DNA of 64,000 nt from an uncultured Bacillota bacterium (GTDB lineage: Bacteria > Bacillota > DTU025 > MWDF01), in contig CAWGMK010000010.1 in assembly GCA_963823655.1 (NCBI GenBank), positions 256,001-320,000 on the forward strand, read 5' to 3'. The notes beneath the pieces are model-generated. The model worked only from the letters and a program-made list of their open reading frames with translations. It did no database searches and was not told the origin of the DNA. How positions within the stretch are numbered: the first letter of the stretch is position 1; the number at the start of each line of letters is the position of its first letter. The position numbers and the translations under genes are program-made. Of this stretch, positions 1 to 64,000 are shown piece by piece.

Positions 1-1543
1 CGCTGACACAAGGAATATCGCGGCGCTGATTGCGGTCATCGCCCTTACGAACGCGAATACGAGCGAAGAGAAGAAAGCGGGGGCGATAAGCGGCAGCGTG
101 ACCTTTGTGAAGGTCTTCTGCGTGCCGGCGCCCAGGTTGTAGGCCGCCTCTTCGATGGACGAGTCCACCTGCCTTAGTGTCGCGACGCCCGCTTGTATGC
201 CGACCGGGAAGTACCTGAAGACGAAGTTAAGCACGAGGATGGCAAGAGTACCTGTCAGAAGGAAAGGCCTGGTATTGAACGCGAGAATATAGCCTATGCC
301 TACGACGGTCCCCGGAAGGGCGAAGCTGAGCATGGATATGAAGTCCATGGCCTTCTTGCCGGGGAAGTTCTTCCTTACGACCAGGAAGGCTATTGCCATG
401 CCGAGTATGCCGGAGATGGGTGTCGAGATGCCCGCAATCAGCAGCGTATCCATGATGGCCTCTTTGCCCACGCCCCAGACGTATTCGAAATTCCTAAGCG
501 TAAATGAAGGGTCTATGCCCCAAAGCTTGGCGAACGCGCCCGCGACGATGACCCCATAGAAGAGGATCACCACGCCCGCGACGAATGTGCACAGCCCGAA
601 CAGAGTCCACTTCATACCCTTGCCTACACTTTTTATGGCTGTGTTGGTGGGCTTTCCCGTCACCGTTACATATTTGCGCTTCTCCACCCAGTACTTCTGG
701 ATGACGAAGGCTGAGATCGACGGGATGAGCAGTATCACCGAAAGGGCTGCGCCGCCCGGAAGGTCATACATGCCGGTGATCTGCAAGTATGCCTGCACCG
801 AAAGCGTCGGGAAGTCGCTTCCTGCCAGCACCAGCGGATTGCCGAAGTCGGCAAGGGATTCTATGAAGATGACCAGAAGCGCGCTTGCGATGCCGGGAAG
901 CGCAAGTGGCAGCGTAACCTTCCTGAATACCTGCGTCCTGGAGGAGCCCAGGTCCAGCGCCGCGTCCTCAAGGGTCGGGTTGATGGATTCGAGCACTCCC
1001 TTCAAGGTCAGGTAGGCGACCGGGAAGAAGGTCACTACCTGTGCAAACAGCAGCCCCTTGAAGCCGTAGATCGGGTAGTTGTAGATTCCCAGAAGCTTTG
1101 AAGTTATCAGCCCGTTCGAGCCGAACAGCAGCAGCACAGAGACCGCCCCCAGGAAAGGAGGCGATACTATCGGCACTATCGCCATGAAGTTGAAGAAACC
1201 TTTGAACGGGATGTCCGTTCGGGTTACGGCATACGCGAAAAGGAAGCCTACAAGCGAGCTTACCAAGCGCGGCCGCGGCCCCCATCGAAAGGCTGTTGTA
1301 CAAGGACTGTCGGACATAGGAGCTGGACAGCAGGTTCACATAAACCGCAAGCCCCGGATGCTCCTCCGACGCGAAGCTTTTCAGAAGCACCATGGCTATC
1401 GGGTAGATTATGAAAACCGCCAGCAGAGCGAATATGCCAAGTATGGAGGCGAAAAGGAAGGGGTCTTTCGAAAGGCGTACGATGCGCCTTATAAAGCGAC
1501 CGAAAGGCGAGGCTTTCCGGCCTGCATCAAGGGTTGTACTCAT
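1..1543 (-). CDS. ABC transporter permease, FbpB/AfuB (iron(III)/sugar-phosphate) type; 3' end runs off the window; frameshifted near 1260
   Basis: Hydrophobic protein with two EAA loops (LEDAALDLGSSR and IEEAAYNLGAG read on the minus strand); lies downstream of the binding protein gene. Confidence 0.85.
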
Positions 1544-1618
1544 GGTTCCTCCTAAAGCGAAAGGGAAGGCCCAAGTAGCAATTGCCGCCGCTCGGGCCCT
1601 CCTTGGCATAAGGCCGGA

Positions 1619-2630
1619 TTACTTGCTCTGCAGAACGTCAGCGATCCACTTATTGACTACGCGGGTCTTCTCGCCTGCGGCCCATACGGTGTCGACTTCG
1701 ATGGTGTTGATCTCATCGAAGGCGGGCATTCCTGCGGCAAGCTTCGCTTTGGGATGTATCGGGTAGAAGTAGGTCTTGGAGGATGCGATGACATTCTGTC
1801 CTTCCAGGGACACAAGCCAATCTACAAGGGCCTTCGAGCCTTCAAGGTTCTGGGCGCCCTTTAATATCGACACGGCCGGGGCCTCGTAGGTAACGCCCTC
1901 TGACGGGAATACCAGGGTCACAGGATAGCCGTCATCCATTGCCTTGAGCAGGGCGGGCGTGAACTGGATACCTATAGCCGCCTGGCCAAGGGCAAGGTTC
2001 TGGGAGGGCGCGGTGCCGGACTGGGTGTAGAGCTGGACGTTCGCATGGAGCTTCTTGAGGTATGCGAAAGCGGCGTCCTCGCCCCACATCTTGACGAAGC
2101 CGATCACCATGTTGTATCCGGTGCCGGATGTCTGCGGGCTGGGGTACTGTATCTGGCCCTTGAACTCGGGCTTCAACAGGTCAGCCCAGGTCTTGGGGGC
2201 GGTGAGGTTCATCCTCTTAAGGAAGTCGGTGCGCACGCCTACGCCCATCGGGTTCATGTAGAAGCATGTCCAATAGCCGTCGGCGTCCTTGAACTGGGGC
2301 TTAAGATAGGAAGCGTTGGGCGATACATATAGCTTGTGTCAGCCCGCGGGTCTTAACAGTGACGTGGTTTTCGCTCGGTGCGCCCATCCATACATCGGCC
2401 TGCGGATTGGCCTTCTCGGCCTCAATTCTCGCAATCGCCGGGCCCGACGACAGGAACACCATCTTATAGGGTATGCCGGTGGACTTCGTGAAGGCATCCA
2501 GGATCTTCTTCGCGTTCTCCTCGTCCACGCTGGAGTATACGGTAATGGATGCGGGTGCGCTGACGGCCGCCATTACCAGTGTGGAGAGCATCAGTGTCAA
2601 CAGGATGATGATAGTCAGGAATCTCTTCAA
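1619..2630 (-). CDS. ABC transporter substrate-binding protein (AfuA/FbpA-like), split by a frameshift near 2320
   Basis: Signal peptide, IEAEKANPQADVWMG, PKTWADLLKPEFKG, PSPQTSGTGY, FPSEG motifs across ORFs 2301..2630 and 1619..2257. Confidence 0.85.
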
Positions 2631-2686
2631 GCTTATCCCTCCTCAGTTCATTATTGGCTTTAAAGCTATTATACTATGCGCTTGGC

Positions 2687-3983
2687 CTAGTTTCCTCCAG
2701 AAGGAAGGGAAGCGTTTCCGCCCTGCTGCCTGATAATCTCCCTCAGCGCAAGGCTTATCCGGTAGGCAGGGTGGGTCGCATCCTTGAACAAGAACTTGTA
2801 ATAGCCCTCTTCAGTGCATACAAGCAGCCAATTGGGCTTGTATATGTGCATGGGCAGGACCCTTACCGACTTCATTTCCGAGATGGGGATTTCCAGGGCA
2901 GTCGATGAGTCCGCATTGATCGCCTTAAGCCCGCTGGCTCCGACTTCAAGCCTGTTTGCGAAAAATTTCTCAGGCCTTCCCAAACGGCGGCTGTTGAAGC
3001 CGCTCCCGGATGCTATACCATTGATGCTTCCCTTCGCTCGGACCAGCTCAGCCTTGCTTAAGGCATATACCCTGTGAAAAGCTGCCTGTCTCTGAGCTCG
3101 CGATTAACCGCTTCGAGCCAGTTGATGCCCTGTTTGCGATGCCATTGCCAGATGTCCGTAATCCCCGAACTCCCCCCGTCTGAAACCCTAAGTGAGGGGT
3201 CAATATTCGCTTTGTATCCGCATGACGGGCATTCGATGCTAGTCTCAGAATCCAACAGGCCTTCCGTCTGTTTGCATGCAGGGCACATGAAAAGCATCTT
3301 GGAAAGGCCGGAGGCGCACTTGCTGCCGTCGTATCTATGGAAGCCCCCTCGCCGGAGAGCACCCATTCCCTTTCCGAATGTGAGAACGCCCTCTAAGCTT
3401 TAACAAGCATGGCTTCGTCGTCGAGCTCCTTAAGCTCCTCCTCATCGAGTGCCAGCTTGAATGAAAGGTCCACCCTGCCGCGCCGCACGGATGCCGCCCA
3501 TCTGGGGTAAGTCATGTAAGCGCCCTTCTCCTGGAAGATGAGCACCGGCAGGCCGATATAGCGTACGAGCTTAACTATCTCAGACGGCAGCTCTGCCGCA
3601 TCACCGTCCCAGGTAAGGTCTCCTTCCGGGTAGAGGAGTATCGAGCGGCCCGAAAGAGCCGCCCTTTTCATCTGCCTGATGGACTTCGCCTCATGCAGGT
3701 CCGCCTGCTTCCAGATGAGGCCTAGATGGCTAAGCAGCCTTGCTACGAACGGATTGCGCTGGAAGATCTCGTGGATTACGATCACCGGCATCTCCTTTAG
3801 CTGAAGGAGCACAAATGCCAGGTCGTATATGCTTACGTGGTTGGATATGATCAGGTAGGGTTTTCCCGCGTTCGATGGCGCAGGCGATGTCAGCTTGTAG
3901 TTTGTGATCCTTTTCATCCATGCTGCGATGAAGGGCCTAAGAAGTGTGATCGCCTTGCGCCTTGATGTAAGCGGATTTGACAT
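2687..3983 (-). CDS. Lysophospholipid (PlsC-like) acyltransferase with C-terminal Zn-ribbon domain, frameshifted
   Basis: NHVSIYD (HX4D) and LYPEGD motifs; CPAC...CPSC in the next frame; paralog of 8150..9431. Confidence 0.8.
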
Positions 3984-4211
3984 GCCTATCCTCCAGGTGT
4001 AAAGCTTTGGGCGCTGAATATTTTGCTTTGTGCCCTATTATAAACATATAGAACCGAGGATAATACCAGTCAGAGCTCGAAAACATATGTAAAAATGCAC
4101 ATGCAAGGCGCAACCCGGCAATTTGGCGGATGACAATGCAGCCTGCCGCTTCATAATGGCGAGTTTCGCGCTGTGGTAATATATTCTTGATTTCGCTTCT
4201 TCGGAGGAGAT

Positions 4212-5132
4212 ATGGACGCACTTGTTGGCTATACGGGCTTTGTAGGATCCAACCTTATGGCACGGCATGCCTTCGGCGCCGCCTTCAACTCTGCGAATAT
4301 CGCCGATGCCTTCGGCCTTGAGCCGGATTTGCTCGTCTTTGCAGGCCTTAGGGCCGAGAAGTTCATAGCCAACAAAGAGCCGGAGAAGGACCTTGAGTCC
4401 ATACGCACGGCCATGAAGAACATCGAGGCCATAAAGCCAAAGAGGCTGGCCCTAATATCCACAATAGACGTATATCCCGACCCGTCAGGGAAAGACGAGT
4501 ACGATGCCATAGACGAATCCCTCCTGGAGCCATACGGTAAGCACAGGCTCCTGCTTGAACACTGGACCAGGGAGCGCTTCGAGCACAGCCACATCTTCAG
4601 GCTCCCCGGACTTTACGGAGCGAATCTAAAGAAGAACTTCATATACGACATGATGAACAGGGCGCCCTCGATGTTAACGCAAAAGAAGCTGTCTGAGCTG
4701 GCCATTAAGGAGCCCGGGATTGCTGACTTCTATGAACCGGGCGAAAGCGGCTTCTTAAAGCGGCGCGCCCTGGATGCCGCGTCCCTTGCAGTGCTTCTAG
4801 AGCTTCTAGGCCGTACGGGCTTCAGCGCTCTAGATTTCACCGACTCAAGAGCCCGCTTCCAGTTCTACAACCTGTCCCTGCTTTGGGACCATTTAGCGGG
4901 CGCGATCGACAGGGGAATCGGGTTGTTGAACCTTGCGACCGAGCCGGTTGGCGCCGGCGAGCTTTTCCGCCATGTCTATGGGCAGGATTTCGAAAACTTG
5001 CTGGAGCGCAAAGTACCCTCATACGATTTCAGGAGCCTGCATGCGGAGGATTTCGGGGGCAGGGGCGGATACATCTTCGACAGGCAGTTCATACTTGATG
5101 ACGTCAAAGCTTTCGTAAAGGAGCGGCAATGA
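4212..5132 (+). CDS. NAD(P)-dependent epimerase/dehydratase-like sugar-nucleotide protein
   Basis: GYTGFVG Rossmann motif, ISTIDVY, YGKHR, RLPGLYG; GGAGGAG RBS. Confidence 0.8.
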   Translation: MDALVGYTGFVGSNLMARHAFGAAFNSANIADAFGLEPDLLVFAGLRAEKFIANKEPEKDLESIRTAMKNIEAIKPKRLALISTIDVYPDPSGKDEYDAIDESLLEPYGKHRLLLEHWTRERFEHSHIFRLPGLYGANLKKNFIYDMMNRAPSMLTQKKLSELAIKEPGIADFYEPGESGFLKRRALDAASLAVLLELLGRTGFSALDFTDSRARFQFYNLSLLWDHLAGAIDRGIGLLNLATEPVGAGELFRHVYGQDFENLLERKVPSYDFRSLHAEDFGGRGGYIFDRQFILDDVKAFVKERQ

Positions 5133-5917
5133 GACTATCGGTTTCCAACATAGCCTGGGGGGCTGAGGATGACGAGAGGATGTACAAACACCTCTCGGAC
5201 ATGGGCTATGAGGGCCTTGAAGTGGCCCCTACAAGGCTTTTCGGCAAAGAGCCATACGTATATCATGGTCAGGTAAAGGAATTTGCTGCGCGGCTGCGGC
5301 AGGAATATGGCCTTGCCGTATGCTCCATGCAGTCCATCTGGTACGGACGTGAGGAGAAGATATTCGATGTCCCCCAACAAAGGCTGGCGCTTCTCGAATA
5401 CAGCAGGCTGGCGGCGGGTTTCGCAAGGGATATCGGGTGCGGCAATCTGGTGTTCGGCAACCCGAAGAACAGGATGATCGGCGGGCCTTCTGACATGGGC
5501 ATAGCTGTGGAGTTCTTCTCCAAGCTGGGGGAAATCGGGGAGAGCTTGGGCGTGGTCTTCGCAATTGAGCCCAACCCGATCATATACGGGACCAACTTCC
5601 TTAACACAACGACGCAGGCGGCAGAGTTCATAAGGCTTGTGGGCAGCGACAATATAAGGCTTAACGTCGATTTCGGCACCATTATCGAAAACCGCGAGGG
5701 AATCGACGTGGTGAGGGCGAACGTCGATATAGTGAACCACGTTCACATCAGCGAGCCTAACCTTGTGCCGATCAGGCGCTCGGATGCTCATGCAGAGCTT
5801 GCCGCCCTTCTTAAGGAAGAGCACTACGAAGGTTTCGTGTCCATTGAGATGAGAAGGCCGGAGCGGCCCGACCAACTGCTCGATGCCATGGAGTATGTTA
5901 AGGCCACATTTGCCTGA
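5129..5917 (+). CDS. Sugar phosphate isomerase/epimerase (xylose isomerase-like TIM barrel)
   Basis: SNIAW, EVAP, IEPN, DFG, HVHISEP, SIEM metal-ligand pattern; ATGA overlap with upstream gene. Confidence 0.85.
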   Translation: MRLSVSNIAWGAEDDERMYKHLSDMGYEGLEVAPTRLFGKEPYVYHGQVKEFAARLRQEYGLAVCSMQSIWYGREEKIFDVPQQRLALLEYSRLAAGFARDIGCGNLVFGNPKNRMIGGPSDMGIAVEFFSKLGEIGESLGVVFAIEPNPIIYGTNFLNTTTQAAEFIRLVGSDNIRLNVDFGTIIENREGIDVVRANVDIVNHVHISEPNLVPIRRSDAHAELAALLKEEHYEGFVSIEMRRPERPDQLLDAMEYVKATFA

Positions 5918-5934
5918 GTTGCCCGAAGGGGGGA

Positions 5935-7086
5935 ATGGGAAAATCAGCAGCGACATAAAAACCGGCAGATATGACAGGATAATCATAGGCGCCGGCTTGT
6001 ACGGCATCTATTCGGCCCTTTCCTGCGGCAGGCGCGGGGAGGAAGTGCTCGTCCTTGAGTACGACGATTCCTCCTTCGCCAGGGCCACCCACATAAACCA
6101 GGCCCGCATACATATGGGCTACCACTATCCGCGCTCGTATGCGACCGCGATAAAATCCATCGGGTATTTCGACAGGTTCTGTAAGGAGTTCGATTTCTGC
6201 ATACATTCGGACTTCAAGCAGATTTACGCAACATCCGCGGCGTTCTCATGGACGAATGCGGAGCAGTTCAGGAAGTTCTGCTCCGCGACCAAAATAATGT
6301 GCGAGGACCTGGATCCGAAGAAGTACTTCAACGACGGCATGTGCGACGGGGTGTTCCTCACTCAGGAGTACACTTATGATGCGCAGGTTCTAAAAAGGCA
6401 CCTTCTCGCTCAGCTGGAGGGCCTGCCGAATGTGAAGGTGAAGTATGGCGCAAGGATCGCCGACGTAGAAAAGACCGAGGACAGCTTCGTTCTGAGCATG
6501 GCTTCAGGGGAGAAGTACGAGACAGGCTTCCTTCTCAACGCGACCTACGCGTCCTCAAACCAGCTAATAAGCAAGCTGGGCTTCGAACCTTTCAAGATTA
6601 AGTACGAGCTGTGCGAGATGATAATCTGCAAGACGGGGCCCGCGCTCAAAGACATAGGCATTACTGTCATGGACGGGCCGTTCTTCTCTATCATGCCCTT
6701 TGGCAAAACAGGGATGCATTCGCTGACATCTGTGACTTTCACCCCGCATAAGACCAGCTATGAGTGCCTTCCCACATTCGACTGCCAGCTTGAATAGCGG
6801 GGGCACCTGCTGCCCGCAGCAGCTTGGCAACTGCAACTCCTGCCCCGCGAAGCCGAATACGGCCTGGGTCTACATGTCCTCCATGGCCAGGAAATATCTT
6901 AAGAAGGAATATGATTTCGAGTACGTAGGTTCAATGTATTCGATGAAGCCGATATTGAAGGCCTCGGAGATAGACAATTCCAGGCCGACAGTAATAAGGC
7001 AGCATTGCGCAGGACCTACATTCATAAGCGTGCTGTCGGGTAAGATCAACACTGTATATGATTTGGACGAGGTGCTGACGACATGA
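5935..7086 (+). CDS. FAD-dependent oxidoreductase (DAO-like), frameshifted near 6790
   Basis: IIGAGLYG dinucleotide motif, NQARIHMGYHYPRS, MDGPF, C-terminal SGKI in ORF 6760..7086. Confidence 0.85.
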
Positions 7087-8031
7087 TTATTAACAAGGAG
7101 AAGAACTTCGTCTCCGCAGTGGTCTATGTCCATAACAACGAGGCCCAGATAAAGGGCTTCCTTGAGCAGATACTCTCGGTGCTGGGGGAAAACTTCGAAA
7201 AGTACGAGATAATCTGCGTAAACGATGCCTCCGAAGACGACAGCGGCGCTGCTATCAGGCAGATGGCCGACCGGTTCGGGGATACGGTGGTAAGCATCAT
7301 AAACATGGGCTATTTCCAGGGCAGGGAGATGGCCATGAATGCCGGCGTGGACCTGTCCATCGGGGATTTCGTCTTCGAATTCGACAGCCTTGAGGCAGGA
7401 TTACGAGCTCGATCTCATCATGCAAGTCTACAGGCATTCGCTAAAAGGCGGCTTCGACATAGTAAGCGCCGCTCCGAAGCGGATCAATAAAAGGTCCGTC
7501 CGCTGGTACTACGGCTTTTTCAACCTTTTCTCCAAGTATCACCTGAAGCTGAGGCCCGAGTCCTTCCGCATACTGTCCAGGCGCTCGATCAACCGCGTAA
7601 GGGCGCTTACGGTGACCGTCCCTTACCGAAAGGCCGTCTACGCCAACTGCGGCCTGAAGATGGACTGCATCGTCTATAAACCCAAGGCCGTGGACAGGAA
7701 AGTGAAGGACAAGGCCATATCCAAGTACAGAAGCGCGCTTGCGCTGGATACGCTGATACTTTTCACCGACATCGCCGGCTGGTTCGTAAACGTCATGATA
7801 TTCGCGACGCTGCTATCGACCTTCGCGATAGCAGGCTACATGCTCTTCGTCTCCTTCGGCAGGAAGGAGCCTGTCGTATGGTGGATGGTGATGTCATTCC
7901 TGCTGTCTTTGGGCTTCTGCGCCCTTTTCACCTGCATGGCGACCATCATAAAGTACCTGTCCATCATAGAGGGCCTCGTGTTCAAAAGGCAGAGGTACGT
8001 AATCGAATCGATAGAGAAGATCGCCAAGTAG
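7083..8031 (+). CDS. GT2 glycosyltransferase, GtrB/ArnC-like with two C-terminal TM helices, frameshifted near 7395
   Basis: YEIICVNDASED, AMNAGVD, GDFVFEFDS, FRILSRR, two hydrophobic helices. Confidence 0.8.
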
Positions 8032-8098
8032 CCAAGGATTGCCGCCTGGCTCTATCTAACGCTGTAGGACAGGGAAAGGAAATGTCTTCAAAAAGAAA

Positions 8099-8124
8099 GA
8101 GAGCAGCCCGTGTGGGCTGCTCTC
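8099..8124. terminator. Intrinsic terminator between convergent genes
   Basis: GAGAGCAGCCC-GTGT-GGGCTGCTCTC hairpin with an A-rich 5' flank (U-tract on minus strand). Confidence 0.65.
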
Positions 8125-8149
8125 GCTACGTATACTAAGGGCTTTTCTG

Positions 8150-9431
8150 TCAGGCGCTTCTTTGCGCGATCGCCTTCTTGATGGCCAGAAGCCACGGGTA
8201 GCACGGATTGCCGGAGCCCACAAGCTGGATGTTTATATAAGCCTCGTCCGTCATCATAATCAGCCAGTTCGGCTTGTATATGCCGATAATGAACACCTGG
8301 ACGGACTTTATGTCATCCATCGGCACGAATAGGCTGACCCTGCCGTCTTTGGCAATGACCGTCACGCCGTCCGCCCCTAAAAACGCCAGCGCCGAGTCGA
8401 ACTTCTCCGGCATCTTTAGTATCCTGTGCGGGAAGCCCTGTTCGCCGGGCGCTCCCTTGTCCAATTCGGGGACGGGATAGATGCGCACTATCTCGGCATC
8501 GCACGGTGATTGATTCCAGGTGCAGCGACTTGTCCAAAAGCGCCGCGCCAACTTGCTTATCCCACTCATCTGTCTGCCAGTCGTGCCACTCCCAGATGTC
8601 CTTGAACTTTAAGTTAGAGGTCGACTTCACAGCCAGGTTGGCATCAACATCGGCCCTGAAGCCGCATTCACCGCACATGATGCCGGTATTATCCGATTTC
8701 ATGCAGGAATCCTTGCCGCAGGATGGGCACATGAAAAGCAGCCTCTCAAGGCCCAGCGCAGGCTTTGAGCTTGTAAACTGCTGGCCTTTGCCCTCACCTT
8801 CATAATGCCATCGCCTTTCCGAGTGATTGAAGGCGGCGTTGAGCTTCTCGAGCACCTGCTCGTCGGAAAGCTTTGCGAAGTCCTCGGCCTTCACGGCAAG
8901 TTCGTACTCCATATCAACCCTGCCGCGCCTTGCCCTGTGTGCCCAGCGCGGGAAAGCCATGTATGAGCCCTTTGTCCTGTAGACGAGCACCGGGGCGCCT
9001 ATGAACCTTGCGACCCTTGCCATGCCCAGATCTAGCGGCTGCGAATCCCCGTTCCAGTTAAGGTCGCCCTCAGGGTAGATGAGCACAGAACGCCCCGCCC
9101 TGACGGCCCTCTTCATCTGCCTTACGGTCCTGGCATCGGGAAGCCCCTGCATCCGCCACACCGGCCCCACCATGCTCAGCAGCATCATGAACAGCTTGTC
9201 CACAAGGTGCAGCTCGTGCAGCACTATGACAGGGTTGGGCTTTATCGTCATAAGCAGGTATGGCATTTCGAAGACGGAAACATGGGTCGAAAGTATGAGG
9301 TAAGGGGGTTTGAGCCCTGCCGGCGGAGGCTTAACCACCTTGCAGTTAGTGAGGTATCTGAGCCAGACGCTCATGAACGGCCTCAATATAGAGATGAAGA
9401 TCTGGCCCAGCACTTTCATATAACCTGACAT
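8150..9431 (-). CDS. Lysophospholipid acyltransferase paralog with Zn ribbon, frameshifted near 8500
   Basis: THVSVFE, IYPEGD, PRWA..RRGRV, CPSC...CGEC, C-terminal IYKPNWL shared with 2687..3983. Confidence 0.8.
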
Positions 9432-9712
9432 GCTATCTCCTTCTTGCGGGCGTGCCGCCGCATCAGCGCAATTCGTAGCAGGATAAGGGAGCCGTTGTTT
9501 CAGCTGATGGTTTAGATAATTCTATACGGCCCCGTCAATACCTTCCAGACCATAGAAGTGCTTTAAAAAGGGCATTTGGACTCTTGGATAGATAGTACTC
9601 GATTTCACATACTCAGAGCGCCAAAAGACTGCCTTGAATAGGTTGTGCTGCCCTTATTGTGGTATCATATTTTGATAGAATCACATCATTTACCAAGACG
9701 GAGTTGATCGGC

Positions 9713-10172
9713 ATGCCAGTGAAATCGGAGCAAAGGCCCAAAACTCGCCGAGGAACTTTTCTTAGCCAATTACAACTGTGCCCAATCAACATTAGCAGGC
9801 ATTTTAAGTGCCAAGCGGCAGGGCTTACGCTGACAGGATTAGATTGCAGGCGCCTTCGGCGCAGGCATAGCGCAGACCGGCGGCCTGTGCGGCGCCCTGA
9901 CCGGGGCTTTCATGGCCTTCGGCGTGCTTATCCCGATGAAGGATGACATCGGGGCCTGGAAGGCGGAAGTGGCCTTGGTGAGCAAGGAATTCATGGCGAG
10001 ATTCGCAGCGCAGTTCGGGGATACCGCGTGCAGCCGGCTGGCGGGATGCGACATGACTTTGGAGATCGAAAGGAAGGTTTTCCATGACGAGGGAGGGCGC
10101 GACAGAATCTGCACTCCCATGGTCAAAAGAAGCGTAGAGATGGCGCTTTTGCTGCTCAAGGAGCGCAAATGA
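9713..10172 (+). CDS. C-GCAxxG-C-C family putative redox protein, frameshifted
   Basis: Across frames: YNCAQS, FGAGIAQTGGLCGALTGA, FGDTAC, C-terminal C..MV. Confidence 0.75.
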
Positions 10173-11276
10173 AATCCGCAAGGGGCAGAAGGGAAGAGCT
10201 CCTATCCGAGATCATTGCGGACGGGCTCGACAAGCTGGCGACTTTGGACTTGCATGGAAGGGGCATCGTAGCTCCGATCTATGCGCATGCAAGAAGTGCC
10301 AGGGCGGCCTGCCGCTGTCCTTTATTTTCGCAAAAGCCTTAATCGAGCGCTCAGTAAAGGGCAGATCCTGCATAGTAGCTACCGGGTTCATGATAAGAAG
10401 GGCAATGCAGCCGGAGACGGACGGCATGACCGGCTCTGCGTACCTCTCCTATGTGCTTTCGAAGGGCCTGGGATTGACCCCGGTTCTTATTTGCGAGGAG
10501 GCGGCAATGGCCGCAGTCAGGGCAGCGGTAGGCGCGACTGGCCTTATACGAACTGCCGGGACTACCGGGAGAGGCAACAGTGCCCGCAGGCAACGGCGAA
10601 GGCTTTTTTGCGATAGGTTATCCCGCAGCGGGGCAGAATTGTGAAACAGAGCGGGAGAAAGCTGTCCGCGAAGCTTTATATGGGCTTAACCCTTGCCTTT
10701 TCATAACCATCGAACGGCCGGGGATGAACGCGAAGGGCATGCCTCATACTACATTCGGAGTTTCGACAGCTGACATAAGCGCACGGATAGAAAATGTGCT
10801 AAAAGACATGAGCGAGCGCGGCGTACCTACGTTCGCAGTCGGGAGATATGGGCAATGAGCTGGGAATGGGAGCGGTATCCGAGCTTGTGGGCGAGATAAC
10901 GCCATTCGGCAGGCAGTGCATATGTGGTTGTGGCGGCGGCGTCGCAGCGGATGCGAAGGCCGATTATCTTATGATGGGGTCGATCTCGGACGATGCCTGC
11001 TATGCGATAGGCGCGTCCATCGCCCAGCAGCTTGGACGCGACGAACTGCTGCCGGATGAAGAAATGATTCATCTCGCCCTTTCGGCCGCGGTCAAGGCGG
11101 GGGCCGTAGACGGGCTGACAGCCGAGAACGAGCTGTCTATAGATATGATAGCCTGGAAGGATCACGCCGGGATCATCAACCTAATGAGGGCCGCCGTAAC
11201 CGAAGCAAGGGGACATGACAAGGCCAGTCCTCAGTTCATAGACCATCTTTTAGGGCTTGAGAAACACGCGCTTTAA
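10169..11276 (+). CDS. D-glutamate cyclase-like (DUF4392) protein, frameshifted
   Basis: ETDG, IERPG, (G)DMGNELGMG, CICGCGGG, GAVDG motifs across ORFs 10390, 10580 and 10848. Confidence 0.75.
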
Positions 11277-11377
11277 GTAGTTGGAAAATGCAGGAAATCG
11301 GCAGTCGTCCGGAGAAATATTAATATTGGATTGCACGTAGTTCGTATCCAAATATATGACCGAAGGAGGACAGCAGT

Positions 11378-13069
11378 ATGAAGAGAATCGCAGTTTCCTT
11401 TGTACTCGTGGCCATACTCGCAATGGGCATTATCGCCTCTGCCGCAGCAGCCGGTGGATACCCATTTGCCCAAGGACGTTACTGGGAAAGAACGGTATGG
11501 TAGCGGCGGCGCACCCGCTGGCATCGGCTGCCGGCGTGGAAATGCTGAAAGCGGGAGGAAACGCAATCGATGCGGCAGTTGCGACAGGGTTGCCTTAAAT
11601 ATGGTGGAACCCAACGCATCAGGCATCGGCGGCGGCGGCTTCATGGTAATCCGCTTCGCCAAGACTGGCGAAATCGCTGTCATAGACTATCGCGAAATGG
11701 CCCCGGGCGCCTCTACTAAAGACATGTACTCCGACCCAAAAGCCGCGACCGAGCACTGGACCTATGAGGGCGGCAAGTCCGTAGGCATACCAGGAACAGT
11801 CGCCGGATATTTCATGGCACTTGAGAAGTTCGGCACAAAGTCGTTCAAAGAGTTGGCTGCGCCGGCCATAAAGCTTGGCAACGAAGGCTTCGTGGTCTCA
11901 GAGATGCTAGCTGGCATAATCAAGGATAACTATGCCAAGATGGCGAAGTTCAGCGAGCCAGTGGACGTACCTTACTTCGACGAATACGGTCTGCCGCTGG
12001 AAACTGGCACATCCTGAAGAACCCCAAGCTTGCCAAGGTATTCACGGAGCTGGGCGACAAGGGCCCCAGGACGCGTTCTACAGCGGCTGGGTCGCTGATG
12101 ACGATAGCTAAATCCGTCCAGAAGGCCGGAGGCATCATGACAGTGGAGGACCTCTCCAAGTACGTGGCCAAGATGAGGACTCCCGTAACGGGCACTTACA
12201 GGGGTTATGAGATAATCTCGATGCCGCCTCCGAGCTCTGGCGGAACCCATATAATCCAGATGCTCAACTGCCTTGAGAACTACGACGTCAAGGCGATGGG
12301 CCACAACAGCGTCATGTTCATGCACACTTTCGCAGAGATCATGAAGCTGACATTCGCCGACAGGTCGCGTATCATGCGCGACTCCGACTTCGGCTATGTG
12401 CCTGTGAATGGACTCACTATCCAAGGATATGCAAAAACCATGGTAAACCAGATAGCCCCCAACAAGATAATAGACAAGCCGCTAGCAGGCGACCCCAAGA
12501 AGTATGAAAGCGGGAACACAACCTCGTTCGTCGTCGTCGACCAAGAGGGGAACATCTGCGCCGTGACGCAGACTATCAACTACTTCTTCGGTTCCGGCGT
12601 CATGGCGTCGGGCGCAGGCTTCATGCTCAATGATGAGATGGACGATTTCTCGACCAGCCCGGCTTCTGTATCGGCCCCTGAGCCGTACAAGAGGCCGCTG
12701 TCATCTATGTCGCCTACCATAGTGCTCAAGGACGGCAAACCGTTCGTAGCGCTAGGAACTCCGGGCGCAACAAGGATATTCCCCAGCATCGTCCAGACTC
12801 TTGTGAACATAATCGACCACGGCATGACGATGGACCAGGCGATAGAAGCGCCCCGCTTCTGGAGCAACGGGCCGGCCACGTTCGCATATGAGGACAGGAT
12901 AGATGCGAACCTGATAGCCGCCGTTGAGAAGCTGGGCCACAAGCCCAAGAAGTACACATCATACGACGCATATTTCGGAGCAGTGCAAGGCATTCTGTTC
13001 GATCAGGCAACAGGCATAATGTACGGCGGAGCCGACTCCAGAAGACTCGGTGAGGCCATAGGCTTCTAG
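11378..13069 (+). CDS. ggt: Gamma-glutamyltransferase with signal peptide, frameshifted
   Basis: [36 protein letters not shown], catalytic [27 protein letters not shown]. Confidence 0.93.
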
Positions 13070-13090
13070 GTGCGTCACAGGAGGAAAGAA

Positions 13091-13688
13091 ATGCGCAGAT
13101 CAATAATCCTGGCGGCTTTGGTAATCCTAGCGATGCTTTGGGTGCCGCAGGCGGCGCGATGGCTGCAAACCCGCTTCTAATCACAAACGCCGGCCAGGGC
13201 GCCGAAAGCGCGATGGTAAATACTATGTGCAAGATGGCAGAAGATACCGGCAACGCTCAACGACACCATAAGGCGGAAGCCTTGGCAGGAAAAGACGGAA
13301 AGCCTTTGTTCTCGTACATGGCCATTGTGGTGGGTTATAGCGGCAAGGGTATGGGTGCTGCGGGCATAAACCTTCAGACGAGGTAGCCCGCAAGGGCTGA
13401 CTGCCTTACTTAAAAAGGCCCAGGCATTCAAAATACCTATAATCATGATGCATATAGGAGGATTCGAGAGAAGAGGGCGAGAACTCGGACAAGTTGATCA
13501 AGGAAGTATTCAAGTACGGTGAGATTCGCCATTTTCCTGAACTCTGGCAATTACCCCGATTCTGTGGCCTTCAACAACAAGAAGCCGGACAATCTCCTCA
13601 ACAACGCCTCCCCAAGGGGGTAACTCCGAAGATAGTGGAAAAGATGAATAACATCATAGCCCCCCTTAAGGAGATCATGGGCCTGTAA
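13091..13688 (+). CDS. DUF6305 family exported protein, frameshifted
   Basis: Signal peptide; LITNAGQG, VVGYSGKGMGAAGI, MHIGG..RRG motifs. Confidence 0.7.
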
Positions 13689-13775
13689 GCTCCAGAACCA
13701 ATCTAAGAGGATTATCCGGGGCAGGGATAATTGTCCTGCCCCGGCCTCATAGAATGAGAGGGGGCCGTTAATTAC

Positions 13776-15042
13776 ATGGCAGAAGGATCATATTCATTAT
13801 CATGCTGGAGTCTTCGTATTAACTGCATTCGCATTCAAACTTCCCGGTGGGAGTTTGCATGATGCTGGCATCGATTGCGGGCCTGCTGGCCGACGGCCAG
13901 GGCATCCCGCTCAGGCACATGTCGAGGGCTACTTTCGGCTACTTAATACGATATTGGTCATAGCTGCGGCGATGCTCCTTATGAAGTCCATACAGAAATC
14001 CGGCCTTCTGGAGACCGTCGCAAGGTTCATAATAGACCGTTTCGCCAATATGAAAGCTCTGATCCTTGCCGGCATCACACTTCTTATCATGTTTCCCGGG
14101 ATGATAACTGGATCTTCATCAGCTTGCGTTTTAACGACGGGTACACTTGTTGTGCCGGTCCTAACGTACTTCGGCGTGCCGAGGGCGAAAACAGGGGCGA
14201 TAATTGCGATGTCTGCCATCTTCGGCATGCTGGCGCCGCCAGTCAATCTCCCGGCGATGATAATCGGAGCAGGCATCGACATGCCCTACGTGGGTTTCTT
14301 CTGGCCGCTTCTGTAGCTACGGTACCAATTGCAATAATTACCACCCTTATTATCGGCCTTCCCACGTATATGAAACATAAGGAAGTCGGCAGGATGAGGA
14401 TAAGAGCTCTTCCTCTAAGCTACTACAAGCAGTACGGCTTAAAGCTCCTCCTGCCGCTTATAGTCCTGGTGGTCCTCATGGTGCTGCCAAATGTATTCCT
14501 GGGCAAGTTCCGCGGACCTCGGGATGCCCCTTGTGATGCTAATCGCCGCGCAGTCGCTATCTCACAGGAGAAAGTTCAACGCGATAGGCGCCGCAAGGGA
14601 GGCCATCAGAGAATCCGTCCCTGTCTGAGCAACTAGTCGGAGTTGGCATGTTCATACAGGTTATGACTTTACCGGGGTGAGGGGCTTCATCGTTGTAAGC
14701 TCTCTTTCGATACCACAGGGCGTGGCTTTATGTTGCGATGGCGTAACTATTCCGGCTATTCGGCTCGGTCTCGGCATTCGGCTCGGCATCTGTACTGGGC
14801 GTGCCGTTCGTGCTGGCATTGAGCGGCTCCGGCAATGTCGTGATGCTGACTGTCGGTCGTCACGCTGCTCGTATGCCTTGGAGACCTGGTTCCGCCAACA
14901 GCGCTGGCTAGCGTCCTCGCGGCCCAGGTGGTTAAGGAGCCAGTTACTTCAGGTGCTGAAACATTGTCTTATGCCGGCAATGCTTACCATCGCCTGGGGG
15001 CTTTTGATAATTGCCAACTCGGCGCTATTGCCAAGTGGCTGA
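13776..15042 (+). CDS. TRAP large-permease (DctM/IT superfamily)-like transporter, multiply frameshifted
   Basis: MFPGMITGSS, GMLAPPVNLPAMIIG, PYVGF, VGMFIQVMT; highly hydrophobic. Confidence 0.75.
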
Positions 15043-15054
15043 TTTAAGGAGGCG

Positions 15055-15217
15055 ATGAAATGATTGGCTTCATGGACTATTCTGGGTATACTGGCTTTTC
15101 TGCCTGGGATACTCGCACGTGGTACTAGACGGTCTTCAGGGAGAAGAACGTCTGGAAGCAGGTCTCGGCGGCCATGATCATAATCCCGCTGGCCCTAAGG
15201 GCCCTGTTGTGAAATAG
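15055..15217 (+). CDS. Small membrane protein, frameshifted
   Basis: AGGAGG RBS; hydrophobic peptide ending FREKNVWKQVSAAMIIIPLALRALL. Confidence 0.5.
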
Positions 15218-15228
15218 GGGGTTGTGAC

Positions 15229-16380
15229 ATGAAGATCGATGGCAGGATAAGTGCGGTATGATCATACTTGCCGAATCGGCATTAGTGCTTTTAACACGGG
15301 CGTGAGCTTCAGGTCGATGTACAAGCCGGACATAATAGTGAGCGGGCCTTCCGTGAGCGAAGTGAAGATGCTCTCGGACTACTTCGACGGCTTGAAGGGA
15401 ACGAGGGTGACACAGCGGTCTACGTGCTTGAGGGTAAGGAACCGGGGGCACTTTGCTGTTCCTTGGCGGAACTCACCCTAATGAGCCATCAGGCTTGATG
15501 ACGGCCGTCCTTTTCATCGAAAACGCCGTTGGTAGAGAAGGGCAGGTGATAATCATACCCGCAGGCGGATAGCAAGCGGTTTCAGCGTGAACGATCCTCA
15601 GGAAGGCGTCCCCGCAGAGGTTCACATTCCATACGGCAACCGGGATGTCAGGACTTCCGCTATCGGGGCAAGGGCGACGAACCCGCTGCACCAGTGGCCC
15701 GACCCTGACATTTACATCAATCCTTCTGGGCAGACCTTGTCCGGCAGCGAGAACAGGAATCTGAACAGGGCTATCCAGGCAAGCCCGAGGGCAACCTGAC
15801 CGAGAAGATCGCCTTCGGCATCATGGAGGTGATAAGGAAAGAAGGACGCCGAAGTGTCGGTAGACCTGCATGAGGCGAGCCCTGAATACCCAGTTATTAA
15901 CGCGATGGTGGCGCATGAGAAGTCGATGGACCTAGCCTCAGTCGCAGTGCTTGACCTGGAGATGGAGGGCATAAAAATCAGGCTTGAGAAGTCGCCGCCA
16001 ACATTCTATGGGCTTTCCCACAGGTCTTGGGGCGACTACTCCGACACAATGCCGATACTAATGGAGACTGCTAATCCGCTCACAGGGAAGGCTGAGGTCC
16101 AAGACGAATGAGAAGTTGGTCCTGACAGGCGTGGACCCCTGGTACGTGAAGGCGCAGAAGCTTGGGAAGGCTCTATGTGCCGTTCGACGAGGAGGGCCAT
16201 CCTATGGAGGAGAGGGTAGGCAGGCACTCGAGCGCTTTGCAGGCAATAATGAGGTCGATGGAGTACTTTTTCCCGGCGGAGTAGCGATTTCAACTAAGCG
16301 GCGTGCCCGGCTACGCCGAACTGATGGAGAAGGGTATTAGGCAGCTTCTTAGGGAGCTATCCCGTCAAATTGAATTATGA
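15229..16380 (+). CDS. Succinylglutamate desuccinylase/aspartoacylase (M14-like Zn deacylase), multiply frameshifted; end approximate
   Basis: GGTHPNEPSG (HxxE), ENRNLNR, DLHEASPEY, LMETANP across frames. Confidence 0.75.
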
Positions 16381-16395
16381 ACCGGAGGATGGAAA

Positions 16396-16755
16396 ATGAT
16401 CAGAAGGAAAGAAGATCACGTAACCACCTATAAATCGGACATGTTCGGCGGCAGGGGAACAGTAAGCTATCTTCACCTGGCAGCCAACGAGGAGCTTTGC
16501 AACAAAGGCAGGATGCTTGCCATACTGACAATACCCGAAGGCGGCATTTTGGGCTTCCATGAACATCACGGAGAGATCGACATCTACCATATCCTGAAGG
16601 GCAAGGCCGAGTTCAACGACAACGGAACAGTCTTGCAGTTCAATGAGGGAGATACGACCTGGATAAAGCCCGAACAGGGCCACTCCATCGCCAATGTCGG
16701 AAAGGGCGATTTGCAGTTCATCAGCCTCGTGCTGTTTGCAAAGCAGGGAGACTAG
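16396..16755 (+). CDS. Cupin domain protein
   Basis: GFHEHHGEIDIYHILKG and GHSIAN cupin motifs; GGAGG RBS. Confidence 0.88.
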   Translation: MIRRKEDHVTTYKSDMFGGRGTVSYLHLAANEELCNKGRMLAILTIPEGGILGFHEHHGEIDIYHILKGKAEFNDNGTVLQFNEGDTTWIKPEQGHSIANVGKGDLQFISLVLFAKQGD

Positions 16756-16771
16756 CCTCAAGAGGAATGAG

Positions 16772-16803
16772 AGCCCGGCGCCTTCTTGGGCGCCGGGCTT
16801 TTT
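16772..16803 (+). terminator. Rho-independent terminator
   Basis: AGCCCGGCGCC-loop-GGCGCCGGGCT followed by a T run. Confidence 0.85.
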
Positions 16804-16859
16804 CATGCAGCCGGCTTATGAGGGTGCTTTTGAAGCATTGTCTTAGCAATATCCTTAAC

Positions 16860-19320
16860 TTATGCTTCTCCGCTCGGTTTGTGACTTCGTCCGCCGTTTA
16901 TCAAGCGGAGGACAAGCGTTAGAAGCCTGCTGCTTATTGCCCCGTTCGTAATCGACGGCAGGCTCCTAAGCGGCATCTCCTTGAAGATCGTGGTGGCGCT
17001 CATTGCCGTCGGGTTGCCAGCGTCCTTGCGGGTCGCAATCCAGGCGGCGAAAACAAGTGCTGACCTGAAAATGGAGGCGAAGAGGCCTCTGATATCGCTA
17101 AGTGGTGTGTCAGGAGTGTAGAACCCCCGGCGCATAATCGCATTATCAGGAAGGTCCCGACCCAGTATGCTTCTGAAAGCTTCCCGGCTGAAGGCATTTG
17201 CATTGAGTTTGCCGCAATACTCCGCAGGTTCAGAGCAGCTGCCGCGCACTGTACCCTCGCCTGCGGAAGTGCCAGCATCAGGTAGAATTTTAGGGATGGC
17301 GCTCAAGCGAATGTCCCTTGAAGATGAACCTATAAGGATTTCGAAGTCGCCCGGCTCAACCTTCCAGGCATTTGTCGCCTTATCCCAGAAAGAGAATGCA
17401 TCGTCTCCCAGCACGAACTCGACTTCTCTTTTCTCATTGGGCTCAAGCATCAGCTTCGCGAAACCCTTAAGCTCCTTTTCCGGCCTGAATGCGGTCAATT
17501 CGACATCCCTGACGTAAAGCTGTACTACTTCGGCACCCGGGCGAGTGCCGATGTTCTTAACTGTAAACCGGACCCGTACAGACAAAGGGCCTTCTATGGT
17601 GGGGCTGCCAGGGCTTAAGATTAGGTCCTCATACAGGAAATCGGTGTAGCTCAGCCCATGGCCGAACGGGAAAAGGACGTCCTTTCGCGCCTTGTCATAG
17701 TAGCGGTAACCGACATAAATGCTTTCGCGATATTCAACGGTTGCAGGCCCTCCGGGAAAACTTCCGAAAGTCGGATTGTCTTCCAACTTCAACGGGAAGG
17801 TCTCCGCAAGCTTGCCTGAGGGATTGCAGTCTCCGAATAGAAGCCTGCTGATCGCAGCTCCTCCTGCCTGCCCTCCAAGGTAGGCCTCAAGAATGGCGTT
17901 GACCCTGCCGGCCCACGGCATTTCAACGGGGGAGCCGTTCATCAACACGACCGCCACATTCGGATTGGCGTTGCACACGGCATCAATTAGGGAGTTTTGG
18001 CCGGCCGGCAGCCTCATGTGCTTGCGGTCCAGGCCCTCAGTCTCGAAGGACGCGGGCAGACCCGCAAAGACCACTGCGACATCGGCACGGCTGCCACCCT
18101 GCAAGCCTGCTTAATTGAGGCCTTCGTAATGCTGCCATCGGCTGCATTGTAGCCCGGTGCGTAATCAATTCTTCTGTGATGCAGCCCTTTTTGTGATTTC
18201 ATCGTATGCGTTGCTCATGCGTATCGGAGTCACCATGGAGCTGCCGGCTCCCTGGTAGCGGGGCTGTTTTGCGAAAGATCCGATTAAGGCTATCCGGGAT
18301 GTTTCGGCTAAGGGGCAGGCATCCCTTATCGTTTTTGAGCAGGACGGCGCCCTCACAAGCTGCCTTGGCGGCAAGTTCGTGGTGCATGTCTATATATGAG
18401 AAATCGGCTGGTAACTTAGGAAGCCCGGCTGACTTAGATATCAGCGTCAGTATTCGGCGTACTGACAAGTCGAGCGTTTCCACTGGAATGGTGCCATCAA
18501 GGACGGCGGCTATTATTGCTTTCTCGCCATCGCCATCGTAGCCTGGCATCTCCAGGTCCATGCCTGCCAGCAGGCCGGAAGCGTCGGTCGCTGACGGCCC
18601 CCCAATCCGACATGACAAGGCCCTCGAAATTCCATTGCTTCCTAAGGATATCCGTTAAGCAGCGTCCTGCTCTCTGTGCAGTAATCGCCGTTCAACTTGT
18701 TGTAGGCGGCCATGACAGTCTGCGGTTTGGCCTCTTTGACAGCTATTTCGAAAGGCTTGAGATATATCTCGCGAAGGGCCCTGTCGTCAATCTGGGCGTC
18801 GATGGTGAACCTTCTGGTCTCCTGGTTGTTGGCGGCGAAGTGCTTTATGGACGTTCCGACACCAGTGCTCTGTACGCCTTTTATAAAGGCTGAAGCGATG
18901 GAGCCGGACAGGAATGGGTCTTCCGAGAAGTATTCGAAGTTCCTGCCGCCAAGCGGCGACCTCTTTATATTCACTCCGGGTCCAAGAAGGATGTTGACTT
19001 GATTGTGGCGGGCTTCCATCGCCGATCGCCTTGCCGACTTCGCTTATCAGATCCCGGTTCCAGGTGCTGGCAAGGGCAGAGGCGGTAGGAAAGCAGGTGG
19101 CAGGCACATTGTCGCTGAAAGAGTGGCCTCCCGTATTTGCTTTCTGCTTGCGAAGCCCATGAGGACCGTCAGCGACGGCAATGGGAGGTATGCCAAGGCG
19201 GGGGATGCCCTTCAGCTTCCATAGGCCATCGCCCGAGCAAAGTGAAGCCTTCTCTTCAAGTGTCATTTGCGCGATCAAAGCTTCGATGTCGAGGTGGCTA
19301 CTCTTTTCTTCTGAAGGCAT
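16860..19320 (-). CDS. GH3 beta-glucosidase with Fn3-like domain, frameshifted
   Basis: [32 protein letters not shown] nucleophile, [25 protein letters not shown]. Confidence 0.92.
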
Positions 19321-19372
19321 GCAGCACCCCCTATATAAAGCGCTGTGGGGAATATGCGTTCAGGGCCTTGGC

Positions 19373-19934
19373 CTATAGGTCTTTTATGAAGGGCAGGACC
19401 TGCCTGAACTCCGGGACATCGGCGCGGCCGATGAGCTCGAATGCAAGGCTCTGAGCCGTAGCAATCACTGCCCCTGCCTGGCGCATCCTGTCATAGGCTA
19501 TGTCTCTATGGTATGGAGAAGTGGAGGAGCTTGCGTCCGCCACTACGAAGACGTCGTAGCCTGCCTCCAGGGCATCTAGTACGGTCTGACACAAGCAGAC
19601 GTGCGCCTCTACGCCGAAGATGATAATCTGGCTGCGTTCGGCCGCTTTGAGCGCGGATACGAATTCGACATTACCGAAGCCTGAGAATGATGACTTCGAG
19701 ATTGGCTTTGATGCCCTCCATCACAGCATCAAGAGAGGGGGTCGTCCCGCCCATCTTGGAGGGCACGTGCTCAAGCTTTATTAGGGGCACATTCAGCAAT
19801 TTGGCAATCGACGTCAGGGCAACGGCCCTTGGACGGACGATGTCCTTGTCCCAAGTGATGTCGATTACCTTATCTTGCATATCAAGGCTAACAAGGACGC
19901 ATGACGCAGGGTTCAATTTAAGGCTCTTGCTCAT
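19373..19934 (-). CDS. Isochorismatase-family cysteine hydrolase, frameshifted
   Basis: LDMQ, EHVP, GVEAHVC..QTVLD, VVADA. Confidence 0.85.
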
Positions 19935-20083
19935 AGGGAGGACCTCCTGTTTCGCAATGCTAGGTACATTATAGCCAATGGGAGCATATAGATGGGCATA
20001 AGGAAGAGCCGTTTGCTTTCTTTAGAGGTAGCTTATTGATTTTATGGTCCGGCCTGTGATAAATTTATGCGTGCACAACACTT

Positions 20084-20170
20084 GCCGAAGTGGTGGAATT
20101 GGCAGACGCGCTAAATTCAGGGTCTAGTGGGGGCAACCTCGTGCGGGTTCAAATCCCGCCTTCGGCACCA
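20084..20170 (+). tRNA. tRNA-Leu(CAG)
   Basis: GCCGAAG/CTTCGGC acceptor stem, encoded CCA, TTCAAAT T-loop, long variable arm, anticodon CAG at 20118-20120; one A-C mismatch in the anticodon stem. Confidence 0.93.
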
Positions 20171-20628
20171 ATAGGGTTTTAAACTGCCAGTAAGCTGGCG
20201 GTTTTGTTTTATCATTTCCCGAAATGTCAAACAAATGTCAAGCAGAGCACTAAACCCACTCGTGAATGTGGAGGGTATTCGTTGGTATGCTTTGTCCTTC
20301 ATGCAATGACCTGCCCCCAGTTTTTGGTACAACCCAGGCTTTAGTTTTCAAGAACCTTCTGGAAGAGGTATGGGTCGCCGACCAAAATCTTTTAGAAGTA
20401 GTGCAAATCGTTGCCTAATACCTTCTCAGTGAAGTCCCATCTAACGAATTCATACTCGTCGATGGTATACCAAATAATCCCGTCTGCATGGAAGAATATT
20501 TAAGGTTTCCCTACATCGGCGCCTTTGGCAAACAGCGCGAAGGACAGATCCGATACCGGGAACCTTGATTTTTCAGCCTTAAGTTATCCCCGACGACAGT
20601 GGAAATGATGAAGATGTTGACAGGCTGC

Positions 20629-20663
20629 ATTACGGCCCCTGCTTTAAAAGCAGGGGCCGTAAT
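20629..20663 (-). terminator. Long perfect hairpin, terminator of the islet gene
   Basis: ATTACGGCCCCTGCTTT / AAAGCAGGGGCCGTAAT inverted repeat. Confidence 0.7.
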
Positions 20664-20725
20664 ATTTATTCGGTTGTTGCGATTAGGGATTATTCGGAGG
20701 TATCACCGGTTTGCGAACGTCATAG

Positions 20726-22237
20726 TCACGGTTTACTTGAATTCGGACATTTCCGGTAGGCGAAATTGCAGAACTCAAACCAGTATTCAATATAGCTGCT
20801 GGATTCTGCCGAAATATTCCCGCCCTTTCCGTCAGGCGTCCAGGCTACTCCCGACACCGCGAGATCCAAAATTGCCTTCGCTGCGTCTCTTAATTCCCGA
20901 ACGATTTCCTTGCCGTAAACAAGTTCATTATGAGAGCCACAGATCCACTTAATGTCCAGCGGCTCGAGGATATCCCAAAGTTTTGCAGCGCTGTTGTAAT
21001 AAGCAACAAGGCTCGTTCTGCCCGGCTGATACACATAGTTCGGCCCAGGATAATAGAAGTCGCCGGTAAAGGCCATTTTGTTGGTCGCGTCAATAAGTGT
21101 GATGCTGTCTGAGGAGTGTCCCGGGGTGTTTACGACCTGCAACTTGCGCCCGCCCAAATCGAAGACGTGGGTTTCGTCTATACGCTTAATCTGAGAAGCG
21201 CTGACGCCTGGCCTAATAAGAGGATTCTCTTTGGACACGCCAATTAATTGAGCACTAAACTCAGCGGGAAGATCACGCATTAGGTCGCCAGTAGTTATCG
21301 CGCCGCCGCCGCTGCCAACGAAGAAGTTGCGAGCGATTGCGGTCATCGTGTCGCCTGCGTCGCCCGGTAAAGAGGCGTTGTCGTCGCCATTCCATACATA
21401 AATTTCCTTTACCTCGGGGAATTGCCAGCTGTCTCCCCTATGGTCGGAATGGGTGTGGGTGTTCACCATGATGAAGTTCGTACCGATTTTGATGTGGCTG
21501 TTTTCCGGCAATTTGAGAACATCTTCAACGGCTTTTCTGAGATTTCCAATACCCATACCCGTATCAATAAGCAACGCCGTCTCTGTTCCAATGACGAGGA
21601 AGGATATAACCTCCTGATCGTGACCGGGTTCAGAGAACACATACGTGTTGCCGGCTACCTTGTAAACATTGAACCAAGGCTCGGATGTTTCAATCATTTT
21701 TAACAACCCGGCGTTTATATAATCGCTCCAGCTGTCAAAGGGCCTTATTCTGTCAGGCCTGCGGTACGGTCTACTGCTCGTTGGTGCATCAACCCACCAA
21801 TTGGCTGGCCTGAATGATGTGAAAATAAAGGTCGGAGGATATTCCTGATTGAAACCCTGCTTGGTGGTAAATGTGATTTTGTTTTCCCCGTCAGTGTAAG
21901 TGATATTATAGTTCTTCAGTGTGTCGTCGTCCGCGTTGAGCGGCGTCCCTTTCAAGACGGCACTGAGATTTTTTGTCTGTTCAGCGGGGGTCTTGCCCTC
22001 AAAGTTCGTGCCGAGTGTATAGTATGTAAGGCCCAACCGGATTGTATTACCCGCAAGCAGCGCCTTATCAATCGTCAGCGTCCACTTGCCCGATGCGGCC
22101 TTGATGAACGATACAGTTCCTGCTGTCTCACTCAGAAGAACATCGCTGAAACTTGACGCGAAGACTCCCGTCGATAACAAACTAGCCAACATAAAAACTA
22201 AAAGTATCGCCAAGATAATGCGCTTTGAACTTCTCAT
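20726..22237 (-). CDS. Secreted MBL-fold metallo-hydrolase with extra N-terminal domain
   Basis: Signal peptide; LIDTG, THTHSDH, TPGHS, GDF, GSHN; AGGAG RBS. Confidence 0.85.
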   Translation of the reverse strand: MRSSKRIILAILLVFMLASLLSTGVFASSFSDVLLSETAGTVSFIKAASGKWTLTIDKALLAGNTIRLGLTYYTLGTNFEGKTPAEQTKNLSAVLKGTPLNADDDTLKNYNITYTDGENKITFTTKQGFNQEYPPTFIFTSFRPANWWVDAPTSSRPYRRPDRIRPFDSWSDYINAGLLKMIETSEPWFNVYKVAGNTYVFSEPGHDQEVISFLVIGTETALLIDTGMGIGNLRKAVEDVLKLPENSHIKIGTNFIMVNTHTHSDHRGDSWQFPEVKEIYVWNGDDNASLPGDAGDTMTAIARNFFVGSGGGAITTGDLMRDLPAEFSAQLIGVSKENPLIRPGVSASQIKRIDETHVFDLGGRKLQVVNTPGHSSDSITLIDATNKMAFTGDFYYPGPNYVYQPGRTSLVAYYNSAAKLWDILEPLDIKWICGSHNELVYGKEIVRELRDAAKAILDLAVSGVAWTPDGKGGNISAESSSYIEYWFEFCNFAYRKCPNSSKP

Positions 22238-22753
22238 TAAGTAATGCTCCTTTCATCTTAAAAGAGGCCATGGGAAACTATAACCTCGATTTTTACGAAC
22301 AAAGAAGATACAGAATTGGACGACAATTCAAGAGTCATAAATGATATGCATCGCCTCTGTCCTCTGAATAAAATCTGAATAAATATTACATTGTTTGTCC
22401 GTTATAGTCAATTCTTATTCATTTGTGCTGTCAACCTCTATATGGAAAATTCATACATTGATGACTTTTGAATGCTTGTTATATCAAACCCTCTTATAAT
22501 ATTTTTATTCAAAGAATATTCAATGCAAGCGCAAGAGCATCTCCCCACAAATCAAAACTGGTTTTTGTACCATAGGCATATTTCACCCGATAGTCAACAA
22601 GGGTATTGTGTTGTGTCAAACAGAATGTCAAGCAAATTGATATCTCGGTCAAGCGATGTACTAGTTGTACTGAATGGAATGTAATTTGGCTTGTAAGCTG
22701 GACATATTATCATGGCTATGGAAAGCTTGAATGTATCAGATTGAGACCTTTTG

Positions 22754-22811
22754 AATCCCGCCTTCGGCACCGATAGGGCTTTAAATCGTCGGTATGCTGG
22801 CGGTTTTGTTT
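22754..22811 (+). repeat. attR-like copy of tRNA-Leu 3' end plus terminator hairpin
   Basis: Direct repeat of 20152-20209. Confidence 0.85.
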
Positions 22812-23089
22812 ATTTAACAGCCAAGAGAAAGGCAAAGCATGAAGAAAACGTCAGAACCCAATCCTTGATTAGCGAAAGAACTTGTTGCAGATTGGAAATT
22901 TCAATTGGATTAAACTTATCGAGGTAGGCTAGACAATTGTGAACATAAATCTCACTAAGAACTACGGATCAGCGCAAGAAGGGAATAAGCTCAACACCAT
23001 TGCATGAATAAGGCTGCTCAATAGAAAGCAGATTTAACGCACCGACAAAATCTTATTGCATGTTCCTATCTAGGGCCAATATCGATAGA

Positions 23090-23122
23090 AATCCGCCTCG
23101 GATCAAGAATCCGTGGCGGATT
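23090..23122 (-). terminator. Hairpin downstream of lipoprotein gene
   Basis: AATCCGCC.CGGAT / ATCCG.GGCGGATT inverted repeat. Confidence 0.55.
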
Positions 23123-23194
23123 AGTTACATTCATTCGATCGCATATAAGAATAGAATTCATCAAGGCAATTTTCGATAGCCTGACGCGATCCTT

Positions 23195-23893
23195 TTAATG
23201 CGTAGCAGCTCCGTCAAAGCCACCGACTGCGCCTATGGATAGTACTGAGGAATCCAACGGAGTCAAGCCGTTATCTTCATAGGAGACTTTGACGCTCTTG
23301 TAAATTATCTGGTCGGTGGTAAGATCGCCTGAATTGAGTGTCAGGTAAAAGTCATTCGACTCATAAGATATATTATCCCACTCACCGATGAGCGTATCGT
23401 TCAATGTCACTAAGAAGTGGTCGCTGACCTTCTTTAGTACATAAGTGTTTATAGCTTCGTTGAGCATGCCCGGAATTTCGGTACTTGAAGTCTCGATCAT
23501 CAGTAGATCAGTCGATGGGCCATCGGTCCAAAGCTGGTAATAGGGAAGCTCCGCTCCTCCGCGGCGGTAGAAGAACGAAATTATGCTTCCACCGCCGGGG
23601 TAGCCAGTCGTGCTCCCAAGCCATATAGCCCCATATACCCTTTGCGTTATGTCTGTGGCGACTTTGAACTTAACGGTTATCGTAAAATCGCCGTTTAGCA
23701 CGAACGGCGCAGTCACAAAGTTGTTTGCCTCAATTACGAGTCCTTCGGGCGCAAGCTCATAGGTGGAAGACAAGACCCAGTCGTCCAGGTCAGGCACGGT
23801 TACGAAATCGACGGACCATGATTTGACGCACCCTCCGGCGACAAGCAGCATGGCGAATGCAATAGTCGCCAGGAAGACTCTTGACCTCTTCAT
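23195..23893 (-). CDS. Hypothetical lipoprotein, beta-rich
   Basis: Signal peptide with VAGG-C lipobox-like Cys; paralog at 55187..55862. Confidence 0.7.
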   Translation of the reverse strand: MKRSRVFLATIAFAMLLVAGGCVKSWSVDFVTVPDLDDWVLSSTYELAPEGLVIEANNFVTAPFVLNGDFTITVKFKVATDITQRVYGAIWLGSTTGYPGGGSIISFFYRRGGAELPYYQLWTDGPSTDLLMIETSSTEIPGMLNEAINTYVLKKVSDHFLVTLNDTLIGEWDNISYESNDFYLTLNSGDLTTDQIIYKSVKVSYEDNGLTPLDSSVLSIGAVGGFDGAATH

Positions 23894-24304
23894 TGCATCA
23901 TCCCCTTTCTTGAACTGGTGTGTATATTATAGAAATGCTCGCTATTTCCTGCTTTTTATTAATGAAAACAGCACGGAGAGCCTGGGGCCTTATTGATATC
24001 TATTCTCATAGATATGCCAGGCGTGTGGGCTGTACATTCGTTTATGTGACCGCCATGCATTTATATTTGAACGATTACTATGAAATCCCAGAATTGAAGC
24101 CGGCGTTTCGGATTGAAATCCTCAACAGGGCGAGCAGACGAAAGAAGGCTTAACACTAATCGCTAATAACATCTGAAAGATCAGAGGCCTGTTATTCTGT
24201 TCTTCCGTTACCCCTAAAGTGCTAGTATCCTGCCTCAAGAGCGGCAAAATTGTAGGTATAGGAATCTTATCAAGTCAGTCCTTCAACTCGATGACAGGGC
24301 GTTT

Positions 24305-24742
24305 TTATTGATGGCCATATCTTTCCAGGAGATAATCCAGAGCTTCGTTGTATCCCTCAAAGCCTTTACCCATTATAGTTTTATCAGTGTAGAGCGCGAC
24401 ATAGGAAAAACTTCTAAAGTCTTCTCTTAGAACGAGATTTGAAAGATGCACTTCAACGGCGGGGAGATTTGCTGCTTTGAGTGCATCGAGTATCGCGATA
24501 CTTGTATGGGTGTAAGCGGCGGCATTTATAATGATAGCGTCGAAAGCCCCTTTGGACTTCTGAATCGCCGTAATTAACCTGCCCTCGTAATTGGATTGCA
24601 GGATTTGCACATTAATTCCCTTCTGCTTGGCCTTCTCCTTAATATACGCAACAAGCTCTGGGTAGCTCTTATCTCCATAGATCTGCTTTTCTCTTATGCC
24701 TATCATATTCAGATTGGGGCCATTTATTATATGTATTTTCAT
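24305..24742 (-). CDS. aroQ: Type II 3-dehydroquinate dehydratase
   Basis: INGPNLN..G.RE..IYG, QSNYEG, NAAAYTHTS, EVHLSN. Confidence 0.95.
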   Translation of the reverse strand: MKIHIINGPNLNMIGIREKQIYGDKSYPELVAYIKEKAKQKGINVQILQSNYEGRLITAIQKSKGAFDAIIINAAAYTHTSIAILDALKAANLPAVEVHLSNLVLREDFRSFSYVALYTDKTIMGKGFEGYNEALDYLLERYGHQ

Positions 24743-26046
24743 AGTGTTTCCTTCCATATTTCTGCTATTTTGATCTGCTTGATTCTATCTAGAATCGATA
24801 TAGCTGCGTCTTCTATCTCGCCACAATTATTGATTTCGAAATCACAAAAACCTTCGTACATGCAATGTCTGCGCTCCCAGAGCGATCCAACATCCTGCAC
24901 TTGATATAGAGGTCTTCCAGCGACTTCGAGCATGTGCAAATCACGTTTAATATGGACTCCAATCGCATTGGCGCCTAACAGGTAACGGTTCTCTTCATCG
25001 AGCAAAGCGCCACCACCCGTTGCGATTATCGCTCCATTTTCAACAGCAACTTCGCGCACTACTGCTCTTTCGAAACCTCTGAAGGTTGACTCGCCGTAAA
25101 GTTCGAATATCTGGGGTATGCTCATGCCGGTTCTTCTCTCGATGATTTCATCAGTGTCAAAAAACGGTTTCCCATAGATCTCAGAGAGCCTTTTGCCAAT
25201 TGACGTTTTGCCTGCGCCAGCCATGCCAACAAGTACAATGTTGCCTTGCTTGCGTAAACAGGCAGAGTAAATCTGTGAGAAGAGTTCTTTTTCGGTCTTA
25301 GAGCCGGTAAATAGCTCATAGGCAAGTCGAGCCTGTTCGGCCAGCATTGCTAGCCCTCCGGAGAATTTTAGCCCAAGTGATCTGGCATCCTGCACTAATC
25401 TAGTATTAATAGGGTTGTAGATTGCATCGAAAACCGCGTGGACGTTGTTAAAGTCCTTTAGCTCCACAGGCTTTTCCCCCGCATTTGGGAACATGCCTAC
25501 AGGCGTGGTGTTGATGATTATATCGGGATCAAAGCCCTTGCAGTTAGAGTAATTCAGTGAACCACTCCTTGATACAATCGCCACCTCAGCCGCGTTGTTC
25601 GAAACAGCAAGGTGCTGCGCTGTTCTGGCTGTTCCGCCGCTTCCCAGAATCATGATTCTATTTCCCTGCATCTTAATCTCTGCTCTATGAAGTGCCTCAG
25701 CCATGCCGCAAAAGTCGGTATTGTAACCCAGTAACCTCCCTTCAACATTCAGCACAATGTTGACTGCGCCGATGTCGATTGCTGTCTTATCAATGTAATC
25801 GAGGTAGTTCATGACCGTCGCTTTATAGGGGATTGTGACATTAAGCCCTGCGAAATCCCTTCTGGCAAGGAATTCGGCAACGGCATTTTCATCTGCGAGT
25901 TCTTTCAGCGAATAATCGAGCCCAAGCCTGCCATATATGTCCGCGGACAGGCTGTGGGCAAGGGTTTGCCCAAGTAGATAGTACTTTTTTACTCCTGGTT
26001 TAGCCGCTGTTGAGTGACAGCGGATCTCTTTAGAACCATCCATCAT
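24739..26046 (-). CDS. aroE-aroK: Shikimate dehydrogenase-shikimate kinase fusion
   Basis: NVTIPYK, GYNTD, GSGGTA, NTTPVGM; then GMAGAGKT P-loop, FRGFE, ATGGG. Confidence 0.92.
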   Translation of the reverse strand: MMDGSKEIRCHSTAAKPGVKKYYLLGQTLAHSLSADIYGRLGLDYSLKELADENAVAEFLARRDFAGLNVTIPYKATVMNYLDYIDKTAIDIGAVNIVLNVEGRLLGYNTDFCGMAEALHRAEIKMQGNRIMILGSGGTARTAQHLAVSNNAAEVAIVSRSGSLNYSNCKGFDPDIIINTTPVGMFPNAGEKPVELKDFNNVHAVFDAIYNPINTRLVQDARSLGLKFSGGLAMLAEQARLAYELFTGSKTEKELFSQIYSACLRKQGNIVLVGMAGAGKTSIGKRLSEIYGKPFFDTDEIIERRTGMSIPQIFELYGESTFRGFERAVVREVAVENGAIIATGGGALLDEENRYLLGANAIGVHIKRDLHMLEVAGRPLYQVQDVGSLWERRHCMYEGFCDFEINNCGEIEDAAISILDRIKQIKIAEIWKETL

Positions 26047-26339
26047 TTGATCTCTTCACGAGTTGAAGACCTCTCCTCAATGAGACTCCTTTGGTAAGCC
26101 TTACTCGTCTCGAATAGCGTTGAGAAAAGCTGCTTTGCGAACAATCTCAGTTCATCAGGCATGCTTTCCATTACGCGGTTGAGCACCTGTCTTTCGCGGT
26201 CTGTATTGAGTACAGGAGCGCCTACGCTGCGCTTTAGGAGCGCAATGTTTTTACTTACTTCCATACGGCTTCTGAAAAGAACCGCTATCTCATCATCGAT
26301 TTTGTCAATAATAGCCCTTTGTTTATCAAGTTGTTCCAT
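26043..26339 (-). CDS. Chorismate mutase (type II)
   Basis: R..IDKID..I..LF..RM..S..IA..K, RE..VL, SKAYQ. Confidence 0.88.
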   Translation of the reverse strand: MEQLDKQRAIIDKIDDEIAVLFRSRMEVSKNIALLKRSVGAPVLNTDRERQVLNRVMESMPDELRLFAKQLFSTLFETSKAYQRSLIEERSSTREEIK

Positions 26340-26431
26340 AACATTACCGCCCCTTCAGCAAATTTCGTGTTCATCCGCTTTTCCCGTTTACTTCGCTCTC
26401 GCGGAAAATCCCAGTTTGTTTGCTGAAATAC

Positions 26432-27529
26432 TTATAAAGAAGATTTGCACGCAACAGCATTTTCACCCAGCAGTACATCAAGGAGCGAGAGAGCTACTGC
26501 TGCTTCTATGCAGGGCACCGCACGCGGGACAATACAAGTATCATGGCGGCCTTTGATTTCGATGGTGGTATTCTCGCCCAGTTCAAGATCAACTGTGTGC
26601 TGAAGGATTGAAATCGACGGTGTCGGTTTGATAGCTACCTTAATAGTCAATGGCATGCCATTGGAAACGCCACCGTTGATTCCGCCATTATTGTTTGTCT
26701 TCGTTACAACCTTATCGTCCCTGTACTCGAACGCATCATTAGCCTGGCTACCACGCATTTGAGAAAACCCGAAACCAGCTCCGAATGCAATGGCTTTGAC
26801 TGCCGGTACCGCGAAAACTGCATAGGATATCAACCCCTCCAAGCCATCAAACATCGCGTCGCCAAGGCCTGCGGGCATTCCAAACACAACACACTCTATC
26901 TCACCGCCTATACTGTCATTAGCCTCTTTAGCATCCATTATCTCTTTTAGCATGCCGTTGTCCGAGGCTTCGTCTGCTACAGCAAGGCTTCGTGCTTGTG
27001 CTTCAAGGACAATGTCGGGAGTAATCTCTGCATCTTCATAGCTTAGTAGCCCTTTCGCTTTGCCGATGCGCGAGATGTAGGCTGCGACCGTAATACCTTT
27101 AGTTCGCAATATTTCCTTTGCAATGCCACCTGCGATGCAAAGTGGGGCGGTCATCCTGCCGGAGAACCTACCTCCGCCGCTTGTTGTCTGGCCTTTTAAA
27201 TAGGCTGCGTAATCTGCATGTGAAGGCCTGGGTTTGTTCGTTAGCCCGCTATAATCGCCAGTTCGCACGCTTTGGTTCTTTATGGTGGCACGTATAGGGC
27301 CCCCATCTGTTACGTCATTGGCTATCCCTGATTCAAAGTGAATAATGTCTGGCTCAATGCGGGGAGTCGACCAGGGATTATCCCCGCTTTTACGCCTATC
27401 CACGAATGACTGTACATTTTTCAGCGACACGGCCTCACCTTTGGGAATGCCACTTAACAGCATTCCAATTTCGCTGGAATGCGATTTTCCGAAAATCTCG
27501 AGTTGGATATTCTTAAAGTTTGCATGCAC
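26432..27529 (-). CDS. aroC: Chorismate synthase
   Basis: RPSHADY, GGGRFSGR, NNNGGINGG, KPTPSI, GRHD; GESH reads GKSH (see GAWTC finding). Confidence 0.95.
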   Translation of the reverse strand: MHANFKNIQLEIFGKSHSSEIGMLLSGIPKGEAVSLKNVQSFVDRRKSGDNPWSTPRIEPDIIHFESGIANDVTDGGPIRATIKNQSVRTGDYSGLTNKPRPSHADYAAYLKGQTTSGGGRFSGRMTAPLCIAGGIAKEILRTKGITVAAYISRIGKAKGLLSYEDAEITPDIVLEAQARSLAVADEASDNGMLKEIMDAKEANDSIGGEIECVVFGMPAGLGDAMFDGLEGLISYAVFAVPAVKAIAFGAGFGFSQMRGSQANDAFEYRDDKVVTKTNNNGGINGGVSNGMPLTIKVAIKPTPSISILQHTVDLELGENTTIEIKGRHDTCIVPRAVPCIEAAVALSLLDVLLGENAVACKSSL

Positions 27530-28781
27530 TAGTTATACCCCCAAGCTTTGCCATGTCTGCAAAGAAAGCCGGATAGGACTTCTTTACGCATTGGGCGTTA
27601 ATAATTCCCGTGTTTCCGACCCTGGATCCTCCTATGGCTGCGCTCATTGCCAGGCGGTGATCGTTTTGCGAATCGATGACATTGCCTCCGCGCATAGTCA
27701 CCTCCGAAAATCCTAAGGGTATCATCTGCGTATTCAGATCTTACGGAAAACCCTGCCAGCATCTTCATTATGCCCTCAAGCCTGTTGGACTCCTTGAAGC
27801 TGAGCCTATCTACGCCTCGCATGATGGATACGCCTTTCGCCGTTGCCATGGCTATCGAAAGTATAGGAGCGAGGTCCGGGAAGTTTTCGATGTTCAAGTC
27901 AATAGGCTCAAGCGCGCTCTCGTTGAAGGTGATGGAGCCATTTGAAAATGTGATTTCAGCTTTCATATCCCGCAAGATGTCAATAATCGCCCTATCGCTC
28001 TGACGCGAGTCCAAGTTGAGCCCCTTTAGAGTTACACAGCCATTAATCGCCCCTGCTACAGCGAAATTTGCAGCCCCGCTGAAATCTCCCTCCACAAGAA
28101 GGCTCCCGGGCGTTTTGAATTCCTGATTTCCTTCTAAGTGATAGAATATTGCCTTCCCGCACGACATTAACGGAAAATAGGCTGAGCATAGACAGCGTAA
28201 GATCTATATAGCCCTCCGACACAATGCCATTCTGGATGGAGATTGTGCTATCACCGTCAAGCAGAGGAAGCGCTAGATAGCAATCCCGTAACATACTGAG
28301 AACTGATAGAACCGTCCACTTCGTATGCCCCGCTGCGAAGCTTTCCGCTCATACAAAGTGGGAGCCTGTCACTGTCTGCCTTGACACCATGGGCCCTCAA
28401 GGCTTCAAGAAGTCCTGAAATTGGCCGCGAAGAAAGCTGGCCTTCACCAATGAACTCAACGTCCAACCCCAGTGCTGCAACTACCGGGATCAGGAAACGA
28501 AGGGTAGAGCCGCTCTCCTTAGCATTAAGCCTAAGATTGTTCTTGCGCGTAATTATCGGATTGACGATAATGCCCTCTTCACATGGTATAAACAAAGCAC
28601 CCATCTCACTAAGCGCTGACATTGTGGCTTCAACATCGCTGCCTACAATGTTCCCATGAAGGTGGGTTGGCCCTTTTGACAATGCGGATGCAATTAATGC
28701 TCGGTGAGCGACAGATTTTGAAATCGGTGCGAACAATTCGCCCGAAAGCTTCGACCTCTCAACGGATTCAATCATCAGCAT
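27513..28781 (-). CDS. aroA: EPSP synthase, frameshifted
   Basis: SKSVAHRA, ESGSTLRF, SSQY, PDLAP, KESNRL, NDHRLAM, KSYPAF. Confidence 0.93.
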
Positions 28782-28971
28782 ATTCTGCGAGCTCCCCCCA
28801 TGTCGTTTCTTGATGGTGCATTAGGCTAATCCATTGATGACAATAAAATCCCCTTTGCCCTCAGTCTTTAATGAAACTGGATGCACTTGTATCCCTGCAG
28901 ATAGGATCCCAACCGAAAACTTCGTTGAGCGGGCTTTAGGCATAGACAGTAATTTTAACAACCTTTCCCAT
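28768..28971 (-). pseudogene. aroB: Probable internally deleted 3-dehydroquinate synthase remnant
   Basis: About 200 bp between tyrA and aroA, where aroB sits in the clostridial operon; starts MGKVVKITV and ends with AroB C-terminus-like KTEGKGDFIVING..CTIKK..WGELAEY with stops. Confidence 0.5.
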
Positions 28972-29813
28972 CCTTCGCAGTTCTATCAGCCACTTCTTTC
29001 ATCCTCACGCCTTCTGTCAGCAATTGATTCAGCAGGACCGCATCGTTGTTCACGAGCGCCAGTTTAATATCAGCAATGTTCTTTTCGAGAGCGTCAATCT
29101 GAAGGAGCACATTATCGCGATTCTCCAAGAGCAGCTCCGTCCATGTCCTAGGATTGAGCCTCGCCACCCTGGTCATATCCTGAAAACTCCCTGCCGAGAA
29201 TCCCAAATGATCCTCAGAAAGTGGATTTCTGATATAACTCATGGAAACGACGTGAACAATTTGGGAAGTGTATGCTATCATCTCGTCATGCTTCTCAGCC
29301 GTTGCGATCCGGATGCCCTTACAACCAATCTCGCGCAGCAGTGATATTATCCTGTCCAATGCTGGATGCGAAGTTTTGACAGGTGTGACGATGGCGTAGG
29401 TGCCTTCGAATAATGATGCTGCCGAATTCGATATCCCGCATGATTTCCCTTCCAGCCATGGGGTGCACGCCAGCAAACTCAAGGTTTGGGTATCTCTCAC
29501 GCAGTGACTCCATACATCTGATTACCCTTCGTTTAGTCCCGCAGCTGTCGATGATTACTGCTCCATCCTTTAGCTTGGGTGCCGCCTTTTCCATTTCGGA
29601 TATGGCATCAGATGGACTAAGGGCGAAAATCGCCAAATCGACATCTTTCAGGTTCTCATCCGTTATCTCATCATCAATCGCCTTCAAAAGTCTCGCATCG
29701 ATCACGGTTTGCGGGTCTATGTCGCGCCCAAGAACCTTGTGCGGCGTCTTTTCCAGTATTGCCCTTCCAAATGACCCCCCAATAAGCCCCAAACCATATA
29801 TGGCGATTACCAT
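28955..29813 (-). CDS. tyrA: Prephenate dehydrogenase, frameshifted
   Basis: GLGLIGGS, GTK, HPMAG, HDEMIAYTSQ..H, GSFQDMTRVA. Confidence 0.92.
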
Positions 29814-29825
29814 GAATATCTCTCC

Positions 29826-30257
29826 TTATACGCAGTAGGTTGCATAATGCCGAGGAATCTCGCGATATCTTATGACTGCTAAGCTTAAGTGACTTTGCCA
29901 ATCGTTTAATGATTTGGTCCGGTCGTTGTTAGCCTCGGTCATGTGCCTGTCTGCACTAGCTCCTATTTATCTGAGACTGCGCCCTTAGAAATTCTGGTCG
30001 TAAACATCGATTGCCGAATTTAGCGAATGGAATTTGGCATGTGCATTAATATTGGGATCTTGGTTTTTATTTATCGACTCCACTATTTCGAATGAGTGTA
30101 AACGGTTCATGTCGATGCTTGCCGTGTCTCCGATGAGGCCAATAAGCGTGGAATTATCGCTCTCGCTCATATGGACACCTAGGCCTTGATCTTCTATCCA
30201 TCTTAAAAGGTCACTGATCTTGTTCCTGCCATGAGTCTTCCTAATGCTTATAACCAT
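29826..30257 (-). pseudogene. aroF: Internally deleted DAHP synthase (type I-beta) remnant
   Basis: N-terminal ferredoxin-like regulatory domain (GLGVHMS...TLIGLIGD...FH) joined to a degenerate C-terminal motif (ASADRHMTEANNDRTKSLND, cf. GADGLMIEVHNDP..ALSD); catalytic barrel absent. Confidence 0.75.
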
Positions 30258-30573
30258 AGCTTGCTTCGCCTCTTTCTTTAAATAATGATTCCTCATTAAG
30301 AGCTTATTGCCCCTTGTTATCAACCGTTGATTGCGTTTCTCTATTTCAATAAGCGTGCGAACATACATCCCTTTTTGGAAGGGATGTGATGCAGCATCTC
30401 TGCCTTTATGGTTGGGCCTTTCATCGTGGGGGAAAAGGTCGATCTTGTGAACCACTTTGCAATTGTTTATGTCGACCCGAATAGGTCTACTGTCACTAAA
30501 TCTGAAATTCCATTAGTACATCATCCCCCTTAATGTAGGGTAGCGGGACGAGATTTCACTCGAAGGCAGAAAT

Positions 30574-30601
30574 AAAAAAAGACCCGGATATCCCGGACCT
30601 T
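30574..30601 (-). terminator. Attenuator terminator upstream of the aro operon
   Basis: Minus strand AGGTCCGG-GATA-TCCGGGTC followed by T7. Confidence 0.75.
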
Positions 30602-30655
30602 CAGTTTTACGGCCTGCCCTCGCGCCCGCTTAAGATGATGTACCCTAAGCTTTGC

Positions 30656-30739
30656 CTATACCCAATGGTAAGCGCAAGAACAAGCCGCCGTATAGGCGTA
30701 ATATCGATATATCGCTATCATCGATATCAATTGCTTCAT
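30656..30739 (-). CDS. Tyr-rich leader peptide (27 aa) MKQLISMIAIYRYYAYTAACSCAYHWV
   Basis: GGAGG 7 nt before ATG; 5 Tyr and 1 Trp; lies between the promoter and the terminator of the aromatic operon. Confidence 0.75.
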   Translation of the reverse strand: MKQLISMIAIYRYYAYTAACSCAYHWV

Positions 30740-30775
30740 GTCTGCGCCTCCGTAGTAAGTTTGTACATTACGAGA

Positions 30776-30804
30776 AATATATAGCCCTTAAAGTGTTTTG
30801 TCAA
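30776..30804 (-). promoter_or_regulatory. Sigma70/SigA promoter of the aro leader
   Basis: TTGACA-17 bp-TATATT on the minus strand. Confidence 0.8.
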
Positions 30805-30840
30805 GGCATCGACTTGCTTCTTGTGATCAGTCAACGATAA

Positions 30841-30966
30841 TGTCATGGTGTAAACTCATCAGGGAAAGTGTCATCCTCAAGAACGATCTGCAATGAGAGG
30901 ATGAGATACGAAATGAGCAAGCAGGACGCCCGCAAGGTCACAATCATAGAGAAGCTTTTGGCATAG
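30841..30966 (+). mobile_element. Possible IS left-end scar with truncated transposase N-terminus
   Basis: TGT start, repeated TGTCAT, RBS then MRYEMSKQDARKVTIIEKLLA*, resembling ISNCY/IS481-type HTH starts. Confidence 0.35.
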
Positions 30967-31005
30967 AGGCACTACTCTGCCGATTTGGCACACGCTAAAC
31001 CTCAA

Positions 31006-32082
31006 CTATATTGTTGGGACAATCATTGTGATGTTGCGTTCGCCTATCAAGTAGATACGCTCCTGCGATTTTCTTAACGCTATCGGCCCTTTCAACCAGC
31101 TTGCCTGGTAATTCTCTATAGTATTTAGCTCTTCGTCAAGTATTACCAAGCCACCATCTACCGGTATCAAATATGTTGGCCCATCTGCTATAGGGCGTCC
31201 AACAATTCTGAATGATGAAATAATCCTTTTTAGGATTTGGCCCTTATCTATGTCAATGAGAGAAAGCGTAATCCCGTCCTTTGCCACTGCCAGGGCTTTG
31301 TCGGCGTATCCCACAACAAGGTATTCAGGAGGCTCCATAATGAGCCGCCATTCATAGAAAGGCATATCCTGATTGCTCCATTTGATTATCCCTATGTATT
31401 TGTCTAATACTAGGATGCTTTTGGGTCCAAGCACTTCTACATCTGTGAAACCGATACCTATCTTTTCTAGCTGCCTGGTTGTGGATCCGTCATTCATATC
31501 GACAATGTTGAGGTATTCTATTCCCTCCGTTAGGCCGGTATCAGCCGAGTTGTAGGAAACCTTCCCTATGACTATGCAACTGCCGTTAACCAGGTAATCG
31601 AGGGACCATACAGGCCCCGCATATTCTACAAATCAGCAGTTGGGCGGTTTGAAGTACTCCCAGGCAAGGCTTCCGTCCAGGTTAAGTGCAAACAGGCCGT
31701 GGTCCCATCCTACGAGCAGGATGCCATCCATTACCGTCAACGCATGAACAATGTCATAGGCATCGATCTGCCATTTCAACTTCCCATCTTTTGAAAGCCC
31801 GGCAACGGTATTCCCGAAAGCCATGTAAATATCTCCGAACAAATCTGTTGCCAGAAGGTATATGGGTTCGCTGGATTTCCAAGACCACCTGACATGCCCA
31901 TACTTATCGAAAACCACAGCTTGATTTCCTGCCGAAATGACAATCCCTCCGTCTGGCATTAATTCAGACGAGGTTATGCCTTCGACTTCTACCGACCATA
32001 TCTGGTCAACTTTATCGAAAGAAAGGGCAGGGGCTGCACAAATGAATAGGAAAAGTACGGCGGATGCCAACATCCTTCGCAT
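31006..32082 (-). CDS. Secreted PQQ/BamB-like beta-propeller protein with in-frame TGA at codon 150 (candidate selenocysteine)
   Basis: ORFs 31633..32082 and 31006..31497 share a frame with 45 open codons between them; DGKLKW and DGSLAW propeller repeats; signal peptide. Confidence 0.65.
31602..31618 (-). promoter_or_regulatory. SECIS-like hairpin
   Basis: GGGGCC-TGTAT-GGTCCC; apical loop begins 20 nt after the TGA and has GT at loop positions 2-3. Confidence 0.5.
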
Positions 32083-32513
32083 TTTATCCCCTCCGAATTG
32101 GCCATTACGAATGTTCTTATGAACAACTATACTGCGTTCAGAATTACTATGCTAAGAATGTGAGCAGCAGCGGCAACAGCGATAAGGAATGTTTCGAACC
32201 CGTCGGTTCATAGGAGAACAACAACGATCCAGCTCCGATGCTTATTGGGACTTCTTCCGGCTCAAGCCCATTTCTGCAACGATGCCAAGTTCATACAAAG
32301 CGAACTAATGAATACCTAACAAACAAGGTGAGCCGATGCAGCTTGTCTCGGCTCACCTTAGTGAATTCATTCTTTCTCCTCAACCTTGTTAGATCGGGCA
32401 CACCATTATTCCAATTCTACTAATGTCTCGTGATCCGACGTCTCCTGCTTTATTCAGGCATGCAAAGTCATGAATTTTGGCCAAAACTTGATTTCCTCTT
32501 ACGCCAATAGAGA

Positions 32514-34734
32514 TCACGTAGCCAAATCCTCTTCCAGATTATCAAGGACCTTATGTAGAGTCAGCGTATCCATATCGTATCTGGGCAGGCAGTAATGACA
32601 CCCGTTATAGCCGCTGTCCCTGATCAGATCCGCCACCTCGCCAAGGTTCTTGCAGAACGACTTGTTGCCCGCTGACATAAGAGATGCCCAATGGCAATCA
32701 AGTCTATGTATCTCCTTGGAGTGGAGGTTGGCCACATGCCAATGAGGATTGAACCTGTAGAGGTATCGCAAGGTTACCTTTGACTTATCAGCGTTAAGCG
32801 CAGTAACCCGGAATGCGATATATCCTGCTGTCTCCCCTTCTTGGGCCATCGATACATAAGTGTGGCCGACAACCGCGGCTACCCCAAAGCGGGTAAATCC
32901 AGAAGCCGGGATGTTCACAGCGGCCAAGTCGGTGCTGCCAATATCCCCCAAGTCTGTGACTCCCTTTTGCTTCAGGTTGTTAGCCCAGAATTTGCCCTGG
33001 TAATAGTAAAGATCGCCTCCTGTAATATTACCCAAGGTATTTGTAGAGAAGTCGAAGCTGTCCTCGCTATCAAAAACCACTTGGAGCAGGGAGTGAGCGT
33101 GGAAAGCCTGCTGGATATCATTGAAATACGGAAAGCCGTTCAGCAGATTGTTATCGATATCGGCAGCTTTGTAAAGGGCTGTTAGCAGGTTGCTTTCGTG
33201 CGGATCGGAGAAGTAGTAGTCTCTGGGGAAAGCCGAGAGTATCTGGTGAGCCTCCAGTATTAGCTGGTCTGCGATTCGCGCCCCCAGTGCTCCATGGTTG
33301 TTGATCAGCCGCTGCCTGAAGTCCCAGGCCGCCCCGCTGATTATCATCCCGCCGGTATGCCCCTCGCTGTTGTAACTGCTCCTGCCGGGATACTGATTGG
33401 TGTTTTGAAGATTCCTTGGAGTGAAACAGCCCTCACCAAGCCTGGAATCGTTGGTGAAACTGCACGCGAAGTAGTCCGCAAAGCCCTCGTCCATGGCGTA
33501 AGCTTCCGTATATGCGTCCGGCCAGCCGATATAGTCGCCGTATTCATGGCACAAAATGTTATGCGTGCATTCGTGGTAAATCACGTCGCTGCTCCTGGCG
33601 AAGTTATTTGTGCCGAAAGTCATGGGATTGCCGGCATAAGCGTTGGAGAAGGCGTAGTTGACCTTCACATTGAAGCGATTGGTCCCGTCAAGGTTCGCCC
33701 ATAAATAGCCGAGTTCGGTTTCCAGCCAGTCATGGTATAGGTTCATATGGTAGAAGAGGTTAATATGATCCCTGTCTGCGGCAGTCCAGGTCATGTCGCA
33801 GGGGTTGTCGGTATTACAGTCCCTGGTTGCTATGTAATCCGTGCCATCGCTGTTTTGGACCCTTGCATAAGGGCCTTCCAGTTTGAAGGTGGCATGATGA
33901 ATGGGAAACAGCCACCAGTACCAGGGGACGTTACGGGAATATGCGCCAGAGTGGTTAGTGTTGGCATTTCCCGCGAATTCGACATCTACGATCTCATGGC
34001 GCAAAGGCACAGTACTTAGCGCATCTGTCGGATTTGCTGGATATATCTCGCCTCTGACCGTGCCGGTTACCTGTACACCCGGAAACCTTGCGGTGTAAGA
34101 CCGGAGGATCTTGCCATCGATTGCGTCAATGATAAAATACTTCTCAATCTCGGGGTCGGTCTGCTCTTTTGCGAGCAGAAATTTCCAAGCCAGATGATGT
34201 ACTGATCGTGCCTTCTGCTGTCACCGGGAAAATCAGCAGGATGCTCTCACTCTCGCTCAATTTCTGAGAATCACCCTTCGGATAGGTCTTTTTTGCAATA
34301 TCGACGGCTTTTTTCAGGTCAACCTTCGGATCTGTTGTAATTTTGATTCCGGGCAGGTAATTTGATGCGAATGAGCTAACCTTGCCGTCTTCCGCAGTTT
34401 CCAGGCTAACGACGGCGTTGTATACAGGAATGCCCTTATAAGTCTGCCCGTATTTAACGAACCACTTCCTGTTGATGTTTTTCGCGGACACAAGCTGCAA
34501 ATCTTTGCTTTCAACTTCGAAAAGCTTCTTGTTTTCACTTATAAACTTCTTAAAAACCGACTCGATGTTCGCTTCTAGTAACGGGATCGTGCCTTTCTTC
34601 AAAACGCTTGGATAAGCGTCAATCCCAGAAATGCGGTCGGGTATTTTAGTAAGCCGGCTTCTTGTTATCTGGGCGCTGGCGGCAAAGCTCTTGCCTGTTC
34701 TCTGTGCCTTTTCCTCCCCTTTGTTAATATTCAT
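32514..34734 (-). CDS. M4/M36-type zinc metallopeptidase with FTP-like propeptide and C-terminal Cys/His domain, frameshifted near 34050-34190
   Basis: YGQTYKGIPV propeptide, NAYA, HECTH (HEXXH), EGFADY, EGH..G; C-terminal HRLDC...GCHYC. Confidence 0.8.
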
Positions 34735-34976
34735 ATCACTTACCTCCTATACGCTATTGAATGCCCCTATAAGATGGATATGAATTATTTTATAGATGCG
34801 ATAATATTCAATTTAAGAATAGTTTCTTAATATGAATCATATCACGCTGGCTGCGGGAGCGATTATGGTGCTCAAGAAAAAGCAATGACGGGAATTATTT
34901 ACCATTATCCAATTCAGTATTTGGATATAAGTTCAAGAATATCTTTGAAAAGCGTGCTTATTAGGGAGGGAGCGAC

Positions 34977-36302
34977 TTGGAAAAGAAGAGGATAGAGGGG
35001 TTTAAAGCATTCCTTTTCGTATGGTTCGGGCAGCTGGTTTCCCTTAGCGGCTCGGGCTTGACAAGTTTTGCGCTCGGAGTCTGGGTATTCCTGAAGACAG
35101 GTTCAACCACAGCATTCGCCCTCGTCCAGTTGTTCGCCACCCTTCCATCGATTCTCATCGGCCCTTTCTCGGGCGCCCTGGTTGACCGCTGGGACAGAAG
35201 AAAAGCGATGATGCTCAGCGATAGCGGAGCCGCTTTCTGCACTCTTATCATATTTCTCCTGCTATCTGCAGGCAGACTGGAGATATGGCACCTGTACCTG
35301 CTTCTTGCCATAAGCGCATCATTTGCGACATTCCAGTGGCCCGCATACTCTGCCGCCATGACTTTGCTGGTGCCCAAGGAAAAGCTGGGCCGTGCGAATG
35401 GCATGGTGCAGCTGGCCGAAGGCGTGGCTCAGATACTGGCGCCTGTGACGGCAGGCGTACTTGTGGGGACCATTCTGGTACAAGGCGTAATGCTGATTGA
35501 TATAGCAACATTCCTGTTCGCGCTGATAACACTGTTCATAGTTAGAATACCGAGGCCGGAGCGGACCGCAGAAGGGCAGGCGGGCAGGGGTTCTATCTTT
35601 AAAGAGGCTCTTTTCGGCTGGAAGTATATCCGTGAACGCAAAGGGCTGCAGGGCATGCTCCTGTTCTTTGCCGCATTCAACTTCCTGACCAGCATCGCAG
35701 TCGTTTTGTTCACGCCACTTGTGCTCGGCTTCTCAACAACGCCGATGCTCGGTCTGCTGACCTCAGTAGCGGGCTTGGGGTATCTGTCAGGGAGCATATT
35801 GATGAGCGCCTGGGGCGGGCCAAAAAGGAAGATTACAGGCATCTATCTCTGCGCGATCATGGTTTCTGTCTCTCTCTTCATCCTGGGATTTACCACTAAC
35901 CCCCTTGTCCTTGGCATCGGCGCATTCCTTGCCTTTACAGGAACACCTGTATTGGGTGCCTGCAGCCAAGTTATCTGGCAACGGAAGACCGCTCCGGATA
36001 TCCAGGGAAGGGTGTTTTCTTATAGGAGAGTCATCTCGTACTCGTCTATACCTCTTGCATATGTTGTAGTCGGACCGCTTGCCGACAAGGTCTTCAACCC
36101 GCTCTTGGTGGAGGATGGCAAGCTGGCAGGAAGCATAGGGAAGCTGATTGGAGTAGGACCAGGGCGTGGGATCGGGCTCATGTACGTACTGATGGGAGTT
36201 CTGCTTCTTGCCGCTACTGCCATTGCGTTCTCGTACTCGCACATGCGTAATGTAGAGAAGGAGCTTCCTGACATGGCACCGGACAGTCCTGCCGCTGTAT
36301 AG
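34977..36302 (+). CDS. MFS transporter (DHA3/macrolide-efflux-like)
   Basis: GQLVSLSGS, GALVDRWDRRK, QGRVFS; about 12 TM segments. Confidence 0.9.
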   Translation: MEKKRIEGFKAFLFVWFGQLVSLSGSGLTSFALGVWVFLKTGSTTAFALVQLFATLPSILIGPFSGALVDRWDRRKAMMLSDSGAAFCTLIIFLLLSAGRLEIWHLYLLLAISASFATFQWPAYSAAMTLLVPKEKLGRANGMVQLAEGVAQILAPVTAGVLVGTILVQGVMLIDIATFLFALITLFIVRIPRPERTAEGQAGRGSIFKEALFGWKYIRERKGLQGMLLFFAAFNFLTSIAVVLFTPLVLGFSTTPMLGLLTSVAGLGYLSGSILMSAWGGPKRKITGIYLCAIMVSVSLFILGFTTNPLVLGIGAFLAFTGTPVLGACSQVIWQRKTAPDIQGRVFSYRRVISYSSIPLAYVVVGPLADKVFNPLLVEDGKLAGSIGKLIGVGPGRGIGLMYVLMGVLLLAATAIAFSYSHMRNVEKELPDMAPDSPAAV

Positions 36303-36753
36303 GGCCTGTATGGATACAGCCAGGTTCGTGCCTAAATCTCCGGCTTCGAGAACAAAGAAGTATGCGAAACTAGGCTATGAACGATTAAGTCATAGTGAAT
36401 TGCTTGGAGCTCAATAGCGGTCAATGCTTATTCAACGCCAGTATCGGGGATGAATGGCCAAATTCCATAAACGCAAATTCGCGCCTATAGCTGTTATAAA
36501 TCTGAGCTCAGATGAAGAAACATATGTTGAGTCCGATACTACTCGTGGCAGCTTCCGATCATGTCCTAACCAACCCCTCTCAATCTTAGGAGCTAATCAA
36601 AGAAGAAACAGGGTCCCCAAAGCGGGAAGCTGCCTGTTTTTTATTCCATACATTTACAAATGTGCAGGATTGTCACTATTAGGAAACATAATCGATAATT
36701 GTCGTGGAAATCTCACTCCTTGAACAAATCTGGCGATTAAGGAGAATCGAAGC

Positions 36754-37266
36754 GTGAACAAAGTATTCGCGATTATCCTGGTTATTATGGTTGCTGCCGG
36801 GCTTAGCGGCTGTAGAACCATAAAGTGGAGTTATTGCGTAAACAGCATCTACGCCAATGAATACGTCGACCTGGGCAATGGTCAACACGTTGAATCTCAG
36901 CGAGGCAACGATGGATGGATTATTGTCGATGTCTCCGTGACCAACATTACGGGCAGAACTCAATGCCTCGATAACTACAACGAGCAATTCCTTCTCATTG
37001 TCGGCGAAGAGGGCACAATCTACGATAACGCCGCATTTCCCGAATCAGAGTATGGCATACCATGGGACATGCCTATTGAAAGTGGGGCAACTATCAGGGC
37101 AGAAGTATATTTCGATGCCTCGCCTAGTTACCTTGAAAGCGATGCAATCGGCTTCTTCATGATGGAAAGCATTTTCGTTGAGCCAATGGGCGTGGCGATC
37201 GACGGATCATCCCTTGAACCGGCTTTGCATTCCGATGCTGCCGGTAGAAATGAGGAGGAGAGATGA
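36754..37266 (+). CDS. Lipoprotein, DUF4352-like
   Basis: LSG-C lipobox; WIIVDVSVTN, GTIY, I.SGAT..AEVYFD. Confidence 0.6.
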   Translation: MNKVFAIILVIMVAAGLSGCRTIKWSYCVNSIYANEYVDLGNGQHVESQRGNDGWIIVDVSVTNITGRTQCLDNYNEQFLLIVGEEGTIYDNAAFPESEYGIPWDMPIESGATIRAEVYFDASPSYLESDAIGFFMMESIFVEPMGVAIDGSSLEPALHSDAAGRNEEER

Positions 37267-38160
37267 AAACCAGGAAGCTGCTTCAGCTCGTAATGGCAAT
37301 AATCATCTCAATTTCCGTCGCCGGCTGCATAGGAGCACCTGCTTCGCTTGAGATAGTGCACCTTGGAAAGCCCGTTCGTCCCGGGGACATAGAGACTTTA
37401 ACGGTCCTCGGGGTCGACAGAAGGGGCGGAATGAAACCGGTAATTGCGGACTGGTCGCTGGAAGGGGACAATGGCCTTCTCTTCAACTCGTCCGGGCATG
37501 CTGCATACATCGGCGCACTCAGCCCTGGCACTTCAAAAGTGACTGCCCGCAAAGGCAATCTTGTAGGAATATCGACTTTCGAAGTCTATGAACCTATGCT
37601 AACGAAAATGATATGCAATGGGAAATACTGACAATTATGCATTCTGGATGTCGGTAGGAGAGAAACGCTACTTCCGTGCGATATGGCTACGATCAGTTCG
37701 GAAGGGAAATGACAATCGATCCTGATTGGAGCGTAACGGAACAACTCGGTGATATTCTCCGAATGCGAGGTAATTGGTTTTACGGACGGCGTGTATCTCG
37801 AAGCAACCAAGGGCGGAATAGGTACGATCACTGCAGAGCAAGGGGGAGTGAGCGTTTCACATATGCTTGTAGTGGAACCGTATGAGCGTGTTATAACGCG
37901 CTACGAAATAGACCCGGCTTCCGCGACAGTGTACGTAGGAGACAGGATGGAATTCTACGGAGCTGCTTGGGACCAGATTGGAGGGGAAATCTGGCTTGAT
38001 TCCTCCTATGCTCTGGAAGGGGATATCAGGAACCGTTCATGACCATGGGCGCCCATGCATATTCTGGGCTGAGAAAGCCGGCACTGGAAAGATTGTCGCA
38101 TCCTACGGCACTTGGACGTCAACCGCAGAAGTCGTTGTGATTGAAAGACCCATAGAATGA
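37263..38160 (+). CDS. Lipoprotein with tandem Ig-like repeats, frameshifted
   Basis: VAG-C lipobox; three repeats of D(Q/R).G....W/Y...G..G...A...G...(I/V)TA. Confidence 0.6.
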
Positions 38161-38564
38161 AGCAGGCAAACTAATACTGCTGCACCCACGTACGCAAAGG
38201 CGGTTCATATTCCTGTGTGGTGCTCCCGGTCTTATAAAGGTACATCTTCCGATTGGCAATTACTGCTACTTGAATCTTAAGCTTTGCTGCAGGGCAGCTT
38301 AATTTCTCATGCCGCTTCAAATATTAAATGTCCTCATAGACCGTGTTGGTTGCCAATATTGCTTCATAGGCGAACAGGCAATACTCTAACAGGCTTTGTG
38401 TATGATAAATAATACAAAATATGTATATTTCATATTATATAATGTTGCCGTGAGTTTCTCTGAGCGCGGACCCGTCGGAAATAGGACATATGTCGGGGAC
38501 CCCAGCTGCCGAAGGAACGTAATCACCAATCATTAGTTGCAATTGTTAACTGAAAAACAAGGAA

Positions 38565-39542
38565 TTGGCGGCGCGGATGATGGCAGATGGCTTTTCTCAG
38601 TCGACGTTTTACAGCATGGGCACTTTGGTGTCTTGCGTAGCCTCGGGCCCAGGATCAGAAGAGGCGGTAGGCGAAACTGAGAAGGATATCCTGGAGCTGG
38701 AGCGCAATCTCAGCCGTTTCCGCCCTGACAGTGAGATTTGGGCAATCAATGATGCGGCCGGTAAAAAGCGTGCAAGCATATCAACGGAGACTTGCGGACT
38801 GCTGGAGAAAGCTCTTGATCTATGTCGGTTTTCCGAGGGGCGTTTCGATGTCACCGTGGGCCCTTTGATGGATCTGTGGGGGGATTTCACGAACAAGGGG
38901 GCAGAACCGGAAGCGTTGGCGATTAAGAAGGCCCTCGAACTGGTGGATTTCAAGGACCTCGCAATAGACTCTGACAATAGGACTGCGTTCTTGGCGAGGC
39001 CCGGGCAGAAGATCGATCTGGGTGCGATAGGAAAAGGGTACGCTGCCGACCATGCATTGGCAAAGATGAAGCGACACGGGATATCCTCTGCATACGTGAA
39101 CATCGGAGGCAACGTCGCGACATTAGGGGCGAAGCCGGACGGCTCGCCCTGGCAAATAGGCATATTGCATCCGAGGCGGCTAAATGGGCTTATCGGCAGC
39201 GTATCGGCCGCAGGTAAATCTGTGGTGACATCAGGCGACTACTACAGAGGTTACGATGCCGGCAACGGCAGGAGACTGCACCACATACTGGACATAAGAA
39301 CCGGTTATCCTGTGAACTCGGGCATTATCAGCGCAACAGTCGTATCAGACAGCTCGCTTATGGCCGACGCTCTATCTACGATCCTGTTCGCATCGGGCAT
39401 TGAGGAGTCTTTTGAACTCCTCAGGAGGCTCAAGGGCAATGAGGCCATCCTGGTCGATGAACATTTAGGCGTGTATCTGTCTGCGGGCATAGAGGGGGCC
39501 TTCCGTGCGGCTGATGATATCAGGCCGCTTGTGTTGGAATGA
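38565..39542 (+). CDS. apbE: FAD:protein FMN transferase
   Basis: MGT, FDVTVGPL, DLGAIGKGYA, TSGDY, HHILD.RTGYP, ADALST. Confidence 0.93.
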   Translation: MAARMMADGFSQSTFYSMGTLVSCVASGPGSEEAVGETEKDILELERNLSRFRPDSEIWAINDAAGKKRASISTETCGLLEKALDLCRFSEGRFDVTVGPLMDLWGDFTNKGAEPEALAIKKALELVDFKDLAIDSDNRTAFLARPGQKIDLGAIGKGYAADHALAKMKRHGISSAYVNIGGNVATLGAKPDGSPWQIGILHPRRLNGLIGSVSAAGKSVVTSGDYYRGYDAGNGRRLHHILDIRTGYPVNSGIISATVVSDSSLMADALSTILFASGIEESFELLRRLKGNEAILVDEHLGVYLSAGIEGAFRAADDIRPLVLE

Positions 39543-39566
39543 TCAAGCGAATTCCAAAAGGAGAGA

Positions 39567-40004
39567 GTGAAAGAGATGGCAAGAAAGGGGAATCGGAGGA
39601 TGACTGGCTGGATTATTGCATTAGTCATATTGGCCGGGTTGCTCATATTTGGCGGAGTGATGTGGACGAGGTTAAATAAGGAGCACATTGAAGCAAAGAA
39701 TATTCCCTTAGACGGCGCAGACTTCTCTAAGCTGAAGGATGGCACTTACACAGGCAACTACGCTGGCGGGATGTACAAATGGAGGGCTAACGAGGTAGAA
39801 GTCACAATCGGCACCGGGAAAGTCACGGGCATACAACAGCAGAACTCCAAGGATCCGGCGGCCGCTAGATTCGACACAGAACTGCTCTATAAAAGGGTGA
39901 TAGATGCCCAGTCCCTGCAGGTAGACACGATAAGCGGCGCTACCCTCACCTCAAAGGCATATCTGAAAGCCGTAGAGGACGCCCTTATAAAAGCAGGGAA
40001 ATGA
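39567..40004 (+). CDS. Membrane-anchored FMN-binding domain protein
   Basis: N-terminal TM helix; DGTYTG; flavinylation motif DTISGATLTS. Confidence 0.9.
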   Translation: MKEMARKGNRRMTGWIIALVILAGLLIFGGVMWTRLNKEHIEAKNIPLDGADFSKLKDGTYTGNYAGGMYKWRANEVEVTIGTGKVTGIQQQNSKDPAAARFDTELLYKRVIDAQSLQVDTISGATLTSKAYLKAVEDALIKAGK

Positions 40005-40406
40005 TGCCATCTGCGCAGCAATAAAGCCTGAAATATCTCGAACAGTCGATGCTGGCTTTAGAAGGTAAGGACAAGTGGCAGCGTTTGGCTGCCACTTGTC
40101 TTGCTGTAGGGGCCTTAAGCTAGCCGCGTTTGCATGCGACGAAGATGGATTTGGCAGATGAGTTTGACGTTGCGGACGGGTCCGCCTCAGGCAGCTCATC
40201 GCGACTAAAAATGCAAAACTGCGAAAATCCGTGAATAACAAACAGGATACGAAGGATATCGGTAGAAGGTAAATGCATACGATAGATTGCCTGACTGGTT
40301 TGAGTCGCTTAACTGGGCAAAGAACGATCCTTTACCTACTATCCTGAACGCCGGGGAGGACGGGGCAATTATCTGCCAAGTAGAGGAATTGGAGTGAAAA
40401 GGCACT

Positions 40407-42161
40407 TTGCCGAAAAGCAAGCAACAGAATGCATCCTATTTAAAGCTGATGTCCAAGTACCTTTACCGACAGCGGGGAAGCGTAAGTATTCTGGCCGGAC
40501 TTATCCTGCTGGGAATTGCGCTGCAGCTTGTGGGACCGCAGATACTTCGCTTCTTCATCGATAATGCATTAGCACAGAAGCCCTTGGAGTCTCTGACGCT
40601 GGCTGCCATCATGTACATCGCTTTCGCGGTAATGGGGCAGTTTCTCGGAGTTTTAACCACCTACATTAGCGAGAAAGTCGGCTGGACTGCCACCAATGCC
40701 CTCAGGGAGGACCTTGTCTGGCATTGCCTGCGATTGGATATGGCATTCCATAAGGAGCATCTTCCCGGTGAGATGATTGAAAGGATCGATGGCGATACGA
40801 CGGCGCTCTCTAACCTATTTACGAAGTTCACAGTCACAGTCTTAGCCAACCTCCTGCTCGTAATAGGGATGCTCGTCCTCCTTTCTCGTGAGGTCGTGCT
40901 CGTCGGCCTGGGTATGGGCTTCTTCGCTCTGACGGCTCTTATGCTGCTTTTAAAGGTTCAGTCCGTAGCGGTTCCGCACTGGGTGAAGGTCCGCAAGATA
41001 AGAGCCGAGTTCTACGGTTTCCTGGGGGAGCATTTGCAAAGCGTCGACGAAATCAGCGCCAACGGCGCCATACCTTATGTCATGAACAGGTTTTATCAGA
41101 CGATACAGCAGTGGCTTCCTTTTGCTGTGCGAGCAAGCCTTGCAGGGTATGCGATGTGGATAACCACGGTCTTCATTTTCGCGCTCGGCTATGCCCTTGC
41201 TTTCGGCCTCAGCGGATATCTGTGGACCAAGGGAAAAATCACCCTAGGCACGGTCTACCTGATCTTCACTTATACAAATCTGCTTAACGGACCTATCGAT
41301 CAGGTCAGGGTACAATTGGAAGATCTGCAGAAGGCCAATGCGAGCATAAGGCGCATCAGGGAGCTCCTTTCCATTGCACCGGCGCTAAAGGACGGTGACG
41401 GCCCACCACTACCTGAGGGAACATTAGAGATTCGAGTAGAGAACGTCTCTTTCTCGTACGCTGAGGATCAGCAGGTGCTCGATCATGTAAGCATCAATCT
41501 GGAGCCCGGAAGGGTATTGGGGGTCCTGGGCCGCACAGGAGGGGGCAAAACCACCCTTACTCGCCTTCTCAACAGGTTCTATGACCCTGACGAGGGAAGA
41601 GTTCTGCTGGGCGGCCGGGACTTGCGGTCCGTTCCCATGGACAGCCTAAGGGACAGGGTCGCTTATGTTACACAGGATGTGCAGCTGCTCAAAGCGAGTG
41701 TTAGGGATAACCTTACCTTTTTCGACTCACGCATTAGCGATGATAAGCTCATTGCGGCCCTGGAATTTGTGGGATTGGGTGAATGGTACCGCTCGCTTCC
41801 GGATGGGCTTGATACCCAATTGGCAAGCGAAGGAGGCGGCCTTTCTGCAGGACAAGCCCAGCTTTTGGCGTTTGCCAGGGTTTTCTTGAAATCTCCGGGC
41901 TTCATCATCCTTGATGAGGCTTCATCAAGGCTTGACCCAATCAGCGAAGCGCACATGGAAGGAGCAATGGACCTGCTGCTTGGCGGTAGGTCCGCGATGA
42001 TAATCGCCCATCGGATAACTACGCTGGATAGGGCCGATGACATTCTCATACTCAGCCACGGGCGGGTTTTGGAATATGGTTCAAGGCAGGAGCTGGCAGC
42101 AAACCCTGAATCGAATTATGCCAGGCTGCTAAGGGAAGGAATGGAGGATATGCTGGCATGA
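40407..42161 (+). CDS. ABC exporter half-transporter (TMD+NBD)
   Basis: GRTGGGKT, LSAGQ, ILDEASS, IAHR. Confidence 0.92.
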   Translation: MPKSKQQNASYLKLMSKYLYRQRGSVSILAGLILLGIALQLVGPQILRFFIDNALAQKPLESLTLAAIMYIAFAVMGQFLGVLTTYISEKVGWTATNALREDLVWHCLRLDMAFHKEHLPGEMIERIDGDTTALSNLFTKFTVTVLANLLLVIGMLVLLSREVVLVGLGMGFFALTALMLLLKVQSVAVPHWVKVRKIRAEFYGFLGEHLQSVDEISANGAIPYVMNRFYQTIQQWLPFAVRASLAGYAMWITTVFIFALGYALAFGLSGYLWTKGKITLGTVYLIFTYTNLLNGPIDQVRVQLEDLQKANASIRRIRELLSIAPALKDGDGPPLPEGTLEIRVENVSFSYAEDQQVLDHVSINLEPGRVLGVLGRTGGGKTTLTRLLNRFYDPDEGRVLLGGRDLRSVPMDSLRDRVAYVTQDVQLLKASVRDNLTFFDSRISDDKLIAALEFVGLGEWYRSLPDGLDTQLASEGGGLSAGQAQLLAFARVFLKSPGFIILDEASSRLDPISEAHMEGAMDLLLGGRSAMIIAHRITTLDRADDILILSHGRVLEYGSRQELAANPESNYARLLREGMEDMLA

Positions 42162-43922
42162 ATACATACGAATTCATTAAGCGCCTGATCCTCTACCGCC
42201 CTAAGCTCTACGTGGTAAACGCCTTGTCCTGGATCCTGATTCATACATACCCGGTCGTCCCGGGGCTGATAATAAGGGAGTTCTTCGATACTCTAAATGA
42301 GCAGTCGCGTCTTGATTTGGGCATATGGGGGCTTATAGCCCTTCTGGTAGCTACAACTGTTGCCCATATAGTAAACATCGTTGTAGGTGCGCTGGCAGAT
42401 ACCAACCACCGATTCTCCATGAGCGCGCTGCTTCGCCGCAATACCCTTGAAAGCATCCTTGCCTCCCCTGAAAACGCCCGGTCCAAGTCCATAGGCGAGG
42501 TGCTGAACATCTTCGAGGAGGACGGCAAACAGGTGGAGGATGCCATCAGCTGGTCAGTTGACATGATGGGAATGACGGGTTTCGCCGTAGTTTCTGCCGC
42601 CATACTCGTGAGAATAAGCCCCCAACTGACATTGATGGTATTCCTGCCCTTGATCATCGTTGTCATGATCGCCCAGTCTGCCAGCAAGCGATTGGAGAAG
42701 TACAGGAAGGAGAGCCGTAAGGCCACATCGCGTGTGACAGAGGCGATGGGGGAAGCCTTCAATTCAGTGCAGGCAATCAAAGTCGCCAGCGCTGAGGAGA
42801 GCGTGACCTGGCATCTGAAGCTGCTCGGGCAGAAAAGGAAGGATGCCATGCTTAAGGATAAGCTCCTCTCACGGATCCTCGACTCTGTCTTCGACAACAC
42901 CTCCAAAATCGGGACAGGGATTGTCCTCCTGCTGGCGGCGAGGCATTTGCAGCTGAAGACTCTCAGTGTCGGAGACTTTGCCCTTTTCGTATACTATCTG
43001 CAATACATTACTGAGTTCGCAGCGTTTTTCGGCTACTTCACTGTCCACATCAAGCAGACCGGCGTAGCGCTTGCCCGTTTCAGCAGCATTGTCGGAAAGC
43101 CTGAGGAACTTGTGGGGAACAATCCGCTGTATTCTTAGGGAAAAGCTTCCTAAGCTGCACTTCATTCGCCCGGATCAGTCCGACAGGCTCAAATCCCTTA
43201 CTGTTTGCGGGTTGACTGCGCGTCATTCGGATACTGGCCGGGGAGTACAAGATCTCAGTTTCGCCCTGGAAAGAGGGACATTCACTGTAATAACGGGGAA
43301 AGTCGGATCCGGCAAGACGACCTTAGTTAGAGCCCTGCTGGGCCTAATCCCGCTTGAAGCAGGGAAGATATATTGGAATGGCAAGGAAGTCCGCGATCCG
43401 CGCACTTTCTTCATGCCACCGCGCAGCGCATATGCTCCTCAGGTTCCGCACCTTTTCAGCGACAAGCTCAGGAATAACGTCCTGATGGGGCTTCCGGAGA
43501 ATGAGGTTGATTTAGAGGCCGCGGTTAAAGCGGCGGTACTGGAAGAAGATCTTCATGATCTTGAAAAGGGCATGGAGACGATTATTGGACCCAAGGGAAC
43601 AAAGCTTTCGGGCGGACAGCAACAGCGTACCGCCGTGGCCAGGATGCTTGTGCGCCAAACCGAGCTGCTGGTCTTCGATGATGTATCGAGCGCTTTGGAT
43701 GTAGAGACAGAAAAACAGCTATGGGAAGCTTTGGCTCAGAAATCGCAAGCCACATCCCTGGTAGTCTCGAATAGAAGAGGCGCAATAATGAGGGCGGATC
43801 AGGTACTTGTTATGGAGGACGGGAAGATTGTGGCCCAGGGCCGGCCTGAGAGGCTTTTGGAAACAAGCCCCGGACTTCGGGCGATTCTCGACGAGGTCGG
43901 CGAGGATGCCAGTATGCAATGA
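42158..43922 (+). CDS. ABC exporter second half-transporter, frameshifted near 43135
   Basis: TMD then GKVGSGKT, LSGGQ, FDDVSSALD (degenerate site typical of heterodimers). Confidence 0.88.
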
Positions 43923-43977
43923 TTCCCCGCAGATTATGCGAATTGGGAGATTAGGGCGAAAACCCTAGCACAACATA

Positions 43978-44035
43978 AAAATGCTCCCTCCTCGGTAGAC
44001 AGCAGATTTAATAAGCTATCCCGGAGGGAGCATTT
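43978..44035. repeat. Hairpin element, related copy at 56035..56088
   Basis: 13-bp arms AAATGCTCCCTCC/GGAGGGAGCATTT. Confidence 0.55.
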
Positions 44036-44088
44036 AGGATTCAAACTACACAGCGGCAATTGTTGTGCCGTTGTCTTCCGCCCGCTAT

Positions 44089-44337
44089 CTACTTCTTTAG
44101 TTCGGCCTTCTTCTGCCTATACTCATCATCGCTGATTTCGCCTTTGGCATAACGCTCAGCCAAGATCTCCAGCGCCCTGTTCGTATCTGCGCTATGGTCT
44201 TCGTACTTGTCGGAACAACAAGGCCTCCTGTGCCCGCTGATCGCATGCACAATCAAATATATTCCCAAGCAGACGAGCCCAACCGGCAATATCCAGCTTA
44301 AGCCCATTCCGTGCCATCCCCATCCCCAACCCATCAT
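44089..44337 (-). CDS. SHOCT domain membrane protein
   Basis: MMGWG..TM..ALEILAERYAKGEISDDEY. Confidence 0.85.
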   Translation of the reverse strand: MMGWGWGWHGMGLSWILPVGLVCLGIYLIVHAISGHRRPCCSDKYEDHSADTNRALEILAERYAKGEISDDEYRQKKAELKK

Positions 44338-44524
44338 ATCAATGCGCCTCCTTTGAGTTACCATCTTCGTTATAGACCTTATTTGTGTAGATTTGATGAA
44401 GAAACAGAATGGTCAGAGTTTATGCACAGTAGTGAGACTTGGGCAGCATGCTTTAATAAGGTTCGAACTGGACAAGACACAGGTACAGCTCGGCTCGATC
44501 CGGGCTGTTGCAGGTCAGCACTAA

Positions 44525-44974
44525 TCATTTGGCTGTCCTTGGGTGACTGCTCAAGTTAGCCGCCATTTGAATGATAAAAAGAATGAGCATCACAATTCCC
44601 CATGAAACTGAAGATTTCCACGGCATGATAATAAATCCGTAGTTCATGGAATAGTAGAGGCACAAGTAGGGTACAGCCAGCTTCCAATGCTTTTTCATAT
44701 TCGTGCGGAAGTCAATTTTCAAATAATGATCATATGCCCATTCTAGGGCCAAAAACGCCAGGAAGATGGCCAAGAAAATCGAGTATTGAACGGATTGCCG
44801 CTCCAGCAGTGCAAGGACAATCCCGTAAGCTGCAGGAAATGCCAAAAGGAGGTATATCCAGCCGTAACGCTGGACAAGAATAAGCCTATTCTTCCGAGTG
44901 AGGAATATGGAAATCAAGAGCATGCTGTTTACCAATCCGAGCAGGAAGAAGAATTGCTTAAAATCCTGATGCAC
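44525..44974 (-). CDS. Hypothetical membrane protein
   Basis: Multiple hydrophobic helices, 149 aa. Confidence 0.65.
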   Translation of the reverse strand: MHQDFKQFFFLLGLVNSMLLISIFLTRKNRLILVQRYGWIYLLLAFPAAYGIVLALLERQSVQYSIFLAIFLAFLALEWAYDHYLKIDFRTNMKKHWKLAVPYLCLYYSMNYGFIIMPWKSSVSWGIVMLILFIIQMAANLSSHPRTAK

Positions 44975-45308
44975 CTCTTGAACTTTACTTAATTGTCTCC
45001 TCTTTTGCTGCGGCTCTCTTCAAAATTCCTTCGATCTGCGATGCCGGGAGTTAGCATGAATGGTCGATTTTGCGAATTATCCGGATTTCTTGAAGGCTTC
45101 TACAATGTAAAGCAGAATCCTTCATAAACAGAATATATCTATGATATAGACATTCGTCGCCGCAACCCTCCGGCTAAATGCATAAACGGGAGGAAAGGGG
45201 TGAAATCAATATCGAGAGGAATGCTTCAAGGCAAACAGAAGGCACAATGACATCGGTGATGAGAGACTATGCTGATCAATGAATTTCTAGCTCTTTAGAG
45301 GTGATGAA

Positions 45309-45731
45309 ATGGCTGAAATGAAGGCTGAGCTTATTGCCCCTTGCGGTATGAACTGCAGACTTTGCCTTGCTTACCAAAGGGATAAGAAACGCTGCACTGG
45401 GTGCCGCAGGGAAGACGCATATGAGAGGAGCTATGGTTTGAGATGCGTTATCAGAAACTGTCAGACCGTTAAGGACAGCATCTCGGGATATTGCTATGAA
45501 TGTGGCAAGTTCCCCTGTAAACGGCTTAAACAACTGGATAAGCGATATAAAACCAAATACGGCATGAGCATGATAGAAAACCTTGGGGCGATCAAGCTGC
45601 TTGGCATGGAGGCATTCTTACGACAAGAGGAAGTGCGGTGGACTTGTGCGGATTGTGGGAATACTATCTGCGTACACCGAAAGGCTTGTCCGACATGCAG
45701 ATCAATAAGGAGTAGCCCTTTGCCTTCGTAG
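45309..45731 (+). CDS. DUF3795 Cys-rich protein
   Basis: APCGMNCRLC, C.GC, C.IRNC, YCYEC..FPC, C-terminal CADC/CPTC. Confidence 0.85.
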   Translation: MAEMKAELIAPCGMNCRLCLAYQRDKKRCTGCRREDAYERSYGLRCVIRNCQTVKDSISGYCYECGKFPCKRLKQLDKRYKTKYGMSMIENLGAIKLLGMEAFLRQEEVRWTCADCGNTICVHRKACPTCRSIRSSPLPS

Positions 45732-45780
45732 CGGAGATTGTATACAAAATGTGATATCAAGCTTTCAAAGGAGGCCAAAG

Positions 45781-46770
45781 ATGATAGGTAACTCCAATCC
45801 AATCTCAAAACACTTCTCACTGGAGCTTTTGGCAGATGGTGTATATGCAGCTATTCATACCGACGGAGGGGCTGCGATATGTAATGCGGGATTGATTGAC
45901 TTGGGCAACCTGCTTGTAGTGTTTGATACGTTCCTAACGGCCCAGGCTGCCAGAGACCTGCGGCTTTTCTCAATCAATGAATTTGGAATAGCACCTCAAC
46001 TTGTCATCAATAGCCACTACCATAATGACCATACCTGGGGCAACCAGGTATTTGTCCCGGATGCCCAGATAATTTCCAACACAATTACGCGCCGGCTCTT
46101 CGAAACGGAAGGCAGGGAAGAGCAGGAATGGTATAGGGACAATTCAGCACAGCAGCTGCAGGTTATGCGTGAGAGATTTCAGAACGCGAAAGATGAGCAT
46201 GAGCGAAAAGGACTGCTTGGCATGCTCGGGTATTACGAGGGCTTGGTTGAATCAATGCCTACTTTTGTGGCCTGCAAAGCCAACATCACCTTCGAAGGCA
46301 AATTGGATTTCTGCGGGAAAAGGAGATCCGCCGAGCTAATAAGCTTCGCAGGCGCTCACACGAGCAGCGACGCTGTACTGTTTCTACCTGCAGACGGAAT
46401 AATCTTTATGGGCGATCTCCTGTTTGTAAAGGCACACCCCTACCTTTCCGAAGGCAATCCGCTAAAGCTCATTGAGGCTCTGCAAGCAATATCCGGTTGG
46501 GGGGCATCCTGTTACGTTCCCGGCCACGGCGGCATCGGCACAAGTGAAGATGTTGCGTTGCTCATTGAATACGTTCAGTACTGCATAGAGTCGACAAAAG
46601 AGGTCATAGATAAGGGCTCCGGAAGGGAAGGGCTTAAAAATATCGGTATTCCGGACAAGTTCGCCAATTGGCAGATGCCACAAATGTTCCAAGGGAATCT
46701 TAAAGCCATCTATGAGAACATATTGGCAGCTGACATGCAAAGGGCAACTTCAGGCCCTACTCCAATGTAG
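45781..46770 (+). CDS. MBL-fold metallo-hydrolase (cyclase-like)
   Basis: NAG, SHYHNDHTWGN, HT, GDL, PGHG. Confidence 0.88.
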   Translation: MIGNSNPISKHFSLELLADGVYAAIHTDGGAAICNAGLIDLGNLLVVFDTFLTAQAARDLRLFSINEFGIAPQLVINSHYHNDHTWGNQVFVPDAQIISNTITRRLFETEGREEQEWYRDNSAQQLQVMRERFQNAKDEHERKGLLGMLGYYEGLVESMPTFVACKANITFEGKLDFCGKRRSAELISFAGAHTSSDAVLFLPADGIIFMGDLLFVKAHPYLSEGNPLKLIEALQAISGWGASCYVPGHGGIGTSEDVALLIEYVQYCIESTKEVIDKGSGREGLKNIGIPDKFANWQMPQMFQGNLKAIYENILAADMQRATSGPTPM

Positions 46771-46980
46771 AGCATTCTTACCGCATCTGACTGTGGAATT
46801 GCCACAAATACATTATTAAGAAGAATCAGCAGGGCATCCCCACGTCAAAAGGGCTGTTAAAGTGCGCTTTATTGAACGATGGCAGTCGGATATGAATTAG
46901 AATATAATTAAAAGGATAGCGACCAATAATTGCAGCATAAGCACATTTGGTTGATTTCGGAATTTCGGGAGGTAAATTCC

Positions 46981-47637
46981 TTGGATAAGACATATTTCAA
47001 CCCGGGTTGCGCCTTGAGTATTTACAAGCCCGAAATGGAGATAAAGGTACTGAAGTATCTTAGAGACAACCTTGGGGAAGTAGAGCTTCATAAGATCTGC
47101 TGCAGGCATGAGCCGAGGCTCGAGTCCGGCTCGACCATTATAAACGTATGCGCAGGCTGTGACAGGCGATTCAGGAGCCTTTACGAGGGTATTTCGACGA
47201 TATCGCTCTGGGAAGTAATTGATAGCTCCGACACATTCAACTTTCCCGACTATGGCGGTCTGAAGATGTCAGTTCATGACGCTTGCCCTGTCAGGGAACG
47301 CTCCCAGGTGCACATTGCAGTCCGTAACCTTCTAAAGAAGATGAATATCACCGTCATAGAGACCGAATTTCATGGAACAAAGTCGGTTTGCTGCGGAGAC
47401 GATTTCTACCCTGCTTTGCCTGTCGAGAAAGTCCATCAGTACATGCAGGCGAGGGCCTCATCAATGCCCTGCCAGGATGTATGCGTCTATTGTGTATCCT
47501 GCATCAAATCCATGTATTTGGGGGGCAGGACGCCCAGGCATTTGATGGACCTTCTGCTAGGCGAGACCACCGAACCTCAAATATACGACACGCAGCAATG
47601 GCATGAGCAGCTTCAAGATTACATCGACGCCCATTAG
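46981..47637 (+). CDS. CCG-domain (Fe-S)-binding protein
   Basis: NPGC, CC, CAGC, HDAC, CCG, YC.SC; GGAGG RBS with TTG start. Confidence 0.85.
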   Translation: MDKTYFNPGCALSIYKPEMEIKVLKYLRDNLGEVELHKICCRHEPRLESGSTIINVCAGCDRRFRSLYEGISTISLWEVIDSSDTFNFPDYGGLKMSVHDACPVRERSQVHIAVRNLLKKMNITVIETEFHGTKSVCCGDDFYPALPVEKVHQYMQARASSMPCQDVCVYCVSCIKSMYLGGRTPRHLMDLLLGETTEPQIYDTQQWHEQLQDYIDAH

Positions 47638-47816
47638 GTAAGATGATTCCCTAGATGGTTGCGTAACTGGCATATTTGAATCGAAGGTGTGCTTTCCAAG
47701 GAGTCTTTGAGTAAGACTGCCAATAAGCCCCCCCGATTAAGTGAGTATCTAAGCTTTGGTGCTTCCGCCGGCGAAACGACGGATCATATCATAGGCGCGG
47801 TTTACTGCGATTGTGC

Positions 47817-48977
47817 TCATATATTCCTTGTCGCGGCTGGTTGGGTAGTTATATGAGCCCTGCTCTGTTTCACGCCGTCTGTGACCGTGAAGTATGCCGC
47901 AGCCTTATCCCTGATAATGCCAACACCAATATCTGCACCGGACTTCTTGTGCATGGTATTTGCCATTTCACCGGCTACTTGGCTCAGATGCGACTCATCA
48001 TGGTTTTGAAATGACGATCCCAAATCCATGATTGCCAGCATATCCCCTATGTTTGATGCCGTTATGCCGGGCTTCAGTACGTTTGCGCCCCCTGCACGTC
48101 AAACAACCTCTTTGCTGCAAGGCCGCCCGTGCTGACCTCGGCGAATGCCACGGTCTTTCCTTTTTCGGCCAACAGTTCGACAATGTGCTGTTCCAATGAA
48201 TCGATATCGATCTCCATATGCGAAAATCCCTAGCCTGCGCTTAACTTCCTCAACTGCGGGATCAATCAGGGCATAAGCGGCAGCTTCATCATGGGCTTTC
48301 GCAGTAACCCGGACGATACACTCGCCGGATTTGGCATAAGGCGCCAAGGTTGGGTTTGTCATCGATTCCATCATGTCGAGCAGCTTTGCCTCCATGGCTG
48401 ATTCCCCGATGCCTATTACCCTGACTACGCGAGATACCAGGATATCTTCGGACAGTTTCCTTAGATACGGCCTTACCAGGTTGTTGAACATTGGCTCCAT
48501 CTCGCGCGGGGGGCCCGGCATCATTATCGCGATCTTGCCGCCTTCGTCTTCGATGATGCAACCCGGGGCCGTGCCTTGAGGATTCTTTAGTACTATGCAA
48601 CCTTCTGGCATCATCGCCTGCTTCTTGTTGTTGTCGGTCATCGGGCGGTTGATGTGCGCGAAGAAGCCTTCAAGCTCCTTCAGGGATTCCTCGTGCATGA
48701 TAAGCTTTCTGCCGTAGCTTGCGGCAACTGTTTCCTTTGTCAGGTCGTCATATGTCGGGCCGAGTCCGCCCGTAGTTATTACAATGTCGGCCCGCCCTTT
48801 GGCAATAGAGAGGACTTGCCCCAGCCGTTCAGGGTTGTCTCCCGCAACGGTCTGGTAGAATACGTTTATGCCCAGATTGGCCAAGCCGCGCGAAATATAC
48901 TGGGCATTAGTGTTTACTATGTCCCCAAGCAGCAGTTCAGTGCCGACGCATACGATCTCACAGGATATATTGCTCAA
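47817..48977 (-). CDS. cinA: Competence/damage-inducible protein A, frameshifted
   Basis: VGTELLLGDIVNTN, GGLGPTYDDLT, GTAPG, PGPPREM. Confidence 0.9.
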
Positions 48978-49204
48978 AATAACAACTCCCCATGCCAGTA
49001 TGGAAATGATAGGTCGATATTTCCTTGCTTCTTTATATCATATCCATGAGCGTCGGCGGAGGGCGAAAATTTCTCTTCAGTAAGCTTGCATCCGGGCACA
49101 ATCCCCGATTTCTTCCGGCAAATGATTAGAAGGCGCGAATTCCGATTATTCGCGCCTTCTTTATCCAATTTCACATCCACGAAGTACCTTGAGGAGATGA
49201 TATC

Positions 49205-50119
49205 CTATGCGACGATCCCCTGCAGTTCCTGCACGCCGTTGATTGTCAATGTGCTTACTTCTCTCGAAATCCTTCTTATCATTCCCGTGAGGGTCTTGCC
49301 CGGCCCGATCTCGACGAAACTGTCATAGCCCGACTTGATCAGCTCCTCAACGAGCCCCTGCCAGCGCACCGCGCTGAGCATTTGCAAAGGCAGGTACTCC
49401 TCCGGCTGCGACTCGAAAGACATTGCAGAGCAAGTGACATTGGAGAATACGTCCAGGCCCGGCTGCTCGAATTTCATGCCGTCCAGGCTAGTCGCGAACT
49501 CACCTGCTGCCCTTCTCATCAGTTCGCTGTGGAAAGCAGCATTCACATTCAGCCTTACTGCCTTGTGACCCTCTTCCGTGCATGCGGCCGCCGCCCTGAT
49601 GCATGCAGCTTCTTCGCCTGCGATGACTATCTGCCCGGGGCAATTGAAGTTGACCATCTCGACATAGCCTGTCACAGTGGACAGAATCGACGAAAGCTTC
49701 TCCTCAGTTGCGCCCATCACGGCAAACATAGCACCAGAGCTGGCTTCGGCCTCCTTTTGCATAGTATTGGCCCTCGCTGCTATCATCTTTGCGGAATCAT
49801 CCAAATTCAGGGCTCCTGCCGCGCAAATTGCGGTACATTCACCAAGGGAGAATCCTGCCATCGCGTCCGCCTTGCCGCCCATCTTCTTGTAAGCAATATA
49901 ACCTGCTAAGCTGTGAGCGAATATCGCAGGCTGTGCGATTCCGGTCCTGCTCAGACCATCTGTCCGGGATCCGAAACTGGCATCCGCCACGTCAAATCCT
50001 ACTGCATCCGATATCCTGGAATAGAGGTCGCGTACCTCGTCGAACTGCTCGTAGAGATCCTTTCCCATCCCATCGTATTGAGCCCCCTGGCCGGGGAACA
50101 CTATAGCTGTTTTACCCAC
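49205..50119 (-). CDS. fabD: Malonyl-CoA:ACP transacylase
   Basis: FPGQGAQ, QPAI, GFSLGE, AFHS, EIGPG. Confidence 0.95.
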   Translation of the reverse strand: MGKTAIVFPGQGAQYDGMGKDLYEQFDEVRDLYSRISDAVGFDVADASFGSRTDGLSRTGIAQPAIFAHSLAGYIAYKKMGGKADAMAGFSLGECTAICAAGALNLDDSAKMIAARANTMQKEAEASSGAMFAVMGATEEKLSSILSTVTGYVEMVNFNCPGQIVIAGEEAACIRAAAACTEEGHKAVRLNVNAAFHSELMRRAAGEFATSLDGMKFEQPGLDVFSNVTCSAMSFESQPEEYLPLQMLSAVRWQGLVEELIKSGYDSFVEIGPGKTLTGMIRRISREVSTLTINGVQELQGIVA

Positions 50120-50167
50120 TTAAGCTGCACCTTCCTTATAAGTATCATTCATTTGGCCACATTTCTC

Positions 50168-50225
50168 TTGACGACCGTTTTTAATCCTAATATAGTTTGA
50201 ATATCGTACAATTTGATATTCAAAT
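50168..50225 (+). promoter_or_regulatory. fabH promoter with tandem FabT-like operator boxes
   Basis: TTGACG-17-TATAGT; TTTGAataTCGTA (50196-50208) and ATTTGAtatTCAAAT (50211-50225). Confidence 0.7.
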
Positions 50226-50263
50226 GTTACGGCGCGAAGCCGGATTAGGCAAGAGGTGATTTT

Positions 50264-51250
50264 TTGAAGGCCTCGATAGCGGGTACTGGAAGCTACTTAC
50301 CGTCACGGATAGTGGACAACGCCGAAATGGCAAAGCTCGTAGACACCACAGACGAGTGGATAACTACGAGGACAGGGATTAAGCAGAGGCGCTACAGCGA
50401 GGGAGAAAGCACCTGGCAGATGGCGGAGAAAGCAGGGCTTGCCGCGCTGAAAAGCGCAAACATAGACGCCAAGGATCTGGACTTGATTATTGTTAGTACG
50501 GTGACGCCGGATTATTACACGCCTTCGATGTCTTGCCTGTTACAAGGCAGATTGGGCGCGAAAAAAGCTGCGGCATTCGATATAAATGCGGCATGCAGCG
50601 GCTTTGCCTACGGCCTCGACGTTGCTTGCCGTTACATCGAGTCCGGCAGGAGCAGGAATATTCTTCTTATATGCGCGGAGACGCTCACCAAGATAACCGA
50701 TTTCACGGACAGGAACACCTGTGTCCTGTTCGGGGACGGTGCCGGCGCCGTTGTGCTCACAGCCTCAGAGTCAGGCGGCGTACTAGACACATACATTGCC
50801 GCCGACGGGACGGGGGCAGCCATGCTTACATCAAAGGCGCTCCCCTCGATAAACCCCATTTGTGCAGACCCCGGCCCGGACATACTGGATTCCCGCCCCG
50901 ACCGCTTCATAGCGATGGACGGCAAGGAAGTATACAAGTTCGCGGTCAGCGCCATGCCAGACGCCATGGACAGGGTGCTTGCATCTGCCGGGCGCAGCAT
51001 CGCTGAGGTGGACCACATAATACCCCATCAGGCAAACGCCAGGATAATCGAGTCCGTAATCGCAAAATATGGGTTGGATCCCGCAAAAGTACTAATAACG
51101 CTGGACAAGTATGGCAATACATCCAGTGCGAGCATACCGATAGGCCTGGACGAGCTGAACAAAGAAGGCAAATTGAAACGCGGGGATCTTATCCTCGTAG
51201 TCGGATTCGGTGCGGGCCTTACTTATGCCTCAGCGCTAATTCAGTGGTAG
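50264..51250 (+). CDS. fabH: Beta-ketoacyl-ACP synthase III
   Basis: AACSGF, HQAN, YGNTSSAS, GFGAG. Confidence 0.96.
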   Translation: MKASIAGTGSYLPSRIVDNAEMAKLVDTTDEWITTRTGIKQRRYSEGESTWQMAEKAGLAALKSANIDAKDLDLIIVSTVTPDYYTPSMSCLLQGRLGAKKAAAFDINAACSGFAYGLDVACRYIESGRSRNILLICAETLTKITDFTDRNTCVLFGDGAGAVVLTASESGGVLDTYIAADGTGAAMLTSKALPSINPICADPGPDILDSRPDRFIAMDGKEVYKFAVSAMPDAMDRVLASAGRSIAEVDHIIPHQANARIIESVIAKYGLDPAKVLITLDKYGNTSSASIPIGLDELNKEGKLKRGDLILVVGFGAGLTYASALIQW

Positions 51251-51255
51251 GAGGA

Positions 51256-52218
51256 ATGGATTTGCATACCAGAGTGACAAAACTGCTGGGAATAGAACAC
51301 CCGGTATTGCAGGGCGGGATGGCCTGGGTCGCAGACGCAGGGCTTGCGGCCGCAGTATCTGAAGCAGGAGGCCTTGGAATAATCGCGGGCGGAGCTGCCC
51401 CGGCGGACATCATAAGAGCCGAGATAAGAAAGGCCAAGCAGCTTACAAGCAAGCCCTTCGGCCTGAATATAATGCTTATGAGCCCGTTTGCGGACGAGCT
51501 GGCGGTACTTGCGATTGAAGAGAAGGTCGCCGTCGTCACAACCGGTGCGGGCAGCCCCGGCAAGCATATTGCAGGCTGGAAGGATGCAGGCATTAAAGTC
51601 ATACCGGTAGTGCCGTCTGTAGCGCTTGCGCTTCGCATGGAGCGCATGGGAGCAGATGCTGTAATTGCCGAGGGGACAGAATCAGGCGGGCATATCGGAG
51701 AGTCTACGACCATGGCGCTTGTGCCGCAGGTGGCCGACGCGGTCTCCATACCTGTTATCGCGGCAGGCGGCATCGCTGACGGCCGGGGTATGGCCGCTGC
51801 CCTATGCCTGGGAGCTGAAGCCGTACAGTGCGGCACATGCTTCCTGGTAGCCACCGAATGCTGCATTCACCCGGACTATAAGGCGAAGGTGCTCAAAGCC
51901 GGCGATACAGACACCATAGTCACAGGAAGAAGCGTCGGAAGGCCTGTTAGGTCTTTGAGGACGCCGTTTTCAAGGCAGTTCGCGGACATGGAAAGAGGAG
52001 GAGCCACTGCTGACGAGCTGGAGGTAGCAGCGGCCGGTTCGCTTAGGTGCGCAGTCAAGGATGGGAATCTGACCACTGGCACTTTCATGGCAGGACAGGT
52101 AGCGGGCCTTGTCAAGAGGGAAGATACCTGCAAAGGCATCATATTGGGCCTGGTAGAGGGCGCCGAGCTGGCATTGAAGGATGCCGCGATCAGTTTTGAA
52201 GGCGGGGCGGGGAGATGA
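51256..52218 (+). CDS. fabK: Enoyl-ACP reductase II
   Basis: QGGMAW, EGTESGGH, AAGGIADGRG, within the fab operon. Confidence 0.9.
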   Translation: MDLHTRVTKLLGIEHPVLQGGMAWVADAGLAAAVSEAGGLGIIAGGAAPADIIRAEIRKAKQLTSKPFGLNIMLMSPFADELAVLAIEEKVAVVTTGAGSPGKHIAGWKDAGIKVIPVVPSVALALRMERMGADAVIAEGTESGGHIGESTTMALVPQVADAVSIPVIAAGGIADGRGMAAALCLGAEAVQCGTCFLVATECCIHPDYKAKVLKAGDTDTIVTGRSVGRPVRSLRTPFSRQFADMERGGATADELEVAAAGSLRCAVKDGNLTTGTFMAGQVAGLVKREDTCKGIILGLVEGAELALKDAAISFEGGAGR

Positions 52219-53120
52219 CTACCGAAATGACGGCTAATAACCCTGAACAAAAGACCGATCATTTGGGTATTTGCATGGATGCCTCAGAGGATGCGGCTAA
52301 AAGCGCGGCTTCAACACCCGCCCAGGCCTCAATGCCGCACTCAGGGACCCGTTTGGCACCGGGCGAAGTTCAGACTGCGATAGTCACGGGTGCGACCAAG
52401 GGCATCGGCCTTGCCATTGCCAAAAGGCTTGCTGCGTACGGTATGAACATCCTCATGAACTACAGATCCGACGAAGCCCGCGCAGAGCTTGCCCGAACAG
52501 AGGCGCAGGAAGCGGCCAAAGCAGCGGGCCAGACACAAAATGTCGTTATCACCTGCAAAGCGGATGTCTCAGACCCTGCCGAGTGCGAGGGCCTTGTCAA
52601 AGCGGCCATGGAAAATTTCGGCAGGGTGGATGTGCTGATAAATAACGCAGGCATCACAAAAGACGGGCTTCTTATGAGAATGAGCACGGAGTCGTTCGAA
52701 GAAGTCATCAAGAACAATTTGAGCTCCGCATTTTTTATGAGCAGGGCGGTCGCCCCGATCATGCTTAAGGCAAGGCGCGGCGCAATCGTCAACATCTCCT
52801 CTGTCGCAGGCACGAAGGGCAACCCCGGCCAGTCCAACTACTCGGCCTCCAAGGCGGGCATGATAGGGCTGACACTAACTACTGCCAAGGAGCTGGGCTC
52901 GCGCGGGATAAGGGTTAATGCGGTAGCGCCGGGCTTCATAGAGACGGATATGACAGGCAAGCTTAGCGATGCGCTCGTCGACAAGGCCAGGCAATCCATC
53001 TCGCTAGGCAGGCTCGGTAAACCGGAGGAGGTTGCTGAGCTGGTCCTTTTCCTTTCTACAGATGCCTCCTCATATATTACGGGACAAGTTATCGCCGCAG
53101 ACGGCGGCTTAGTCATTTAG
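52215..53120 (+). CDS. fabG: 3-oxoacyl-ACP reductase with N-terminal extension
   Basis: [28 protein letters not shown]. Confidence 0.94.
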
Positions 53121-53129
53121 GAGGGTCAG

Positions 53130-54405
53130 ATGAACCGGGTTGCGATTACTGGAATAGGGGCGATCTCGCCCATAGGAAACGACGCAAACAGCATATTCGA
53201 CTCTTTGGCCAGCGGAAATGCGGAATCGGAAATCTTGAGGGGCTTGATACCGAAGGCCTGGGAACATCTATCGGCGCCCAGGTAAAGGGGTTCGAGCCTG
53301 GCGACTACTTTGAAAGGCGCGACGCCCGCAGGATGGACAGGTTCAGCCAGTTCGCCATGGCGGCATCGATAATCGCCGAAAAGGATGCAGGGCTGCTTGA
53401 GGGAACATATGAGCCGACCAGGTGCGGCGTCTACATAGGAAGCGGCATTGGCGGGCTTACCACCATCGAGGAAGAGCATACGAAACTTCTGGAGAAGGGT
53501 CCGGGCAGGGTTTCCCCGTTTTTCATACCTATGCTCATCGGAAACATGGCGGCGGGCAATATATCAGCGAAGATGGGTTATCGGGGTCCCAGCATGAGCA
53601 TAGTAACCGCATGCGCGTCGGGGGCGAATTCGATAGGAGAGGCGATGCGCGCCATCAGGCACGGCTATTTGGACATGGCGCTAGCAGGCGGGACCGAAGC
53701 GCCGCTCACAAGGACAGCTATAGCAGGATTTTATAACATGACGGCGCTGTCGAGCGCGCAAGACCCTTCGGCCGCAAGCATACCCTTCGACATGAGAAGG
53801 AGCGGTTTCGTAATGGGCGAGGGGGCGGCGGTGCTTGTGCTTGAGAGAATGGACAAAGCACTTGCAAGAGGGGCGCACATATATGCCGAGCTTGCGGGCT
53901 ACGGTACTACGGACGACGCCTATCACATAACAAGTCCCGACCCCACCGGCAGGGGCGCATCAGAGGCGATGCAGGCTGCAATCTCCGATGCTTGCCTAAA
54001 CCCTGAGGATATTGGGTATGTGAATGCTCACGGCACCAGCACGCCGTTGAACGACAAGTACGAGACGGCCGCGATAAAGGCCGTATTCGGGGATTATGCC
54101 TATAAGCTTCCTGTTAGCTCGACAAAATCGATGACAGGGCATCTTCTGGGGGCGGCTGGGGCCATAGAAGCGGTGATAACGGCGCTTGCTGTAGAAAGAG
54201 GCCTTTTGCCACCGACTATTAACTATCTCGAGCCCGATCCTGAGTGCGACCTGGATTACGTGCCGAATGCGGCAAGGAGCTCTCAATCGGCTCTGCTATC
54301 AGCAATTCGCTGGGTTTCGGGGGCCATAATGCGTGCCTGGCGTTTAGGAAGATCGAGGCGAGCGCAGCTTGTGAAAGCGCGGAGGCTGCGACCGATGGAA
54401 GATAA
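53130..54405 (+). CDS. fabF: Beta-ketoacyl-ACP synthase II, frameshifted
   Basis: [41 protein letters not shown] in shifted frame. Confidence 0.93.
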
Positions 54406-54829
54406 GAAAAGCTTTCCTGAAATAAGGCAGGTGCTTCCGCACAGGGAGCCATTCCTGCTTTTAAGCCGCGTCCTGGATTGTGTCCCGGGGCAGTACGCTA
54501 CGTGCGAGCTTGATCTGACAGGCGATGAGGATTTCTTCAAAGGGCACTTCCCCGGGGAGCCTGTAATGCCGGGGGTGTTAATGATAGAGGCGATGGCCCA
54601 AGCGGGCGGATATGCCATCCTTTGTCTGGATGAATTTCATGGGAAGCTGGGCTTCCTTGTGTCCGTAGAAAAGGCGAGATTTAGAAAGAAGGTGGTTCCG
54701 GCAGGTAAATTGAGATTGGAAACAAAAATAACCAGAATTTCGGGCGTTTTCGCCAAAGCCGAGGGCAGAGCTCTCTATGATGGGGCGCTGGCGGCAGAGG
54801 CGGAGATGACATTCGCAATAGGAAAGTGA
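54395..54829 (+). CDS. fabZ: 3-hydroxyacyl-ACP dehydratase
   Basis: [25 protein letters not shown]; own GGAGG RBS. Confidence 0.93.
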
Positions 54830-54839
54830 GGAAAAATTG

Positions 54840-55136
54840 ATGGTTGTTGAGGAATTGAAGGTATTGCTGGCGGACAAGCTGGGCATGGATGCCAAGCAGA
54901 TAAGCGAAAGCTCGAACATTGTCGAGGACCTCAAAGCGGATTTGCTGGACATGGTTGAAATCGCGATGTCGCTCGAGGATCGCTTCGGGGTGAAGATCCC
55001 GGATGAAGCAATGGCGAATTTCCATACAGTAGGGGATCTGGCAAACTATATTTCCGCTAAGATAGGGCAAAAAAACACAGGGCCTCGGACATTTCGGTCC
55101 GAGGCCCTTCTAATTCAAGCCATTGTCTTTTCTTAA
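54840..55136 (+). CDS. acpP: Acyl carrier protein (true stop probably near 55075)
   Basis: EDLKAD(L)LDMVEI.MSLED.FG..IPDE...F.TVGD; DSL serine reads Leu. Confidence 0.85.
   Translation: MVVEELKVLLADKLGMDAKQISESSNIVEDLKADLLDMVEIAMSLEDRFGVKIPDEAMANFHTVGDLANYISAKIGQKNTGPRTFRSEALLIQAIVFS
55079..55108. terminator. Terminator hairpin after the fab operon
   Basis: AGGGCCTCGGAC / GTCCGAGGCCCT 12-bp stem. Confidence 0.7.
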
Positions 55137-55186
55137 GTGGTATATACGTGCCTAATCATAGTTTGGAGACGAATAAGATCGTCCAC

Positions 55187-55862
55187 TTATTTTGCAGCCA
55201 TACCGGTCTTCCTGACCTTTTGGGCCGCTATAGTAATGACTGCGGTATCCCCGTATTTTACCCTTATACTCCTTACAAACAGCGCATCCGATTCAAACGG
55301 CTGGACAGTAGATATGGGGACTGAAGATATCGAAGCCATAATCAACGATCGGCACGTCGCCATGAGGGTTACGCCATTGAGCCAGAATTCCAGCAGTTGC
55401 CGGTTTTCATGAGCCTGAACTCATTTATCCGCTTCTATGCAAGCACGGGTATGGGCGTGATTTTATCGTAGAGCTCTACGCCATACTTAAATATGCCGTA
55501 ATACTGTTCCGGAGCCAAGGTTATAAATGTCAATTCCCATGCAGGGTCATTGTACGTCGATGTCGGTTGCAAGCAGGATCTCCAAGTTGGCGGTAGAATC
55601 GATATCTACATTCAGTTCGAACATTACTATCACAGTAATATCGCCTTTGAATCCCAGCGGCGCCGATACGTAATTATTCCACATTCCAGCCCGTCGCCGG
55701 ATAATTCGTACTCAGTCTTCGAATGCGCTATCCAATCCCCGTCGGCCCTTTCAAGATCCTCCTCGCTGGTGAAATCGAAGAAGTACGTCTTATTAAGGCA
55801 CCCGGAGAAACTCACCAATGAGACGCTAGAACGACAAGTAACATCCACCTTAAGCTCTTCAT
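55187..55862 (-). CDS. Hypothetical lipoprotein, paralog of 23195..23893, frameshifted
   Basis: GGAGG RBS, MKSLRWMLL..FSG-C; YELSGDGL, SAPLGFKGDITV, RSIRVKY. Confidence 0.6.
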
Positions 55863-56153
55863 TCCATCGCCTCCAAGTTGTTAAGACTCGATGATTAGAA
55901 TATTGAGCATTCTGCGAATAATCCCAAAATCCTTGATTGAGGTGAGAGAAAAGTGAATGTGACAGGATCAAACTACAATGAGCCATGACTGACTTGAGCT
56001 TGAATTTCGCAGTATACCCAAACCGAATGCGTGAAAATGCTCCCCCGGGATAGTTGAGATCTCTTCACTGTCCCATTAGAGGGAGCATATCATCGGCTGA
56101 AGGAAGCCGCATATTTGCGGTTCCGGTCAGCCGGAAGGCTGCCTAAAATGCCA

Positions 56154-57008
56154 TTATATCCTTGAAAGCACAGCCGATATTTGCTGGGGATACGGGCCGT
56201 TGATCACTACGCTGTCTTTGAAGGTATAGTATCCGGGAAGGACCAGCGTTACCTCATAATCACCATAGTTCAGGTTATTGACGCTCATCGGAGTATTGCC
56301 TATGGCGTTGCCGTTGAGGAATACTTTCGCCCCGGACGGGCTTGAAGTTATGTGCAAGCCGCCATTGTAGGTTACGTGAGGGGTTACTACGGGGGGCGTA
56401 ATTATGATCGAATTCACTCTAGGCGGCTCGGGCGGCGAAGCCGCACTGCTGACTAAAAATGTCACATAGGCGCTTGACCAATCATCATCGAAAGTCGGAT
56501 TAAGCGATATGGACTTTATCTGTACCAAGAAAGTGTCAGCATTGATGTTTATATTTATCTGAGGTGCGAAGTTGTTGTTGCTCAGCGAGGCTGCAAGCCA
56601 GCCGGTGTCCTTGATCTTCTTGGGAGTAGCTATCAATACCAGCTGGACAGTGCCCCTTGTGCCCGGAGCAGTCATTGCGTATCTGCCGTTATCGGGTATG
56701 CTGTAGATCTGGTTTGCCTTCAGCTTATTCTCATCCGAATGGATATTCGGGAAAATCATCCTTACAACACCATCATCGTCTACAGAGAAGACATATGCAT
56801 ATGAGGCCTCTTCGACGCTGAAGCTGACGGTCATCTTCTCGCCCGCGCTGTAGCTCTTCTTGTCGGTCCATATAGAAGTCTTGTAAGGCTGCTTATTGTT
56901 CATGATCGCTCCCTTAACATTGGGGGAGGAGGCAACACCCACAAGGGCGGTCATGAGGATCACGGCTGTGATCATTGTTAACAAGATCGCGGTTCTTAGG
57001 TTCTTCAT
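56154..57008 (-). CDS. DUF4384 + PEGA domain exported protein
   Basis: Signal peptide; WTDK..Y..GE, YAYVFSVD..G....IFPN; ITSSPSGAKVFLNG..IG.TP PEGA repeat. Confidence 0.82.
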   Translation of the reverse strand: MKNLRTAILLTMITAVILMTALVGVASSPNVKGAIMNNKQPYKTSIWTDKKSYSAGEKMTVSFSVEEASYAYVFSVDDDGVVRMIFPNIHSDENKLKANQIYSIPDNGRYAMTAPGTRGTVQLVLIATPKKIKDTGWLAASLSNNNFAPQINININADTFLVQIKSISLNPTFDDDWSSAYVTFLVSSAASPPEPPRVNSIIITPPVVTPHVTYNGGLHITSSPSGAKVFLNGNAIGNTPMSVNNLNYGDYEVTLVLPGYYTFKDSVVINGPYPQQISAVLSRI

Positions 57009-57386
57009 AGGTTCACTTACTTTCTCCGGCGGCTTGAGCCGCCAATAAACATATTCTTCGGGCTGTTCATATCGACGTCTATTCAACAGTTCATTTGGCG
57101 AAAGGTCCTCTACCGCCCGTCTTTTCCCCTAAACAGAATTATCCTTTGGACATAATCCGGGTCCGAATGCAGTTCTGCCAAGAAAAAGGAGCCTTGTGGA
57201 AAAGAACCTCATTTAATATTCCTATTAATTATTGTATCATAATTACAATAAATTATTTGAAAATTATATGAATATTTAATATGAACTTTTATTTTAAAGG
57301 AATCTGCAAAGTAGATTACAAGGAATCCGCAATAGATGATAGAATGCGAATTTAGCAAAGGGATCGAATGAAGGGTGGTTTAGAAG

Positions 57387-57569
57387 ATGAGCAGGGAAGT
57401 TCACGGGGGTGCCCCCGCAGGCGCAATCTATGGCCTTGGCTTTATAGGGGCTGCTGTCTATTTCATATCTCAGGCCAATGGCTTCTGGATGGGCGTGCTT
57501 GGTTTTCTAAAGGCGATGGTATGGCCGGCGTTCTTGGTGCATAAATTACTGGAATACCTGAAAGTCTAG
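57387..57569 (+). CDS. Small conserved membrane protein
   Basis: YGLGFIGAAVYFI..A.GFWMGVLGFLKA.VWPAFLV. Confidence 0.7.
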   Translation: MSREVHGGAPAGAIYGLGFIGAAVYFISQANGFWMGVLGFLKAMVWPAFLVHKLLEYLKV

Positions 57570-57824
57570 GCAATATTTGCTTTCACAAAAAAAGCGGCTA
57601 CGTTAATGTCGACCGCCGGCGCCATGAGCCGGATACCGGTTCCCGTGCGCAGGATTTTCCCTAAGGGCCCTTAGGCTGGGCATAAACCGGCCAAAGGGCC
57701 CTTGATTTTATAGCTTTTGCCAGTCGGCCTGAAAATCTGTGAGACACAAGAGATACATTAGCAGTGCGGCAGCTTTACTGGCGCGGCGGTACTGCAAATT
57801 GGCCAGTTATTATCAGCTTGTTCT

Positions 57825-58553
57825 TCACGTTTTCATCTGCCTTCTGAATGCCCATATCGCGACTAGGAAAACTATGACAGCGTATCCGGTTACCCACGAG
57901 AGATGTGATATCATCGATGGATATTGACCTGCAAGAGAAGCCTTTGCCGCTGACACTGCATGCGAGAATGGGAGCGCCCCCGCAACCTTGTTAAGAGTGC
58001 CTCCGACTGCCTCGAAATCGATCCACATCCCGCTTAAGAATGCCACTATCCAGGCAAAGATTGAGAAAACCCCGCCCACCTGCCTGTCGGTGAAGATGCT
58101 TCCGAAAAGCAGCCCGAAACCAGTGAAAAGCACGGCGGACGGTATCAAAGCTAGCAGAGTAACCAGGATATTCACAGTAACCGGCAGCCCCATGAAGGCA
58201 GCGGCAGCGAAAAAGACGGCGCTTTGCAACAGGGCGATGGGCAAAAGGGGCAAGGAGTAGCCGAGTATGAAGTCTGAGGCGGAAAGAGGAGACGCGAACA
58301 ACCTAATGAGAAAAGATGTGCTCCTGTCCTTGCTTATTAGCATTCCTAGGAATAAGGTGAGGAACGAGAAGCCGAATACTGCGGTACCCGGAGCGAAATT
58401 CTGGATCTCGAACAGCTTGAATGCAGGCAGGCTCCTGTTGAGGATCTCGACCAGGACGAGCAAGAAAAGCGGGAATGCAATACAAAAGACCAAGCTTAGG
58501 GGGTCTCTTAGCAATTCCTTGCTGTTTCGTGACGCAAAAGCAGGAAATCTCAT
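57825..58553 (-). CDS. ABC-2 type permease
   Basis: KELLRDP, RL.ASP, LSG.W, LPF.HAV. Confidence 0.88.
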   Translation of the reverse strand: MRFPAFASRNSKELLRDPLSLVFCIAFPLFLLVLVEILNRSLPAFKLFEIQNFAPGTAVFGFSFLTLFLGMLISKDRSTSFLIRLFASPLSASDFILGYSLPLLPIALLQSAVFFAAAAFMGLPVTVNILVTLLALIPSAVLFTGFGLLFGSIFTDRQVGGVFSIFAWIVAFLSGMWIDFEAVGGTLNKVAGALPFSHAVSAAKASLAGQYPSMISHLSWVTGYAVIVFLVAIWAFRRQMKT

Positions 58554-59281
58554 GATTGCCCCTCCATTCCCGTTAGCGCTATGAACGCATCCTCAAAAGT
58601 CGTCTTGCCGGTCTGCAGTTTCAGCTGCTGCGCCGTTCCAAGGGCTTTTAGCTTTCCATCATGCAGTATTCCTATCCGGTCGGATAAGGCTTCCGCCTCC
58701 TCAAGGTAGTGTGTGGTCAGCACCATGGTTATCCTGCCCTTCAGGCCGGTCATCACCTTCCACAGCTCGCGCCTTGCAATCACATCCAGGCCAAGGGTCG
58801 GTTCATCGAGGAAGATTATTTCAGGGTCCGATATAAGGGCCATTGCAATGCTAAGGCGCCTTTGAAGCCCTCCGGACAGGGTTTTAGCCTTGTCCTTGGA
58901 TCTTTCCAGCAGCCCGAATGACCGAAGCATTTCATCGGCCTTCAGCAGGGCCTCACTCTTTGTGCTTCCATAGATCCTCGCGATGAACTCCAGGTTCTCC
59001 CTGACCGACAGATTGGGAGCTATAGCGGTCTCCTGAGGGGAGACGTTAACCTTCTGTTTCACTGCATTAGGATTATCCACAATACTGTCACCAAGCAGCA
59101 CCGCATCCCCGCTTGTGGGCGCTAACAGGCAACACAGCATCTTTATGGCGGTCGTCTTGCCGGCGCCGTTTAGCCCAAGCAAAGCGAAAAGCTCGCCCTT
59201 TTCGATATTCAGGTCGAGTGCATCAACGGCCGTCCGGCCTTTGAACTTCTTAGTCAAACCGATTGTATGGATTGCCGTCAT
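58550..59281 (-). CDS. ABC transporter ATP-binding protein
   Basis: GLNGAGKT, LSGG, FLDEPT, TTHY. Confidence 0.93.
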   Translation of the reverse strand: MTAIHTIGLTKKFKGRTAVDALDLNIEKGELFALLGLNGAGKTTAIKMLCCLLAPTSGDAVLLGDSIVDNPNAVKQKVNVSPQETAIAPNLSVRENLEFIARIYGSTKSEALLKADEMLRSFGLLERSKDKAKTLSGGLQRRLSIAMALISDPEIIFLDEPTLGLDVIARRELWKVMTGLKGRITMVLTTHYLEEAEALSDRIGILHDGKLKALGTAQQLKLQTGKTTFEDAFIALTGMEGQS

Positions 59282-59565
59282 TTTTCCCACCGACTTCCTC
59301 TTCCCGAGTAATAGCCCATACAAGCCCTCTTTTATCACCCTTTAGAAGGCGTGTGTTCGACAGGGCCTTTTTAGCAATAACTATAGTAATATTGGATATC
59401 CGGGCGAGAATCCCTTTGTTCCAAGCAGAGAGCGCCTCAAACTGCAATGCACTAGGGCTTGTACTGGAAAACAGACGATAGTTGTATGTAAGTTAATAGC
59501 CATATAGGCTGCAATGCCGCATAATATAAGAGTAGCGGTAAGAATCCATTTGGAGGTAATGTTCG

Positions 59566-60754
59566 ATGACCTACAAGTATGCCGAAAGGATCAAATACGT
59601 CAAGCCGTCAGCGATTCGCGAATTGCTGAAACTTGGAGCCGATCCTGAAATCATCTCCTTCGGCGGCGGCTATCCCGATCCTGACATCTTCCCGATCGAA
59701 AAGCTGCGCAAAGTCTTTGATTCAGTGCTTCTCAACAATGGGCGGCAGGCGCTGCAGTATACGACATCTGAAGGGCTTCCATCCCTAAGGCAGAAGCTCG
59801 CTGCCCGCTCGATAAGAGCCGGCGTCCCATGTAAGATGGAGAACATCTTCATAATCCAGGGCGCCCAGCAGGGACTGGATGTAGTCGCAAAGATGTTCAT
59901 CGACAGAGGGGACGTCATAATTACCGAGAACCCGACATTTATTGGTGCGCTTATCGCCTTCAACCCATATGAGCCGAAGTATGTCGCGGTTTCAATGGAT
60001 GACGAGGGCTTGAAAACAGATGAGCTGGAGCAGGCGCTTAAAGACAATCCCAAAACCAAGTTCATATATACGATACCCGACTTCCAGAATCCCACCGGCA
60101 TCAGCATGAGCCTTGCGCGCAGGAAGCGCATCGTCGAGCTGGCCAATGAGTACGATGTGATGGTCCTTGAGGACAGCCCTTACCGCGAAATACGCTTTGA
60201 AGGGGAAACAATCCCATCAATAAAGAGCTTTGATACGGAAGGCCGGGTAATCCAGGTTTGTAGCTTCTCAAAGATACTTTGCCCGGGCATGCGCCTGGGA
60301 TGGCTAATTGCCGAAGCCGAGCTGGCGGAAAAGCTCTGCCTTCTTAAGATGGCCGCAGACACCCAGAACTCAACATTGAACATGTACGCGGCGAACAGCT
60401 TCATGGAGATGTACGACATGGACGAGCACATCGAAGATGATCCGCAAGGCATATAAGTTGAAAAAGGACCTTATGCTGGATACGATCAGGGAGGCATTCC
60501 CGGCCAACGTCTCCTACACGAATCCGCAGGGTGGCCTTTTCACATGGCTTACCTTCATTAAGGATCTGGATGCTACGTGGCTCATGAAGGAGAGGACCCT
60601 GCCAGAAATTAAGGTTGCCTACGTGCCCGGCGCGACTTTCTATCCGGTCAATGAGGAGAAGAACCATTGCCGCGTCAATTATTCGTGCATGTCGAAGGAG
60701 AAGATAGTCGACGGGATAACAAAGCTCGGCAAGATACTGAAAGAGTATAAGTAA
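59566..60754 (+). CDS. PLP-dependent aminotransferase (2-aminoadipate/aromatic, class I), frameshifted near 60440
   Basis: SAIRELL, FGGG.P, FQNPTG, ED.PY, SFSK...PG.RLGW, PQGGLF. Confidence 0.9.
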
Positions 60755-60798
60755 AGAATTTGTTGACCGGGGCCCTAAGTAAGACTCAATGAACAACG

Positions 60799-60823
60799 AA
60801 GGCGGCCTATAAAAGGCCGCCTT
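60799..60823. terminator. Bidirectional terminator
   Basis: AAGGCGGCCT / AGGCCGCCTT between convergent genes. Confidence 0.7.
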
Positions 60824-60856
60824 TAGATTCACCTCGAATGATCCATGGCAAATGAA

Positions 60857-62104
60857 CTAGCCTCTGGCTTCCAGATTCTCCATCAACCTGGCCCAGACCA
60901 ACTGAGTTTTGAGAAACTGCTCGTAATGCTTTTTCACATTCCGGTGGTATCTCTCAAGTTCATTGATTATCCCGTTAAATCCGGGATGTCCGAAGAACTT
61001 GCTCACTTTAGGAAGCGTTTCATTCAGCTTGGACCTCATCTCACCGATCTTCTCCTCGTAGTGCTCCGGTTGCGTAATAAAAAGGAGCAAGGGCTTGTAG
61101 CGCACCCAGCCTATGCAGGCTCTATAGAAGCGGTCGATGATTTTCTCATCCTCTGCTTTTACGAATCTCAAATGGATGGGAAGTACACCTTCCAGCAGGT
61201 GGTTGTAGGTAGAGAACCCGTCATGGAATGTATAGGCGGGCACGCGGAGCACGCGCCTTTCGCCAAGGCATGTGCTTAGGAACGTATCTTCACCTCTGGC
61301 CATGGGCGGATTGTAGAAGGGGAATATCCTCGAAGGTTTTGTCAGGTTGATGCACAGGTTCGCACCGGAGATGAACTTTGCTCGGTTCACTTCCTTTACT
61401 TCTGCAGCGGTATCGCTTATGAGGACGGAAGTTTCGGCATAGCTTACGCCGCCGTCTTTCATTATCTTCTTCAGCTTGTCCCAGCTTATGATGTCATTGC
61501 TGATGGCTTCTATGAATGAGCGGAAAACAGCCTCCGTCATAGTTTCGTCGAAGTCGATATATGGGATTGGGGAAATGTAGCCGCAATGATGCCCGTGGGT
61601 GATATCCGCGTCCTTAATATACTTCAGATGGGTCGCCAGGACGTGTTGGCCGCCCCAGACTGCGGTATTCCTGGTGTTCGTAACAGCGAGCGGATACTCG
61701 TCGTCGTCGATGAAGATCAAGTAGTCCATCTTCGCCTTTATCGCGCTATACAGCACGGAATTCCGCTTTGCCGCATAGCCTCTGCCGAATATGCCCACCG
61801 CCTCGTCTTCGCTTATGACATCATGCCTTATAAGATCCTCGATCTCCTTCTGCTGCGAAGGGCCCCCAATGAAATGCCTGCTGTCGATCTGATGGGCCAA
61901 TTCCGGGTGTATAGCCGTGTAATCCGAGACCTGGGTGTTCTGGTAATGGAGATCGTACGCTACGAATAGGTTCAAGCTCACGTTCTTGTCGTCAACCAGG
62001 CCTGATTCTTTCCAGCTGTGAATATATGTTCGCAAAACCTTCAGGAAGCTCTTTCTGCCGGTCGCGAAACCTACTCCAACTCTAATCTTATCGGCGCCCT
62101 GCAT
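60857..62104 (-). CDS. Hypothetical protein, possible GT-A fold
   Basis: FIDDDEY (DXD), GANL, RGED; AGGAGG RBS. Confidence 0.6.
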   Translation of the reverse strand: MQGADKIRVGVGFATGRKSFLKVLRTYIHSWKESGLVDDKNVSLNLFVAYDLHYQNTQVSDYTAIHPELAHQIDSRHFIGGPSQQKEIEDLIRHDVISEDEAVGIFGRGYAAKRNSVLYSAIKAKMDYLIFIDDDEYPLAVTNTRNTAVWGGQHVLATHLKYIKDADITHGHHCGYISPIPYIDFDETMTEAVFRSFIEAISNDIISWDKLKKIMKDGGVSYAETSVLISDTAAEVKEVNRAKFISGANLCINLTKPSRIFPFYNPPMARGEDTFLSTCLGERRVLRVPAYTFHDGFSTYNHLLEGVLPIHLRFVKAEDEKIIDRFYRACIGWVRYKPLLLFITQPEHYEEKIGEMRSKLNETLPKVSKFFGHPGFNGIINELERYHRNVKKHYEQFLKTQLVWARLMENLEARG

Positions 62105-62299
62105 TAACAATCCTCCTTCGATCAAGAACCGAGATGTATCTCCACGGAATTTGGATTCGAACTCAATATCTATAACGAAATAACGCTCTCTCCGAGTTAT
62201 CGCTAGAAATAAACCCTGTACAATGCGGCAAAAATAAGAAGGCGCACTGGCTTGTCGGCCATGTGCGTCCTTCGAATTTCCATATACTTCAGCGTTCGC

Positions 62300-63517
62300 C
62301 TATTTTGTGTGCAGTATCTTCTCCACTCTAGGCGCTCTGAGCGTGCTTGCCGCCGGCATGTTAGATCCTAGAAGCGGCAGCAGATAGTACTTGAATGCGT
62401 CGGTGACGTTGTTGCCTGCGGAATTTATAAAATCATCAGGCATCAGCCTTGTCTTTCCTGCTATATCCTTAAGCGGCCTAAGCTTGTAGTCTACGGAGTA
62501 GAAGCCAGTCCTCTGTATGGTTATCGAGCCATCGATATTGTGCCATATGGCAAACTGCGCCGACTTCTCGCCGACCTCCCTTGCCTCCCTCTGGTCTACG
62601 TCAGAGACGCATCCCATGAAGGAGCGCTGCACGTAACCCAGGGTATCCGAACGTACGCGAGAAATGCTCAGCTTCTCTTTTATATAATTGCTAAGCAGGT
62701 CTCCCAAAGCGCCTGTGCCCGAAAGCTGCATGTTGCCGTGGGCGTCCTTCTCCCTTTTGCCGAGCTTGCTCACAATAGGTACGCCGTTTTCATCCTGGAT
62801 GCCTTCGGAGACTGCGATTACGCACCTTCCGTTCCTGTCGTAGATGTTCTTAACGTCTAGCAGGAACTTGTCCATATCGAATGCCCGCTCCGGCAGGTAA
62901 ATTAGGTGCGGCCCGTCCTCGGGGTACTTCTGGGCGATGGATGAAGACGCTGTAAGGAAGCCTGCGTGGCGGCCCATCACAACTCCGATATGAACGCCGG
63001 GAAGCGACTTGTTATCCAGGTTTATCCCGATGAAGGCCTGGGCGACATACTTGGCAGCTGAAGGGAAGCCGGGTGTATGGTCGTTGAATACCAGGTCGTT
63101 ATCTATGGTCTTGGGTATATGGATGGCCCTGAACTCGTAGTCGAACATGTCAGCCTGCTCGTTCACGATGCGGACCGTGTCGGCAAAATCATTGCCTCCG
63201 ATATAGAAGAAGTATCTTACGTCATGTGCGCGAAAGACCTTCATTATTTCCTTGCAGTAAGCCTCATCCGGCTTGTCCCTCGTTGAGAACAGCGCAGATG
63301 AAGGGGTCGTGGCTACCCTTTCCAGGTTGTTCGTCGTCTCCTGGGTCAAGTCGAGGAAGTCCTCGTTGATAATCCCCTCTACTCCGTTGATCGCCCCGTA
63401 TACCTTGGTTATCTGCTTGAACTTCCTGGATTCAAGGACGACGCCTACCAGGGACTGGTTGATTACTGCGGTGGGGCCCCCGCCCTGGGCTACTACTACT
63501 TTGCCTTCCAACTCCAC
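62300..63517 (-). CDS. pfp: 6-phosphofructokinase, PPi-dependent type
   Basis: GGGPTAVIN, GGND, PKTIDND, MGRHAG. Confidence 0.88.
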   Translation of the reverse strand: MELEGKVVVAQGGGPTAVINQSLVGVVLESRKFKQITKVYGAINGVEGIINEDFLDLTQETTNNLERVATTPSSALFSTRDKPDEAYCKEIMKVFRAHDVRYFFYIGGNDFADTVRIVNEQADMFDYEFRAIHIPKTIDNDLVFNDHTPGFPSAAKYVAQAFIGINLDNKSLPGVHIGVVMGRHAGFLTASSSIAQKYPEDGPHLIYLPERAFDMDKFLLDVKNIYDRNGRCVIAVSEGIQDENGVPIVSKLGKREKDAHGNMQLSGTGALGDLLSNYIKEKLSISRVRSDTLGYVQRSFMGCVSDVDQREAREVGEKSAQFAIWHNIDGSITIQRTGFYSVDYKLRPLKDIAGKTRLMPDDFINSAGNNVTDAFKYYLLPLLGSNMPAASTLRAPRVEKILHTK

Positions 63518-63754
63518 TCCAAATCACTTACTTTCCTCGGAATCTTTATAAACATTATAGGGTCTGGGACACGGTTTTGTTAGCCCCAAAGCATTGCCCG
63601 GGAAATCAATTGGCTGAAACAGATAGCTCTTGCAAGTGCGCCGGGAAATGAGCGAACAAGGCGAACGTAATTTTGTCCACAGAATAACAAAAGCATCCCT
63701 CAGCCTAAGCAGGGGATGCTCTTGGAAGCTTAATCACGATGACCCCTATATGCG

Positions 63755-64000
63755 CTAAACCGCCTTTACTTCTAGCTTCTTGTCCAGGTCGCGCACAAGA
63801 AGCTGGTAGGCGACAGTCACAATGGGAACGCCCAGCACCATACCCAGCACGCCGAAGAGCCCGCCTCCTACAATTATGACAAGAAGCAGCCACAGAGGCG
63901 GCAGCCCTATAGATTGCCCTACTACCCTGGGGTAGATGATATTGCCCTCTATCTGCTGCAGTATAACGATGAAGAGTATGAACCACAGCGCTTTGACCGG
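63755..64000 (-). CDS. AI-2E family transporter, 3' portion
   Basis: QQIEGNIIYPRVVG..IGLPP...GGGLFGVLGM.LGVP. Confidence 0.85.
   Translation of the reverse strand, partial: PVKALWFILFIVILQQIEGNIIYPRVVGQSIGLPPLWLLLVIIVGGGLFGVLGMVLGVPIVTVAYQLLVRDLDKKLEVKAV

What the first reader, a model, noticed from the sequence alone, without database searches (positions are those of the whole stretch)
31006..32082. Candidate novel secreted selenoprotein: beta-propeller with Cys-Sec (CU) motif and SECIS-like hairpin
Seen: two ORFs listed separately are in one frame, separated only by TGA at 31633-31635 in ...WEYFKPPNC-TGA-FVEYAGPVWSLDY..., followed by 45 open codons with no well-spaced RBS/start. Read-through gives a 358-aa protein with a signal peptide, a plausible size for a full propeller, whereas 149 aa holds only a few blades. 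A GGGGCC-TGTAT-GGTCCC hairpin has its loop 20 nt after the TGA with G-U in the loop. Known: the bacterial SECIS consensus puts a G among the first two loop bases 16-37 nt after UGA, and vicinal Cys-Sec is a redox motif (mammalian TrxR). Inference: an extracytoplasmic redox- or metal-binding propeller selenoprotein, a family I do not recognise. Caveat: the assembly is error-prone, although most of its errors are indels.
Basis: partly seen in the sequence, partly recalled or inferred. Interest (0 to 1): 0.85.

Follow-up and report, generated by a model that had tools for sequence, protein, structure and literature searches.

The report
New beta-propeller selenoprotein family
The two neighbouring ORFs are one gene for an exported propeller-shaped protein whose internal TGA is read as selenocysteine, and it belongs to a small, apparently undescribed selenoprotein family that public annotation cuts in two.

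Summary
On the minus strand, 32082..31006 is one frame of 358 codons, broken only by TGA at 31633-31635, in the context PPNC-TGA-FVEYAGPVW.

The interpretation as a selenoprotein is strongly supported:
- The gene has 27 homologous loci in 8 genomes of one uncultured Bacillota class. All 27 carry a single TGA at the same aligned position, in a C-U or C-x-x-U motif.
- The same hairpin, GGRCC-NGUNN-GGYYC, starts 14 nt after the TGA in all 27 loci and meets the published bacterial SECIS criteria.
- Synonymous sites inside the stem are frozen, while those in the loop vary.
- The same hairpin at the same spacing follows the TGA of a known selenoprotein type (FmdB zinc ribbon) in this genome. There it lies beyond the stop codon.
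- dN/dS downstream of the TGA is 0.07-0.24.
- The genome has tRNA-Sec, selD, selA and selB, and it uses TGA as an ordinary stop elsewhere.

Both halves match PQQ-like/BamB-like 40-residue blades, and nearly all members start with a signal peptide. No Cys-form homolog was found. No Pfam or NCBIfam selenoprotein model covers the family, and a 2026 catalogue of 119 families does not list it.

The function is inferred only: a periplasmic Cys-Sec redox or metal-binding centre.

The parts
31006..32082 (-). Complete selenoprotein CDS: 358 codons (ATG 32082-32080, Sec-TGA codon 150, stop TAG 31008-31006).
   Evidence: The full length aligns to 26 homologous loci in one frame.
31633..31635 (-). In-frame UGA (codon 150) read as selenocysteine. 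It directly follows the invariant Cys149, giving a C-U motif.
   Evidence: TGA is at the aligned column in 27 of 27 loci. No listed difference in contigs of runs X1, X4, X5.
31602..31618 (-). bSECIS hairpin GGGGCC-UGUAU-GGUCCC: 6-bp stem and 5-nt loop (31608-31612) with G then U at loop positions 2-3. It also encodes the conserved peptide GPVWS.
32020..32082 (-). Signal-peptide-like N-terminus MRRMLASAVLFLFICAAPALS. The cleavage site after ALS is inferred.
   Evidence: hydrophobic stretch with mean Kyte-Doolittle 2.74, two Arg before it. No signal-peptide predictor was available.
31636..32019 (-). N-terminal half (residues 22-149): about three 40-residue PQQ-like propeller blades.
31009..31632 (-). 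C-terminal half (residues 151-358): further PQQ-like/BamB-like blades. Public annotation calls it as a separate 'hypothetical protein'.
   Evidence: Within-species variants are 15 synonymous to 8 non-synonymous.
32088..32094 (-). Shine-Dalgarno-like GGAGGGG, 5 nt upstream of the ATG.
   Evidence: Read directly.
32126..32155 (-). Sigma-70-like promoter match (TTAGCA-18-TATAGT, 9 of 12). A consensus match only.
30915..30931 (-). Terminator-like hairpin plus T-rich tail downstream of the stop codon. A consensus match only.

Best explanation
Window 32082..31006 (minus strand) is a single gene for a selenoprotein.

Shown or strongly supported:
- During translation, UGA150 is decoded as selenocysteine. 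SelB carrying Sec-tRNA(Sec) binds the small GC-rich hairpin that starts 14 nt downstream and has G-U in its apical loop.
- The product is a protein of about 335 residues after signal-peptide removal, built of 40-residue PQQ-like/BamB-like blades (7-8 blades by length).
- Either half alone would be an incomplete propeller.

Inferred:
- The genome encodes an Omp85/BamA homolog, so the protein is most likely periplasmic.
- The only invariant reactive residues in the family are the Cys and the Sec, arranged as C-U or C-x-x-U. In several paralogs they are the only Cys/Sec of the mature protein.
- They sit in the loop between the last strand of blade 3 and the innermost strand of blade 4. By general propeller topology, that is the mouth of the central channel.
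- My preferred mechanism is a Cys-Sec selenenylsulfide/selenol-thiol redox couple acting on a substrate held by the propeller face. My odds for redox over metal or metalloid binding are about 0.4 to 0.25.

The confidence given below is for the core claim: a real Sec-containing propeller protein of a previously uncatalogued family.
For: 1. Conserved recoding site. 27 of 27 family loci in 8 genomes have TGA at the aligned column, 9 as C-U and 18 as C-x-x-U, at 19-37% protein identity to the window protein.
2. Translation continues. One frame aligns across the TGA in every full-length hit. In 9 ortholog pairs, dN/dS downstream is 0.07-0.24 against 0.09-0.24 upstream, with dS 0.7-1.9. Within-species variants downstream are 15 synonymous to 8 non-synonymous.
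3. SECIS pairing. In 24 aligned members, 97.9% of stem cells pair. The closing pair is GC 12, AU 4, UA 3, GU 2. The loop G is invariant and the next U is present in 23 of 24.
4. SECIS criteria. All four constraints quoted in PMC13188914 section 5 are met.
5. RNA-level selection. In the stem, Gly is GGG 19 / GGA 5 and never GGC or GGT, which make up 64% of Gly codons genome-wide. Ser is TCC in 19 of 19 and Arg is only AGG or CGG. Third positions in the loop vary.
6. Independent control for the hairpin. The hairpin core occurs 9 times in the 2.3-Mb genome and 8 of these have TGA exactly 15 nt upstream. Seven are family copies. The eighth is an FmdB-family zinc-ribbon gene (TIGR02605, 52 bits), a catalogued selenoprotein type, where the hairpin lies after the stop codon.
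7. Pattern specificity. Over 21 genomes of the order the pattern hits 33 sites against 3 for the reversed control, and 27 of the 33 are the family.
8. Sec machinery. tRNA-Sec scores 76 bits with anticodon TCA. selD carries its own TGA in AGUAAK followed by a similar hairpin. selA and selB sit in the same cluster. selB is intact in 5 relatives.
9. TGA is otherwise a stop. It terminates 981 of 2403 ORFs of at least 200 codons, with the same extension statistics as TAA and TAG. TGA-ended orthologs finish at the same aligned end as TAA- or TAG-ended ones.
10. Fold. PQQ_2 matches 18 of 19 members. The N-half profile hits designed and natural PQQ-like propellers at E 1e-50 to 1e-25. The C-half profile hits BamB at E 1e-7. 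The two halves are homologous to each other (hhalign 77%, E 2e-5).
11. Export. N-terminal hydrophobic signal-like segments and Omp85 in the genome.
Against: - No Cys-form homolog was found. This is the usual hallmark of selenoprotein families (passages in PMC12013277 and PMC13188914). Among the best 150 of 30,549 hits in 1.84 billion representatives there were 1 full-length protein, 11 C-terminal halves, 5 N-terminal halves and 133 long repeat proteins matching only the N-half.
- That one full-length protein (P0008) and its cluster mate (P0153) have Trp at the Sec position. Their DNA was not obtainable.
- The window hairpin alone is not thermodynamically unusual (z -0.94).
- Hairpin conservation is partly confounded with the coding of GPV[RW]S.
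- selB is frame-split in this assembly.
- The window protein itself scores 25.9 bits on PQQ_2, below the 27.6 cut-off.
- No structure model was obtained, and no RNA or protein evidence.
- Gene neighbourhoods differ between paralog clades and do not point to a function.
Confidence: 0.85

Rival explanations
1. It is the same Sec-containing propeller, but the Cys-Sec pair is a two-ligand binding site for a soft metal or metalloid (Hg, Cu(I), As and the like) rather than a redox couple. The protein would act in periplasmic sequestration, sensing or delivery.
For: - In the 2026 catalogue, most families with a C-U motif are predicted metal or organometallic proteins: CopZ-like form 2, MerB-like SaoL, HgcA, SaoC, MbdU. 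Sec as a metal ligand is discussed there.
- Only two invariant reactive residues exist.
- A ferritin-like gene lies just downstream in one locus scanned (L045). ORFs of the same size and position occur in two orthologous loci but were not scanned.
- Clades B and E sit beside a DUF6305 plus DctM-like transporter pair.
Against: - No metal-resistance genes are conserved next to the family.
- Most members (18 of 27) have C-x-x-U, the motif the catalogue links to redox functions.
- There are no His, Asp or Met ligands among the invariant columns.
- Nothing was tested directly.
Confidence: 0.25
2. The TGA is a true stop. Two separate genes encode a 149-residue exported protein and a protein of about 200 residues started downstream, as public annotation has it.
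For: - Gene callers split the locus everywhere: 11 C-terminal and 5 N-terminal halves among the listed representatives.
- In some homologs an NTG codon lies 2-10 codons after the TGA.
Against: - In the window the first start is 45 codons downstream, yet those codons are conserved (70% identity to P0002 and P0003) and evolve mainly synonymously.
- The junction is always the same TGA, never TAA or TAG, in 27 of 27 loci and always in frame.
- SECIS and Sec machinery are present.
- The C-terminal part would lack a signal peptide, and each half would be an incomplete propeller.
Confidence: 0.03
3. TGA is a sense codon (Trp, Gly or Cys) in this lineage, or is read through by a near-cognate tRNA without selenium.
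For: P0008 and P0153 are recorded with Trp at this position.
Against: - TGA ends 981 of 2403 long ORFs, with the same downstream statistics as TAA and TAG.
- Nine of 22 family genes themselves end at TGA, at the same aligned terminus as TAA- or TAG-ended orthologs.
- Every conserved Trp column is TGG. TGA occurs once per gene, except for a second one in the G000 C4 copy.
- A dedicated hairpin is conserved 14 nt after this TGA only.
Confidence: 0.02
4. It is an assembly error or a pseudogene in an indel-prone assembly.
For: This assembly splits EPSP synthase, prephenate dehydrogenase and selB, and several paralogs of this family are fragmented in it.
Against: - The TGA is found in 8 independent genome assemblies, 5 metagenome contigs and contigs of 3 further runs.
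- dN/dS is well below 1 on both sides of the TGA.
Confidence: 0.01

Closest known systems
Bacterial selenoproteins with CxxU or CU motifs decoded through an in-frame bSECIS (catalogue of 119 families/subfamilies, Zhang et al. 2026, PMC13188914 Table 1; read)
   Same: - Single in-frame UGA.
- Hairpin immediately downstream meeting the bSECIS model.
- CxxU or CU motif.
- Dependence on selA, selB, selC and selD.
   Different: - The fold is a PQQ-like beta-propeller. No entry of that table is a propeller or PQQ-like protein, and the words 'propeller' and 'PQQ' do not occur in the paper.
- No Cys-form homolog was found.
- There are 2-7 paralogs per genome.
- No NCBIfam model matched 5 members at E<=0.1 other than weak BamB-type hits.
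BamB (YfgL) and other PQQ-like beta-propeller repeat proteins (Pfam PF13360 PQQ_2; PDB 3hxj; designed Cake, Scone and Bagel propellers)
   Same: - 40-residue blade repeat with the DG...W signature.
- Overall size (about 335 residues mature) like 8-bladed BamB.
- Exported.
- Profile matches at E 1e-50 to 1e-7.
   Different: - TIGR03300 (BamB) scores only 25-31 bits against a cut-off of 285.
- There is no consistent lipobox.
- BamB has no Cys-Sec centre.
- Blade 4 carries an insertion holding the C-U or CxxU motif.
FmdB-family zinc-ribbon selenoprotein of the same genome (G000 C13:310916-311140; TIGR02605)
   Same: The same hairpin core, GGRCC-NGYNN-GGYYC, sits exactly 15 nt after its TGA. A Cys lies shortly before the Sec (C-T-P-T-U).
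   Different: It is an unrelated small cytoplasmic zinc-ribbon protein. Its Sec lies 5 codons from the C-terminus, so the hairpin is outside the coding region.
Vicinal Cys-Sec of mammalian thioredoxin reductase (C-terminal Gly-Cys-Sec-Gly) and the vicinal Cys-Cys disulfide ring of PQQ methanol dehydrogenase (both recalled, no call)
   Same: Adjacent Cys-Sec (or Cys-Cys) able to form an eight-membered selenenylsulfide or disulfide ring used in electron transfer. The dehydrogenase is also a PQQ-type propeller.
   Different: - There is no flavoprotein domain, and the motif is internal rather than C-terminal.
- There is no evidence of PQQ binding, and the protein is about half the size of quinoprotein dehydrogenases.
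- Two thirds of the family use C-x-x-U instead.

Membership tests
Bacterial selenoprotein gene (Sec-UGA plus bSECIS) | In-frame UGA conserved at the same position in homologs, with coding conservation continuing downstream in the same frame. | tested here: met
   27 of 27 loci have it. dN/dS downstream is 0.07-0.24 in 9 pairs.
Bacterial selenoprotein gene (Sec-UGA plus bSECIS) | The bSECIS model: apical loop of 3-9 nt, upper stem of 4-16 bp, G in the first two loop positions (N-G-[G|U]-N-N), 16-37 nt between UGA and the loop, and MFE <= -7.5 kcal/mol (PMC13188914 section 5). | tested here: met
   - Loop is NGUNN (5 nt; 3 nt if the 36-40 pair forms).
- Stem is 6-7 bp.
- 20 nt separate the UGA from the loop.
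- The window hairpin folds at -10.3 kcal/mol.
-.
- bSECISearch itself was not available.
Bacterial selenoprotein gene (Sec-UGA plus bSECIS) | The genome encodes tRNA-Sec, SelA, SelB and SelD. | tested here: met
   selB is frame-split in this assembly but lies in open frames of 641-733 aa in 5 relatives.
Bacterial selenoprotein gene (Sec-UGA plus bSECIS) | Existence of homologs with Cys in place of Sec (the usual Sec/Cys pair criterion). | tested here: not met
   - None among the 150 best hits of the profile search.
- None in 21 genomes of the class or 401 of the phylum.
- This criterion is customary, not defining.
Bacterial selenoprotein gene (Sec-UGA plus bSECIS) | Selenium actually incorporated at the UGA. 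| not testable with these tools
   This needs 75Se labelling or mass spectrometry.
PQQ-like / BamB-like beta-propeller repeat proteins (Pfam PF13360) | Match to the family profile above the curated cut-off. | tested here: inconclusive
   The window protein scores 25.9 bits against a cut-off of 27.6. 18 of 19 aligned members match at E<=0.01, best 1.6e-12. The family profile hits solved PQQ-like propellers at E 1e-50 to 1e-25.
PQQ-like / BamB-like beta-propeller repeat proteins (Pfam PF13360) | Closed 7- or 8-bladed propeller in three dimensions. | not tested
The blade count is inferred from 40-residue periodicity and length.
BamB (outer membrane protein assembly factor, TIGR03300) | Equivalog-level match and lipoprotein signal. 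| tested here: not met
   Scores are 25-31 bits against a cut-off of 285. There is no conserved lipobox Cys.
Thioredoxin-fold CxxU/UxxC oxidoreductases | Thioredoxin-like domain around the motif. | tested here: not met
   No Trx-like family appears in the Pfam or NCBIfam scans.
PQQ-dependent quinoprotein dehydrogenases | Propeller of about 600 residues with PQQ-binding residues and a vicinal disulfide. | tested here: not met
   There is only one weak local match to ADH-IIG (E 1.5e-6 over 65 residues), and the protein is about half the length. PQQ binding was not tested.

The most novel reading that the evidence does not exclude
This is the first beta-propeller selenoenzyme family, and it is obligately Sec-dependent, with no Cys forms anywhere. 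A periplasmic Cys-Sec (vicinal or CxxU) selenenylsulfide centre sits at the channel mouth of a PQQ-like propeller. The family has expanded to 2-7 paralogs per genome and makes up most of the selenoproteome of an uncultured diderm Bacillota class. It would carry out an extracytoplasmic redox chemistry, such as peroxide, polysulfide, disulfide or organo-chalcogen turnover, for which no Cys-based equivalent exists. Because its SECIS is translated, the RNA element dictates a conserved protein motif, GPV[RW]S, in the innermost strand of blade 4.
Probability: 0.3. Interest if true: 0.8.

Novelty: new member of a known kind. Interest (0 to 1): 0.68.

Why it matters
- It adds a selenoprotein family on a scaffold (beta-propeller) not represented among the 119 catalogued prokaryotic families. 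Most of those are thioredoxin-like.
- The family appears to have no Cys-containing homologs, so the standard Sec/Cys-pair searches cannot find it. Public annotation records it only as pairs of 'hypothetical proteins'. This is a concrete example of what homology-based selenoproteome surveys miss.
- In these genomes the family outnumbers the other selenoprotein genes I could find: 7 copies against SelD, a peroxiredoxin, a Prx-like protein and an FmdB-like protein. It may therefore be a main reason the lineage keeps the Sec machinery.
- It is a clean natural case of an RNA element constraining protein sequence. Synonymous sites are frozen in the stem and free in the loop.
- It shows a switch between C-U and C-x-x-U spacing inside one family.
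- The organisms are uncultured members of wastewater, sludge and sediment communities, so the chemistry involved may matter for anaerobic digesters.

Tried and rejected
Steps that gave nothing, or that I set aside:
No model or fold search exists, and the position of Sec in the fold is inferred from repeat register only.
- Retrieval of the DNA behind P0008 and P0153 (Trp at the Sec position) failed. The search for related loci in metagenome contigs found no relative. The pattern scan found 5 other contigs, all with TGA, but not that one. A search with P0008 found only itself and one distant half.
- The search for homologous proteins with P0001 and with A2 returned only two C-terminal halves.
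- The search for related loci with A2 was rejected for lack of a conserved stretch. The narrower A3 worked.
- Rfam gave only a chance-level lncRNA hit on the region.
- No RNA holder was listed among the sequencing runs, so nothing can be said on expression.
- Gene neighbourhoods gave no shared functional partner. The window copy sits between a metallopeptidase and an aromatic amino acid operon. Other CU-clade copies sit beside a NERD/UvrD helicase, TrkH, GNAT, lactate permease or ferritin. Clades B and E sit beside DUF6305, a DctM-like permease, a SurA_N-TPR protein or a C45-like protein.
- GrdA and GrdB were not found with these queries, and the controls were also silent, so this is not evidence of absence. 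The FdhA-like gene has no TGA.
- Five pattern hits outside the family were short out-of-frame ORFs.

Literature:
- I read sections 5 and 7 (parts 1-2) and searched passages of PMC13188914.
- I saw passages only of PMC12013277 and PMC9312934.
- Search listings only. None describes a propeller selenoprotein.
- PMC12013261 (Haft and Tolstoy 2025) is not held.
- Supplementary tables were not opened, and they may list unnamed candidate families (for example Table S2 of PMC12013277).

Rejected readings: two genes, a genome-wide code change, a pseudogene or assembly error (see the rival explanations).
Full report
**The observation**

The feature lies on the minus strand. ORF 31633..32082 (149 aa, ATG at 32082) and ORF 31006..31497 are in one frame. 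Reading the TGA at 31633-31635 through gives a 358-residue product ending at TAG 31006-31008. The local context is ...LAWEYFKPPNC-U-FVEYAGPVWSLDYLVNGSC....

- The first possible start after the TGA is 45 codons downstream.
- The hairpin GGGGCC-UGUAU-GGUCCC occupies 31618..31602. It starts 14 nt after the TGA, with 20 nt between the TGA and the loop.
- A GGAGGGG ribosome-binding motif precedes the ATG.

EPSP synthase (27598-28167 / 28257-28781), prephenate dehydrogenase (28955-29500 / 29319-29813) and selB are each split by frame changes.

**Is the TGA real and conserved?**

A six-frame search of the window's genome (G000: 2.3 Mb, 13 contigs, 97% complete) and 60 relatives found homologs in all 7 genomes of the genus and in one genome of another family of the same order. 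None were found in the other 53 genomes. A profile search of all 21 genomes of the order, which is also the whole class in this collection, gave the same picture.

- There are 27 loci: 7 in G000, 2-4 in each congener, and 1 in G007.
- Every locus that spans the site has a TGA at the same aligned column. Nine read C-U, as the window gene does. Eighteen read C-x-x-U (CDTU, CATU, CSTU, CFTU, CDFU, CDYU)..
- Protein identity to the window protein is only 19-37%.
- A maximum-likelihood tree shows deep paralog clades with branches of 0.9-1.7 changes per site. The C-U form makes one group (support 69/73) and C-x-x-U is found elsewhere, including in the most distant member. The tree is midpoint-rooted for drawing only.

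Other assemblies agree.

- A DNA pattern that left the third base of the critical codon free found 5 metagenome contigs, and all 5 have TGA.
- Contigs of three other sequencing runs that cover 31633-31635 list no difference there. The tool did not show 22 lesser differences.
- A cluster of four 149-residue proteins about 97% identical to the window's N-terminal half ends at the same Cys.

**Is the downstream part translated?**

- In every full-length hit, one frame aligns across the TGA.
- For 9 ortholog pairs, Nei-Gojobori dN/dS is 0.07-0.24 downstream of the TGA and 0.09-0.24 upstream, where it could be computed (8 of the 9 pairs). dS is 0.7-1.9.
- Of the 38 within-species differences listed inside the gene, 15 of 23 downstream and 11 of 15 upstream are synonymous in this frame.
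- The two closest database proteins (P0002 and P0003, 70% identity) begin two residues after the Sec position. They are C-terminal halves called from a fortuitous start.

**The recoding signal**

An ungapped alignment of 24 members from -12 to +60 around the TGA shows the hairpin in all of them.

- 97.9% of the cells of the 6-bp stem form standard pairs.
- The closing pair is GC 12, AU 4, UA 3, GU 2 and unpaired 3.
- The optional seventh pair is GC 6, UA 6, GU 4 and unpaired 8.
- The second loop base is G in 24 of 24, and the third is U in 23 of 24.
- Sliding the partners by one column drops pairing to 60-74%.

The review PMC13188914 (section 5, read) gives four constraints for the bacterial SECIS model. 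They are a loop of 3-9 nt, a stem of 4-16 bp, G in the first two loop positions in the pattern N-G-[G|U]-N-N, 16-37 nt between UGA and the loop, and MFE <= -7.5 kcal/mol. The hairpin meets all of them. The window hairpin folds at -10.3 kcal/mol.

The hairpin also encodes the conserved peptide G-P-V-[R/W]-S, so conservation alone could be protein-level. Two results argue for RNA-level selection.

1. Synonymous sites inside the stem are fixed. Gly is GGG 19 / GGA 5 and never GGC or GGT, which together make 64% of Gly codons in this genome. Ser is TCC in 19 of 19. Where Ser is replaced, the codon is TTC or CTC, which keeps the pairing. Arg is only AGG or CGG. Third positions that fall in the loop vary freely.
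2. The hairpin core GG[GA]CC-N-G[TC]-NN-GG[TC][TC]C occurs only 9 times in the whole genome, counting both strands, and 8 of those have TGA exactly 15 nt upstream. Seven are the family copies. The eighth (C13:311126) follows the TGA of an FmdB-family zinc-ribbon gene (TIGR02605, 52.3 bits against a cut-off of 31.3) whose tail reads ...SCTPT-U-GHSH-stop. There the hairpin lies beyond the stop codon and cannot be explained by coding. The FmdB family is listed as a selenoprotein family in Table 1 of the review.

Further checks:

- Over the 21 genomes of the order, the pattern TGA-N15-core hits 33 sites, against 3 for the reversed control. Twenty-seven are the family, one is the FmdB gene, and five are short out-of-frame ORFs.
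- The selD gene of this genome has its TGA in the expected AG-U-AAK context, followed 11 nt later by a similar GGGUCC-GGC-GGACCU hairpin.
- Against this, the window hairpin folded on its own is not better than shuffles (z -0.94; 31 of 200 shuffles fold as well).

**Machinery and genetic code**

- tRNA-Sec (76.3 bits; ARAGORN calls SeC with anticodon TCA), selD, selA and selB lie together on contig 6.
- selB is split by a frame change in this assembly. It lies in open frames of 641-733 residues in five relatives.
- SelA is found in 19 of 21 genomes of the class, and a strong tRNA-Sec (at least 72 bits) in 16 of 21. The Sec trait is therefore older and wider than the family.
- TGA is an ordinary stop. 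It ends 981 of 2403 stop-to-stop ORFs of at least 200 codons, and the in-frame extension behind it has the same length distribution as behind TAA and TAG.
- Nine of 22 family genes end at TGA, at the same aligned terminus as orthologs ending in TAA or TAG.
- All conserved Trp columns are TGG.

**What the protein is**

- Pfam PQQ_2 (BamB-type propeller repeat) matches 18 of 19 aligned members. The window protein itself scores 25.9 bits, just under the 27.6 cut-off.
- The family profile matches solved PQQ-like propellers with 40-residue blades over profile positions about 25-147. These include the designed Bagel, Cake and Scone proteins and the natural 3hxj, at E 1e-49 to 2e-25.
- A profile of the C-terminal halves alone matches BamB structures at E about 1e-7.
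- The two halves are homologous to each other (hhalign probability 77%, E 2e-5 over 101 columns).
- With about 335 mature residues, this fits a 7-8-bladed propeller, which neither half could close alone.
- It is not BamB. TIGR03300 scores 25-31 bits against a cut-off of 285.
- Eighteen of 19 full-length members start with a basic or short N-terminus followed by a hydrophobic stretch and an Ala-rich end. The exception has a start that my ORF rule truncated.
- The genome has an Omp85/BamA homolog (137 bits) and a weak, split CcdA/DsbD-like membrane protein. A periplasmic location with access to reducing power is therefore plausible but not shown.

In the 19-sequence alignment, the invariant columns are Gly, Trp, Pro and Val plus Cys149 and Sec150. 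In five of those members the motif Cys is the only Cys of the mature protein.

By repeat register, the motif replaces the short turn between the outermost strand of blade 3 (...W-E-Y) and the innermost strand of blade 4 (G-P-V-R-S...). In propellers generally that turn lies at the mouth of the central channel. This is established topology applied by inference, not a model.

**Mechanism**

- Shown: a conserved UGA, a SECIS and a propeller-repeat protein.
- Inferred: export to the periplasm, and a Cys-Sec pair that cycles between a selenenylsulfide and the reduced state, or that binds a soft metal.

I prefer redox (about 0.4) over metal binding (about 0.25). Two thirds of the family use C-x-x-U, the spacing the catalogue associates with redox proteins, and no other ligand residues are conserved. 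The C-U spacing of the window's clade, however, is typical of predicted metal and organometallic selenoproteins in the same catalogue. Gene neighbourhoods differ between clades and give no decisive hint.

**Comparison with what is known**

- The 2026 catalogue of 119 prokaryotic selenoprotein families and subfamilies contains no propeller or PQQ-like entry. The words 'propeller' and 'PQQ' do not occur in that paper.
- They also do not occur in the deep-Sep paper or the 2022 review.
- NCBIfam release 20 has no model for the family.
- NCBI records the C-terminal half as 'hypothetical protein [Bacillota bacterium]'.
- Three full-text searches listed no paper on a propeller selenoprotein (listings only).
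- Haft and Tolstoy 2025 is not held, and supplements were closed, so an unnamed candidate in those sources cannot be excluded.

The profile search of 1.84 billion representatives gave 30,549 hits at E<=0.001, of which the best 150 were listed.

| Type of hit among the best 150 | Count |
|---|---|
| Full-length protein | 1 |
| C-terminal halves | 11 |
| N-terminal halves | 5 |
| Long multi-repeat proteins matching only the N-half | 133 |

- Two of the long repeat proteins, when scanned, are ordinary PQQ_2/ACSF4-type propeller surface proteins.
- No Cys form appeared.
- Outside the class, a sample of 380 further genomes of the phylum gave only weak N-half matches, with no in-frame TGA, in 22 genomes.
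- A scan of 185,579 species genomes for two conserved peptides of the C-U clade returned only the six congeners.

**The one result against the reading**

The single full-length database protein (P0008, JGI, on a 1.8-kb contig) and its cluster mate P0153 have Trp at the Sec position. I could not obtain their DNA.

- One possibility is a gene call under a TGA=Trp table on a short contig. Another is a genuine TGG variant.
- I think the first more likely. That judgement rests on my recollection of how metagenome gene callers choose tables, not on a call.
- Either way it does not support a TGA=Trp code in these genomes, for the reasons given under machinery and genetic code.

**Verdict**

This is a real, previously uncatalogued selenoprotein family on a beta-propeller scaffold. 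It is confined, as far as searched, to one uncultured class of Bacillota-affiliated MAGs. Record titles name them 'Firmicutes bacterium ADurb.Bin153', 'Bacillota bacterium' and 'uncultured Clostridia bacterium'. Related contigs occur in wastewater, sludge and sediment metagenomes.

- Confidence in Sec decoding and propeller architecture: about 0.85.
- Confidence in any particular biochemical function: low.
- Novelty: a new member of a known kind. It has three unusual traits: no Cys forms, paralog expansion, and a translated SECIS that fixes a protein motif.

Noticed in passing
window 27598-28781, 28955-29813, 29985-30455 (minus strand): The aromatic amino acid operon downstream of the gene is broken by frame changes. 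EPSP synthase is in two ORFs, prephenate dehydrogenase is in two overlapping ORFs, and only the ferredoxin-like domain of DAHP synthase sits in an ORF. This fits an indel-prone (long-read type) assembly rather than pseudogenes.
   Followed up: partly
window 32514-34010 and 34144-34734 (minus strand): Just upstream lies a 498-residue protein with an HExxH motif and a weak fungalysin (M36) match. It is preceded by an ORF with an FTP propeptide motif. This is probably one secreted metallopeptidase precursor split by a frame change.
   Followed up: partly
G000 C13:310916-311158 (locus L008 2716-2958): This is an FmdB-family zinc-ribbon gene (TIGR02605) with an in-frame TGA five codons before its TAG stop (tail C-T-P-T-U-G-H-S-H). 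The same SECIS-type hairpin as in the propeller family lies beyond the stop codon.
   Followed up: yes
G000 C7:150900 and C10:146924 (minus strand): Two further likely selenoprotein genes are present. One is a peroxiredoxin (…FYPGDFTFV-U-ATE…). The other is a Prx-like or deiodinase-like protein (…GSFT-U-PPF…). Each has a hairpin 13 nt after the TGA with G-U in the loop.
   Followed up: partly
G000 C4:90477-91409 (locus L035): This paralog has a second in-frame TGA (…KLGVDG-U-LECAF…) at a column where relatives have Lys or Arg, and its C-terminus is truncated. This is either an assembly error or a decaying copy. Other G000 copies (C7a, C10b/c, C6) are also fragmented by frame changes.
   Followed up: partly
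loci L071, L074, L078, L080, L081, L084, L089: Two different paralog clades (B and E) sit divergently next to a conserved pair. The pair is a DUF6305 protein with a signal peptide and a polytopic DctM-like permease, possibly an uncharacterised two-part transporter. Between them lies a SurA_N plus TPR protein in clade B or a C45-like hydrolase in clade E.
   Followed up: partly
proteins P0008 and P0153 (JGI, contigs of 1839 and 1176 nt): These are full-length family members recorded with Trp at the selenocysteine position. This is either a gene call under a TGA=Trp table or a natural TGG variant. The DNA could not be retrieved.
   Followed up: partly
G000 C10:507750: There is an in-frame TGA inside a GMP-synthase-like gene (…[25 protein letters not shown]…) near the contig end. 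It is most likely a sequence error, not Sec.
   Followed up: no
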